Notes: a model not told the origin generated them from the letters alone. A stretch of 64,000 bases of DNA from Hyaloraphidium curvatum SAG 235-1 (GCA_025558095.1 JAIVFI010000002.1:1116001-1180000), one strand, 5' to 3'. Positions 1 through 64,000 are shown, counted from the stretch's first letter. A program made the numbers and translations.

Positions 1-2348
1 CCGGAGCGCGCCGCGCCCCGGCCGGGCCCGCGCAGACCCGCGATCCGCACGGTCTGCCGCGGACATGGCGGGCGACGGTGCGCCGCGGGGCGGATCCGAT
101 GAAGGAAGGCGGGTCGGGGTTCGAAGAGCTGACGGCGAGGCGGGGCTGGTCGGTCGGCGCGGCACGGCTAGGGTCCGCAACCGGCCGACCGGTGCCGCGA
201 TCCGCGGTCCCGCAGAACCGAGCACGGACGGCACCTCCCCGCAATCCAGGCTTCCGGAACGAGTTCTGCGTACTGATTGGACGATCCCGCGGCCCGCACC
301 GCTGGTCCGGTCCGCCCGATGCCGTTTCGCCCGATCCCCACCTGGGGCGTCCGGACCCTATCCTTATTGCCGGAGGCCGACAACCCCCGCCGCTCACCCC
401 AATCACCTCCCCTGGCCTCCACAGAATGCGCATAGCCACTCCATCAATCGAATCGAGCCACATCAACCATCGTTGTGCAGTGGCGAATCCCCCGGACGGC
501 CACGCCGAATCGCCGGGCTGGTGACCGAGCGCTGCGCAAATTCATCCCGCTCATCCCGTGCGCCCAGAGAAACGCAGGACTAGCTGCCACCTGATCGCGG
601 CAGAATCTCTAGGCCTTCTCCACGTCGCCGCCATGCATAAATGCCGCTCCAGTTCCGTTTTGTCCCGGGAAAAGATTGGCCCGACCGCAAGGCGGCGGCA
701 CGGACTCGGACCCTGAGTCGCCGGACCCCCGCCCGGCCGTCACTCGCGCCGCCGGGGCGGACGCCGCCAAAACCGCCCGATTCCGATCCCATGGCCGGTC
801 TCTACCCAGGCCGTCCCTTCCGCCCCGGTCCCGCGGCCCGCGCGACCGGCGCGCGGCGCGGCCGTGTCGGGTGGCGCAGCAATGCGGTGTCCGGCCCCGA
901 CCGCGGAACGGCCGGCGGCGGCGCAATTCGGCCGCCTGGATCTCAGATGGGCCTCTGTATGGCCGGCCAGGGCAATTCGATGCCGCTTCCTCAGCGGACG
1001 GCGCTCCTCCACGCTAGGAATCATCGGCACGGCATCCTGGCCCCTTCGGGCCTTCGGACACGGCCGTCGGATGCACAGCCAGAACCACCGACCGGTGGCC
1101 GACCGGTGTATGGAAAGCCCCATCGCGCCGAGATCCCGCCCGGAATGCCACCGTCCGCGCCCAAGTGAGACCACGCCGGCCCGGGGACGTGATGTTCGCC
1201 CGGTGGCTAACCGGGCCTGGCCCCTGCCGACAGGGCCGACAGTGGGGATCGCAGGGATTCGAGCGCCGTCCCCGCCGTCAGGATCTGTGATCCGCAGAGC
1301 TCGGACCGCTGCGATTGCGGAGGGTGACCGGTTCGGAAGTCCATTGTTGGACTAGGAGCCCATGCCTGTTCATTCGCGGTGCTACGAGGTTGCGAGCGAC
1401 AGCCACCAGTTCCGCTGCCGTTCAGTCCCGTCCCGCCACGAGTCCTCGCCTATCCGTGCCGCCGTCACCTTGCGTCCCTCCGTGCCCACCTTCACCGCGA
1501 TCCGGTCGAGTGAAATCGGGCCCGTGCCAGGGCCTCGGCTCGGCGATCCTGAAACTGCACCGAGGGGGCAGGAGGTCGAGCTCCCTGGCGTCGGCACCGC
1601 GGGACAATCCCGTTCGCGGGAGCGGCATCCAGGCAGGCATCGATGCGGATGGCTTCCAAATGCCGGCCAGGCGAAGCGAAGAGACGGATCGTGCGGGGTG
1701 CGGGACTCCTAGCTGGCACCGCTGTGACTCTACACCGGTGCGCGGACGGACAGTGACTCTAACTCGCGCTGCGGAAGTCTCATCCGCGCCCCCGCCGCTC
1801 CCTATCTTGCAAGTTTTGCCGCGGAGCGGCCCCGCGAGCGCCAGCGAGCGCCGCGCCAGCGGGCACGTACCCACGCCGCAGGCAGGCACGTTCCCCCGCC
1901 GCTACCTGCCAGCTATCTTCGCGCGGAGCGCGCCCCGAGCGTCAGCGCGGCAAACGGGGCGGTGCGAATCGCCGCGGGAAGTGCGGGAGGCGGGCCGGAG
2001 GGGTCGCGGAGCTCGGGAAACGGCGGGGCGGGGCCGGGACCCATGGTAGCTCGGGGTTTCGGACATCGCCCATTTCTCGGCCGCAACGCATCGTACAGGC
2101 CCGGACGCGCTCCATTGCGCTGCGCGGGCGAGGCGGGCGCGGGAGACGTGCCGGGAGGGGTGGGAGGTCGGCGGCACCCCTCGGGTGTAGCTCACCCCGC
2201 CCTCCCTACCTACTGCGGCAGGGCCAGAAAATCGGCGGCGGAGTGGGCACGATGGAGGACGGCAAGTTGGACGGCGCGGGCGCGGCGGATGCGGCGGTGG
2301 AGGAGGGCCGCCACGGTTAGGCTTCGTAGGCCTACACGGATGCATTGG

Positions 2349-3570
2349 CTACCGTCCGACCATGGGACACGCGCTCTCGACCGTGAAGGTGACGCCGAGC
2401 CCGCGCAGGATCGAATAAATGCCGAATGCGAGGGTGAACAGCGTGACCACGTAGGCGCGAACGGCGCCGAAGTCCACGGCTAACCCAAAGAACCGAGAGC
2501 TCCATGACGCGCCGGGCAGCAGTGCGCCCATTAGCCGGTCCTGGTCCTCGAGCGCCGCGAGGGCTCGCGGGTCTGCGCCGCAATGGGTCGTCCGGAACGT
2601 GCCTCACGAGGACCGAGGCAACCGGAAGCGGGGTCATGCCCGCGGCCTCGGAATCCCCCACCCCATCCCCGTGCCCGGCGACGCGCAGCCAGCGGACCAT
2701 GCCCGCAAGCGGGTGCACATCGAAAGTTGGCGCCTGCTTCTTTATGTTGGGATCCGGCTTGACTGCGCATGGGCCCGCACGCTTGCGAGGTCCGCAGCAC
2801 CGCCGAACGAGCCCCCAGTTGGACAGGATTGGCGCGGTCACCCAGCCCAAGACCAACATGGATGCCGCAGTCGCAACTTGCGCGCTTCCAAAGAGCCCAT
2901 CATTGAAGACGAAGAGTGTGGGCAAGGCCGGGGGGGATCGGCCGCCGGAGGCCGAGGAAGGGGCGGGAAGGCCGTTCAAGCGGGAGTCTCGAAACCCGCA
3001 ATGTAGTCGAAAGTCTCCGGATACACACGGAACTGCGCCTTGAAGTCCTCCTCGTCCTGCCTCCACAGAGAAAACTCCCGCATCGCGTCCGTCTTCGGTA
3101 CTGCACGCGTCCTCGGACTCAGATAGCGCGTAGCGAGGCAGGCGCCCAAAAGGTGCGCGACATTGCCGAACTGCCGCGAGAGCCGCTTGTAGCGCCTGCT
3201 ACCCGTCCTCACGCGCGAGCGCAAGAATATAATTGCTTTTGCGCGGCGTTGGAGGGCCCTCAGCAGGTTCTTGCGCCTGGAAGAGCGCGGCATGGTTTTG
3301 TTTGACTTTGAAACCCCGCTAGGCCCTGCCGCTTGAAGCGGCGCAGTTGACCGCTTCAAGCAGACAACGCTTGAAACGGAAAACTCTAACTTTGAACCGC
3401 CCTAGTGCCCCGCGCGATTCGGCCTCCGGCGTCGATGGCGAAATCCTCCAGCTCCAGCCGATTCACCTGCTTCTCCAAATCGGTGACAAAGAGATCGCGC
3501 AAATGCTCTTCAGAGAGTGGTCACCGGCGTTCAGCTGCAGTCGGCGAAGGTTTGAGGGCTAGCCTATGCA
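2349..3570 (-). pseudogene. Decayed paralog of the 7-TM (GR-like candidate) gene at 50724-52166, split by a transposon remnant
   Basis: Collinear pieces match the intact copy: RDLFVTDL..FAIDAGGRIARG (~3405-3510) vs RDTFLSAL..IALDPITRRVLARG; FDVHPLAGMVRW and LVRHVPDDP vs FSAHGASGLARW and LLLHDPSDD; SRFFGLAVDFGAVRAYVVTLFTLAFGIYSILRGLGVTFTVESACP vs AKLLGFAVDYGVLRTVAVTALTLFVGLWSILKGLGVFATMQSVCP. It has an in-frame stop, frameshifts and lacks the TM3-TM6 region. Confidence 0.8.
2969..3402 (-). mobile_element. Truncated PIF/Harbinger-like DNA transposon (N-terminal transposase fragment only)
   Basis: ORF 2976-3359 encodes RYLSPRTRAVPK...DEEDFKAQFRVYPETFDYI, typical of the Harbinger transposase N-terminus. 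Imperfect terminal inverted repeat: AGGCCGTTCAA (2969-2979) and TTGAACCGCCC (3392-3402), 9/11 match. Several CGCTTGAA/TTCAAGC subterminal motifs. It interrupts a collinear host gene. Confidence 0.65.
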
Positions 3571-4066
3571 ATCATCTCGTTCTTCCACGGAGGTTGGCAG
3601 ACCTGAAGCTCGTGCTCCCTGCAGGTTCAACCGACGCGGGGCCACTGGTGGCCACCCTGGAATCCCGAAGCGACTACAAACTCGAGCTCGCGATCAGGAA
3701 CGCGGGTGTGGACATCATTTCTCGCCTGCTCTTCGACCCTCACCGTCAAAGCAGCCGCATCGCCATCGTGGTCGCGACTCCTCCACAACACCCGCACGAG
3801 AGCTTCAAGCAAACTACACCCAATCGATTCAAAAGCGGTCAATACACCCGTCCACATCCCCCCATCACAATCCACTTTTGCCATTCTAGATCGATTCAAT
3901 CATGTTCAGCCGTTCAGTCGTCCATTGCCAGTGTTTTGCAGAGCCGTAGATGCGCGCCGTGCCGATGTCCAGAGGTCCACAGAGAGTGATTTTGTCAAGC
4001 CGTCTTCCGCGCGCCCAGTCCCACGGGGAGAGGGCGCCGGGATACTTATCCGCGCGCAACACCGGG

Positions 4067-5970
4067 TCACGAAACCCCGTTCAGGTGCGCGTGCTCGAGG
4101 TGGTACTTGAGCCCCCCTACCACCCATTGCCCATCAGCCCCACACCCCCACGCGCGCGCAGGGAGACCCACCGAGGTTCCTGTACCGCTTGTTGCACCCC
4201 TCCACGGCGCAGCCGTACGGGCGCACCATGATGCCGTTGAGCTCGGGGTCGCCCGTGTCGATGAAGTGCGCGTGCTACGTTGGGGGGAAAGGGGGGAAGC
4301 ACGCCCGTCAGGACCGGCGGTCCGTCGTCCGGGCGTGGTGGGGACTTACTTGGTGGTGGTACTTGAGGCCGCCTGCCGACCGCACGGACAGCAATGATTA
4401 GTGAACGAGGGCGAAGCGGACGTCGGACGACGCACCGGGGTTCTTGTACCGCTTGCCGCACCCGGGCTGGTCGCAAGCGTACCGCCTCTCCTCCCCGTCC
4501 GCCACCTCCTGCTTGGTCGCGCGCCGCGGGGTGCCGGGCCTGGAACCGGGCGCGAACGTCGGCGGCATGCGCTGGTCCGGCGCCGGGGACGCCGACGAGC
4601 CGCGGGGGGGCTCGAACAGGCCCTTTGCGGGCAGCGCGGGGAGCGACGGCAGGCGCGGGATGCGCTCCTCCTCGGGCTTGAGCCGGAGCAGGGGGGTCGC
4701 GGGGGCGGGGGAGCCTGGGGAGGTGGGGGGGAGGAGGTGCAGCTGGTTCCCCTGGATCGTGAGCCTGGGCGGGGGGGCGGGGAGCTCCTTGCCCTGCTGC
4801 TCCTCCACGGCGCGGGAGGGCGATGCGCGCCGCCGCGTGCGCTTGGGCGGGTCCAGCAGCGACCGCGACAGCGCGGCGGCGAGCTCGGCGTCGTCGGGAT
4901 CGGGCCGCCGGCGCTTCCTGCTCCGCGAGCTCCTGCGGCGGCCGCGCTCGCGGTCGCGCTCGATGCGCTTCATGTCCGCGCGCGCGCGCCGCGAGAGGAT
5001 GCGGCCCTCGGACCCGGAGTCGCTGTCGGTCTGCGAGGAGAGGAGCTGGTCCGAGGACATGCTCGGGTCCTCCTCCTCGTCCGTCGCGTCGTCGTCGCCC
5101 GAGGCGGGGGCGCTGCGGAGGCCGAGGGCGACTTCGTGCATGGCGACGCCGACGGCCGGTGCGGGGGTGGCGGCGGCCGAGGCGTGCGCGAGTGCGGCCG
5201 AGACGATTGGGGGGAGGGGGGTCGGGAGGTCGTCGAGCGCAAAGGGCAGGTCGTCCGTCATCGAAAGTCCGCGCACGATGGTCGGGAGGTGCTGGTGGAA
5301 GTCGGCGAGCGTGGTGGCCTGCTGCTCGGCGTCGTGCTGCACGGCGGGGATGAGGTTGGACAGGGGAGCGAGCAGCTCGGCGAGGTCGGCGGCGTCAAAG
5401 TCGATGGAAAAGTGCGAATCTGGGGACGACGAGAGCGATTCCGCGTCCAGGCCGACGCCGTCCAGCAGCTCGGCAAAGGGCGCGAACGGCACCGAGGGGT
5501 GCGCGTCCTCGTGGTGCTGCATGAGGTCGTGCAGGTCGGCGTGGTCCTGGCCGCAGCACGTGAAGCCGCGGAGGAAGGCGTGCTCGACGCCGTGGGCGCG
5601 CTGCATCGACGAGGTGAAGGGCGAGGTGGAGAGGAGGGTCGGCGAGGGCCGGTTGATGGTGGCGATGAAGCTGATTTGATTTGGGCAAGGGACAGAATCA
5701 CGTGCGCGCGGCGCCACGCGGCGGAAACCGAGCGATGCGGCGGATCGGGCAAGATCGGGCGGCGCGACGGGCGGGGTGGATCGCGGCGAGGTCAGCGGGT
5801 GTTGGCAAGCCGGCCGGGCCGCCCGGGAACACGCACTCCATGAGGGCTTCCTGCTTGAGGCTGCCGTGACGCGCCCAGCTGCCCAGGTGGAGCGGGCTGG
5901 GGCTCACGGGGGTGGCATGGTGGCGGTCGTGGGTCGCCGGGATCGGCACGACCTCGACCGAGGGCGGCAT
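4067..5970 (-). CDS. SFP1: Sfp1-like C2H2 zinc-finger transcription factor (5 exons)
   Basis: FTCCGQDHADLHDLMQHHEDAH motif plus two C-terminal fingers rebuilt by splicing: YACDQPGCGKRYKNPGGLKYHHQHAH and YGCAVEGCNKRYRNLGGLKYHLEHAH. Exon 1 (5970-5837) splices in frame to 5670; 23-nt exon at 4372-4350. Confidence 0.85.
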
Positions 5971-7433
5971 GGCTTGCTGCGGCGGCGGTTGCGGCGGTTC
6001 GGGTGCGTCAGGGGACGTGGCTTCTGATAAGCGGGTATTCCCCGGTCAGCACGGAGCCCGGGGGCGGGAAAATGCGCCCGGCGTGTCGGAGCCCACCTGT
6101 GTTTTTGAGCTGCGCGGCGGACAGCGCAGCGGCGCGTGCGGCGGGGCGCGTTGCGGGTCACGGGGTCCGCCTGCTACGCGGACCCCGACCTGCGGCGCGG
6201 CCGCTCCTTTGCAGCGTGGAACGAGAACTCGAGTGCGATCGGCGCGAAGCCCCTCGCAGTGCGCGGGTCCTTCCGGGGGTGGCGTGCGGCAGCGTGCGGG
6301 GGGCCTCTGGCCATGAACGGCGGGGCTGGGCGATGCGGTGCCGGCGGGGCGCGGGCCGATGCCCGACAGGTCGCGAAGCGGAGGCGTGCGAAGTGCCGGG
6401 GGTTCCGGGGCGGGGCGGGCGCGCGATGGGAGGGCGGCGGGGCGAGTCAGCGGCGTGGGATGGGCGGGCCGGGCGGCCGGGGCGGGCGGGCTCCCCCGGC
6501 AGGGCGCCCCCCGGCAGCGAGCGCCACGCACCTGGACGCGGCGGCCTGCGGCGCGGCGGGTGCCGGCGGCGGGCGGGGCGCGCTGTGCGGCGCGCGACAA
6601 AAAGCTGGCGAACGCGCGGCGGCGGCGCACTCCGGGCGAAGCGGCGGCGCTGAGAGCCCGCGGGGGGCTCGACGGCACTTTTTAAAGGCGGGGGCGGCGG
6701 GTACCGCGGGGCTCGGAGCTCGCGGAGGCGCGGGGGCTGCGCTTGTTGTGGCACTTGCGGTCGGCGTCGATGCCTCGGTGGCCTCTCCAGCCGCCACGCC
6801 CCCACCAACAGACGGCCCGTGATGCGGGGCTGCCCGCCTTCTGGCCGCGCGGCAAGGTGCTGCTCAAGTCTGAAGTCCGTGCCCGGCAGTCCCGGTGCGC
6901 CGGCCGCCCTCCAAGCCCGGTGGCGTCTCCGATCCCTCGATGTTATTGGGGACAGGCCGCGGCGGCAAACGGCCGCGCCCCGCCACACCTGCGCGGCGCA
7001 ACACCATCGGAGAACCACCTCAACCTGACAATAAACACGTGGGCCAGCTACCGCCCTCCACCGGTGTCCGATCCCGCCTTCACAAAAGCCCAAGGTCTGC
7101 TGGCGCCATCGGGCTCGTCGCGTCAGGCACCCTGCCGGCCTGGACTCGGGACCCGCAACACGACCCCCAACCGATACGGCAGTACGCTCGGATCGGGCGC
7201 AGCGCGGGGCATCCGCCGTCGGCTCGATGCACTGCTGCGTCTTGACTCCGCCGATCGCCGTTCCCCACCAACAGCCACCGGCCACCAACAGGTAGTCAAC
7301 TTGTTCGCCCGGCATGTGATCCGATCCACCACGCCCCATCCATCCGATTCCGGCATCCTCCTATTGTATTCCCTTATGCAAAACCGGCGGCAGCCCGTGC
7401 TCCCGATACATTGCCTGCCTCCTCCCCGACCCG

Positions 7434-10400
7434 CTACCTCGGCGCCCCCCCGGCGCCGAATTCGGCCCAGTCCGCCCCGTCCGCGGGCGCCGGCACCGGC
7501 GACCCCGGCCCCGAGATCCGCCCCGCCACCGCAGCCAGCGGGTCCGCGGCCTCGCCCACGGGCGCGGCCGGGAAATCGGCAAACATGTTTTCCCCGCGGG
7601 AGTAGTCCGGGTCGTCCATGACGGGCACGGAGAGGTTGTTGGGGTTGTCGTCCCAGTCGTCCAGGCCGTGCGAGTTGGAGCGGCGGATGTCGACGCGGGA
7701 TCCGGAGGGGGGGGAGGAGGGGCTCAGGGAGTCGGGGGGCAGGGGCTTGGCCTCGGCCTGGTACGGCGGGACGATCAGCTCCATCGGGATCGGCGGCCCG
7801 TCCGAGAGACACGTACGGGGACGAAGCTCGGGCCGCCGACGACCGCAGACCCCTCCGCCGCGATCTCATCCTCCCGCAGCTCCCCGCCCTCCCCGTCCTC
7901 GTGGTCGCCTTCCTCCCTGCCCTCGGAATCCGAGTCGTCGTCGTCCGAATCGTTGTTGCCCGCGATCGGACCGGGCAGCGTGCCGGCTTTCTGCGACAGG
8001 TACGCGGCGAACTGCGGAAACTTTCGTCAGCAAGCCGCATCCCCTCGCGCGGCCCGTCGGGACAAACCTTGCTCGCCCCCCCGTCCTCCCCATCCTCCTC
8101 GTCCCCCACCGATCCCACACCCACCACGCCCCCCGCCCCGCCCCACCCCCTCAGATCCCCGTCCGCCCCCGGATCCAGCGTCGCGTTCCCGAAGGCGACC
8201 GTCACCCCGTTCCCCCCCTCCCCGTCCCCCATCCCCAGCCCGATCGCCATTGGGTTCGGCCGCGCCCCGCCGAGCGGCTGCCGGTCCCGCTCGCGCGTTT
8301 CCCGCAGCGGGCCGTCGGCGTAGGTCGCCCACGCGGGGTCGAGGAACCGCGGGTGCAGCGCGTCCGGGAGGTCGGGGGAGCACTTTTCCCAGAGCTTGAG
8401 GCACTCGTCGGCAACGTGGGTCAGGTGGCCCATGTAGCCGAGGCGGGTGCCCTTGGGCTTGGAGCTAAACACGGTCCGATCAGCCCGGTTCGGCACGACG
8501 GGCAAGCGGCAGGGTACCCACACGGCCTCGTCGTTCTTCCGCTGCGCGTCCACGATCCTCTCCATCAGCCTCCCCTCCTCCACGATGCTCTCCACGAGCT
8601 CCAGCACCCCGTCCCTCATCCTCCTCATCCGCGCATCCACCCCTTCGTTCCTACCCTGCGCCTCGGCCTCGGTCCCGGGGCCCATGGTGCCCCCCACGAC
8701 GCCCGCCACGTACGCGTAGGTGTTGAACACCTTCGCGACCATGTCGTACACCACCGAGTGGAGGAAGTTGTTCCAGGGGTGCAGGAAAAAGAGCGCGATG
8801 CAGCGCGGGAGGACGTGCCGCCCGGCGACGGCCCGCGAGAGCGAGTGCAGCTCGTGGATCACGCTGCTGCCCTCGGCGGGGGCCGCGCCGCCGTCGGGGA
8901 AGGCGGAGCCCTCGACGAGGACCTCGAACAGGGGGGAGGAGGCGTACAGGTACTGCAGGTGGAGCACCTCGGCAAAGAGCTCGCACACGCGGAGGCGCTC
9001 CGCGCCCAGGGCGGGGCCAGAGGGGGCCACCTCGGCCCCAGGGGAGGCGGGGGGGAGCGGGATCCGCATGCCGTGCTCGAGCACGGCGGCCCACTCGTCC
9101 ACGTGGCGGCTGACGACGCGGAGCAGGCCGTCCAGGTCCGTGGCGAGGTCGCGCAGCTGCGATTCCGAGATGGGGTGCTCCCGGTTCGAGCCGGGGTCCA
9201 TCGAGACCGAGACGTGGTGCTGCTGGTGCGCGACCTCGGCGGCCTCGATGTCGGAGGAGTAGCGGCGGATGAGCTCGATGAGGATGTTGATGCCGTTGGT
9301 GAGGGAGGAGGAGTAGGAGGCCGCAGGGATCGCGGCGGCCGCTTCCGAGACGGTCGACGGCGGGAGCATGTGCGAGACGAGCACCGAGACGGAAGCTTCA
9401 CTGTGGGTATGAACAAGAACCACCAGTTAGAGCCGATGGCGCCAAACTCCGGTCCAGACACCCACGATTTGAGCTCCTTCATCAGCGGCCCACCCCCAAA
9501 CACCGTCTCCCCCTCCGGCTCCGACGGCCCGTACGCAACGCCGATCATGTCCAGCACGAGCTGGCTCGCCGCCGCGTGCGACTCGGCCCCGCACTCGGGC
9601 CGCATCATGGCGATCAGGTGCGGGATGAAATCGGCCGCGCGCAGCGAGGCGAGGAGCTGCGCGTGCGAGGGTGAGGACTGCGGAAACGAGGCGAGGAGGC
9701 GCGTGACGAGGTCGGGGAGGGGAGGGAAGAGGGGCATGAGGGGCATGAGGGAGGGGAGGAGGTTGGGGAGCGTCGGCAAGATGAGGGACAGGAACTGTGG
9801 GATCCGGCCACTCTCCGTCAGCGAAAATGAACAGCGACGGCGCAGTCCGGTACCCACATCAGGCCCTCTCCGGCCGCCGATGAGGACGCCGCTGATGCGG
9901 CACCAATAGCTGACCCACAAGCTCTCTTCCTTGACCTTTCCGTCCCAATCCTCGCGCAGCTTTTCCGCCTCCTCGGGGTCCGCGGCCTCGGGCGGCGGAT
10001 CGCGGATGGCCGGGCGCAGCCCGACGATCCAGTTCCAAAACGGCAGCAGCGCGGGGGACGAGGCCAGCGTGTCGAGCAGCACGGGGTCCTCGAGCGCAAT
10101 CAGCTCCGTGCAGACCGACGGGAACTTATGCCGTCTGCGCAGAGCAGACATGGAAAAAAATGGCAGGATTGCGTTAGAAGCGTGCCATGGCCAGCTGAAG
10201 GAGAGAGGCCCACCTGCTTGCGTCCCACTGCGGCTCAGGTACGGCGGCATCCCCCTCGCCCTCCTTCGCGGTATCCGCGCGCTCGCCCCGCTTTATCCGC
10301 TCGCGCACGCGCTCCAGGTCGTCGTCATCGTCGTCCTCGTCCTCGGGGACCGCGATGGGCGGCTCGTCGAACGCGCGGCCGGTGGCGTACTCGAGCAGGC

Positions 10401-10747
10401 GGGCCAGCACCGGCGGCGACGACAGCAGCGAGAGCAGCGGCCGCGAGCGGGCCTGGTCGATAATAAAATCGGAATAAATCAGAATCGGCGAGTTTTCGGG
10501 GGAGTATGGGGCGCACCTTGAGCTCGTTCAGGACGTCGGCCTGGTCCGAGTCCAGCAGCGCGTCGAGCAGCGCGAGCCGCCTGCGGTCGTCCGGCTCGGG
10601 CGCGCGCGGCCCGTCAGGCGGCGCCGCGTCGGGCGGCGGCGGCGACGCGCCGGCGTACGCGATGCGGAACCGCGCAAAGAGGCGCTCGACCGCCGCCGAC
10701 GACGACGGCGGCGGGAAGCCGAACGGCGCCGCCGTCCGCCAGAACAT
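7434..10747 (-). CDS. SIT4/PP6 phosphatase-associated protein (SAPS family), multi-exon
   Basis: MFWR start, LLD...DVLNELK, KFPSVCTELI, GAERLRVCELFAEVLH, FFLHPWNNFLHSVVYDMV, RLGYMGHLTHVAD and an acidic disordered tail. Confidence 0.9.
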
Positions 10748-11065
10748 CGCCGCGAAAGGGCGCCGCGCTCTACGCCATGCCGGACGCGGCCGGCCGCCCG
10801 CTGCCCCCTATGTAGCCCGGTGTGGCCGGGTGATGTCGCAGCCGACAGTCGGCCTTCCTCCGCAGGGCCCGCCGCCACGCCTCCCCAATGACGACAGCGC
10901 CTCCAAGGAGGCATACCTTGAGGGCAGGGGTCGATAGCGACAAAGAAGCTTTCAGATTGAAGATCTATCCACCATCCAGAGCTCGATCGCCGGTCGATCG
11001 CGGGCTGCGGCGCGCCCCACCGCCAGCCGCGCCTCCGCCCTCGGAAGCTAGCAGCATCCAGTCCT

Positions 11066-12156
11066 CTAACGGCGAGCAGCAAGTCGCTCCCACATTTTCT
11101 CTTCCTCCCACAGGTCCGATCCCTCCAGGTTTGGTTGGCCGTGCCTCCGAGGCCCGTACTTGACCCGGCCCACGCGCGAACGGACCGCGGCTTCCACGCG
11201 CGGAAGATCCGCGGCTGCGAGACTGAGAATCATGGCTTTCAGTTCGAGAGTCCGAGTACGAGGGATCCCATGAGTGACAAAGATCGACGTCGGAAAATGC
11301 TCCAGCGAAAGCAGATCGAAACCAAGTCGTCTCGGTGCCTCGGGCCACCACTCTGGCGTGATCAACTGCACATTCGGCACACCGCACCACAGCGTTAACT
11401 TTTGGGCCGAAAATGAGGATGTAGGACGAGACGCAGGGGGAGTTCGTTGGGGTTGTGAATGATAGTAACCGAGTTCGGCTTTTGGACGAGTCTCCCGTGA
11501 TGTGTTGCCAGGTGTTCCAGAAGCGCGCGTGGCCGATAGTACGGAACCAAATCCAGACGTTCCAGATCTCTGCATTCCCGCTCGATGTGGTGCAGCGCTT
11601 CGATCGGCACCTGGCCTTCCACGAGGATTCGTTCCAAGGACTCCGGAAGCTCGATCCGGCACAACCAGTCGGCGCTTAGCGAGCCATAGAAGGACGCAAC
11701 TTCGAGCTCCTTGAGGTGCAGGAGATGACGGAACGATACGCCTGGCATGGCAGTCCCCATCGTGATGCGCACGCGCAGGCTTCTGACCATGATAAGAGAC
11801 CGAATGCAGGAATCGAAGTAAACGGGATCGGGAGTAGCGGGGAGCGTGATATCTTTGATCATCTCCGACAGTGTCGGATTCAGGAGCACCCGTTGAAACC
11901 GTGGAAAGTCGCTCTGGTAAAGCACAACCCTTCCGCCTAGGAGAACGGGCATCGCAAGCGCGTGGAACTCCTTCGAGGCGAGCGCACAGCAGGCAATGGA
12001 AAACAAGTCTCGGCCATCTCGCAGTTCGCCGAAAATCATGATCAGAAGCTCGCTGGGAAGCCGCGGAACCTCGGTCGCGTCAGATGATGTGGCGGTCGCG
12101 ACCGCGCCATCTTCCGAAGGGCCGGGAGCCAACTCCGAGGCGTCCGCGTCTGACAT
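11066..12156 (-). pseudogene. F-box/LRR-like protein with one frameshift
   Basis: F-box PRLPSELLIMIFGEL...CALASKEFHALAMPVL followed by LxxLxL repeats. The frame stops at HPHFRPKS* (11395); the homologous C-terminus (AADLPRVEAAVRSRV) continues in another frame after an A-run at ~11400. Confidence 0.7.
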
Positions 12157-12335
12157 GTCCGCTGCAATGGCCGAGAGTGGAGTTCACCGGCGAGAGCCGC
12201 TGCGGGAGGCAGGGGCAGGCAGGCGGTTTGCGGTTTGCGTGTTGGATCGCGCCCGCAAAAGCCGCACAAAACATGTATGCGCTTTGAAGAAGAGCCTCAT
12301 TCTGCCTATCGCGAATCAAAATCTTTTCCACGTGC

Positions 12336-13268
12336 TTACAGTTTCGCCATCTGTGCCCTCGGGAACGGATCTCCGTCCTTCAGCCCCGCGTAGACGCCGT
12401 GCAGCGCGATCCCCTTCTCCCCGTCGGTCGCCCGCGCGTCGTAGACGATGTCCGGGCCCATGAACCGCAGCGACACCCTCCTCGACTTCATTCCCGGTTC
12501 GGTGCCGGCGCCGCCGTGGAGGATGCTCAGATGGAAGACAAGGAGGTCTCCCGGCTCGAGACTCCAGGATACGATGTCGTAGGCGGCTCTGTTGGCCTCG
12601 ATGTCGGGCAGCCGCGGCAAGGCGGAGCGTTTCCAAAGAGGGGCCGTGTCGTCGTGCGCGGCGAAGGCCGAGCCGTTGAAGAGAACCCCTTTGTGCGAGC
12701 CGCGGACGAATTCGAGCGAGTGCTTGGCGGGCAGGGGGTCGAGGGAGATCCAGACGGCGACCTGCTGCGAGCCGCGGGTGCGGAGGTAAGGCGTGTCCTA
12801 GAACAGAGAACAGGGTTAGGCTGCTCGCCGTGGCATTGCCTCGGAACGTGCGGTCAAGCCCACCTGGTGCCAAGGCGTCCTGCGCACGGCGCCCCCCTCC
12901 TTCTTGAACAGCTGCTCGTACATGTACCGCACGTCCTCCCGGTCGTCGAGGCCCCACAGCGCCCTGACCATGGTGTCGATGCCGGCCTGGCGGGCGACGG
13001 GAGCCATCGTGTTCGTCTTGTCCTCGAAGAACATCTCCCCGCTCCCGTCCTTGGCGTACATGTTGGTCGCCGTCGGGCTCGGGTTCGCGAAGGAGTGCTC
13101 GCAGGCCGCCTCGAGCAGCGCGAGGCCCTCCTTGGTCAGGGCGCCTTTCAATAGGACCACGCCGTCCTCCTCGAGGGCGCGGGCCGCAGCAGCCCAGTTT
13201 TGCGGCGGGAGCGCCGAGAGCGGCACGGCCGGCGGCAGGACCGGCGGCGTCGCGGGAACAAAGACCAT
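12336..13268 (-). CDS. Phytanoyl-CoA dioxygenase (PhyH) family 2OG-Fe(II) oxygenase
   Basis: Intron 12863-12798 joins TPWHQ to DTPY, giving the HxD motif; also WISLDP, LEFVRGSH and LEPGDLLVFHLSILHG. Confidence 0.9.
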
Positions 13269-13473
13269 CGTGGCCTAGTTTCGGGCGATCGTGCGAGGGG
13301 AGACGAGTGTGTGGCAAGGGCACCGAAGGTGGCGCTCGGACGGATCAAAGAATTTTCCACCGTTCCGAGGGAGATTGGACACAATGATGATTCAAACAGT
13401 CATGGCATTGTAGCATGTCGGGTAGTTGCATCATGTGGAGCGAATGCAGGTCATCGTCACAGCTCCTTCGCCA

Positions 13474-13730
13474 TCACGATCTCTCTCCGCCCTCCTTCGG
13501 ATTCCTCCACCTCGCCCGTCTCTCTGCGAAACCCAGCCTCCTGCAAAAGGCCAGAGGCCGACCGTTGCCTTCCGCAACGGTGAGCTTCATGACCTTGTGT
13601 CTGCCGCTCCGCGCCCAGTCCATCAGCCCGTTCGCCATGGCTTCGGCCGCGCCGGTGCCACGGACCTCGGGCGCCACCCAAACGGAAAACACCCAAGCAG
13701 TTTCCGGATCTTGTTCGCCTGGGGTAGCTC
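13474..13730 (-). pseudogene. GNAT acetyltransferase C-terminal fragment
   Basis: VFSVWVAPEVRGTGAAEAM...LTVAEGNGRPLAFCRRLGF (motifs A/B). No credible N-terminal half; a tandem repeat lies upstream. Confidence 0.65.
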
Positions 13731-13753
13731 GATGTCGGCGGCGATCTGGCCGC

Positions 13754-13816
13754 CGGATCTCCAAAGTCAACGAGCGGATCTCCAAAGTCAACGAGCGGAT
13801 CTCCAAAGTCAACGAG
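13754..13816. repeat. Perfect tandem repeat, 21 bp x 3 (CGGATCTCCAAAGTCAACGAG)
   Basis: Three identical copies read directly at 13754, 13775 and 13796. Confidence 0.97.
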
Positions 13817-14300
13817 GCGGCAACCCATCGCGCCGCTGCTCCCCCAGCCTTATCTCCATGTCCACGCGGTGCATCCCCGGCCCCCACCCGTTCTCCACGT
13901 ACCCGACCCGCACAGCGCCGCTCTTGGCGTAGAAGGCCTCGACAAGGTGACTCCCGCCGATCTCGAGCACCTCGGCGCCCGCCGCCCGCCGCACAGCCTC
14001 GCGCATCATGGTCCGTCCGATGCCCTTGCCCTGTCTCCGGGGGTCCACGAGCAGCCAGTCGAGAGATTTGCAGCCAGGGTTTCCTTCAACGTCCGAGACG
14101 CCGACAGCCGCGACAACCCCGCCGTCCTCCAGCAGGACAGCGTACGAGCTCTCCGTGTCCGGGTCATCGAGGAAGGTCTCGTAGTCGGGCCGCTCCTCGG
14201 GCGCGAAGAATGCAGGGCAGTTGGCGTCGAACAGCGCGAGGCACGGAGCGCGGTGCGCGGAGCGCAAGTAGGCCGCGAATCGCGCGTTGTCCGCGGCCAT
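13809..14300 (-). CDS. GNAT family N-acetyltransferase, bacterial-like, intronless
   Basis: CLALFDANCPAFFAPEER, WLLVDPRRQGKGIG (acetyl-CoA motif A), AFYAKSGA, GWGPGMHRVDM. Confidence 0.88.
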   Translation of the reverse strand: MAADNARFAAYLRSAHRAPCLALFDANCPAFFAPEERPDYETFLDDPDTESSYAVLLEDGGVVAAVGVSDVEGNPGCKSLDWLLVDPRRQGKGIGRTMMREAVRRAAGAEVLEIGGSHLVEAFYAKSGAVRVGYVENGWGPGMHRVDMEIRLGEQRRDGLPPR

Positions 14301-14657
14301 CGCGGGCAGGGCGCGCTCAAATGGGTCTTCAGATCAAAGAAATCTTCGGCGGTGCATATTCGGGTTGGAAGCAATCGGGCGGAACGACGGAGCGGATGTT
14401 GCGGGGAGTCCGCCGTTCGCGCCGGCCGCCGCGAGTCTACACTAGCGCCTCCGCGCTTCCCGGTAACGACAGACCGCAGTTGAACATAAAGCAAATCATA
14501 TCATATGTTCATTCTGCTGCACGACTCGTCTCTACAGGAAAGCCTTCGATGACCGCCGCGGTGCGAGCCCCGATTGTCGCTCCCTCCTTTTCCTCCCCCA
14601 GGTCACTTCAGATCAAGCCCTCAGCGCCACTTGGACATATCGCTTCAGATCAAGTCC

Positions 14658-14948
14658 TCAGTCCCACTTCGAAAGGGTGTCCCAGTTATACGCCACCACT
14701 CCAGCGGCTCCCAGTGCCAGAAGCACCCTGCCAGCGCGGCCGCCCCTCCTCGCGCAGCCCCCGGCGCGGCGGTAAGCGTGCCAGTGCCACCTGTATGCCG
14801 CTTGCGCATCGGGCGCGGGCTGGGGGGAGGCGAAGAATGTGCCACGGGAGAAGGGGGTGCTGGAGGGGGTGGAGGTTGCGCCAGAGTGGGGATAGAAGTA
14901 GCCGTATTGCGGCGGCGCCGCTGTCGCGGTTGCGGCCTGGGCCTCCAT
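14658..14948 (-). CDS. Small hypothetical protein with one hydrophobic segment (3' end uncertain)
   Basis: ATG in good context about 65 nt after a TATAA; hydrophobic VLLALGAAGVVAY segment. Confidence 0.4.
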   Translation of the reverse strand: MEAQAATATAAPPQYGYFYPHSGATSTPSSTPFSRGTFFASPQPAPDAQAAYRWHWHAYRRAGGCARRGGRAGRVLLALGAAGVVAYNWDTLSKWD

Positions 14949-15014
14949 GCTTGCGAGGTTCGTGGGTACGGCGAATGAAGAGCTTCGTGACGGCGTGCCG
15001 GTTTCAAACCGGCC

Positions 15015-15020
15015 TTATAT
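15015..15020 (-). promoter_or_regulatory. Putative TATA box next to an 8-bp-arm palindrome (GCCGGTTT-C-AAACCGGC, 14997-15013)
   Basis: ATATAA on the minus strand in GC-rich DNA upstream of ATG 14948. Confidence 0.35.
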
Positions 15021-15128
15021 CCCCGGAGGGCGGCTTGCGTGGTGCTCCCTCGGGACGCTGACGCAACCGCCTTGCGTCGGCGGAAGATCCCGCCCGTGCC
15101 TTCCGCCGCCTTCCGGGCGCTTCCGGTC

Positions 15129-15493
15129 CTAGAGTATGTTGCAGTTGAAGGGCGGCGGGTCGTTGTACCGCTTGTAGAGGGCGCTCCTCCGGTTCTTGGG
15201 GTAGCTGACACAAGCAACCTCGTCGGACGCAGCCCCGGGGAACGCGAACTCGCTGCAGGCGCGCGTCAGATCCATTGCACGCCAATGCGAAACACAGAGC
15301 GATTCACCAGAAAGCTTCCTCCGGGCAGGCTTCGCAGGAGCGCTCGAACACGGCTTGGGGGACGCTGCATGGGGACAAGAAGGGACGTCACTCGATGCCT
15401 CCCGCGGCGCGGGAGCGGGCACCTCAAGGCAGCGGCAACGGTTACGAAGGCCGCTACCAGCGTGAAGGTGAGGAGCTTGGCGGCGTCAAGCAT
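15129..15493 (-). CDS. Small secreted cysteine-containing protein (~83 aa, 3 exons)
   Basis: Signal peptide MLDAAKLLTFTLVAAFVTVAAAL. Two GT-AG introns splice in frame to SVPQAVFERSCEACPEEAFCEFAFPGAASDEVACVSYPKNRRSALYKRYNDPPPFNCNIL*. Confidence 0.7.
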
Positions 15494-15740
15494 GTTGAGG
15501 ACAGGGGTAGTAGGGTGCGGCCGCACGCGAGGGACCAGGGGACGCGGCAGGCGGACGGGGTCCCCCATTTTCTTGGCGTCGTCCGCAGTTCGTCCCCCAT
15601 CGCCATCCGATGCTCCTGGGCCGGTTCGGGAGGGAAAGTCTCTGGATCAATCGAACCCGCCCGTCGAGGCCTGGCGATTTCGACGTTTGGGCTCTGGACT
15701 CCAGCGTTCTGGACCTCCTTACATCATTGGGCAAGAACCC

Positions 15741-17159
15741 ATGTTTGTCCCCCGCACCCGATTCGGTGCGCCACTCGCGTCGGCCGCTTCTGCCGTTGCC
15801 GCCCGCAGCGCGCCGCGACTCCGCGTTGCGCCGCCCGCCACCGCCGCGCCCCACCGTTTCAAGCGCGCACCGCCCGTCTCCGTTGTCGCTGCCGCCCCCC
15901 GCGCGCCGTTCGCGACCGCCGCGCCGACGATGTCGAAGCTCGTGTTCGACGACAAGGAGATGGACGGCCAGCTGGGCCGCACGCTGATCGGCGCAAACTC
16001 GGCGTCGGCCGACATCGGCGAGGCGATGGCGACCGCGCTCAGGGTGGTGCCGGGCCCCGACAGCTACGGCAGCTGGTTCAAGGAGTGGTCGGCGCTCGCC
16101 GCCCGCTGCGAGGACAGGGCCCGCGCCGCGCTCGCCGCCGGCCACAAGACCACGGCGCGCCAGTGCTTCCTCCGCGCCACGGAGTACTGGCGCCAGGCCA
16201 TCTTCTTTGTCCGCGGCGACCTCGACGACCCGCGGCTCCAGGAAGGATACGCCCGCCACCGCGCCGCCTTCCGCGCCGCGATCCCGCTGTTCGAGGACTG
16301 CACCATCACGGCCACGTCGATCCCGTACGCGTCTCCCGACGGCAAGATCAGGACCGAGCTGTCGGCCTACCACTTTGTCCCGGCCGGCGGGCCCAAGACG
16401 GACCGCCCGCTGGTCATCGCCCCCTGCGGATACGACTCCACCGCCGAAGCCGGCTACTCGCTGACCGCGTACATGTGCCTCAAGCACGGGTACGATTGCG
16501 TGACCTTCGACGGCCCGGGACAGGGCTCCACGCTCTACCTCTCGCGGATCCCCATGGACACGGACTTTGAAACCGTGCTGCCCGCCGTGGTCTCGTGGTC
16601 GATCGCCCTTCCGGGCGTCGATCCCAAGCGCATCGCGGTGTTTGGCCGCAGCTTCGCCGGGTACCTCGCCCCGCGCGGCGTCGCGGGCGACGACCGCGTT
16701 GCCGCGCTCATGTGCGACCCGGGGCAGTACGAGTTCGTCTCGCGCGTCGTCGGCAAGATGTTTGACCAGGCCACGTGGGACGCGGTGCTGGCGGGGGACC
16801 CCGCCGTCGAGGCCAGGCTGCAGAAGCTGCTCGAGGACCCGCACAGGAAGGAGTACTTTGGCGCGCGGATGGCGACCCTCGGCGCCAAGACGGTCGCCGA
16901 GTTCCTCCGGCTGCAGGTCAAGCAGACCGTCGAGCCCGTGGTTTCCAAAATCAGGTGCCCCGTGCTCCTCATGGAAGGCCAGGGCGACTTTGCGGGGCAG
17001 TCCCCCGCCCTGTATGCCGCGCTGGACACCGACAAGACGCTGATCAAGTTCCCTGTCGAGGAGGGTGCAGGAGGGCACTGTGGAGGGCTCGGTGCGACGC
17101 TGATCGAGGAGGCCGCCTTCAACTGGCTGGATGAGAAACTGGCTGCCAAGGCAAAGTAG
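15741..17159 (+). CDS. Alpha/beta hydrolase (2,6-dihydroxy-pseudooxynicotine hydrolase/DUF1100-like) with an N-terminal presequence-like extension
   Basis: FLRATEYWR, PCGYDSTAE, FDGPGQG, nucleophile GRSFAG, catalytic His in EEGAGGHC. Intronless; second ATG at 15930. Confidence 0.88.
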   Translation: MFVPRTRFGAPLASAASAVAARSAPRLRVAPPATAAPHRFKRAPPVSVVAAAPRAPFATAAPTMSKLVFDDKEMDGQLGRTLIGANSASADIGEAMATALRVVPGPDSYGSWFKEWSALAARCEDRARAALAAGHKTTARQCFLRATEYWRQAIFFVRGDLDDPRLQEGYARHRAAFRAAIPLFEDCTITATSIPYASPDGKIRTELSAYHFVPAGGPKTDRPLVIAPCGYDSTAEAGYSLTAYMCLKHGYDCVTFDGPGQGSTLYLSRIPMDTDFETVLPAVVSWSIALPGVDPKRIAVFGRSFAGYLAPRGVAGDDRVAALMCDPGQYEFVSRVVGKMFDQATWDAVLAGDPAVEARLQKLLEDPHRKEYFGARMATLGAKTVAEFLRLQVKQTVEPVVSKIRCPVLLMEGQGDFAGQSPALYAALDTDKTLIKFPVEEGAGGHCGGLGATLIEEAAFNWLDEKLAAKAK

Positions 17160-17703
17160 GAGAAAAGTCAAGACGGATCTCGGTAGTCGGCGGATGGAAT
17201 CTGGCACCGACACCCAAGAAGAGCGATGTGCGAGCGGACCTCGTGTTGCGGACTTTTGTTGTTTTGCAGGTGTTTCGGCTACTCGAAATAGTGTTTGCTG
17301 GTTCCGGTAGGGCGGATGACGAGCATTGCAAAGTGTACGAAGAGAAGGGAGCTGCGCGGAAAAGCAATGCGTGTTGAGGCACTATGTACGCGGCATCCGA
17401 CCCCCTTCTTCTCCGTCCCGGCCGTCCCCCGCGGCGCTCTAGCCGGCCCTCCCCCACGGGCCCCACTCCTCCTTGGCAGGCCCTCCCCCATGCGGGCCCA
17501 CGTCCACTCCTTCGTCCTTGCGGGTCCTCCCCCTGCGGACCCCGGCCGACCCCCGCGGCCCCTCTTCCTCGTCGAAGCGGAAAGTTCCTTACGGCCCCGT
17601 CCCGGCGGCCCGGCCCCCCACCTCTCGGGCCCAACGCACCCCCGCGCACCGAAACAGAACCCCACGTCGCCGACCATCGTACGGGCGGAAGGAAGCGCGG
17701 GGC

Positions 17704-18915
17704 TCACGTCCTCCACGCCTGCGCCAGGCTGAGCAGCTGCAGCGCCGCCTCGTCCGCGTCCATCCGCGGCGCCGGCCACCCGTTCAGGTTGCCGCTGTGC
17801 CCCGCGTGCGGGGGGAACCCGCCCGGCGCGGCGTTGCCGTTCAGGCTGTTGTGCCGCGCCCTGATGGGCCCCGGCGCGCTGGGCGCGCGCATCCGCGCGC
17901 CCGGCTCGGCGTGGTGCAGGAGGGGGTAGGGGAGGTACATGGCGTCCTTGGCCAGGGCGGTGGGCGGGGGGGAGGCGCGGGGGGGTGGGGGGATGGGGTA
18001 GAACGGGTGCGCGTGGGGAGGGGGGAGGGACGGGGCGGGGAAGGGGAAGTGCTCCCCCGCGGGGGGGAAGGGAGGGGGAGGGGGGAAGGCGTGGCCGTTG
18101 GGGAGGGAGTGCGAGAGGGCCGGGGGAGGGGGGAGGAAGGGGGCGGGGTGGGAGTGGCCGTTGGGGAAGGCGTCGGGGAAGCCGGCGGTGTGGCCCGGGA
18201 TGGGGACCGAGGGGAAGTAGCGCGGCGTCGAGGCGGAGGATTCGCTGTCCGAGGGCTCGCTGGCGAGGGAGACGGTCGAGGTGCGGGAGATGGCGCGGGA
18301 GCGCTCGCCCGGGCGGGCGTACAGCGTGCGCGCGTCCACGGGCTCGTCCTCGCGCCCGGAGCCCTGCGACGACTCCGAGTCGGAGGAGCCGTCGTCGGGC
18401 GGCGAGGCGCCAGCGGAGATCGGCTTGGGCGGGCGCAGCGAGGCGCGGCGGGCGGCGGTGGGGAGCGACAGGGAGGTGCGGCGCTGCGCAGCGGGCGTGG
18501 CCGAGGCGGCGCGGGCGCGGCGGTGGCGCGGGGCGTCGTCGTCGCCGGGGGTGCCGAGCGGCGCCTCGGAGGCGAGCTCGTGCTCCATCGCGCGGGCGTG
18601 GCGGCGCAGCGCGTCGAGGCGGCCGAAGCGCTTGCCGCACTCGCAGCCGAACGGCTTCTCGCCGGGGTTGTGCGCGCGGCTGTGGCGGGCGAGGTCGTGG
18701 CGGCGGGCGAAGGTCGCGCCGCACTCGCAGCGGAAGCGCTTGCCGACTGACAGGACGACGGCGTCGTCGGGCGGCGCGGCCGACGAGGGGCGGCGCTCCC
18801 GCGGGCGGCGGTCGTCAGCCGGCGTGGGGTACGCCGCCGCGGGCGACAGCGCCGGGCCGCGCGGGACGGCCCGGGCGGCGGCACGGCCCCTCTCGACGAG
18901 GGCCGCCGCGCTCAT
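17704..18915 (-). CDS. C2H2 zinc-finger transcription factor
   Basis: FRCECGATFARRHDLARHSRAH-NPGEKPF-GCECGKRFGRLDALRRH, a Pro-rich region and a C-terminal EAALQLLSLA motif. Confidence 0.88.
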   Translation of the reverse strand: MSAAALVERGRAAARAVPRGPALSPAAAYPTPADDRRPRERRPSSAAPPDDAVVLSVGKRFRCECGATFARRHDLARHSRAHNPGEKPFGCECGKRFGRLDALRRHARAMEHELASEAPLGTPGDDDAPRHRRARAASATPAAQRRTSLSLPTAARRASLRPPKPISAGASPPDDGSSDSESSQGSGREDEPVDARTLYARPGERSRAISRTSTVSLASEPSDSESSASTPRYFPSVPIPGHTAGFPDAFPNGHSHPAPFLPPPPALSHSLPNGHAFPPPPPFPPAGEHFPFPAPSLPPPHAHPFYPIPPPPRASPPPTALAKDAMYLPYPLLHHAEPGARMRAPSAPGPIRARHNSLNGNAAPGGFPPHAGHSGNLNGWPAPRMDADEAALQLLSLAQAWRT

Positions 18916-19815
18916 CGGGCGGCTGGGCGGGTTGCTAGGGCGGGCGGCGAGCCCGCGATTCGCTCGGAGGCGGCCTGCAGGTCCTGGCCTGCCGGGGGCG
19001 GGGGGGCGCTGGATTAGCGGCGATCCGACGTCCGTAATTCTGGCCGCACCTCGGCGGCGGCGGCGCTGACGGTCGGCTGGCGGGGGCCGCAGAGCGTCAG
19101 CTGCCTGTCGATGGGCAGCGGAGAGGTCAGCGGTTGTTTTCGGGGAGGTTTCGGGGGCCGTTGGCGGGCCGTTTCACCGGGACGGGACGGTGGCGCTTTG
19201 GACCCGCTCGGCGATCCGCGGGACCACCTCGCCTCAAATGCACCTTTCAAAGCCGGTTTGAAGGCCCATAACCGTGCCGATCTCACGGTCAACGCGTGCT
19301 CGGTGTTATATCATGTTCCCGAACATCCGTGCGACTCCGCAGGGCTCCCATACGCCCGCAGCCAAGCAGTCGGCAAAACCGGCCACGTCACGCGACCAGG
19401 GGCCCGGTCACCAACATGCTCCAACCACCAGGCCGGACGATCCCGGCGCAGTCGGATTTGATTGAGGACACACCACGCGACTTTGGAGGACGGATGCTGG
19501 GGCCATTGAGGCCATCAGCGCCACCTGCGCCCTCAGAATTTCCGGATGTCTTCGGCCGGCCAAAACGCGCGGCTGCTGGTTCCTGGGCCCGGCACCATCT
19601 CGTCCAATCATCTGTAAAGTTATCCGGCGGTGACCGAAGCCGATTGCGGCCGATCTCGGCCCGTCGAGAAAAGCGCTCCTGGTCCCCCACGGGCACGGCC
19701 GGGCGAGCCCCGCCGCCATCGCAAGACCCTCGGCCTCCTGAACCCGTCCCCCACGCGGCGCCATCCCCTCCGCCGCGCCCGGCGCCGCCCTCCCCGCCAC
19801 CGCCCCCTTTTCGCG

Positions 19816-21040
19816 ATGTCGGGCAAGCCGCGCCCCGCCGGCGCCCCCGTGCCGCACCACGCGATGGCGCCCCCGCCGTACACCGCCGCCGCCGGCGCGC
19901 CCGGCATCGACGACTTCAAGTACGGCGTGAACGGTTCGTGTTCGCCGGGGCACGCGGGGCCGGGAGGGGCGTCGGCCGGGGGGCGCCGGGGCGGACGAGT
20001 CACGCGGGGGATCCCCCGGCGCCCGGCGCCCGAACACGCCGGCGCAGGCTCGCGGGCCCGCGGGCGGCCGGAAATATGCGCGGCAGGCCGGGGACGCCGC
20101 TCCGGCGGGAGGCGGCGCGCTTCGAGGCGTGGGGCGCCCCCCGCCCTTCTGCCCCGTTGCGTCGGCCGCCCGCATCGCCCTCCCGTGGCCTCCTCCTGCC
20201 CTGCCATCCCCTCCGCTCGTGTTTTCCGGCGATGCTGACGCATCCCCGCCCCTCCGCCAGTCGCCTCCGCCGACGTCCCCATCCGCCTGGCCTTCCTGCG
20301 CAAGGTCTACCTCCTCCTCTCGCTGCAGCTCCTCTGCACCGCCGCCATCGCCGGTCTCATGTCGTCCTCCGAGACCTGCCGGACCTGGCTGCGCGCCAAC
20401 CCGTGGTCCGTCTACGCGGCCGTGGCCTCCAGCGTCGCCGCCCTCCTCGCCCTGTACTGCAGGCGGCGGGCGTACCCGGCCAACCTGTTGCTGCTGGCCG
20501 CGTTCACCGCCGCCGAGGCGTTCACTGTCGGCTCCGTCGGTGCGTCTCCCCGCTCGGCAGCCCCTTGTGCCTTTTGACCGACCCCCGATTGCCCTCCCCC
20601 CACTCCAGTGGCCTTCACGGACCGCACCGCCCTCCTGCACGCCCTCCTCCTCTCCCTCTCCTCCTCCGTCGCCCTCACCCTCTACACCCTCCAGACCCGC
20701 CGCGACTTTTCCGGCCTCGCCCCGTACCTGTTCGCCCTCCTCGCCGCGTGCCTGGCCGCGGGCGTCGTCCGCGCCTTCAGGCCCTTCTCGCGCTCGACAG
20801 ACCTGCTGTTTGCGTGCGGGGGGGCGGCGGCATTCGGCGGGTACATCGTGCACGACACGCAGGCGATGATGCGGAGGGTGAGCCCGGAGGAATATGTCGT
20901 GGCCGCCGTGGACCTTTACCTGGACGTCGGTGGGTCTCCTGCGTCGCAATGCTGGGCCGCGGATGGCGCGTGCTGACCCGCCCGTCCTAGTGAACCTGTT
21001 CCTGCAGGTGCTGAGGATCGTCCAGGACCTGCGGGGCTGA
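19816..21040 (+). CDS. BXI1: Bax inhibitor-1/TMBIM family protein (Bxi1/LFG-like), 4 exons
   Basis: DDFKYG, IRLAFLRKVYLLLSLQL, YPANLLLLAAFT, YTLQTRRDFS, YIVHDTQ and SPEEYVVAAVDLYLD-VNLFL. Confidence 0.92.
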
Positions 21041-21451
21041 AGGGATGCGCGGATGTTGGACGGACCGGATGGAGGAGGAGCACGGACGGCGGCGAGCGGG
21101 GCGGGCAGCATCTTTGTCTTCGGGGGGAACCGAACATGTTTTGGAAACGGCGGAAAAGGCGGTGCGTCCGCGAGGGTCCGGGAGGGTTCGCGATCCGCCG
21201 AGCAAGAATTCGGGCGCACGGGATGCCACGGCGATGCTCCGGCCGCGTGATTGTGATGGAAGTTCCGCGCCGCCTTGTTCCGTCCCCGGGCGCTGCATTT
21301 GTGAAGGGTGCGTTTGGTCGAGGCCAGCCGCGCCAAGGGCTTCTCGGCCCCGAGCGCCAAGTCACCCTCTGCAAACACTCCCACGGCCCTTAACACCCCG
21401 TTGTTCGTGGCTCCGCGACCCGCAACCGCGCAATCCAAAGCACCCGCGACC

Positions 21452-22124
21452 ATGGTCCGCCCCGCCCCGCCCGCCCCTGCCCCCCGCACCGCGCTCACGG
21501 CCTGCGCGCAGGCCACCCTCGCCCTCCTCCCCATCGCCCTCACGACGGCCGCCGAGTCCCTCATCAGCTTCACCGTCTACGGCGTGCTCTTCCCCAACCT
21601 GCGCCGTCGGGCGCTCGCCGCCGAGGGCAAGCCTGACCTCACGGCCGCAAGCGGCGTCGCGCAGGGGCCGCACGCCGTCACGCACGAGCAGACGGCGGCG
21701 GAGCAGATCATGACCAAGCATGCGCCGAGCATGGTCATCACGTTCCTCAAGGTGGACCTCGGCGGGGACTGCGGCGGGAGGTGCGGTGCTGACGAGGTTC
21801 CCACGGCCGGGGACCAGAACTACCTGCTCGCGGCGACGCTCAAGACGCTCAACATCCGCGACCCCGTCGACGCCGCGGTCTTTGCCGGCACGCTGTGGAC
21901 GCTCAAGGAGCTGCCCGTGTTGGCCGACGAGTGCGTGTCGTGCGCTCCTGTGCCGGATCCAGAACCCTGATCACGTTCGTCCTCCCCCCTTGCCCATCGT
22001 CTCTCGACCTTTAAGATTTTTGTGGGAGCAGCGTCCGCTTGCGCTCCCCGGCATCAAGGCGTTCGAAGGGCTGGCGCGGGGAGCCTTCACGGCTTGGTTC
22101 CTGGCCTTCTGGCCGGCTTACTGA
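21452..22124 (+). CDS. Small multi-pass membrane protein (DUF1761-like), 3 exons
   Basis: Hydrophobic helices; the spliced C-terminus FLWEQRPLAL...AWFLAFW carries the WExRP motif seen in DUF1761-type proteins. Confidence 0.55.
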
Positions 22125-22194
22125 CGGGCGAAGCAGAACGAACTGTATTGACGAATAGCAACCGTAGATACATCTTGACGCAAATACGAACGAA

Positions 22195-25127
22195 TCACCC
22201 CATGTTGTTTCCCCGGCAGACGGCCTTGAGGTTGGCCCCGTAGCTGACCAGTGCGTGCGGCTTGAGCGCCGACTCGGGGTCGAACACGACCTCGAACAGG
22301 TCCCTCGGGTCCCTTGGCTCGACGATGTACGCATCCTCCGAATGCGGCAGTTCCCGGAACGATGCCGTGGGAGTGGATGGCAGCGCGGCACCCGCCTGTG
22401 CGCGGGGAAGGGTGCCCTTGAACAGTCTCCCCAGGCTCGCAAAGACGGGTTCCGTCGCCGTCCTCGGCGCCTGTCCCTTTCCCGCCTGCTTCCCCCCGCC
22501 CGCCTTGCGTATCATCCACACCCTCCCCGCAACCTGCAGCTTCAGCTTCGACCCCGCCGCCAGCCTCTCCCTCGCCTCGAGCAGCCGCGCCAGCACTTCC
22601 TCCTCGGGCACCTTCTGCGCGCGCAGCGCGTCGGAGCGGATCAGCAGCTCCCTCAGGTCCAGCAGGCTCCCGTAGCACAGGCCCGGCACAGGGTCGCGAA
22701 GATTGACGTAGGCGTCCACGTGCTGTGCTAGCGGGGCGAGCTTGGCGGAGATGGTGGGCGCCGCGCCGAAGGTCACGGCCTCGATGTCCAGGTCGGGGAC
22801 GCCGGATGCCTGCCGCAGGGCGGGGAGGTCGTCCCGCAGCAGGATGCTGAGGATGGCGGCGACGCTGCCGCCGTAGCTGTGCCCCGTGCAGATGATGCGG
22901 CGCGGCCGGAGCTCGGCGGCCCATGTGCGGATGCGCTCGAAGTAGCGGTTGTGCAGGTAGGTTCCCGACAGGACGAAGCCCTTGTGCGAGACGCCGTTCT
23001 TGAAGGGGACGTACTCGCCGTTCTGCCGATCACCCGTCAGCTGTTGCCATCACGAGGTCACGGCAAACTCACCAGATCGGTCAGCGCCTCCATCAGCCCC
23101 GCCGTTCCCCTCACCGCAATCACCACGGCCTTCTTCTCCTCCACCCAGCAAGCGATGAACCTGCTCGTGAACGCCCCCTCCGGCTCGACGTACAGCAGGA
23201 TCCGCATCCCCTCCATCTTCAAGAATCCCTTCATCGCCGCCAGGTTCGCCCTTTCGGCGTGGTGCGGGAGGAGCACCGGCGCCGCCTTGGACGCGTGGTA
23301 CGCCGCCTTGCTGAACTTCAGCCACCACCGGGCCTCTTTGACCCGCTCCATGTCGACCAGCGCACGGCGCAGGGCGGGGTCGGCGAACGGCGGGTCGGGC
23401 ACCGCCGCGTGGAGCTGGCGCACGGTGCGGTACGCGGCAAGGAGGAAGCCGAGCTTGCCCAGGCTCATGCGCATGCCGGCCTGGTACGACTTCCAGATCG
23501 GTTCGATCTCCCCCAGCGCCTTGGGTTTCTCCGAGCTCGCGGCGGAGGTGTCTTCGTTCAGGGTCGCGGAAGAGCTTGCGGCGCTGCGGAGGAGGGTTCC
23601 CCTGCGCTTCGTCGACGTTCCAGTGTCGTGCCGCACGATGTAATCGGCCGCGGTCTTGGCCTCCGCGGGCGCATCGTCAACGCCGCCGCCAGTGCGCCGC
23701 ACCTCCCCGTGGATCGTCCCCGTCCCGCTCTTGGGGCTCGCGGGGCTGATCGGCGACAGCGGCCCGACCGCGTCCGCCCCATCGGGCACCGATCCGTCCG
23801 GCGGCGGCTCCCCGTCCAACATCCACCGCTCCACGTCCGATTTGTGCCAGAAGCTGCCCAGCGGGCCGTTGCGGTACTCCAAGGCCTGCACACCCGTGTA
23901 GGAAAGGGACCATTCGACGGAGCAGGAGGCAAAGTCCTGAAGGTTGACAGACTTGGTGATGCCGATGTTCCCCTCCCTGGCTCCTTTAACGGCCCGTGCG
24001 TCCTCGTAGGAGCGCATCTTGAGGTTATGAGTGCCCGAAGGTTTCATCAGGGCCTCGGGGGAGCCGGAAAAGAGGCGGCCGAAGGGGATGCGGGTCTTGC
24101 TGATGTAGTAACCGTTCCGGCGGACGGCGAGCACGATGTTGTCGAAAATCAAACAGTGGTAAGAGACGGGAAAGTCGAAGCGGATCTTGACGGGCGCATT
24201 CAGGGGTAGCTGGGCGATGACCGGCGTCTCGAGTTCAAGGTGACGGACCTTGATCCTGACTGTGCAGTTGGGGACAAAAAGCCCGCCGTCTTTCCCGCGG
24301 GCGACAAAGTAGGATTCCGCCGCGATCGCTTGCGACACGCGGATCTCGCGGATGATGAAGGCCATGCTGTCGGCCCTGAAGACGGGGAGGAAAGGGGAGG
24401 GGAGGTCACGGTCGAGGAGGTGGTTGGAGGTGCCCGGCGCCGGCTTTTCGGCCTCGTCCTGGCCCTTCATCGCGCTCTTGAATACCGTGCCGAGCTGCGA
24501 GGGCGATGCCATAGGAGGAAGCTTGAGCCGCTTCAGCGTCGCGCTCATTGTCGGCTGCGGCGGGGCGTGCCCCTCGATTTCCAGTGCCGCGGAGACGGCC
24601 GACTGGGGCGCAGGCCTCGACGAACGCGCGCTCGGCAGCGGTGCTGCGAGGATCTCTGGAGTCGCCGCAGCTCCATTAGGAGGCGCTCCACTAAAATCGC
24701 CTCCGTCCTGCGCCCCCGCGCCAATGTCCGATGGGTTGTCGTCTTCGGGCGGGTCGTCTGGCGCGTCGTTTGCCCGCACGCTGAGGCCGCTGAGCGGCGA
24801 CAGCGATCGTTGCCGATTTTTCCAGCCGCCGCCGCGGCCGCGGTCGCGCGATGCCTCCGACGCGGCATCGGTCGACGAGCCGTCGGTGACGCTCGGCGCG
24901 GACGCGCGCGTGTCGGTGCTGCGGCGCGCCGCCGAATCGGGCTCGAGCATCGCGAAATGGGGCCGGAAAAGGGGTTCGAGAGGGCGCACAGAGGCGCACA
25001 GAGGCGTAGAGCAGGGGCCGCCGGCGGGGGATGGCGGGAGGAACGAGGTCCCCCTCGCTGATGAACTGTGACCTGACGACCGGAGGCTGTTTCCATCCCC
25101 TTGTTGTCCCGCTTTACTCATCGGCCA
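22195..25127 (-). CDS. Class 3 lipase with an N-terminal disordered region and C2-like domain (start uncertain)
   Basis: VVIAVRGT...ALTDL, HKGF, nucleophile TGHSYGG, VTFGAAP and DPVP. Confidence 0.85.
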
Positions 25128-25206
25128 TCTTCATCGGGTTCCTGCAAATCCCCACATCAACGAACCGGGCCTACATCCGATTCCTGTACATCCATACATC
25201 GCCACA

Positions 25207-27203
25207 TCACTTGCTCACCACCTCCTTCACGTCCACCTGCGCATCCGCTCCCTCCGGCAGGGTTTTGACTTCCACCTGCGCGTCGCCCGGCGCAGGTGGT
25301 GCCGGAGGCACCCCGCCCCAGCCTTCTGCCTCCCACGGCCCGGGCCGCCCCGTGACCGCCCTCCAAGCCGGCCCGAACCACTTCTCCCGCCGCGCCCGCT
25401 TCTTCTCCACGTCCGCCACCCAGTCCTCGTACCAGCCCTTGACGGGCACGAGCTCCTGCGACGCCCACGGCTCCTTGGACAGGCGATAACGCGAGCCCCG
25501 CGCCGCAACCCAGGTCACCGACAGCGTCCCAACCGTCTTTGCCGCCGCCACGATGGTGTAGAACCACCCGCTCCCCAGCGCGCTCACGCCCCCGGGCGAC
25601 ACCACCGGCATCACGGAAGCCGCAAGATACCGCACGCAGTTGTTTGCGCTCACGATACTCGCCGGACTGTCCGAGAAACAGTCAATCAGGAAGGTGTTTT
25701 CGCTCGAGGTGGCGCTGAGCGTCCCGTAACCGATCAGGAACTGCCCGATTATTGCCATCGCGACGGTCAAGCCCTTCGCGGGGGCCCAACCGAAGAGCAG
25801 GAGGCCGATGGGGACGCACAAGCCCGCGAGCCAGGTGGTGCGGAGGCGGTCCTCGGCGACCATGATGCCATTCCGCCGGCGCTTCCACTTGATGATGGTC
25901 ATGTCGGCGTAGTACCCGCCAAACAGCGAGCCGCAGAGGTTGCCGCATGCGGTGGCGGCCATGGCCGCACCAACCATCGACGATGTGAAGCCGTCTGCAA
26001 ACGACAAGTGGGGTGAGCACGATGTGCATCTGAGTACCGAGGAGCAACCCACATGCGTTGGTGTAGATGTACGGCAGCATCGAGTTGAGCGACCAGAGCG
26101 CGGCAAACAGGCAGCACGCGTCGAGCGTGACAAAGGCGACGAAGGGGTAACGCAGGGCGTAGATCCCGGCGAGCATGGACGGCGGCTTCTTGGCCTTGCG
26201 TTTGGACGCCGGCAGCGTCTCGGGGAGGAAGACGAGGATGCAGAGGAAGATGACGCTGCCCAGGCCGAGGGAGATGAGGAACACTGTGGGCCAACGATGG
26301 TCGAGATCTTGTTAGCCCGGCAATGGAAACCACCTAACGTGCCCCCGACCCACCATATCTCCACCCAAGGTACTGGCAAACCACACCCCCGATCGGCGAT
26401 GAAATGACAGGGCTCATGAGCGGTATCACCCAGTACATCCCCATCGCCCTCCCCCTCTCTTCCTTCCGATGCGTGTCAGCTATCGTCCCAGCGCCGACCG
26501 ACATGACCGCGCTGGATCCGGTGCCCTGAAGGAATCGAAAAGCGACCAGCATTCCCACGTTGGCAGAGAAGAAGCAGCCCAGGCAGCCGACGACAAAGAC
26601 GGAGGAGGATGCGAGGTAGATGGGCCTCCGCCCGACGCGGTCGCTCAGGGGGCCCCAGACGAGGGGGGCGACCGACAGGACGATCGAATAGATGGTCACG
26701 GTCAGGTTGACGAGCGTTTCCGAAGCCTGCAGCTCCTCGGCAATGGTCGTCAACGCGGGGGCGTAGAAGTGCGTGCCCAGGGGTCCCATAAGCGCGGCGA
26801 AAGAGACGAGGAGGACGATGAGCCGCTTCCGGAGCGGGGTGAAGCGGTCGTAGAATGGGACCTCGGTGGGAGGGGCCTCGCCGGCGTCCGAGAGCACTTC
26901 CACGGCATTGTCCGGCGGATCGGCTTCGTTCGATGGCGGTGCGGTGGGCGATTTGCCGGCGCCGGTGTCCGAGGGCATCTCCTCCGGCGCTGCGGTTCCG
27001 TCCGAGGAGGCGGAGGCTGGCCCCCTGCCACCGGAATCGTCTGCAGTACTGTTCAAATTCTTGTCCAGACGGGATTCGGCGGCCTCCGCGCCCGCGGGGG
27101 CAGGCGGCGCGGGAGGAAGAAGCGCCGCAGGAGCGGTCCCGGTTCCGGATGTTTGAGGGGCCTCCGAGACCCCAGAAATGCCGCGATCCTGGTCCGACGC
27201 CAT
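25207..27203 (-). CDS. MFS drug:H+ antiporter (DHA1 family)
   Basis: PLVWGPLSDRVGRRPIY, FRFLQG, GAGTIAD...ERGRAMG, LGWR, FLPETL and AEDRL; several introns. Confidence 0.92.
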
Positions 27204-27409
27204 CTCAAACTGTGGTTCTGTGGGACTACCGGGAGCTGGAACGAGGAAAGAGTGGGGAGACATGGTCCATCGTCTCCTCTCGCTTTGCCCCCCCGAGCGG
27301 CAGGATCGAAAGCGCCGAGCGCCGATCGATAGTACTTTGAAGCCCTTGAGGCGCGAAAGCATTTCATAGAAGATCAAGAAGCGAATCTATTTGTCTGGAA
27401 GATGCCAAC

Positions 27410-28613
27410 CTACAGGCGAGCGCGGTTCTCCGCGATCTTCTTCGGGAAATCCATCGGCAGCTTCGTGCCACCCGCAAGCCTCGCACCACCATCGATCGCG
27501 ATGACGTCGCCTTGATAGAACAAGTTAGGTATGAAGAACATCGGCCACGGAACGTTCTCTCCACCAGTGAGATGCGCCGACGCGCGGGAGCAGAGGTACA
27601 GGACGAGGCCCGCCATGTCCTCGGTCCCGCCGACCCTCCCCGTGGGCTGCCTCGACTCGAGATCGCTCTTGTTGTGCTCGTACCCGTACGCCGTCATCCT
27701 GCTCACGAAGAATCCCGGTGCGATCGCGTTGACCGTCACGTTGTGCTTGGCCAGGGCCGGCGCCATGTTGCGCGTGAGGTGATTGACCGCGGCCTTGGAA
27801 ACCATGTACGAGTACTGCGCGTTGCCCTCGCGGGCCAGGTTGGAGCCCTCCTGGCCGATGACGGCGACGGAGCCGACGCTGCTGACGTTGATGACCCGGC
27901 CAGGGTTGAAGACGTTGCCGCCCGACGACTTCGAGAGGAGTGGGAGAAGCGCGACGCTGGAACGAGCCCGGAGATGAGGAACAATCGTCCGGGCAGGCCA
28001 ACGGGCGTCAACGCACGTGAGATACCAGAGCGCCTTGACGTTGACCGCCATGAGTTTGTCCCAGCCGTTCTTCTCGTCAAAATCGAGCAGCGGCCCGCCC
28101 CACGAGATGCCGGAGTTGTTAACGAGGATGTTGAGCACCGTCTCGCGCTTCTTGACCTCGTCCGCCAGCTTCTCGCACGATTTCCGGTCCGAGAGGTCGG
28201 CCTGCAGCGCGATACAGGTGCCGGGGTATCCCTGGGCGTTGATCTCGTCCGCTGTCTTCTGCACAACCTCCATCTTTCGCGACGCGATATAAACTGGGCA
28301 ATAGATGGCCACCGCGTCAGGGGAACAGAGGGGCACCGCGTCAGGGAGACAGATGGCCACCGCGTCAGCGTAACGCGTCCTCCGGGACGGCGGCAGTCCG
28401 CACCCTTGGCTCCATTTTGCGCGAGACCGGCAGCAATCATCCTCCCGATTCCAGTTCCGCCACCCGTCTGCGGGCGCGCGGGGTAAGGCCGAGCCGGCGG
28501 CCCGAGAAACGGGGGACACCCACCACCAGCGCGACCTTCCCGCGGACGCCAAAGAGGCCCTGGATAGAGAGATCATCGCCGGGATCCACGTTCGATGCCG
28601 AGGAGGAGGCCAT
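27410..28613 (-). CDS. Short-chain dehydrogenase/reductase (RhlG-like)
   Basis: LFGVRGKVALV, ILVNNSGISWG, YMVSK (YxxxK), VNAIAPGFF and DGG; multiple introns. Confidence 0.9.
28303..28370. repeat. Intronic 24-bp tandem repeat (~2.8 copies)
   Basis: AGATGGCCACCGCGTCAGGGGAAC / AGAGGGGCACCGCGTCAGGGAGAC / AGATGGCCACCGCGTCAGCG. Confidence 0.9.
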
Positions 28614-28788
28614 CGCGGCGATGTCCCGGGACTTTAGGGGGAGTTCGGAGAGCACAGAGCGCGCCGCGGAACTGCTGCACAGACGATCAAGAAAAGGACC
28701 AATAGGCAAAGAAGGAGATGTCTCTCTTTCTAGATAAGTCTAAGCCAATGAAATGACGGGATAGACAGAGTCGTGCGCCAGGCGCCAG

Positions 28789-30840
28789 CTAGTTCTTGCT
28801 CCAATCTTCTTTGATGAGCTCGGCTGCCCTCTCGGCAAAGGCGATCGCGGGGGCGTTGGTGTTGCCGCTGACCAGATCGGGGAAGGAGCTAGCGTCCACC
28901 ACCCGAAGGCCCGTGACGCCCCTGACGTTGCACCTCAGATCGGCGGCAGCCGACTGGTCGGAATCGGGACCGATCTTGACGGTGCTAGTAGGATGATAGA
29001 TAGTAATGCAGTGGTCCCGGATGATCTGCTCGATGAAGGCGTCCGACGTGTGGTCGTTGTGGTGCGCAGCGAGGTGCGAGGACCGGAAGTGGACCTTCTT
29101 GATGAGCGTCTTGAACGGTTCCGCCTCGATGACTTTGTAGACCTTGCGGATCGCGCGCTTGAGAATCTCCACGTCCTCCGGGTGCTCCAGGTAGTGGGGC
29201 TGGGGAGCTTGGCTGTCAGCACGGCGATGGCGGTCATGTCAAGTTTCACTCACGTCCACAATGGGCCTGACAGCGGGGTCCGTGCTCTGGACCTCCACAG
29301 TGCCGACACTCCTCGGGACGAGCAGGCTAGGAAGGAAGGTGAAGCCGTACATTTCCGGATTGTCGAGGAAGGGCGTGATCCCGGTAGCGGAAGCGGCGGG
29401 GCTAGGTGCGCCCGCAAAGGTCGGCGTCATGTGGACTTGAGTGTCCGGCCGCTTCCGCCACTTGATCTCGGGGTCTTCGTCGGTCAAGCCCGAGTCCGTG
29501 AAGGCCATAGACTCGATGAAGCCAGTTGTAACTGAAACACTTTCAGTGGAGCACCAGAAATCAGGGACGCGAGGAACCTACGAGGTCCGGTGCGGAACAG
29601 CAGGTAGCGGAGCAAGCGGCTGACCATGGTGAGCGTTGGCGCGGCGGTCATGCCCGTGTTGTCGTCGATCTCGACCGAGATGGGCACCATCAAGTGGTCC
29701 TTCAATCCCTGACCGACAGCCTCGTTGGCGACCTTGACCGGGATGCCTGCCTTCTTCAGGACGGCTTTGGGCCCTACGCCGCTCAGCTGCAGCAGCCAGG
29801 GCGAGTTGACGGCTCCCGCGCTGAGGATCACTTCGCGCTTGGCGGGGATCAGGTACTCCTTGCCAAGCGCAAGCTTCTCGAACCCTCCGTGGTCGCGGGA
29901 GAACCGCACCCTGACGCCCGTGGCCCGCTTGCTGTCGTCAATCTCCACCTTGGTCACATATGCGTTCCGGAGCACCGTGAGGTTCGGCCTGTCGAGGGCA
30001 CGCTTCCCGTCCACGGTCCGGCGCAGAAAGCCGTTGAAGGCGTCGCTCCGCACGCCATTCTCCACCGTCAGCTGCGAAAAGCTGACGCCGCGGTTGTCTG
30101 TCCCGTTATAGTCAGGGTTGAACTTGAACTCGCCCGAGTTGACGCAGGAGTTTATCGCGTCGGTCGTGAACTTTTGGGCGCTTTCCGAACTGAGCTGCGT
30201 CACCCCGAGGAAGCCGTCCTTTCCATGGTGAGACATCTCGGCAGAGGCGAGGGACGCCGGGTAGAAACGCTCCGACTTCTTGAAGCACCGTTCCATGTCC
30301 TCCCAGCCCCAGCCCGAGCAACCAAGGCCGTGCTCCCATCGCTCGTAATCGCCGGGCGCCGCGCGAACATAGAGGACCGCGTTGGTGGAAGAGCAGCCGC
30401 CGAGCGTCAACCCGCGGGGCCAGTTGTGGACACGCCCGTTCGTGGCCGCCTGCGGAGTCGATTTGAAGCACCAGTCCCTGTCAAGTGTTGTCAGAGACGT
30501 GCCGGGCATGAACAGATGCCAAGACCCACCATGTCCCGAGCTGAATCGACATGCACTCCCAGCCACATTCGATGTGCCAGCTCCTATTGTCGGAGCCCGC
30601 CTCCAGGAGCAGGACCTTGACGTTCGGATCCTCCGAGAGCCGCGCGGCAAGCACGCTGCCCGCGGAGCCCGATCCCACGATGACCACGTCAAAATCGGCA
30701 GCCAGGTTCAGGAAGTCGGCCTCGCCGTCCAACGTGTCCTTCTTCGGCTTTAGGAGGTAGGCGCCGGCCGCAACGGCCCCGGCAGCAACCGCGACTCCGG
30801 CGACCGCGGTAAACAAAGGGTTGCGGGCGCGAGACGCCAT
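28789..30840 (-). CDS. GMC oxidoreductase (choline/alcohol dehydrogenase-like) with an N-terminal membrane anchor
   Basis: [67 protein letters not shown] and SGNTNAP. Confidence 0.93.
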
Positions 30841-31084
30841 CGTCCTCGAGAGCAGGCCGAAGGGAGGACGACAAAGCTCAAGGAAACCTCTTTCGGACCC
30901 CGACGTGGAAAGTTCGGAGAGTTGAGGGGGGGACGAGTGAGGTGACCGGGAGCATGTGACTTTTCCGCGGTTTCCGGTTCCCGATCCTGTTTCCCCGCGG
31001 CGGCCACCGCAGAAAAAGAGGTCAAAAGATTGAAAAGATTGGTACGCGTTGATACACTTCAAAAGATGCTCTCGATCCGTTTGA

Positions 31085-32889
31085 TCAGGCGCTCCTGCTG
31101 GTGGAATCGCCCGGCCTGACCTCGAACTTGGTCGTCGTTGCCGTGACCTTGACGTTTTCCTACCAGGACGAAGGTTCAGCAGCTGATCGATCGCATCCCG
31201 TCGCCAAACACCAACGGAAGGGTAGGTCCCGGGGATGGTCGGCGCGGGCTCGCTTCCAGGAACGCTGGGGGCCGGCCCGCTGGGACCCGTGGGACCTAGG
31301 TCCTCGCGAGTAAGCACGGCCGTTTCCGTGTCGTCGCCGGCGGCGGTGCTCGTCCCACCGGACATGACCTCTCCGGCCTTGTGGGTGATTGCGGCACCGG
31401 TCTCGTAGAGGGCCTGCCCGATTCCTGGGGAGGTCGATCGAGGATGAGACCAAGCTGCTCCGGCGGTGAATCGGCATGCGAAAATCACCCTTCTCCGGGA
31501 GCTCCTCCTCGCTGGCAGCCTTCTCGCCGGTCAGCGTCTCCTTTACGGTCTCGATCCCGGACACGATCCGCTCGCGAGCGCTTTCCAGCAGCGACGAAGC
31601 CTGGCACGGAGTCGAGTCAGACGGGGCAAGAGGCAATCCAGTGCAGCGTCTCACGGTGTGCGTGACAGAACTGGCGATGCCGGCAGCCCGCTCCTGGACG
31701 CCATGGGCGGCGGATGCGGCCGTCTCGACCGCGGACGAGGCCTGCAAGTCACATGCGAAGGGCGATCAGTCATACACTGCGCCAACAGGTGAATTCGAGT
31801 GACGCACAGTGCTCTTGGCGCTTTCCATCATCCCGGACGTGGTCTCCTTGGCGCTCTGCGCGGCTCCGGCTGCGGTCTCCTTGGCGCTCTCGTACGCCTG
31901 CCCGGCGCGCTCCTGGCCGGCCTTGGCGTACGAGCTGGTGGTGTCGGCGGCGGAGGCGGCCTGCACGAGGACGTACGTGAGAAGGCTTCCTTGGGGGCGA
32001 GGGAGAACGCACGGTGGTCCTGGCGCTCTCGGCCATCCCTGCGGCGCTCTCCTTGGCGCTTTCGTAGGCCTGTCCAGCGCGTTCCTGGCCGGCTTGCGCG
32101 TACGACGAGGCAGTGTCCGCGGCAGAAGCAGCCTGTTGATGCGCATCGCACGTCAGCGATATCAGCAGGGTGCAGAGGCTCAGACCGTACCGTGCTCCGC
32201 GCGCTTTCAGCCATGCCCGAGGCGGTCTGCTTGGCGCTCTCGTAGGCCTGTCCAGCGTGTTCCTGGCCCGCTTGCGCGTACTGTCCCGCGGTCTCACCGG
32301 CCGACGACGCCTGCTCGCACGATCAGCGGCAGGATCACCCGTGATCAGAAGCCTCGTCGACGCACCATGCTGCGCATGCCCTCGCCCATGTCGCCGGCAG
32401 CCTTCTGCGCTTCCGAGATCCCGGACATCACGCTTCCGCTCGTCAGGCCTCCGGTGCCCATCATGCTGCCGGTCTGGTTGGCGCCGGTGCCGGCGTTGAT
32501 GTCGCCCGTGGCCGCCGCGCGTTCGGTCGACTCGGCGGAGCCCGCGCCCGACTGGGTGGAGAGGGAAGGAGGCGGCGAGTCGAATGTGCCTGAGGCAGAT
32601 GGAGCGAGAGGGGGGTGGGGGGGGGGGATCAGCACCGCGCATCGGAAGGCCACCGCGGCGCCGACGCACCCGGTTGTACCTTGATGGCCGAGCCCGTTGT
32701 GACGCTCATGTCGGTGGCGGTAGGAGTATCTGACGGCACGAGGCCGGGTCCGGTGCGAGGGACGGTGACGCCGATGTCCGTGGCCGGGCCGGTCCCGCGC
32801 GGGGCGTTTTCGGTGGCGCTCTGGGGCGGGGCCACGCCGGACGCAGACGTGTAGCTCTCGTACGTGGGGTTCTGAATGCGGTCGGACAT
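31085..32889 (-). CDS. LEA/hydrophilin-like repetitive protein, multi-exon
   Basis: Repeats such as [14 protein letters not shown] with 11-residue periodicity; rich in A/S/T/G/E; consecutive phase-0 exons splice in frame. Confidence 0.8.
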
Positions 32890-33314
32890 GGCGGTGGTCG
32901 CTGTCGGTTGGTGCGGCAGGGGTGAGTTCCCAAGTGTTGTTGCGAGTCGTGCTGAGGTGCGCTGACGTGTCGTCGCGTGCAGAAAGCCGCGCACAGTCAC
33001 ACCGGGCCCCAAACCGAACGCGAACTTGCCCAACCAAAAGCACCGTGCTTCCAGCACTATTGAATGCATCCATCATGCGTTCACGATACATCTGGGAGAC
33101 GTCGGGAGACCCCGGATCCGATGTGAGTCAAGAGCGGATCCAGGCCGATGGCGGTGCCGGCGGCCGCAAGTGACTCGAACAACTTCCTCGTCGACAAAAC
33201 ACCACATTGCACAGCTGGTAGGTGACGGGAGAAAGGCGGCACGCTGCGAAACGGTAGCTTATCGCGCTCCGGGGTCGTGCGCCCGCCGCAGACTGGAGGA
33301 ACCCGTGCCCCGCC

Positions 33315-34824
33315 ATGTCACCCACCGCCGTCGAGCACCCCCCGACCACCCCCGTAAAGCAGCCGCCGCCCGCGGTGGACGTGCACACGCCCGCGGCGCA
33401 GCACCCCGGTGCCACGTCGCCCCTGTCGGCAGCCCCGCGCCAGTCGGACATCTTCTCCTCCCTGACTCCGCCCACCGACCGCGCCCTCGAGAGCAAGACG
33501 CCCGACTTCGGCGTGCCCTTCACCCACCACCCTCCCGGAGGCGCCCCCGCGCCGGCCGCGCCCCTTCTGCCCATCACGCGGGAGCCCACCGAGCCTGGTT
33601 CGCAGAGAGACGTCGAGCGCCGGGAGGCGTCGCAGGCCGCCCTTGAGGGCGCCCCCGTCTTTGGCGAGGGCGGCTTCGAGCTCGCCACCACCGGTTCGGC
33701 GCAGCACCCGCTCGTCGAGCTCGCAAAGCGCGCGGCGAGGGCGCTGCAGGTCGACAAAGACCCCGAGGCGTTCGCAGACTGCTTCGATGACAAGGCCGAG
33801 GTTCTCTGGCATCGCCTCGCTCTCGGCAAGGAAACCCAGAAACTCACCGGAAGGGACTCTTTCGTAGCTTTCGCCAAAGGTAAACCTATCGTGCCTACAG
33901 TACGTCGAGGCGGATAGTTGACTTCGCCTGACCGTGTGATCAGACCTCATCTCGCACGGCTTCTCCTGCGTTCCCGCCCCGACTTCGCCCGGACACAAAT
34001 ACCCGATGCAGGGCTTCAGCCTCCGCGGCCCCACCCTCTCGGTGAGTTTGCCATGAACGACGTTCCAACACCGGCTGACCTCTCGTGCCCGATCGTGCCC
34101 CAGATCCCCATGCTGGTCAAGACCGAAACCTCGACTGCCCGCTACTTCCCTCCCTCCGGCCTCGTTCCCGGAGTCTGGCGCCTCCGCATGCTTAACGAAA
34201 AGATCGGATTCTGGGAGTTCGAAGCCACGGAGGCCGCCATTCGCCGCGTGATGTGGGGCCGGGACATGGACTCGGTGCCGATCATCGATGCCGAGACCGG
34301 ACAGAAGAAGGACGCCGAGCTCGGTTGGTCGAGGCAGTCCTCGGCTTGTCTTTCAGGTTCTCACCTCCGTTGCAGGCGAGCTCGTCAAGAAGCTCGCCCG
34401 CTGCCAGCTCATGGGCGACACCGAATCCTTCGTCTCCTGCTTCGACCCCGACCACGGCCGCATGGTCACCGTGATCGACGCCGACGGCCGCACCGTCCTC
34501 CGCAAGGCGTCGGCCTCGGACAGCGGCGGCGAGAAGCGCGTGCACCGCGGCCGCGCCGCCCTGCTGCAGTACGCCGAGAACCGCAAGGAAAAGTCGGCCT
34601 ACTTCCTCGCCGGGTCGCCGATCGCCGTCAGGGGGAACGAGGCGACGTGCGAGGGCAAGCTGTTCATGGACGGGCTCCAGGAGCACTTCCCCGAAGGTGA
34701 TTGAGTTGCCGCTCGAGGACCTTTTTCCTCACCCTCGTGCGCCGCAGGGCTTCCCGGCATGGTCAAGGTCAAGGAAACCAAGGAGGGAGGGCTGCTTGAG
34801 GAGGTCGAGTTCCTCGCCACGTGA
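33315..34824 (+). CDS. Hypothetical protein, possibly two SnoaL/NTF2-like domains after a Pro-rich N-terminus
   Basis: Internally repeated pattern DPEAFADCFDD...GRDSFVAFA and DTESFVSCFDP...GRAALLQYA; GT-AG introns keep the frame. Confidence 0.55.
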
Positions 34825-34987
34825 TCGAAGCCGAGAGTCGTTCCGTTGATCGATGCCGACAAAGACCCCACGTCAATGGAGCAAACGTGTACATAGCCTA
34901 GGACATGATAGTTGTTTCGCTGTTTGCCGATCTTCCGATGCTAAACTCCCTCCCATTGCTCAACGACCGCCAACCCAACACGCAGCG

Positions 34988-37915
34988 CTACCTCTTCCTG
35001 CGATCAATGTCCGCATCCTCGTCCTCGCTCTCCTCGTCCCCAACCACCCCCTCCTCCCCGAGATCCAAGCTCCCCAGCCCCGTCCAGACGAACGCCTCGT
35101 CCGACCTGCCCTGCCACCTCCCCACCGCCTCCTCCAGGCTCTTGGCCAGCACCCTCGACAGCGGCCACCTCCCCGCGTGCAGCTTCAGCGCGTTCAGGCA
35201 CACCTCGATCCCCCTCCGCGGGCTCACGGGGCCGGCGACCAGGGGGGGCTGGTCCAGCAGCTCGATCAGGGCGAGGCCGGCAGAGTGGATGGAGAGGCAG
35301 ATGAAGGGGGGCCCGATGTGGAGGAGCTGCTGGTCCGTGAGGGAGGCGAGGAGCTCGGCGATGCGGAGGGATTGCAGGCGGAAGCCGGGGGAGGGGATGC
35401 CGTGGACGAGGCCGAGCGCCGTGCGGAGCTGAGGAGGCAGATCAGGGAGCGAAACGATCCCGCAGCGCATGAACAACCCACCACGATCGTGCCGCCGAAC
35501 CAGACCTTGGCCCCGATCTCGGTCTTGCGGCGGTCCCACATCTCCTCCCACCTCAGCAGCGCCCTCTCCACCTCGAGCTTCCCCTTGCCCGGCACGTTGT
35601 CCCCCCTGGCCACGCTCATCGCGTGCTCCAGCAGCCCGTGCAGCTCCACGATCCCCGCGAACGCGTTGTGCGGCGGCATCGGCGTCGGCCCCGGCTGCGG
35701 TAGCAGCGGCGGCAGGTCGGCGTAGTACTTTTCCAAGGCCCCGGGGAGGTCGTCCATCGAGAGCGACGGGTACGGCTTGGACAGCCAAGTCTTGCTCTCG
35801 ACGCCGAACTTGCCCGCGGGCTTCTTTGCCGACGACACCGGCGGCGGCTGCGACGCCGCCCTCCTCCCCTCGGGCTCCATCATCCCGTCGTCCTCGTTCC
35901 CAAACAGCCTCCCCAGATCGACGAACATGCCCATGTGCGTCCCCGCCGCCCACTCGGGCTCCGCCTGCGCACCGCCCGACCTCCCCCTGGGCGGCCCGCC
36001 CCCGCCCCCCGCGTCGCGCTTGCCCCTGTTCCTCCGCCACACGGGGTCCGAGCACGGAATGGGCAGCAGCTTGTCCACGAACGAGATGGACTGCCTGTTG
36101 CCGCTCGCGGCCTCGAGCACGGTGCCGATCATCCACACCGAGAACCACGTCCGCCTCCGGCTCTCGGCCTCGAGCCAGTCCCTGACGGCGGGGTACCGCC
36201 CGCGCAGGTCGGCCGCCTTGCGGAGGGAGTGGCCCGTGGACGCGGCCATGGCCTGGAACCCGTGCGCGGCGGCCATCGCGCGCTGGGTGGAGGATTCGTG
36301 GAGCATGGCGTGCAGCGCGAGGTTGATGAAGGTCCACGCCGCCGGCAGGGCGCGCGGCATCGGGTCCAGGGTGAGGAGGTGGCTCGAGGCGCGCTGGAAG
36401 AGCACCTTGGGAAGCTGCGACAGGCCGGCGGCGGGGATGAACGGCACAGCGAGGGCGCACATGCTGTCGAGGAGGTACTGCGGCTGCTGGTGCAGCGAGG
36501 CGAAGAAGGTGGACTTGTGGATGAACTCGATGTGCGGGCAGATGTTGTCGAAGTAGATGTTGAGCAGGAGGGAGAGCTCGGGGAGGTGCGGGGTGCCGCC
36601 AACGGGGAGGGGGATCAGGCCGCCCATGGATGTGGCCACGGCGGCGGGGGGCGGGGAGAGCATGGGCTCGGAGGACGAGGCGCTCGCGGTCCTGCTCATC
36701 AGGTTCTGCTGGAGGCGCGACGGGACGGTCTTGCCCCCGGTGGAAGGCTGCGGCACGACAAAGTGGTCCGGCGGGTCGGGCGATGGGTAGCTGCTGGCCG
36801 CGGGGGACACGGGGAAGGCCGTCGAAAAGAGGGAGGAGGTGGAGGAGGCGAGCGAGTCGGCCCGCGTCGCGAGATTCCGGGCGTACTCGGCGAGCAGGTC
36901 GTCCGGCGACTGCGGCTGCTGGAGGCTCTGCGCTGCGCCGGCGGAAGAGCGGAACGGGCCCGAGGTCGGCGGGGTCTGCGCCTCCACCTTGATCGTCGGC
37001 ATCCCGGCCGCAGCGAACGTCTGGTCGAACGTCTGGACCAGCGACGACCGCCTCGCGGCCTCCGAGGCGTTAGGCAGGCGCGGGGCGCCGTAGCCGGCTT
37101 CATAGCCCCGATCCTCCGCGAGAGGGTCCTCGAGCAAGCCCGTGTCGTCGTAGGCATCGTAATCGTCCGTCAGGTACTCGTCGCCGCCGGGGTTGTACTC
37201 GTCGTCCGTCGCAAACTCCTGCCCCGGGTCGAACCCGTGGTCAAGAACAAGCCCGTGCTCCTGGGCATAGTCCAGATCGCCCGCGTACTCGTTGCCCGCG
37301 AACGCGGTCCCATAGGCCGCGGCCGAGTGCAGGTCCTGGAGGAAATCCACGTCCGGGATCTCCCCCGCCAGGTAGCTGCCTGGATCTTTGCCCTCCTCGT
37401 AGTCTACTGGAAGCGGTACGTAGGCGCCGGCGGGGACCTTGACGCCCCGCGGCGCCGCCCTGGAGCCGGATCCGGCGCGACCGCCCTTGGCCGCGCCCGC
37501 GGGCCGCGAAGCCGGCCTGCTCGCCTCCCCGCCCGCGGCGTCCGCGCCGGCCATTGCCTGCAGCTCCCTGCGCTTTGCCAGCTTGTTCTTTGCCGGCCTG
37601 TTGAACAGGCACGCGAGGTTCAGCTTGGTGCAGCGCCGGCACACCAGCGGCTCGCCCGACGACGACGCCACGAGCGCGCCGCCGTCGCCAAAGGATGCGC
37701 TCTCGGGCCATTCGCATTTGCGCTTGTTCGCATAGCCTGTTAAATCGGGGGGATGTTAGCCGGCAGAAGAGGGACACGGATCGCAGGCAAAGGGGCCCTC
37801 CGCCGCAGCCTGCCAGCCGGGGCGCCCCACGCCGGCCCGATTACCCACACTCATCGCACGAGACCGACGTGTAGCCCGTCTTGACGACGCGCTTCGCGCG
37901 CGGCGTGTCCGACAT
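34988..37915 (-). CDS. Zn(II)2Cys6 transcription factor with fungal-specific TF middle domain
   Basis: Spliced cluster CDEC-YANKRK-C-X24-CRRC-TKLNLA-C; LLNIYFDNICPHIEFIHKSTF and ESRRRTWFSVW. Confidence 0.88.
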
Positions 37916-38438
37916 GGCGTGGCGCGCCGCGCGGTGCCCCGCACTGCGGCCCCGCCGGGATGCCCCCGCCGGCGCCTCGCGCGGAACGAAGCCTAAGCTC
38001 GGCGCCGACGCGGGGAGGAACCCTTCCGCGGCCGGGAGACAGCGGGGGGCAGGTCCGTGACGGAGTCCGTGCCTGCTGTTCGATCAGGTCCGTCCCGCCG
38101 CCAACACCGCTCGAACGCCGATCAGCGCCCGAACTCGACGATGCAGACCGAGCCCCGCTCGGAAAACAATGCGAGAACGACTGCCAAGCATCTCGTGGAC
38201 ATTGTCCGTCGGTAGAACGCGGGAAAGGCGGGATTCCAGGAGGCGCCTGTGCTCCTTCTTGGCCAGACCCGTCATGCATCCTCTCGGAAATCCCGGCAGC
38301 CAACGCAGAAATGTGCTCTGCTGTATCCATGCCGTTTTCCTGGCGGACAATCGCGCCATCGGCTATCTGCGGAGACACGTCATTCCGTCCGATCATCCTG
38401 GATCACGGCCGTCCCACTTGCCTCCAGCACCCACCGCA

Positions 38439-40310
38439 ATGGCAGACAGCGACGGAGTCTCCTCCGACGGCACCGCCGCCGGGGACGAGTCCGCACCGCT
38501 GGCGCTTCTTTCGGACCCCGATGCGTCGCCGGACGCCGCGGCGGAACCCGGGAACGCCGCCCTTGCCTCCGCCAAAGCAGACGCCGGCGGCGTCACGGGG
38601 GGCCTCCCGCCGGACGGAATCGGGGGAAATACGGACATGGCGCCCTCCGCTATGGGCATTCCGGACGTGCCGCCTCCGGACGAGGGCGATGCGGGCCTCC
38701 CCGCCCCCGCCTCCCGCCGGGCCTCCTTCAAGGACGACCCGGAAGGCACCCCTTCGGCCCTCGCACCCCCGGAACCCGGCGCCGCCGCCCGCCGTGACTC
38801 CGCATTCCCGGGCAACACCTCCTTCACCCCCCGCCGCCGCGCCGGGATTCTCGCCGTCCTGACTGCCTGGGCATTTTGCGGCTCCGTCTCAAACGCCATC
38901 CTCTTCCCCGCGCTCCCTCTCGTGCAGGCCGACCTCAACACTTCCGCACAGGCGGTCAACGCGTCCGTTTCGGTGGGGACCTTCGTCAACGGGCTGGCGC
39001 CGCTTTTCTGGGCCGCGCTGTCGGACCTGCGGGGCCGGCGGATCGTGTACCTCGTCTCGGGGCCGATCCTGGTCGCCGCCTCCCTCGCCCTGTTCTGGAC
39101 CCCCAACATCGCCGTGTTCTACGTTTTGCGGATCGTGCAGCAGGTCGCCGGCTCGGCGGTCGTTTCCACGGGCTCGGGCACGATGGCGGACATTTACGCG
39201 CGGCAGGACCTGGCCGGCGCCCTCGGCATATTCTACCTCGGCCTGACCCTCGGCCCGACCGTCGGGCCCGCGCTCGGGGGCGTGATCACGCAGTACGGCG
39301 GGTGGCGTTGGACCAGCGTGTTTTCCGCGGGGCTGGCCGCCGCGGTGTGGGTCCTCGTGGTCCTGTTCCTACCCGAGACGATGGTGCCCCGGGAAGTGGC
39401 CGCGGGCGCCAAACGGGAGAACGTGGTGCTCAAGGGGTTCAAAAACCTCACCTACAGTGCGTCTGCTTTGCTGCTTCCCGGAAGCCCGGCCTCACACCTC
39501 GCTTGTTTCCGCAGACCGCTACCCCTTCGTCTTCTCCAACGTCCTCGTCCTCGCCCTCTCCTTCGCCATCCTCTTCACCCTCTCCGTAACCATCCCCCGC
39601 GACTTCCCCGCCGTCTACGGGTTCACCACCTCCCAGGCCGGCTTCGTGCAGCTCGCCTCCGGCGTGGGGATGCTGTTCGGGAACTACTTCTCCGGGCGGT
39701 TCAGCGACCGCGGCTACCGCGCGTGGAGGCAGCGGAGGGGGGGCGTAGCGGTGCCCGAGGACCGGCTGAGGGCGACGTGGCCGGGGGTCGTGCTCCTCGT
39801 CGCGGGGTCGCTGACCATGGGGTGGTCGCTGGTGACGGCGGTGTCGTGGGTGGTGTCGGCGCTGGGGACGGTGATTGCGGGCGTGGGGTGGGTGGCATGC
39901 CGGATCCGTGCGGAGCGCAGGGCAAGCTGACCCGCTTTCGTGCCTTGCCCAGCGTCATGTGGTTCGCCACCTCGTGCAACGCCTATCTCATCGATCTGTT
40001 CGCCTCGGACGCCAGCAGCATCATCGCCTCGGCCAACTTCCTCCGCTTCACCTTGTCCGCCTTGGGCCCTCTCACCGTGGCCCCCATGCAGGCCGCCATG
40101 GGCAGCGGCTGGCTGTACACCTTCTGGTCCTTGCTGAACGTGCTCGCGTACGGCGGGCTGGTGCTGGTCATCCTGTTCGGCGCCAAGTACAGGCTGGCGA
40201 TGGAGCCGTGGAAGAGCAGGAATGGGGCGGAGGAGCAGCGGAGGGCGATCGGGATGGGGGGGGACGTGGAGGGAGGGGAGGCGGTGGCAGAGGTGAAGCC
40301 GCCTGGGTGA
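38439..40310 (+). CDS. MFS drug:H+ antiporter (DHA1 family)
   Basis: PLFWAALSDLRGRRIVY, GTMADIY, GPALGG, GGWRW, FLPET, PEDRL and YLIDLF; 2 introns. Confidence 0.92.
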   Translation: MADSDGVSSDGTAAGDESAPLALLSDPDASPDAAAEPGNAALASAKADAGGVTGGLPPDGIGGNTDMAPSAMGIPDVPPPDEGDAGLPAPASRRASFKDDPEGTPSALAPPEPGAAARRDSAFPGNTSFTPRRRAGILAVLTAWAFCGSVSNAILFPALPLVQADLNTSAQAVNASVSVGTFVNGLAPLFWAALSDLRGRRIVYLVSGPILVAASLALFWTPNIAVFYVLRIVQQVAGSAVVSTGSGTMADIYARQDLAGALGIFYLGLTLGPTVGPALGGVITQYGGWRWTSVFSAGLAAAVWVLVVLFLPETMVPREVAAGAKRENVVLKGFKNLTYSASALLLPGSPASHLACFRRPLPLRLLQRPRPRPLLRHPLHPLRNHPPRLPRRLRVHHLPGRLRAARLRRGDAVRELLLRAVQRPRLPRVEAAEGGRSGARGPAEGDVAGGRAPRRGVADHGVVAGDGGVVGGVGAGDGDCGRGVGGMPDPCGAQGKLTRFRALPSVMWFATSCNAYLIDLFASDASSIIASANFLRFTLSALGPLTVAPMQAAMGSGWLYTFWSLLNVLAYGGLVLVILFGAKYRLAMEPWKSRNGAEEQRRAIGMGGDVEGGEAVAEVKPPG

Positions 40311-40498
40311 CAGCGTGGATCGCTACCTTTGTGAGTTGAAGTAATTGATGCCACTCCCCCGAGAAGCGTGAGTGATGGGGGGAGGAAGTCCCTTGGCGGG
40401 ACATGACGCCGTGCCTCCTCGGAGCTTCAACCCCGGCCACGCCCATTTTCCCCGGGAGCCCGAGCCGCCTTCTATAATTCGCGCAGCGCATTGCCGCG

Positions 40499-43422
40499 AT
40501 GCCGTCCGTCGGCGATTCGCTGTCGATGACGGCGCTCGCGCCGCCCAACTCTGGGCGGCGGCGGTCGTCCGTCAAGCCGCACGTGCCCTCCCCGCTCTCC
40601 TCCCAGCCGCCCAAAAACGCCCCCGAGCGGCTGCCGCGCCGCCCGTCGACGCCCGCCGACAAGGCGCACCCGCCGCCGCACCAGCCGCACGCGCACGCGC
40701 CGCCGCCGACGACGCTGATCAAGTCTTTCCCGGTACCCGAGCCCCTGCACGCCAAGTACGCCGCCGAGCTGCCGTTCCTGCCCGTGCCGGACCTAGACGG
40801 CACGCTGGAGCGGTACCTGGCGTCGGTGCGGCCCTTTCTGAACGACCTCGACTGGGAGGTCACCACCAACGCCGTGCGCGAGTTCGCCGCCCCCGGCGGG
40901 CCTGGAAGGTTGCTGCAGCAGCGGCTGGTGCAGCGCGCAAAGGAGGCAGAGGCGCTGGGGCAGAGCGGGTACCTGAAGGAGCTGCACCGCTGCGCGGACG
41001 GTATCGTCCAGCCGACCAGGGCGAGCTGGGTGAGTGATCCACCTCCAGTCATCGTCTCCTGGGCAGCCTTTTCTGACGGAATGATCTGCTGCCCTTGCGA
41101 TTGGCTTCATCGGCGCCCACAGCTCATTGATTGGTGGAACGAGTACTCGTACTGCGCCTTCCGCGACATGACGCCCATCAACGTCAACTACTTCTTCGTC
41201 TTCCCCGACGACAGGCGCACCGGCCCCGAGGCCCTGCGTTACATGAAGGGCAAGGGTGCCGAGATCCAGATCAAGCGCGGCGCGGCCATGATCCACGCCG
41301 CGATGGAGTTCCGCGAGCAGCTTCGGAGCGGCACGCTGCCGGCCGACAAGATGGGCAAGCCGGCGCAGCAGATGGACATGAACCAGTACCGGTACCTGTT
41401 CAACGCGTGCCGAATCCCGGCCATGCCGTCGGATTACGTGGCGACGTACCCCGGCGAGGAGAACTGGCACGTCACGGTGATGTGCATGAACAAGATCTGG
41501 TCGTTCGAGACCAAGAAGGACGGCAAGCTGATGAGCGTCGACGAAATCGAGCTGCAAGTCCGCCGCATCGTCGAAGACTCTCCCTCTACCTCCGCCGCCC
41601 CGCTCGGTGTCCTCACCGCCGGCGACCGCGACGCCTGGTCCGCCTCGCGCCCCCTCCTCCTCTCCGCGCACCCCTCCCACCCCGAGATCCTCCGCGTCGT
41701 CGAGTCCTCGGCCTTCATGCTATGCCTGGACCAGACCATGCCCACCACGCGGGCCGAGGTCGCGCGCGCGTGCTGGCACGGAGATGGGCAGAACAGGTGG
41801 TTCGACAAGTCGTTCCAGCTGATCGCGTTTGCGAACGGCAAGTGTGGGTTCAACGGGGAGCACAGCATGATGGACGCCACGCCCACCGCGAGGTTCGTTG
41901 GCTTCGCAGTGCCGCAGTGACAACGATCAGCTGACTATTGATTCCAGGCTCGGCGACTTCATCTGCGCACGCCTTCTCTCGGTCCGCTTCGGGGAGCCCC
42001 TTGCCCTCGACGACCCGAGCCTCCCCGAGCCGCAACCCCTCGAATTCCACCCCCCCGCCTCCCTCATCCCCGCCATCGCCGCCAGCCTGGACCACTTTTC
42101 CCGCACCGTCGCGCGGCACGACCTGCACGTGCTCCGCTACACCTCGTACGGCAAATCCCTCCCCAAATCCGCCGGCATGTCCCCCGACTCCTTCGTGCAG
42201 ATGGCCTTCCAGCTGGCTTACTACCGGGCCCACGGGCAGTGGGTCGCGACCTACGAGAGCGCCGGGATGCGGCGCTACCTGTGGGGCCGCACCGAGACGT
42301 GCCGCTCCGTGTCGACCGAGAGCGTGGACCTCGTCCGGGGTTGGCACGATCCCGACGTCTCGGCGTCGGAAAAGGCGGTGCTGCTGCGGGCGGCGTGCAA
42401 GAGCCAGAGCAAGTACATGGCCGAGTGCCTCGCCGGGCACGGAGTGGACAGGCACCTGCTCGGCCTGCGGCTGAGTTTGGCCAAGGACGAGCACGTGCCG
42501 GCGATCTACGCCGATCCCGCGTACGCCGTGTCGAGCCACTGGACGATGAGCACGAGCCAGATCCCGAGCGAGTACTTTGACGGGTACGGGTGGGGAGAGG
42601 TCGTGCCTGGTGGGTGCCACGGCGGGCCATCCGGCGGAACTTTTGCTCACCCGCGCGCCTTCAGACGGTTTCGGTTTGGCCTACATGGTCCGCGAACATT
42701 CGATCCACGTCAACGTTACGGGCCTCATCGGCGCTGAGGGCGACACCGAGGCGGACGGCAGCGAGATGCACCCCAACCGCGTGTCGCGGATGGTCCACCT
42801 GCTCGAGGAGATCTTCGACGAAATGCGCGACGTTATCAATGAGGCCAAGCGCGAGGAGGAGGAGCAGAAGAAAGCGCAGGAGGCCGCGAGCAGGGAGATC
42901 GCGGACCTCATGGCGCACCGCGAGCAGCTCGCCGCCGAACCGCTCCGGCGCCCGCCGAGCTCCTCGATCGAGGCCATCAACGAGGCCCGCCCGAGGCTGG
43001 ACACCTTCTTCTCGCACGACCACACCACCGCCGCCTCGCAGATCATCTCGCACGCCGAGCGCGAGCACGGCTCCGGCGGCGCGCTCCGCGCCCGCAGGGT
43101 GTCGGTGGCCTCGCTCGGCACCGCCGGCATCCCGAGGCCCATGTCGCCCCTGCACCCGCAGCCCTCGCAGACCCCGCCGCCGGCGACGATCGAGACCGCG
43201 GGCACGCAGGGCATCGGCGTCGACGCCGTCGGCCTGTCGCTCGCGTACCCGTCGCGGCACACGCTGGCCGAGATGGTGTACAACGACGAGGACGGGCTGC
43301 TTGAGGGGCTGGGGCACGTGGACCTGGAGGACGTGATGGAGGCGAAGATGCCGCAGCCGCAGAGCACGGGGAGGCTCGGGTTCCTGGGGAGGAGGCTGGC
43401 TGCGATCTGGGGCTGGGAATGA
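40499..43422 (+). CDS. Carnitine O-acetyltransferase (Yat1/Cat2-like)
   Basis: LPVPDLDGTLERYL, NRWFDKSFQL, catalytic EHSMMDATP, SPDSFVQMAFQLAYY, TYES...GRTET, GHGVDRHL, MSTSQ and GWGEVVPDGFG. Confidence 0.95.
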
Positions 43423-43580
43423 GGGGATGCATAGATCGTTGGCGTCACGGTTGCTGTAGTTGCGCGTGCGTAGAATTGGATGCGTTTCTGGACAACCTTT
43501 TGTTCTCGACAGCTTTGAATACTGGCGAGGTGGCGTCCGAGGGGCGACGAGGGGAGTAAACCAAAAACGCCCAACGAATC

Positions 43581-44753
43581 ATGGCCCCCCGCGACGCCGC
43601 CCTGCCGCAGAAGCCCGTCGACCCGTGGATTCCCGAGATCTTCCTCCGCATCGCCGGCCTGCTCGACTTGCGGTCGATCCTCCGCGTCGCCTCCGCGAGC
43701 AGACGCCTCAGAGACCTCGCATCGGACGCGGCCGCATTCGCACATCTCGGACCGCAGCTCGACCCGCTTGCCTTCCTCGGCCCCGAAAGAATCGGAGAGA
43801 TGGCCGCGGGGCGAGGGTGGATGGCGGTCGCGTCGGACATGGCATCGTTGACGTGCCGCGGCTGCGCGTGCGGCACCGTCGGCTTCCTCATGGTGCCCCG
43901 CCTCGAACGGCTCTGTGGAGACTGCCAGATCAAAGTCGTCTCCGCGGACAAGAGTCTGGGCCCGAAGAAGAAGTGGCGAGGCAAAGGAGCGCCGGCTTCT
44001 CGGCGCAAATCGGTGCCGGTCGGATGGGAGCCCTCGCTGTACTTCAACGGCTTTGATTTCCCGACCACGCCATCTATCATCATCAACGGTGCCGAGGCAG
44101 GTGCCGGAGACAGGTTGCGGGAGCTCCTCTCCAGCCAGGACAACAGGTTCTTTACGATCGGCATCCGAGGCCAGGTCCTGGTCGAAAAAGAGCTGGAGGT
44201 CGAGTGGCCCATGAAGCTCTTGGGGCTTGGGGAAGATGCGTCGCTTCTCATGGTTTGGAGCAAACTGGTGGTGGCTTCGTCGTGCGTGATCCAGGACCTC
44301 GAGATCAAGACCACCTGCTGGGGTCCCGACTTTGATCCCGAGGAGTTCTTCCATGCTCCCGAGGACTCGGATCAGTTTGCTGCGATAGTAAATCTGGGCT
44401 ATCTGATCCTCCGTGGATGCCGTATCGACACGGTTTGCGGGCTGGGCCTGACGGTCGCCACAGATGCGACGAGGGCGTTCATGGAAGGCTGCGACGTGAC
44501 GACGAACGCAACCGGAAACGGAGTGCATGCCTACCCTGGATGCGTCTTTTCTGCCGTCGACAACACCTTCCGCGAGAACCTGTTCCACATCGTGGTGCCT
44601 CGGGATGCTACCGAAGAGGTTCGCGACGATCTCGTTCTGCGCAACCTCATGGATGAATCCTTCGCCGGACACGTTGAGCCCGTCTTGAGGCTCTGTGACC
44701 AGGAAGAGCTGCCCGTGAGCAAGATCCAGCCGTGGACGGTCGGGCTCAAGTGA
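43581..44753 (+). CDS. F-box protein with Cys pairs and a C-terminal beta-helix-like region
   Basis: IPEIFLRIAGLLDLRSILRVASASRRLRDLA F-box; CRGC/CGDC; C-terminal repeats LILRGCRI, AFMEGCDV and NGVH...DNTFREN. Intronless. Confidence 0.7.
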   Translation: MAPRDAALPQKPVDPWIPEIFLRIAGLLDLRSILRVASASRRLRDLASDAAAFAHLGPQLDPLAFLGPERIGEMAAGRGWMAVASDMASLTCRGCACGTVGFLMVPRLERLCGDCQIKVVSADKSLGPKKKWRGKGAPASRRKSVPVGWEPSLYFNGFDFPTTPSIIINGAEAGAGDRLRELLSSQDNRFFTIGIRGQVLVEKELEVEWPMKLLGLGEDASLLMVWSKLVVASSCVIQDLEIKTTCWGPDFDPEEFFHAPEDSDQFAAIVNLGYLILRGCRIDTVCGLGLTVATDATRAFMEGCDVTTNATGNGVHAYPGCVFSAVDNTFRENLFHIVVPRDATEEVRDDLVLRNLMDESFAGHVEPVLRLCDQEELPVSKIQPWTVGLK

Positions 44754-44913
44754 ACACTGGAGGCGGACACGACGTTGAGTGAACGAACGGCATGGTGGTT
44801 GGGACGGGAGACAACAGGGTGGAGTAGAAGGTTCATTCGAAGAGTGAAGAACAATGCTAAATATCAAATCACGCGAACGAAAGCAATCCGCACGCCAGTC
44901 AAATTCGTCAAAG

Positions 44914-46124
44914 TTAGTCGTAGTCGCTAAGGTCCCTGAGCAACCCGTCCTCCACGCGCTCCTCCCCGTCTAGAAGGTCGAACGGCACCCGCATCCCGTA
45001 CGCGTCCTTGTACGCCTCCTCCCAATCCGGATCGATCCCAGCCAGCCGCATCCACATCCTTTGCTCCGAAGATAAAAACTGCTCCCCAAGCTCGACCGAG
45101 GTCACAGGCGCACGAAATGCAGCTTCAACGGCGGGAAGATCCGCGATGCGGAGGTGCAACCGGATGTTCCTGTCAAGAACGAGCTTCTTCGCGCGGGGCA
45201 CAACACCGTTCAGGAAAATGGCAGTGCAAATGTAGACCAAGTGTAGCATACGAAGTGGCTGACGGTCGCTCACTTCCACCAAGGAGAAGAGTGGTGTCTC
45301 GTTCTGTAGAGACCAATGCACGAAAAGATCCATGGGCAGGAACTGCGGGTGTCGAGCGAGCTGGTCGGGATGTATGGATCGCCGCTTAGTGTCTTCAGGC
45401 AGCCGACCAGGCGCGGGTGCTTTTGGGCAAGGTGGTCCAGAAACGGCCCGTCGGAATCCCAGCACCAGAGAGACAAGCTCTGGAGATTAGGACAGTCCAG
45501 TTCAATACGTCTCGCCAAATTTATCGCCAGTGGCCCGGTCCCGAGCCCAAAGCAGATGTCCCCAAGGGCCACAGAACGGATCGACGCCGGCAGCTTGAGC
45601 CGAGCAACAACGTCCTTCATGCGCTCATCATTGGGATCAAAGTCCACCAAAGCGAGCTTTTCCATCTTCAAAACGTGGCGGAAAGCTCTGTGGGCGCCGG
45701 CCCGTGTCATGTGTCGGAGGCACAAGGACAGCTCCCGAAGCTCCCTGAACGCGGTCAAACACGTTGAGATCTCTTCTGCCTGGAGGCGATCAGACAGATC
45801 GAGATTCCTGACCAATGGAGTCAGGTTGCCGTTGGCCACCAGCGGCTCAAAGGCCTCGAAGTGGTCGCCATTCACGACGAGCGACCAGAGAAGCACGGGC
45901 ATCACCAGCGAGTGAAACAAGCTCGAGACGCTTGCGCATCGTGCTAAAGACTTCAAGTGCCCCATCGCCTTGAGACGGCCGAAGATTTGCAGGAGCAGCT
46001 CCGGCGGAAGAGACGTTGAGTCACCGGGAACGTCGTCCGGGGCAGGGGGAGACGCGGTGGCCTCTCCAGCGCCCGCGGTCGGTGGAGCCCGAGTCCCAGA
46101 CCGACGAGAAGATCTGAGATCCAT
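44914..46124 (-). pseudogene. F-box/LRR-like protein with one frameshift
   Basis: LPPELLLQIFGRL...CASVSSLFHSLVMPVL F-box. The frame switches near 45370 to LARHPQFLP...ADLPAVEAAFRAPV with no GT donor there. Paralog of 11066-12156. Confidence 0.72.
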
Positions 46125-46255
46125 TTTTTGTGCCAGAGAGGGCCAGCGGTTGGTTGTGTCAACGCGGCAGGGGTCGGGTGTAGCCGAGGGGGCGCGCGGG
46201 CGCGAACCGCCGCGCCTGTTGGCAGACCTCTTCCGGCGTTGCCCCACTGCCCGCC

Positions 46256-47761
46256 ATGGCGTCCTACGCGGCGCGAATCCTCTCGTTGCTGCTGTTATTT
46301 GCGCTCGCCGCCGCGTGCGCCGCGCAGATCGTGTCGGTCAAGACGGCCACGCGCTCCGTCGCCGGCGCGACGCGCGCCGTCTACCACGGCGGCCACGCAC
46401 ACGCCGGGCACGAGGGGGGCCATTCTCACGGCCATTCACATGGACATTCGGGCCACGGGCACGCCCACGCGCACGAGGAGGAGCATCTGCACGACATGGA
46501 GGAGCACGGCCACGCGGACCACGCGTCGGCCCACGGAGGACACTCTCATGGCGGACATTCCCACGCGGACCATTCCCATGGAGATCATTCGCATGGAGGG
46601 CGCGGTGGCGATCATACTCATGGAGCCGCTGCCGGGAAGGTCGCGGACAAGGAAGAACCGACCAGTGAGACCTTCCAAGGCATTCCGCAGACAGCAACCA
46701 ACACGCCTCCGATTCCAGCAGCTTCGTTTGCCTCCTACATTCCCTCGTTCCTGCCGCCAACCCTCGTCGCCATGCTCGCCCAGCTCCTGATTCCGCACAT
46801 ATCCACCTCAATGCTCTCCCCCGTCCTCGACGCCCTCCCTCCGGCTGCCATGGCCGCCGCCCTGTGTTTTGCCGGCGGCAGTGTGGTTGGCGAGGTATTC
46901 CTGCACGGCGTCGGCGAACGGATGCACGGACATGGACACGACCATGGAGGCCACGGGCACCACGAAGGCGGCGGGCTGCCGTACGAGCAGGCCGTCCTCG
47001 TCGGCATCCTGGCCTTCTTTGCCCTGGGCAGGCTGCTGGATGCGCTGCTTTCGGGTGCCGAGGGCGGAAGCAAGGAAAAGGCCGAACCGGCCGTGCCCGC
47101 TGAGGAAAGCACGGACGAGAAGGAGGCTCCAAAGGAGGACACGCGCCGACGCACGCGAGCCTCTGCCCAAGCCGAGCACGATCACCAATCGGAGCACGAC
47201 CACGACCACGCCCACGACCACGCCCACGATTCGGCCCACTTCCACGGCCCGCACGCCTCGAAGCGGCCCTCGCCCGCCCTCGCCCTGCACCACCTCTCCG
47301 CCCTCTCCCACTCCCTCCTCGACTCCCTCGCCCTCTCCGTCCCCTTCTTCCTGCACCCCTCCCCACCCTGGCCGGCGCTCGCCGCTGTCCTCCTCCACGA
47401 GGTCCCGCACCGCGCCGCCGCGCTGCTCGTCGGCAAGGCCCTCGGCGGCGACGCGCGGCAGCTCGGGCTGTGGGGCGGCACCGGTGTCTTGTTGGGCTGG
47501 GGATGCGGGTGGCTGCTTTCCGCGGCGGGGGCGGGGATGGGCGACCGCGAGGCGTGGGAGGGGGTTGCGGCGGGGGCGATGCTCTACGTGGGGATGGTGG
47601 GGGTGCTGGGGGAGGTGGCGGGACATTCGCACGGGCACGGGGAGGATCACCACGGGCACGGGCATGGGGGCGGGGGGAACAAGTTTGGGAGGGCGCTCGT
47701 AGAGATCATCGGGCTCGCGGCGGGAATGGCGAGCGCGGGGCTGGTCAAGCACGAGCATTGA
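46256..47761 (+). CDS. ZIP family zinc transporter (ZIP7/Yke4-like), very His-rich
   Basis: Signal peptide, (HG)n/HSH tracts, FAGGSVVGEVFLH, HSLLDSLA, LLHEVPH and AAGAMLYVGMV. Confidence 0.85.
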   Translation: MASYAARILSLLLLFALAAACAAQIVSVKTATRSVAGATRAVYHGGHAHAGHEGGHSHGHSHGHSGHGHAHAHEEEHLHDMEEHGHADHASAHGGHSHGGHSHADHSHGDHSHGGRGGDHTHGAAAGKVADKEEPTSETFQGIPQTATNTPPIPAASFASYIPSFLPPTLVAMLAQLLIPHISTSMLSPVLDALPPAAMAAALCFAGGSVVGEVFLHGVGERMHGHGHDHGGHGHHEGGGLPYEQAVLVGILAFFALGRLLDALLSGAEGGSKEKAEPAVPAEESTDEKEAPKEDTRRRTRASAQAEHDHQSEHDHDHAHDHAHDSAHFHGPHASKRPSPALALHHLSALSHSLLDSLALSVPFFLHPSPPWPALAAVLLHEVPHRAAALLVGKALGGDARQLGLWGGTGVLLGWGCGWLLSAAGAGMGDREAWEGVAAGAMLYVGMVGVLGEVAGHSHGHGEDHHGHGHGGGGNKFGRALVEIIGLAAGMASAGLVKHEH

Positions 47762-47932
47762 TGGATGTTGAAGGGTAGGCGGATGTACTTTATTCGGCGA
47801 TGCAGGAGCTGAACATGGCTTCGTAGTTCGACGGATGCGAGCCCGTCAAATTTTGTCCGGCTTTTGTCCTCACTGGCAAAAGAGCTCCCCGTCGCTTCGT
47901 GCGCTGAGCATCAATCCGAACCAAAAGCAATC

Positions 47933-50545
47933 ATGAGCGAGCGGAAGCCTACGGCGGCCGAGCTGAAGGAGGACGGCAATAAGAAGTTCCTGGACAAGCG
48001 CTACGACATGGCGCTTGCTTGCTACCGCCGCGCCCTGGCCGCCCCCGATGCCGACGTTCATTCCTTGGTCTCGATCCTTCTCAATCTGGGAATCAGCTTT
48101 GCTCGCACTGGGCAGCAGAAGACCAGCATCCTGATGTCTCTGGCCGCTTCGGTCCTAGCCGTCGGGGACAACGCAAGGCATGGCAAGGCGTTGATCCGAG
48201 CCGCGTCGGCGCTGCTGGCCGAGGGGCACAAAGTGGCGGCGGCTTACGCTTTGGCGGCAGGGATGAAGCTGGCTCCGGAGCTGTGTGCGCCACAGGCGGC
48301 CGAGTGGGGCTTGGACAACTTTGGCACCCAGCGGGCCTTTGTTCTTGCTGCCGCGGATTCCATTGAATGGATCGCACTCCCCGCGCCGTCTGGATCAGCC
48401 AGTGCCTCTGTGCTGCGCGAGCAGGGCAACGTGCTTTTTGCCGCGGGATCGCACGGACCGGCTTTGGAGCTGTACCTCGAGGCGCTTGCCTCCCATCCTG
48501 CCCTGGCTACCGTGCGCGCGATCCTCAGCAACATCTCGGCCTGCCAGCGGCGGAGGGGTGATGAGGTGGAGGCGGCTGAGAAAGCTATTGCGGCGATTGC
48601 GCTGGGCTCGTCAGCCAGGTCTTTTGCGCGGCTTGCGGAGGGGCTGACGGACATGGGCGAAACCTCGCGCGCCGTCGCCGTTTGCACTGCCGGCTTGCAC
48701 AAGGATCCGGGATCGGCGGAGCTCAAGAAGCTGCTTGACTCGATCGGTCCTTCAGCCGCTGCAGACACGTTGCGCAGATCGGAAAGCTCGAGGCAGAACG
48801 ACGAGACCCTGGAATCGCGCCTGGAGTCCAATCGTCGGATGAACGAGATGGTCGCAAGACTGGGACGGGCGCCGGGGCTGCCATTTACTCTCGACGTGCG
48901 GGTCAAGCCATTCCATCGCGAGCTAAGCCGCGATCAGTGGCCAGTCGGATGCGAAGCTTTGAAGAGGCAGTGGCAGACGAAGCTTGAACTGGGCTACGAG
49001 GAAGCACGGAGCACCGGAATGCACGAAATGCGGTTCAAGGAGCCGGCGATCGACAGAGGTCACGACACGGACTGGCTCAAGCGGCTCGGGCCCGGCATTA
49101 CCGACCGCCAGTTCGCCGAGTGGATGTTGACTCCCGAGCGGGGTTTCCCCGTGCGTTTTGCCCCCCGCCTGTCTTACGGAAGCGCGATACGCGGGCCGGG
49201 TGCCGACGTGCGCATGGTCCACAGCTTTGGCAACGCAGCCGTCCGGAACGAGATCCTCACCGCGGGCAAAACTCACGTCGCGGTCGGCTTTGTGGACCTT
49301 GCGACATTGCTCTCGGCCAAGCTCGCTGGCGCTCCGAAAGCGCTCAAGTGGTACGGGTTCGAAGCTGCCTCGCATTCGGTGGCCAAGACCATGGTGATCG
49401 TGGCGATGCTGGAGTCGGGTGCGTCTGTGGACGACTTGCTTGAAGTCTGGTACTCGGCGACGTGGACCGAATCGGGGTGGAAGGCCTTCCGCGAGGCCAT
49501 CGATCGCATGGACATCGACTCTTTCCGCGGTCGTGAGATTGACTCGGAGGTTCGCGCTTGGCTGCACCTTTGGAGGACCAGTCCCCGAGTCGCAATCGAA
49601 GAGGCAAGGAAGGAGATCTTCCTCGGACGCACGCGTTCCCAGAGCGACATCGCCAACTTCGTTGATCGCTCGGACAGGGTTGCCGTCATGGCCTACACGG
49701 TTTCTGGGGACTTGCCGTTGGACCGCGGGATCCCGATCTGCGCAAACGTAACGATGTTTCGGATGCTCCCTGGATACGCGAGGCAGCCGCACGAGCACTT
49801 CCTGTTCTCGATCTCGCAGGACGAGCTTTGGCCGAGGCGCAGGGCGGGATCGAAGGACGTTGTTCGTGCTGGGGTCGAATACCTGCGGGACCGCGTCGGA
49901 TGGCTTCGGACGGCTATCGAGCAAGGAATCGTGCGCATTTCGGGCCTCGAAGTCGCGATGGTCGAGCCAGGGGCTGCCATCAACCGCCGCATCCGCTCGC
50001 TCGGGCCTTGGACCATGAGCTGGAGCAACGTGTGCGACTACATGACGCCGGCCGACTTCCACCGCGTGGCGCGCGAGTGCAGCGCGGACGAGGACACGGT
50101 GCACTACACCTACTCCATGAACTGGAGATACGACGTGAAGAACTCGTTCGTGCTCGACTGTCCTTCCTCGGAAGGTCGCATGCTGGCGCTGACGCAGGCC
50201 AAGAAAGCCATCGAGGCCATGTACCAGCTGCGTGGGATCCATAAGCTGCTGCTCAGTCCTCCAATCGACAACGCGCTCAACATTGCCGACTACGGCCTGA
50301 GCCTGGCGTCGTACCGGAAATGGGTGGCCGCGTTCTGCAAGACCGCTGGCAGCGAGGTCAACGTCGCCATGGTGGAGCTGCAACCGTACACCCTGCTCTC
50401 GCAGGCCAACAACATCATCTACTTTTCGTTCACGTACGACACCAACATCAAGTTTGAGAACGCAAATACCGACGGCGTCGGCTGGGATCAGCAGGAGTTG
50501 GAGAAAGCGATGGCGAGGATGGGAATGAAGGGCGAGAGGAAGTAG
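47933..50545 (+). CDS. TPR-repeat protein with a large C-terminal domain of unknown function
   Basis: Two TPR blocks (LKEDGNKKF...ALACYRRAL; LREQGNVLF...ALELYLEAL). C-terminal HVAVGFVDL and SWSNVCDYM motifs. Intronless, 870 aa. Confidence 0.8.
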   Translation: MSERKPTAAELKEDGNKKFLDKRYDMALACYRRALAAPDADVHSLVSILLNLGISFARTGQQKTSILMSLAASVLAVGDNARHGKALIRAASALLAEGHKVAAAYALAAGMKLAPELCAPQAAEWGLDNFGTQRAFVLAAADSIEWIALPAPSGSASASVLREQGNVLFAAGSHGPALELYLEALASHPALATVRAILSNISACQRRRGDEVEAAEKAIAAIALGSSARSFARLAEGLTDMGETSRAVAVCTAGLHKDPGSAELKKLLDSIGPSAAADTLRRSESSRQNDETLESRLESNRRMNEMVARLGRAPGLPFTLDVRVKPFHRELSRDQWPVGCEALKRQWQTKLELGYEEARSTGMHEMRFKEPAIDRGHDTDWLKRLGPGITDRQFAEWMLTPERGFPVRFAPRLSYGSAIRGPGADVRMVHSFGNAAVRNEILTAGKTHVAVGFVDLATLLSAKLAGAPKALKWYGFEAASHSVAKTMVIVAMLESGASVDDLLEVWYSATWTESGWKAFREAIDRMDIDSFRGREIDSEVRAWLHLWRTSPRVAIEEARKEIFLGRTRSQSDIANFVDRSDRVAVMAYTVSGDLPLDRGIPICANVTMFRMLPGYARQPHEHFLFSISQDELWPRRRAGSKDVVRAGVEYLRDRVGWLRTAIEQGIVRISGLEVAMVEPGAAINRRIRSLGPWTMSWSNVCDYMTPADFHRVARECSADEDTVHYTYSMNWRYDVKNSFVLDCPSSEGRMLALTQAKKAIEAMYQLRGIHKLLLSPPIDNALNIADYGLSLASYRKWVAAFCKTAGSEVNVAMVELQPYTLLSQANNIIYFSFTYDTNIKFENANTDGVGWDQQELEKAMARMGMKGERK

Positions 50546-50723
50546 ATGCTTCCGTGGATGATCTCCGTGATGCAGCGAGCACGCCTATTATTTCGATCCC
50601 CACTCTAGCTGATCCCTCCGAAGATGTCGAGAGCTGGTCGCTCGATCCGCCGGATGTGGTCGAAATTCGAAGCGTCGTTCAGTTGTGACTGAGTGCCCCC
50701 TACCGTGTTCTTCAACGGCTCTC

Positions 50724-52166
50724 ATGGCAGCCGGCAAAGACGCCGCTCTGTTTAGCGCGCGGGCGCTTCTTGCGGCGTTCCCGCAGGCACCGCCGGCCGC
50801 GTCGTTCCTCTCGGGACTGCCTGCGCCGGCTGACCCCGCCGAGGCGCAGCGCGTAGCTGACCCGCTGACGCGCGACACATTCCTCTCGGCACTGTCCGCG
50901 GCGCCAGGGCTGCGGGCTGTAACGCGGCTGCAGATTGCGCTCGACCCGATCACCCGCCGCGTGCTCGCCCGCGGCGTCGGGGCGTGGCTGGCGCACTGCG
51001 CCGTCGTGCCGATGGTCGCCCTCTTCGGCGGGTTCGGCACGCCACAGCTGGCGCTGGGCGTCGTCGGCATGCTCTGCGCGAGCCTGACACCTACCGTGAT
51101 CCTGCCGCTGTTTGCGCAGTTCCGCTCGACGCTGGTGCTCGGCAGCCGCGAGTTCTCGGCCCATGGTGCCTCGGGGCTGGCGCGCTGGGAGCAGCTCGTC
51201 GGCACCGCAGGCACCGGAGGCTCAGATTCGCTGCTGCTGCACGACCCCTCCGACGACCGCTGTCCCTGCCCCGCGCCGTCGTGCGCGGGATCGTGCCGTT
51301 GGCACGCCTCGGCCCTACGCATTTCGGAGTGGCTAGTCAAATATGGCCTCTTTTGCACCGTTTTTCTGAGCTACAGCTGGACCGGGCTGACCGTTCCCGG
51401 AACGTGGCTTAACGCCTGGAGTATCGCCCTTGCCGTCACATCCATAGTCGTCATGCTCCTTACCGCGGTGGCACAATCCCTCTCGCGCTTCTCCACCAAC
51501 GTAGCCCTCCTGGAAGTGACCGACCGCGTGCGCCGCCGCGCAATGAAGCTTGCCCTCGGCGACATGCTCGCGACCTTCCACACGGCAGTCGAATCCGACA
51601 GCGTGGCTGGCCTCGCTTCCTCGGCGTCCAAAGAACCTTTCGAGGTGCTGCACGATCTCCTCATCGCCACGTGGGCGCGACGCATCCGCCAATTCAATAC
51701 CTCGTCCCCTCTCCTACTCTCCCTCATCCCTTACCTAACGTTCGCGGTCGCCAACATGGCCGCCTTCTCGTGCCTGCCGGCCTACTACATCGTCTACACC
51801 GGCTATGTCGCCGTCCTCAACCTCTTCGACCTCGTCAACGTGGCCGCCGAAAACCGCGGCATCGACTCCCAGCGCCGCATGTACCTCGACGCGATCCGGG
51901 AGCTCCGCTCGCTCGGGGACCGCGCGGCGCGCGCGGGAGCCTCCCCGGAGCTGCTCCGCGCCGTCGACGCCCGCGCGGCGCTGCTCGCGACGTTTTCGGA
52001 TGTCGACGGGTACCGCGCCAAGCTGCTGGGGTTCGCGGTCGACTACGGCGTGCTGAGGACGGTGGCGGTGACCGCCCTCACGCTGTTTGTGGGGTTGTGG
52101 AGCATACTGAAGGGGTTGGGGGTGTTTGCGACAATGCAGTCGGTGTGTCCGCACAAGAACTTCTGA
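50724..52166 (+). CDS. Seven-TM membrane protein; candidate gustatory-receptor-like (7TMIC/DUF3537-like) channel
   Basis: Seven hydrophobic segments by eye, and a C-terminal KLLGFAVDYGVLRT..TLFVGLWSIL motif. The CDS itself is well supported by its paralog at 2349-3570; the family call is inference. Confidence 0.75.
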   Translation: MAAGKDAALFSARALLAAFPQAPPAASFLSGLPAPADPAEAQRVADPLTRDTFLSALSAAPGLRAVTRLQIALDPITRRVLARGVGAWLAHCAVVPMVALFGGFGTPQLALGVVGMLCASLTPTVILPLFAQFRSTLVLGSREFSAHGASGLARWEQLVGTAGTGGSDSLLLHDPSDDRCPCPAPSCAGSCRWHASALRISEWLVKYGLFCTVFLSYSWTGLTVPGTWLNAWSIALAVTSIVVMLLTAVAQSLSRFSTNVALLEVTDRVRRRAMKLALGDMLATFHTAVESDSVAGLASSASKEPFEVLHDLLIATWARRIRQFNTSSPLLLSLIPYLTFAVANMAAFSCLPAYYIVYTGYVAVLNLFDLVNVAAENRGIDSQRRMYLDAIRELRSLGDRAARAGASPELLRAVDARAALLATFSDVDGYRAKLLGFAVDYGVLRTVAVTALTLFVGLWSILKGLGVFATMQSVCPHKNF

Positions 52167-52292
52167 ATCGTTTCGGGCATGTTGAAAGATGGGGACGTCG
52201 GACACGTGCGGCGTAGGTTGTGGACGGAGTGGAGGCTTCATCTTGAACGCAGGCTAGGAAGGGAGTTGATGGGCGGTACATCGAGCAGGGCA

Positions 52293-53381
52293 CTACTGCT
52301 CCCCCGCGAGCCGACGAACAGCCTCGAACTCCTCGCACTCCGTCCCGCCGACAGTTCCCAGCTCTTCCCACGCCCGGATCTCCCGAAGACACTCCCTCGC
52401 GCGCTCCACGGTCCACTGTTCGACCCCCTGGAACTCCAGCGCACCGATCGAGACGGCGACCGGCGGGGTCAGGCCGGAAAGGAGGGATCGTACGGCAGTA
52501 AGGTCTGTCGGGCCGGTTTCTTTGAGAGGCAGGCGGCGGATGTGCAGGGTCCGAAGGTTCGGCGGGAGACGGAGGCGGAGAAGCATCTCCGCGGAAGCAC
52601 CACCCAGGTCCAACGATTCGACACTCGTCATCTTGGGCAAGTTCGACGTTCGAAATATATGGTTCTAAGCCCCTGGGCGGCCACGCGCAGGGCGACCGGT
52701 TTGAAGTCTTGCCGTCCGGCCAGCACTTCCAGTTGACGACCGTAAGCGAGCCAGGACCTGATCTTTGGAAACACGTGCTACGGCGTCTTTTCAAACCGAG
52801 GAGCTCTGGCTCTTGGTAGCCGACTTCGAAGTGCGCCGTCTTCAGAGCCGGACACGCCCGGATCACGCGGGCAAGGGCTGCCGCAGTACACGAAGACCGC
52901 AGTGTCAAGTGCTCTAAAAGAGGCAGCTGAGGAAACGTGGCGACGATAATGCTCCGAGCATCCCTGTGAAGGAACAGCTCGAGCTCCAGCGAGCACAGTT
53001 GGGTGAGATTGGCTCCAGCAAAGGCTTCCAAATCCCCCAATTCCCGGTCAATCTTGAACGAAAGTAGCGCAAGGGCGGAACAGGAGTGCAGGAGTCGCCG
53101 TTCGTGGCCACGAAACCGAACGAGGCACGTGAGGTCCAGATCCTTCACGTATCGGCACATTCCTCCCGCAATCAGCATGTCCACGACGGCTGGAACTCTA
53201 TCTTCGTGAAGCCAGGAAAGACAAAAGCGTTCCATTAACCTGGGTAACACCAGTTCGTGAAGATCCCGGCACGCGGAGAGAGTTCACGGAGGTTTCGCGA
53301 CCTGGGCTGGAGGTGCGAGGCAACGGCCAGAAACAACTCCGGCGGCAGCAGGGCTTCAGAAGCATCGTTTGACGATGCCAT
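52293..53381 (-). pseudogene. F-box/LRR-like pseudogene with several lesions
   Basis: LLPPELFLAVASHL F-box; frameshift near 53275; frameshift plus TAG near 52780; another frameshift near 52650 before LPKMTSVESLDL. Confidence 0.8.
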
Positions 53382-53501
53382 GCGCGAGCTTTTCGAGGCG
53401 GAATCCATTGGCGATTTCACGGGCTCTCGCCATTGTTTTGAAATGGCGTCGACCGCGGTCTCGCAGCGCGCATCGCACTCGTTCGTAGGCCAGGTCCCAA
53501 G

Positions 53502-56500
53502 ATGGCCCCTCCCGCGGCCTCGCTGAGTGCCGCCGATGTGCGCCGCCGGCTCTTCGCGTCGCCCGGAACCCCCCCGGCGGAGCTGCCGGCGCTCTCGCGA
53601 GCCTTGTACGACGCGCTTTCGGGCACGTCGGACGCCCCGCTGGAACTGCTCGCGGACTGCCTCACTCTGCGCGGCGGCGAATTTGCAGGCTGGGCGGTCG
53701 ATGTTGCGACACGCGTCTCGGGCTCCGGAAAGGCGGGATCGGATGTCGTGGGGCGTCTGCGAGCGCTGGCGTTGGAGCGTGCCGCGTCTCTGCCGCCGCG
53801 TGGACTGGCCGCCGCGGCCGCCTTATCTGCCATCGCGCTCTTAAATGACAATGGCAAGGGGCCGATCGCTCCAAAGGACCACGTGTTTTCGGTGCTGGCG
53901 ACCGCCAACAGGGCGTCGATCCCGCTGGCCGAGCGGGAGATTCTGGAACGCGTTCTGCCTGCCTCTCTGCCCGTGGCCGAACTGGGAATGCGGTTTTCGA
54001 AAATCGAGCCCTTTTTGCGCTTCCTGCTGTGGCATCCTGCTTTTGCTTCGGACGCGGGAGCCCAGGTCGCCGTGTCTTCGGCCGTCCACCGGGTGCTCGG
54101 AGGTGCGAGGGACGCGTCAGCGGCCGACAAGGCCCTGATCTCGCAGTATGTAGCCTCGCACTTGCTGCCGTCACCGCTGGCGCCCACCTCGCTGCTGCTT
54201 CGGGCGGCCAGGTGGCTGCTTTGCACCAAGGAGGTCGGGCCCAGGATCGCAGTGCTCGGGCAGCTGGCCGATGCCGCGGATCGGCTCGCTTCCGACGCCA
54301 GTATCGCGTCGGCGGACTTTGCCAAGGATTTGTGGCTGGCTGTTTGCAAGAGCCCGACGCCGGCCACTGGTGCCGCCCTGGTGTTTGAGCTGGCGACCAT
54401 CTGCTCCGCAGCCTTCCATGTCGGGTCCTCGGCCGCATCGCAGGACGATGCCCTTCCAGCTCTTGCCTCCTCCGTCGACCTGCTCGAAAAGCTGCCCGCG
54501 GACGTCGGACCGGGGCCCGCCAGCTTGGTGCTCTCGGTTCTGGTGCACCACCTCGCAGAGCGGGAAGGCCGCTCCGGACCGCATGCCGCGCAGCTCAGGC
54601 AGCTCCTCGAACGAGCAGAGGCCAGGCGCGCAGGTGCTTCTACGGATGGTGCCGGCGCACTTGTCGCGCAGCTGGACGCGCTGCGGCGAACGCACCCCGC
54701 ATTGTCTCGCCCCGGCTTGTCTCTGATCGCGGCAAACACTGCCACCCTGCTCTCGCCCCCTTCCGACCCTTCCGTCTTCTCTACCCCGTTCTTCCTTTCC
54801 GCCGCCCTGCTCGCACATCCCTCCCTCCTTCCAAGCATCCCGCCATCCCAATCCTTCCTCGCGGAGTACACATACCTCCTTTCCAACCCAACCCCGCCCC
54901 TCGCCCGCGCCCTCCTCGCCTCCCTCACCTCCTTAGCTTCTCCGCAACCGTCGTCGGCATTCGCCACCGCCCGCGCGGTCCGCACGGCGCTGTCGCTCCC
55001 AGATTCGGCGGCGCGGCTCCGTGTGCTGTCCCTGTGCGCGGCGGGGAACGGCAGGGCGTGGAGGTGGTGGGCTGCGGAGCTGGGTGGGTGGGCGAGGAAG
55101 AGGGCGGCCAGGGTGGAGGAGATGGGGAGGAAGAGGAAGGATTGGGGCGCCGAGGGGTACGACGAGGAGGAGGCGATGATGACTGTCGTCGGGTAGGTCT
55201 CCTCGCGTGCAGATCGCGACCGAATCGGAAGCTCACTTGTGCAAATCAAACCACAAATCAAACCACAGGCGTGCCATATCCGACCACCCGCGCTCCGCAG
55301 CCCAGCCAGCCTTCCCCGTGCTCCTCGCCCTGCTCCGCTCCCAGCTGCTCCGCTCGCCCGTCGCCCGCGCGGCGTGCGTGCGCTCGGCGACCGCCGCCGC
55401 GTCGCTGGGGCTGGCGGATCCGAGAGCCGTGTGGCACGTTGCGATGAGGGCGGTGGTGGAGGAGGCCATGGCGGGGGAGGACGAGGAGATGTGGGAGGCC
55501 TGCGCGGGGTTCCTGGGGGTTTGCGGGGAGCTTTGGGACGGTGGGTGCACGGAACAGACCGTCAACGAAGCTGACATTCTCTGCGCCCGTATCCACAGAA
55601 TCGGAAGCCTACACCGCCTTCCTTAACGACGACATACTTCCGCGACTCCTTCCCCGCGCCCTCCCGCCCGCTGCCCCAAGCTCGCGCCGCTCTGCTGCTC
55701 AAAGCGCGCTCTCCTTCTTCCCCATCACCTTGCTCGCCCCGCACCTGCCGCCCGAGGTCTCTTCCCTCGTCCCGCACATCGACCGACCCCTGCTTTCCGC
55801 GCTCATGGCGAACGAGCTTTCGACCATGCGCCGCTCCGTCCTCCGCGGCACGGGCAGCACCGGTCGCGCTCGCGCTGAGCCTGCACCCGCGCTTGTGGAC
55901 GGTGCCCGCGCAGCGCTAGGGACTCTGGAATCCCTCGCAGAGCGCCCGGCAAAGGTTGGCGCCAAACCCGGGTACATATTGGGCGCCTTGTTGGGCTCCT
56001 CGGGCGCTCCACCGCCAGGCGTTTCGCCCGTTGCGTACTTGCAGAAGCGAGAAAAGCTCGTCACGGACGCCGTGAAGGACCTGACGGGGATCGTGGCGAC
56101 CGACCAGCCTGTCCTCGGGCGGCTCGGTGCGGGCGAGGCCTTCGCGCGGGGCTGGGACGCAGTCTGGTCGGCCGCGGCGCGGGCTGCGGACGTCCAGGTT
56201 GCTTCTGGAGGTGACGCTGTTTCGGCCAGGTCGATCGCCGAGGCGCGGTTCGCGGAGCTCGTGGGGAAGATGGCCGATCCCAAGAGTCCGCTCGAGGCCG
56301 GCAACGCGGCGGCTTCCGCGGCGGGCCTGTGCAGGAGCCTGGTGCGGAGCGGGGAGGCGGAGCTCGGGACCAGGTTGGGGAGGAGCCTGCTTTCGAGGTT
56401 GCTGGAACCGGCAAAGGGTCTTGGGGACGAGGGAAACGACGAGGTCGGAGCGGCCAGGGCGTTGGCCATCGCTGCATTGGCGCCGTCGGTCGTCGACCGC

Positions 56501-58888
56501 ACGGACAACCAGACGTGGACGTCTATCGGCGACGTTCTGAAGAAGGCGGCCGAAGCAGAAGATGCGCTGTGGACCAGATGGTCTGGAGCGGTCGGACTCG
56601 GCACCGTCTTGCGTGCGATTCCGAGGAACCTCGAGGCCTTCGATACCGCCTTGCAGAACCTGCTCTCGTTGCCCGACCAGGAAACCGGCAAGGGCATCGG
56701 CCTAGCGTGCTGCGCTGTGGCCGTCAAGGAGCAGGATCCTACTCTCTTTGAAGAGCTCCTCGAGGTGGCTCTGATTGCACTCGAGAGCTTGGCGGCGAGA
56801 AAGGCAGGATCCAAGCCCGCCGAGTTCCAAGGGGTCGACGGCTCTGCTTTCTTCGTTGGCTGGAGCGCCCCCCTGATTGCGGACGCGGGACTGAGGACTA
56901 GAGCTCGGACGGCCCTGGTCAAGTCCCTGGAATCCGTGAACGAGAAGAAGGACCTCGCCTTGCACACGCTGTTTGCCATCGCGGTGTCGCATTTCTTTGC
57001 AAACGACGCGGATTCGGAGAAGGAGCACGCGGCCAGGCTCAACTCGATCGCTGGGGCAGCCGCCCCCTCACTGTCGTCTGTCGCATCCGTCCCCTCCCTG
57101 CTTGGCTTCGACATGCTCGCGAACCAGCCTTCGGCGACAGCTCTCCCATTCTGCGCCGACGCCGCGGCCTCCACCAAGCTCCTCTCCAAGTTGAGCACCA
57201 TCATGTCTGCCTCGGCCGAGCTCCGACTGGCCCGCGTCGCCGCCATTGCCTGCGGGCGCATCTGCGGGACCACCCTCGAGGAGGACACGGGGCCGGCCCT
57301 GCTGGGAGGCAAGAAGGAGCCTGCTGACCTGTCGCGATTGGAAGCGGAAACGAGCTACGTGCGCGCCGTGTTTGACGGTCTTCGCGGCGGAGCTTCGGGG
57401 AACGTGGGCGACGTGCTGCTCGGTGCACTCGAAACCGTAGAGGGACCTCTCCCGGCCGTGGATTGGGCGCCGCTGGTCAACGCAGTCTGGGACTTGGGCG
57501 ACCTGCGGCGCCGGACGGCGGTCTTCGTTTTCGCAAGCAGGCACTGCGTCGTGTCGGGCTCGCGGAGCCTGCTCGACTTCCTCATGTCGAAATGCGAGCG
57601 CGGACGATGGGGCAGGTACGAGCTCGAGCTGCAGCTGATGGTCCTGGGAGACGCGGGGATCGGAAGGCTGCTCGATATTGCCGGCCTGGAGCCCGCCTGG
57701 GTCGAGGGGGCTGAAGGAGATGGCTCCGAGGACACTCAGAAAATGACCATTGCGCCGACCAAGCTGATCTCGGTCGTCTCCGAGGCATTCGAGGAAGCAC
57801 ACGCCCACGACAACGCTCAGGAGCTGCTTCTTGCGCTCATGACCACGCTGCACGGCCGACTCGCTGAGCACCGCACTTCAAGCCAGCATGACCCCACTGC
57901 CGAGATCCCCGTCGCGGCGCAGCTGGCTTCCCTCCTATGCAGGGTGTTTGTGACGTTGCCGCTGCCGACGGACCTCACCACGCTGCGACTCTTGCGCCTC
58001 GGCACCGAATCGATAGCTTGCGACGCTCGAGTGCTGGACTACTTCCTCGGCGGCGCGTCTGATGGTGACCCCTCCCGCGACGTGGTCAAGGTCTGCGTGG
58101 CGTGGGAGCTCAGCGCGCGCGGCGCGGCGGCCGTGGACTTTGGGATGCCCGCGGCCGTCCTGGCGTCCAAGGTGCTCGAGAACGAGTTCGCGGCTATGGT
58201 GGGCGGGCCGGGTAGGCGCGCGAGAGTGTTTGCCGCGATGGGGGGCGTGGCGACGCAGCTCGCCGCGGAGGAGGCCGCGGAGCTGAGGTCAATGATGGCA
58301 GGCAAGGAGGCCAGGTTGCCTCCGCGGTTGAGGACCGTACTGGCGCGGCGGTCCGTGGTCTTGAAGTGGCTCGGGAGGCTGCTGGACACGGGGATTGTGG
58401 TCGGGAGCGGGTACGCGGACTGCCTTTGCGAGTACGTGTGGCTGGTGGTGGGGAGCTTCGCCGAGATGTGCCTGGGCGGGGAGTGGTGGAAGCTGGACGG
58501 GTTCCTAGTGGCCGACGTGGCCTGCGAGGACGGAGAGGACGCGGTGCGGGGAACCCCGCCGGACTTTGAGTTTGAACCCGCGTTGGCCGAGGAAGGTGAC
58601 GGGGTGATCCTGGCTAGCAGGCTCGGCCGCCTCCTCCTCTCCTTCCTCTCGGGCACTCTCGCGGCGGACGCCAAGGCTCTCCCCGAGATCGCCCCGCAGC
58701 AGATTGCTTCCTCCCAGATCCTAAGACGAATCCACCGGATCTTGGGCCTGGCAAGGGCGGTGGCTTCGGCGACGGACGATGAGGCCGCCGTGCTGGGTGC
58801 GCTTTGGCTCGCGATCGGTGGTGAGCGGACGGTCTTCGGTGCGCTCGTGGCGGCAGATCGAGAGGCCTGGACCACGCTGGCGGAGTGA
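53502..58888 (+). CDS. Large ARM/HEAT-repeat protein, focadhesin/RST1-like
   Basis: About 1700 aa helical protein over 3 exons; DPRAVW and LPAVDWAPLV motifs recall focadhesin/RST1. Confidence 0.55.
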
Positions 58889-59036
58889 ATGGATCCGCAA
58901 CTTGATCATAGAGTCGAAAGCCTGCGTCTTCCGCTTTCCCGATCGGCTTTCCCATTGAGCTCCCCGACGACACAGCCACAAGCAGACCATCCTCCAGCTC
59001 CGCCGTCCTCCGCCGCCGAATCCTCTTCCAATAGAC

Positions 59037-59526
59037 ATGCCTACCGTGACGGGCACCGTTCGCAAGCTCGTGGGCAACCAGATGCCTTCGCCCTTTGGCC
59101 GCCCGGGCGGCGCCGCCTCCCCGCTCTCGGTTCCTGTGCGGCTTGCGCGGACAAGGTCCGCTCCCTCTCCCGCCCGCCTGACCAGCTTCCGACCCCTAAT
59201 AATAAGGTGCACGTATTCAAGGGGGATGCTATATCTCCGCACGACTCCCCGGGGTCGAAGCACGCGGCGGATCTCCTGAAGACGGTTCGGAGCGGGAAGG
59301 ATGGGAAGTACGGGGTCGAGCTGCCTGCTGGGACGTACACAGTGGGTTTCACCCGGCGGCGTTAGCAAATGAAGTCAGACTGAAACTTGCGAAGATTGTC
59401 GCGGAGATCGACGGGAAGCTGTACCTGAACATGACAACGGGCAAGGGACATTGGCATCCTGTCGAGGTCGCAGAGGGAAAGGAAACGGTGTGGAACATCG
59501 ACGATACCTCGGAGGCGTTATTCTGA
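59037..59526 (+). CDS. Carboxypeptidase-regulatory-like (transthyretin-like fold) small protein, 3 exons
   Basis: Exons 59037-59135, 59207-59341 and 59395-59526 give 121 aa: GTVRKLVGNQMP...VHVFKG...SGKDGKYGVELPAGTYTIVAEIDGKLYLN...DDTSEALF. Confidence 0.72.
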
Positions 59527-59697
59527 CGCAAAGGAGCGGAATGGACGTGGGGAGAAGTGGGAATGGCACCTATTGTCGGCGGAGCAATCAATACCAAGGG
59601 CACGATAGTACACACAGCAGCCACGCCAGCTAGAGGAGAAAACACGACACTTCTCCAACCAAGCAAAGCACCAATGGGGCGAAAACGACCCCGGGCG

Positions 59698-60540
59698 CTA
59701 GAGCCCCGCCGCAGCGGGCTGGCTCAGCGCCGTCCACCACATCCGCGCCAGCACCGCCAGGCTGGCAAACTCGGCAAAGGACCGCAGAATGCTCCGCGGC
59801 TTCAGGGTCCCGAAGATAAGCGCAATGACGTGCAGCAGTCGCATGCCGAGGAAGACGAAACAGTTCTCGTCCAGCGTGTCCATGGGCACGGTGAGGTGCA
59901 GGGAGAGGAGGGTAGCGCCGAAGAACCACGGCATGACGTGCAGGGTGCGACGGGAGGCCAGCTCGAGGCGACGTATGAATGCGGCCTTTTATGAACATGT
60001 GTCATGTTTCGAAGAGTGCCGCGTCAGCCCTCTCGTCGCGTCCGGTAGTGAGCCACCCACCGTGTCCGCTCCGAGCCTGTACTCCTCAACGCTCATGATA
60101 GACATTTTTTGATTCGACTGAGACGATCCGTTGGACTCCCGGAGCGCCGCCGCGGCGATGTTCACGGAACTTCCCCGCCGGAGCTTCGGAAAGCCCTCCA
60201 ACGTCCCCGAGCCACCGGGTCCGTCCCGGCCCTGAAAGTACGACGGCTGTGGCGCCACACCGTCCGGTTTTGGCGTCGTCGGCCGTTCCGGACGCGGCGT
60301 GACGGGCCGCCCTTCGTCCCGCTCCCGGCCGTCCGTCCGCGCGTCCCTGCTTCCCCGCCGCACGTCCTTCACCTCTTTGCCGTCCGATTTGCCTCCTCCC
60401 GACGTAACAACCCATCCTGGTTCATCTTCTGGCACACCATTTCGGACTCGAATAACGGCGGCAATGATGTGCGGAAACCACGACAGAAAGAACGACACGG
60501 GAAAGGCAATGTATGTGAAATGCGTCCCGAGGAGGAGCAT
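59698..60540 (-). CDS. MAPEG-like membrane protein with a long hydrophilic insertion
   Basis: IAFPVSFFLSWFPH...; intron 60060-59986; AAFIRRLELAS...MPWFFGATL...MRLLHVIALI...LRS pattern. Confidence 0.65.
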
Positions 60541-60765
60541 GGCGAAGACGGCGGCGGTGGACCGCAGAGTGACCGCGAGAGTGGCCGCACGGTGTTGCCC
60601 CAAAGCGGTGGAATCGTCGCCGGGCGCCGCGTTGAGCCGATCGCGCGAGCAGGGTGGCACAACATCCGCAGTGTCCCCCTCTCCCTCGCAGCGTAAAGGG
60701 GGTTTCTCAGCAACCGATTCTCGCGTCTTTACCTTCCATCAGTCATTAGACGCGTCGGAGCGGCA

Positions 60766-61991
60766 ATGGAACGTGGTGGTCGCGCTCCGCTCCCCACCGA
60801 GGCCGAGATCGTAGACTACTTCAGCAAATACAGCAACTGGAACCGTTGGGGTCCCGACGACGTCGCTGGCACGCTCAATCACATAACGGAGAAACACGTT
60901 CTCGATGCCGTCAAGCTCGTTCAGGAAGGACGGACTGTCTCACTTTCGTGGGATGTGAACTTCAATGCAATGACGAAGGACACCAATCCTGGCGCCGGAA
61001 TCCCCATGAGGCACATGCAAGCGACGGGTGGTGACCGAGGCACTGGAGCTGGTCTGCCCGCTAGCGCGTTCGTCGATAAGGATGGCAATCCTACTGCGGA
61101 GCGTGACAAGGCCGTCGCAACGCAGCCTCATGCCACCTCGACTGGCCCGAGGGGCTCCGGCGCCGGCGAATGGATCTCGTTTACCTTCCACGGCTACACG
61201 TTCACGCACCTCGACAGCCTCGCACATATGTTCTGGGATGGCCGGACGTACAACGGCTACGATGCCGCGGCGACGGTCAACCTCGCCCGCGGGGCGGAGT
61301 TGCTGGATGTTGTCGCGGCCGGGCGAGGCGGGGGCATCGTGGGCAGGGGTGTGCTCCTGGATGCCGCGTCGTTCGGGATCGGCAGTGGCGGCAGCGGCGA
61401 GCTCGATCCGGCGACGGGGATCCCGCATAGGTGGATGGAGCCAGGCGAATTCGTCACGGGCGAGGATCTGGAAGCGATTGAAAAGGAACAAGGAGTGCAA
61501 GTGCGCAACGGCGACCTCAGTACGTGAGCGTGCTTCTCATTTGAGCCTGTCCGCATTGATCCACTCCCGTGCTGCCTTTCACCATCAACGCTACCTCCTC
61601 CTCCTGGCCCACTCGCCTTTTGATCAACGCAGTCTTCCTCCGCACCGGTTATGGTCTCAAGAAACGCCTTCACGGCCCCGACGACACCGGTGCCGTGGGC
61701 CGCGCGGGCTGGCACCCGTCCTGCATCCCGTTGTTCCACGCCCGTTCCGTTGCCTTGATCTCGGCGGACACCGCGCAGGACGCGCACCCGCACGCCTACC
61801 CGTCCTTCAGGAGTCCTGTGCACTCCGTGGGGATCGTGGCGATGGGGCTGTGGCTGCTGGACAACGCGGACTTGGAGGAGCTGGCAAAGGAGTGCAAAGC
61901 GAGGGGCAGGTGGGAGTTCATGTGCAGCGTACAGCCGTGCCGCTTCAAGGGGGTCACGGGATCGCCGGTCAATCCCGTGGCCATCTTTTGA
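60766..61991 (+). CDS. Cyclase family (kynurenine formamidase-like) metal hydrolase
   Basis: NWNRWGPDDVAGTLN, HGYTFTHLDSLAH, GRGVLLD, GDL-IFLRTG across intron 61520-61632, and GSPVNPVAIF. Confidence 0.92.
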
Positions 61992-62018
61992 GCAGGGATC
62001 TGTTTGTGTACGGCAGCC

Positions 62019-63103
62019 TCACATCTCGAGAAAGGCAATCCCGTTGCTGATCACCTTGACCTTGCGCTCCGGCACAGAGGTCTCGAACGCGACCACCCTC
62101 CGCCCGCTCTCCGCGTCCTTTCCCAGGTCCCACATCTCGGTCCGCAGCGATTCGCCCGGGTAGACGGGGCTGGAGAACCTGCAGCGGATCACGCGCAGCC
62201 TGCCGGGCACGTTGGAGCACCAGCTCGAGAGCACGGCGCGGGAGGCGAAGCCAAAGGTGCAGAGGCCGTGCAAGATGGGGTTGGGGAACTGCTTGCGGGC
62301 GTACTCGGGGCTGATGTGCAGGGGGTTCGTATCGCCCGAGAGTCGATCTGGCCGCAAAACAGTCAAAGAAGGTACTGAGGAACTCGCGACGACGAGACCC
62401 ACAAACGATGGCCTGATCCGGCGTCGTCCGCTCCTCCACCACCTTGTCCGCCGGCCGCTGCGGCACTCTCCACTTTTCCGCCAGTTCGTCCCGAGGCCTC
62501 TTCTTGCCGCCGAACCCGCCCGCGCCGATCACGAACTGCGTCGAGATCCATCGAGCCACTGGCTTCCCGAAACCCCGCTCGGCCAGTAGGTACTCCAACT
62601 CCTGGATCATCCCCTTGCCGGCGTCGTACAGGCCGATGATAGAGGTGCGCATCTCGAAGCCGTCGCCCGAGTCGGGAGGAATGCCGTCGGGCGAAAGGAG
62701 CTCAAAATGCTGCTCGCCGTGGACGCCCATGCCGTCCTTGGCCCCGGGGACAACCACCCTGGTCTTTGCGGTGCGGTCGAAGAAGGGGATCACGTCGAAT
62801 GAGTCGCCTTTGTGCTAGCACGAGGGTTTAGCGACGCAGAACTCCAGGGTGGAGGCAAACACGAACCCGAAGCACGCATGGATAAGTTGGGAGAACAGAG
62901 AAGCCCGGCGAGAGCTCATAGGTGAATCGCAGATCCGTTTCCCCGATGCCGACTCTGGTGAGAGGTTCGGGAACGAATCAGGTTGCGGTGGGGGCAGATG
63001 ACGCTCGGCAGACCACCCACGCGTACAGAATAACATCTCTTCGGTTCCACTTCACGGGCTCAACCCGCGGAGGGATCTTGCTGATGTCCGGAACGAGCGA
63101 CAT
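62019..63103 (-). CDS. MaoC-like enoyl-CoA hydratase 2 (stand-alone MFE-2 hydratase domain)
   Basis: WNRRDVILYA, VHGEQ, GAGGFGG, RLSGDTNPLHISP, PILHGLCTFG and FSSPVYPGE. Confidence 0.92.
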
Positions 63104-63358
63104 TGGTGGGAACGCGTCGCGGGAGACAAAGCGGGGACCACGATTGAACAGTCCCCGGCTGTCCGATCCGCCGGAAAGCGCGCAGAACCAAACGTTCTGT
63201 AGAGATTCGTAATCGCACGGCACTAGTTTGGCCGCGATGCGCCAAAGTGTCCGCCCCGGGGAGACGGCCGATCCCACAGCGCTGCGCCGCTTGCCGCTGA
63301 TCGGCGCCAGAACTTTCGTTGACAAACACCGAGCCCTCCCGCGCCGCTCCTCTGCTCC

Positions 63359-64000
63359 ATGCCGCCGGCGTCTGCCGCCGGACCCCCGGCCCGGCTCTCG
63401 CCGTTCGGCGAGGCGGTCGCCGGCGCCGCTGCAGCGGCGTTTGCGAACCTCCTGGTTCGTCCCCGACACGGGTGCGCTGCCCGGACCTGCTGACCGCCCC
63501 GTCTTGCCAGGTCTATCCGCTGGACGTGGTCTCGACGCGCATGCAGGTGCAGTCGAGGCGCCGCGAGGCTCAGGGGAACCTGCCCGACGGGAAACCGGGG
63601 CTGGATCACCACGCTTCGGTCGGGTACGCCTCGACGCTGGACGGCCTGGTCAAGATCTTTGAGCAGGAGGGCGTTACCGGACTATATGCCGGGTTGCAGA
63701 CGTCTATGGCTGCCACATTGTGGGTTCTTGGCCCGGCATGTGCTTCTTTCGCGCCCGTGACCCTTGCTGCCGCCGTCAGGCTGAACAACTTCTCCTATTT
63801 CTACGCGTATTCCATAATCCGCCGGGCATACATCCGCGCGAATCCCGAACCCCCTTCTACCATCGTCGAGCTCCTCCTGGGCATGCTGGCGGGCGCCTGC
63901 GCCCGAATCTGCACGACCCCGGTCAACGTCGTCACCACACGGTATGTTGCCCTCAACTGCGACCGCATTGGCCGTTTCTCACATTCGGACAATCAGGCAA
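63359..64000 (+). CDS. ANT1: Mitochondrial carrier family, peroxisomal adenine nucleotide transporter (Ant1-like); runs off the window end
   Basis: AVAGA...VYPLDVVSTRMQVQ, EGVTGLYAGL, NFSYFYAYS, ELLLGMLAGA and TTPVNVVTTR. Confidence 0.82.

Follow-up and report, generated by a model that had tools for sequence, protein, structure and literature searches.

The gene at 50724-52166 (+) appears to encode a functional representative of a very large family of seven-helix membrane proteins built like the 7TMIC channels; this family has so far been seen in Hyaloraphidium curvatum only. By the window we mean the whole stretch of DNA that was analysed (64,000 nucleotides, contig C2:1116001-1180000). We classed the family as a new one with the 7TMIC fold, the fold of the insect odorant (OR) and gustatory (GR) receptors, and assigned it neither to the GRs or ORs nor to the DUF3537 proteins. 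The reading of the product as a channel-type receptor would hold with a probability of about 0.6 in our judgement, and we rate an environmental chemosensory role lower than this.

The reading frame runs uninterrupted from its ATG over 480 codons (ORF scan), and this ATG aligned with the N-termini of the paralogs. In an hmmsearch of six-frame pieces, the family profile matched the product over its full length (E 3e-172). The gene has a GC3 of 0.84 versus a GC2 of 0.52, and comparison with its closest paralog (60% identity, contig C14) gave a dN of 0.33, a dS of about 1.0 and a dN/dS of about 0.33. These data show that the gene is intact and under purifying selection. We also used X1, the one public run with this stretch, in which a 10.9-kb contig spans 47646-53500 with 0 differences. 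This contig begins at 47646, directly behind an Illumina adapter, and has a 52-nt GT..AG intron at 47774-47825 spliced out, so that run X1 holds RNA. Within 50724-52166 it has 0 joints, which fits an intronless transcript; the contig stands for coverage only, since strand, transcript ends and expression level are not readable from it. G+C content is 58-75% per 2 kb across the 64-kb stretch, and DNA this GC-rich therefore holds many spurious antisense ORFs. One long example is a 256-aa antisense ORF at 50588-51358.

Segments of the product were defined by a 19-residue Kyte-Doolittle scan together with the helices of an AlphaFold2 (AF2) model. The gene and the parts of its product are listed below with the evidence for each.

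50724-52166 (+): complete intronless coding sequence for a protein of the H. curvatum 7TMIC-fold family, 480 codons plus stop
50724-50960 (+): N-terminal region, predicted cytoplasmic, residues 1-79; pLDDT 80-96 for residues 11-79
50961-51110 (+): TM1 (80-101), a 4-residue outer loop and TM2 (106-129); hydropathy, AF2 helices
51240-51290 (+): His/Asp/Cys motif of the long TM2-TM3 loop; invariant in 32/32 paralogs
51318-51485 (+): TM3 (199-223), a 7-residue outer loop and TM4 (231-254); hydropathy, AF2
51486-51701 (+): long inner loop 2, with the TM4 extension to residue 291 and the TM5 extension from 305; AF2 helices 260-291 and 305-332
51702-51848 (+): TM5 (327-348), a 4-residue outer loop and TM6 (353-375); hydropathy, alignment, AF2
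51849-52043 (+): inner loop 3, with the TM6 extension to 403, helix 7a (408-424) and the 7a-7b linker; AF2, column counts
52044-52163 (+): TM7b (441-464) and a short outer C-terminal tail; AF2 helix, entropy, column counts

The seven membrane helices lie at residues ~80-101, 106-129, 199-223, 231-254, 327-348, 353-375 and 441-464. The product is 480 residues long and its paralogs 476-538, which we counted as agreeing with the ~350-500 residues of 7TMICs. Across 32 paralogs with 29-60% identity, the residues H173, D177, C180, C182, C187, R268, W317, C350, N377, G436, R445, G466 and C475 are invariant. In the N-terminal region the alignment shows the family motifs LLAxFPxxP ... DPAxxxR...PLT, and its part from residue ~47 onward can be aligned to where insect receptor chains begin at their N-terminus (structural alignments begin at 47-56). 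The motif residues of the TM2-TM3 loop (H173, D177, C180, C182, C187, A188 and G189) are the same in 32/32 paralogs, and by column entropy this His/Cys segment is the most conserved inner-loop segment (1.67 bits). TM3 and TM4, at 2.53 and 2.58 bits, belong to the family's most variable helices. Inner loop 2 has a net charge of +4.4 and, in the model, is the counterpart of the portion of insect receptors that belongs to the anchor domain. The most conserved segment of all is the TM5-TM6 outer loop (EL3; 1.09 bits), where C350 is invariant and P352 near-invariant. Inner loop 3 has the invariant N377, and the conserved 7a-7b linker, 16 residues long, has the invariant G436 within an LGFxV stretch; the initial annotation likened this stretch to the GF-x-(I/V/L)-D motif of GRs, a putative correspondence. 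TM7b is the most conserved helix, with 1.43 bits versus 2.3-2.7 for TM1-6. It carries the invariant R445 followed by T446, T450, T453, G457, S460 and G464 at helical spacing, a Thr/Gly/Ser stripe predicted to form one small/polar face. Behind it, G466 and C475 are invariant in the outer C-terminal tail.

Much of this topology had been proposed in an initial annotation made from the sequence of the window. Hydropathy and the AF2 helices agree on the seven hydrophobic segments noticed there. The CPCPAPSC string (residues 180-187) and the C-terminal string quoted there are found as written; these strings are not chance features, and residues such as C180, C182, C187, G466 and C475 are invariant in 32 paralogs sharing only 29-60% identity. 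Its pattern of short and long loops also recurs across the family. Over the 32 paralogs, the outer loops average 6 aa (TM1-2), 9 aa (TM3-4) and 4 aa (TM5-6), versus 76 aa (TM2-3), 73 aa (TM4-5) and 66 aa (TM6-7) for the inner loops. As for its proposed N-in orientation, we counted K+R within 15 residues of the membrane and found a mean of 13.8 on the side of the N-terminus and the even-numbered loops versus 1.4 on the side of the odd-numbered loops and the C-terminus (32 paralogs). The positive-inside rule thus predicts a cytoplasmic location for the N-terminus and for the long loops. This predicted N-in orientation is that of insect receptors and the opposite of that of GPCRs. The placement of cysteines is consistent with it, with three Cys and a His on the reducing side and two invariant Cys outside.

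The AF2 model, run with an alignment of paralogs only, has a pTM of 0.89 and a pLDDT of 91.2 (88-91 over five models). Its long helices span residues 231-291 (kinked; 231-254 and 260-291), 305-348 and 353-403, and are followed by 408-424 and 441-464. Judged by helix length in the model, TM4, TM5 and TM6 far exceed a membrane span, as they do where an anchor domain is present, and the seventh helix is split into 7a (408-424) and 7b (441-464). Long TM4-6, a split TM7 and Orco-like packing are the hallmarks used by Benton and co-workers (PMC9998090). The model has all three of these, including packing that resembles that of Orco. When it was compared with the PDB by Foldseek, all matches with a probability of at least 0.54 were insect GRs or ORs, with E-values of only 0.02-0.6 and TM scores of 0.27-0.36. 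The insect chains used for comparison were AaegOR10 (PDB 8v00/8v02), MhOR5 (7lic), Orco (6c70), BmGr9 (8vc1) and Gr43a (8jm9). Structural alignments are co-linear across 85-95% of the receptor chains at 6-13% identity. The initial annotation would have yielded to an N-out or non-7TM topology or to the lack of a structural match to Orco or the GRs. The topology is predicted to be N-in with 7 TM helices, and for two models that are 29% identical to each other all 7TMIC cluster representatives outrank the other 48,000 chains. A shape search of the ESM Atlas gave TM scores of 0.58-0.60 to three unnamed clusters (Cnidaria, Echinodermata and Chlorophyta), which we treat as a lead only. Prediction of a tetramer from four copies of residues 226-472 returned a score of 0.00; here the alignment was not used and the fold of the partners was uncertain, so that this score speaks neither for nor against assembly.

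Sequence-level searches gave no link to known 7TMICs. Pfam searches with the 32 paralogs at E-values up to 10 gave no match, including 7tm_6 (PF02949), 7tm_7 (PF08395) and DUF3537 (PF12056), and a profile search of all PDB chain sequences returned noise only. Searches of the genome with PF08395 and PF12056 had 0 matches, but the controls were also unrecovered. Recognition in a language-model atlas was low (1567). The top neighbours were unnamed ciliate clusters (0.92), and DUF3537 came at rank 20 with a score of 0.87; these neighbours, DUF3537 included, are a lead and not evidence. The canonical GR motif TYhhhhhQF is absent from TM7b, which reads T-L-x-V-G-L-W-S-x-L, and only the Thr could correspond. 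Because there is no Pfam match and TYhhhhhQF is lacking, the product was not classed as a GR or an OR. These Pfam and PDB searches revealed no similarity to a GRL or DUF3537 member and none to any other family, which agrees only with the weaker form of the sequence criterion for 7TMICs, namely that a candidate should not resemble another family. Since no sequence method links it to 7TMICs, we infer homology from fold, topology and architecture alone. As a comparison, identity between branches of the 7TMIC superfamily can be as low as 8%, and failure of sequence links is usual among them (PMC9998090).

The initial annotation had also proposed an expanded repertoire, and this is borne out by genome and protein searches. 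A six-frame search of the genome (32-Mb assembly, 55 contigs) with the protein gave at least 99 matches from 89 scored candidates, with 735 flagged. With a 32-sequence profile there were at least 88 matches; all 86 of the 86 scored candidates were positive, so that at least 86 genome loci were scored, and 882 were flagged, nearly all of the matches being full-length open frames. Both genome counts are lower bounds. Searching 1.84 billion proteins (representatives at 50% identity) with the profile gave 461 matches at E <= 1e-3, 416 at <= 1e-10 and 294 at <= 1e-30. From the best 150 listed we sampled ten, spread over the list; all (10/10) were singleton H. curvatum entries named 'hypothetical protein DFJ74DRAFT_...'. 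Word-index searches, a method nearly blind to this family, returned the protein itself and one paralog when the single protein was used, the query only with the 32-sequence profile, and the query and one H. curvatum fragment with the C-terminal region. A metagenome scan with two family motifs, a weak method here, gave 180 pattern matches with no relative among them by tblastn. We estimate that the family comprises several hundred genes, seen so far in H. curvatum only, a species placed in Monoblepharomycota within the chytridiomyceta.

A second copy lies in the same window and consists of two abutting pieces:

2581-2934 (-): relic piece 1, profile positions 96-193; hmmsearch E 1.6e-9
2361-2579 (-): relic piece 2, profile positions 424-496; hmmsearch E 2.9e-24, tblastn E 8e-11

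Piece 1 covers TM1, TM2 and the inner loop as far as the start of the His/Cys motif. Piece 2 is in a different frame and covers the 7a-7b linker, TM7b and the tail. A deletion has removed about 230 profile positions (TM3 to 7a), and there is a frameshift between what is left. For an N-terminal part beyond 3403, the profile gave only a non-significant hint at ~3470-3540 (score -4.2). This copy, at 2361-2934 (-), is a dead relic and not a working paralog. The claim of a paralog within the same 64 kb therefore stands as to the presence of a family copy there and fails as to its being a working one, and the turnover claimed along with it is seen in this dead copy, which fits birth-and-death turnover.

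In solved insect channels (Orco and the ORs), the tetramer has a central pore lined by TM7b and an anchor made of cytoplasmic extensions, and its ligand pocket is built from the variable outer halves of the remaining helices. On this model, the H. curvatum product would assemble as a tetramer whose central pore is surrounded by the conserved TM7b with its Thr/Gly/Ser face. The helical extensions on the inner side would anchor the subunits to one another, and the variable outer halves of TM1-TM6 could form a pocket specific to each paralog. The paralogs would then be ligand-gated ion channels, each tuned to an environmental chemical of its own. A conserved TM7b, variable TM1-6 and hundreds of paralogs have, on our best reading, the look of a ligand-gated repertoire with differing specificities. 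With three Cys and a His on the reducing side, the cytoplasmic H-x3-D-x2-C-x-C-x4-C loop is a candidate zinc site and probably binds zinc. C350 and C475 are both outside, and the model pairs short strands at 350-352 and 468-470, so these residues are candidates for a disulfide and probably form one. Of the earlier description of the protein as a divergent branch of tetrameric ligand-gated channels, the architecture is thus supported; we infer the tetramer and the gating, and sequence provides no link to 7TMICs. The fullest version of the proposal, in which several hundred ligand-gated 7TMIC chemoreceptors, a repertoire of insect size, arose independently in H. curvatum and carry a His/Cys metal-binding loop and an outer disulfide, is tentative and in our estimate a little short of even odds.

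Other explanations bear on different layers of this evidence. Long spurious ORFs are frequent in DNA of this composition, as the antisense frame of 256 aa illustrates, and 50724-52166 could be a chance or non-functional open frame of the same sort. We consider this extremely improbable and rejected it on conservation, the family profile match and dN/dS: the profile matches over the full length at E 3e-172 with all invariant residues present, dN/dS is about 0.33 with a GC3 of 0.84, the contig of the RNA-holding run X1 covers the gene, and the genuinely dead copy at 2361-2934 looks quite unlike it. There is similarly next to no chance that the product is a GPCR-type N-out seven-helix receptor or a transporter, readings with which it shares the count of seven hydrophobic helices and nothing else. 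An N-terminus outside the membrane and the helix arrangement of GPCRs were not found, and the GPCR reading was rejected because the positive-inside rule predicts N-in and the fold ranking favours insect receptors. The transporter reading was rejected on Foldseek matches with TM scores of about 0.1 and probabilities below 0.15. It is somewhat easier to imagine, if still quite unlikely, that this is an unrelated lineage-specific seven-helix family whose likeness to insect receptors is convergent or is an artefact of predicting a structure from a paralog-only alignment. The ranking of 7TMIC representatives above 48,000 other chains for two models sharing 29% identity argues against this, as does co-linear alignment across 85-95% of the receptor chains. 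In addition, the N-in orientation, the loop pattern, the length, the split TM7 and the long TM4-6 agree independently, and the low identity is that of known 7TMIC branches, which also go down to 8% (PMC9998090).

The alternative with the most substance accepts the 7TMIC fold and kinship and assigns the family a membrane role other than environmental chemoreception. The product could be an intracellular or constitutive channel, like PHTF or DUF3537, or belong to a family for recognition of and defence against parasites or viruses. Evidence from the fold is identical for this alternative and for the chemoreceptor reading, and immunity-like systems also yield large families with fast turnover, of which the dead copy in the window could be a sign. 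We take H. curvatum to be non-flagellate and non-motile, so it is not evident what behaviour chemoreception would serve. The functions of non-animal 7TMICs are unknown (PMC7746228, PMC9998090), and inner loop 1, being long and structured, brings to mind the PHTF-like architecture of Class B (bioRxiv 10.1101/2023.08.30.555482). However, a conserved TM7b combined with variable TM1-6 matches families of ligand-gated receptors, and a family of several hundred divergent paralogs is more readily explained by a repertoire of specificities than by a housekeeping channel. On balance we regard a role other than chemoreception as unlikely, though clearly worth keeping in view, and prefer the reading as a ligand-gated receptor repertoire.

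Compared with the insect ORs, Orco and GRs, the H. curvatum family has no detectable sequence similarity (6-13% identity in structural alignments), has ~46 additional conserved N-terminal residues, and combines an inner loop 1 of ~70 residues carrying an invariant His/Cys motif with a very short outer loop 2 (TM3-4) and the invariant outer C350 and C475. Its genes are intronless and its host is a fungus. In insect receptors the TM3-TM4 loop is much longer and inner loop 1 much shorter than here, and the 7a-7b linker of Orco is shorter than the 16 residues found in this family. The chytrid GRLs SpunGRL1 and SpalGRL1 (Spizellomyces) likewise come from early-diverging fungi and have 350-500 aa, seven helices, an N-in orientation and longer inner loops (PMC7746228). 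By contrast, they were found via GRL sequence similarity and are single-copy in each species, whereas the H. curvatum family lacks such similarity and has hundreds of copies; this comparison is by description. Benton et al. (2020) reported two Spizellomyces species with one GRL each (PMC7746228), and Himmel et al. (2023) found fungal 7TMICs only in Chytridiomycota and Blastocladiomycota, with Hyaloraphidium unmentioned (bioRxiv 10.1101/2023.08.30.555482). Plant DUF3537 proteins (PF12056) and other Class-A 7TMICs share the common superfamily fold according to published structure predictions. The plant families have 4-12 members (PMC7746228), and neither the H. curvatum protein nor its 32 paralogs match PF12056. 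The PHTF-like Class-B 7TMICs have a 7TMIC core with an enlarged TM2-TM3 inner loop, as does the H. curvatum family (bioRxiv 10.1101/2023.08.30.555482). However, in PHTF this loop exceeds 300 residues and the gene is conserved and low-copy (PMC9998090), whereas in H. curvatum the loop has ~70 residues with the His/Cys motif and the family has grown to a huge size. A literature search found no paper that joins Hyaloraphidium with gustatory, odorant, chemosensory or 7TM receptors or that describes this family. Neither the His/Cys loop nor the outer cysteine pair is reported for 7TMICs in PMC7746228, PMC9998090 or bioRxiv 10.1101/2023.08.30.555482.

Outside animals and plants, 7TMICs are known as rare, low-copy and of unknown function. 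For fungi, the published record comprises the two Spizellomyces genes and chytrid and blastocladiomycete hits that are not specified further (PMC7746228; bioRxiv 10.1101/2023.08.30.555482). Hundreds of divergent intact copies in a fungus would show that massive birth-and-death expansion of this fold is not a speciality of animals, and an insect-sized repertoire, if true, would be the first large expansion of the receptor class outside them. One may then ask what a planktonic saprotroph would detect with several hundred copies. If the reading holds, these genes, being intronless, would also be a tractable system in which to study what is sensed by non-animal 7TMICs. Their short intronless form suits heterologous expression and could make ancestral 7TMIC function testable, and two definite features, the invariant His/Cys loop and the pair of outer cysteines, lend themselves to mutation.

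We also made several observations on the surroundings of the two copies. A k-mer search upstream of the 32 paralogs found no shared motif apart from GC-rich k-mers. The gene at 50724-52166 stands alone, with an unrelated TPR gene on one side and a convergent ORF on the other; those intact paralogs that lie nearest to it on the same contig are 32-62 kb upstream of the window. Near the relic, positions 2969-3402 hold the genome's only copy of a 434-bp stretch. Just outside this stretch is a perfect 13-nt inverted repeat, with its arms at 2943-2955 and 3419-3431.

The receptor-like gene (50724-52166, +) is solitary, whereas its paralogs at L002, L010 and L011 (genomic loci with their own local coordinates) occur in close inverted pairs. 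At these three loci a second family match was found at most 1-2 kb from the first and, in 3/3 cases, on the strand opposite to the main copy of the locus:

L002:184-1062 (-), second family match
L010:3722-4213 (-), second family match
L011:3289-3981 (+), second family match

Close inverted pairs therefore make up part of the family. Three further members are located on the same contig as the window, 32-62 kb upstream of it:

G000:C2:1054278-1055699, family member
G000:C2:1081071-1082099, family member
G000:C2:1082923-1084344, family member

The following features surround or overlap the receptor-like gene:

46256-47761 (+), membrane-protein ORF with several long His/Gly-rich tracts (HGHSHGH-type)
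47774-47825, 52-nt GT..AG intron
47864-50545, 893-aa TPR-protein ORF
50588-51358 (-), 256-aa antisense ORF
52078-53250 (-), 390-aa convergent ORF

Read by eye, the His/Gly-rich ORF is a candidate ZIP-like metal transporter. The intron lies directly upstream of the TPR-protein ORF and has been removed by splicing in the RNA-derived contig. Because this contig begins at 47646 behind Illumina adapter sequence, that position may be a transcript end.

At the other side, the convergent ORF, for which no Pfam match was found, extends 89 nt into the receptor-like gene at its 3' end, giving a tail-to-tail overlap of the two coding frames. Alternatively, the convergent ORF may contain an unrecognised 3' intron. 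The antisense ORF overlapping the receptor-like gene, and several ORFs of >100 aa in other frames, were rejected as genes and are artefacts typical of GC-rich DNA.

Near the broken family relic, a 434-bp stretch (2969-3402) that is single-copy in a genome search is flanked by a perfect 13-nt inverted repeat:

2943-2955 and 3419-3431, repeat arms
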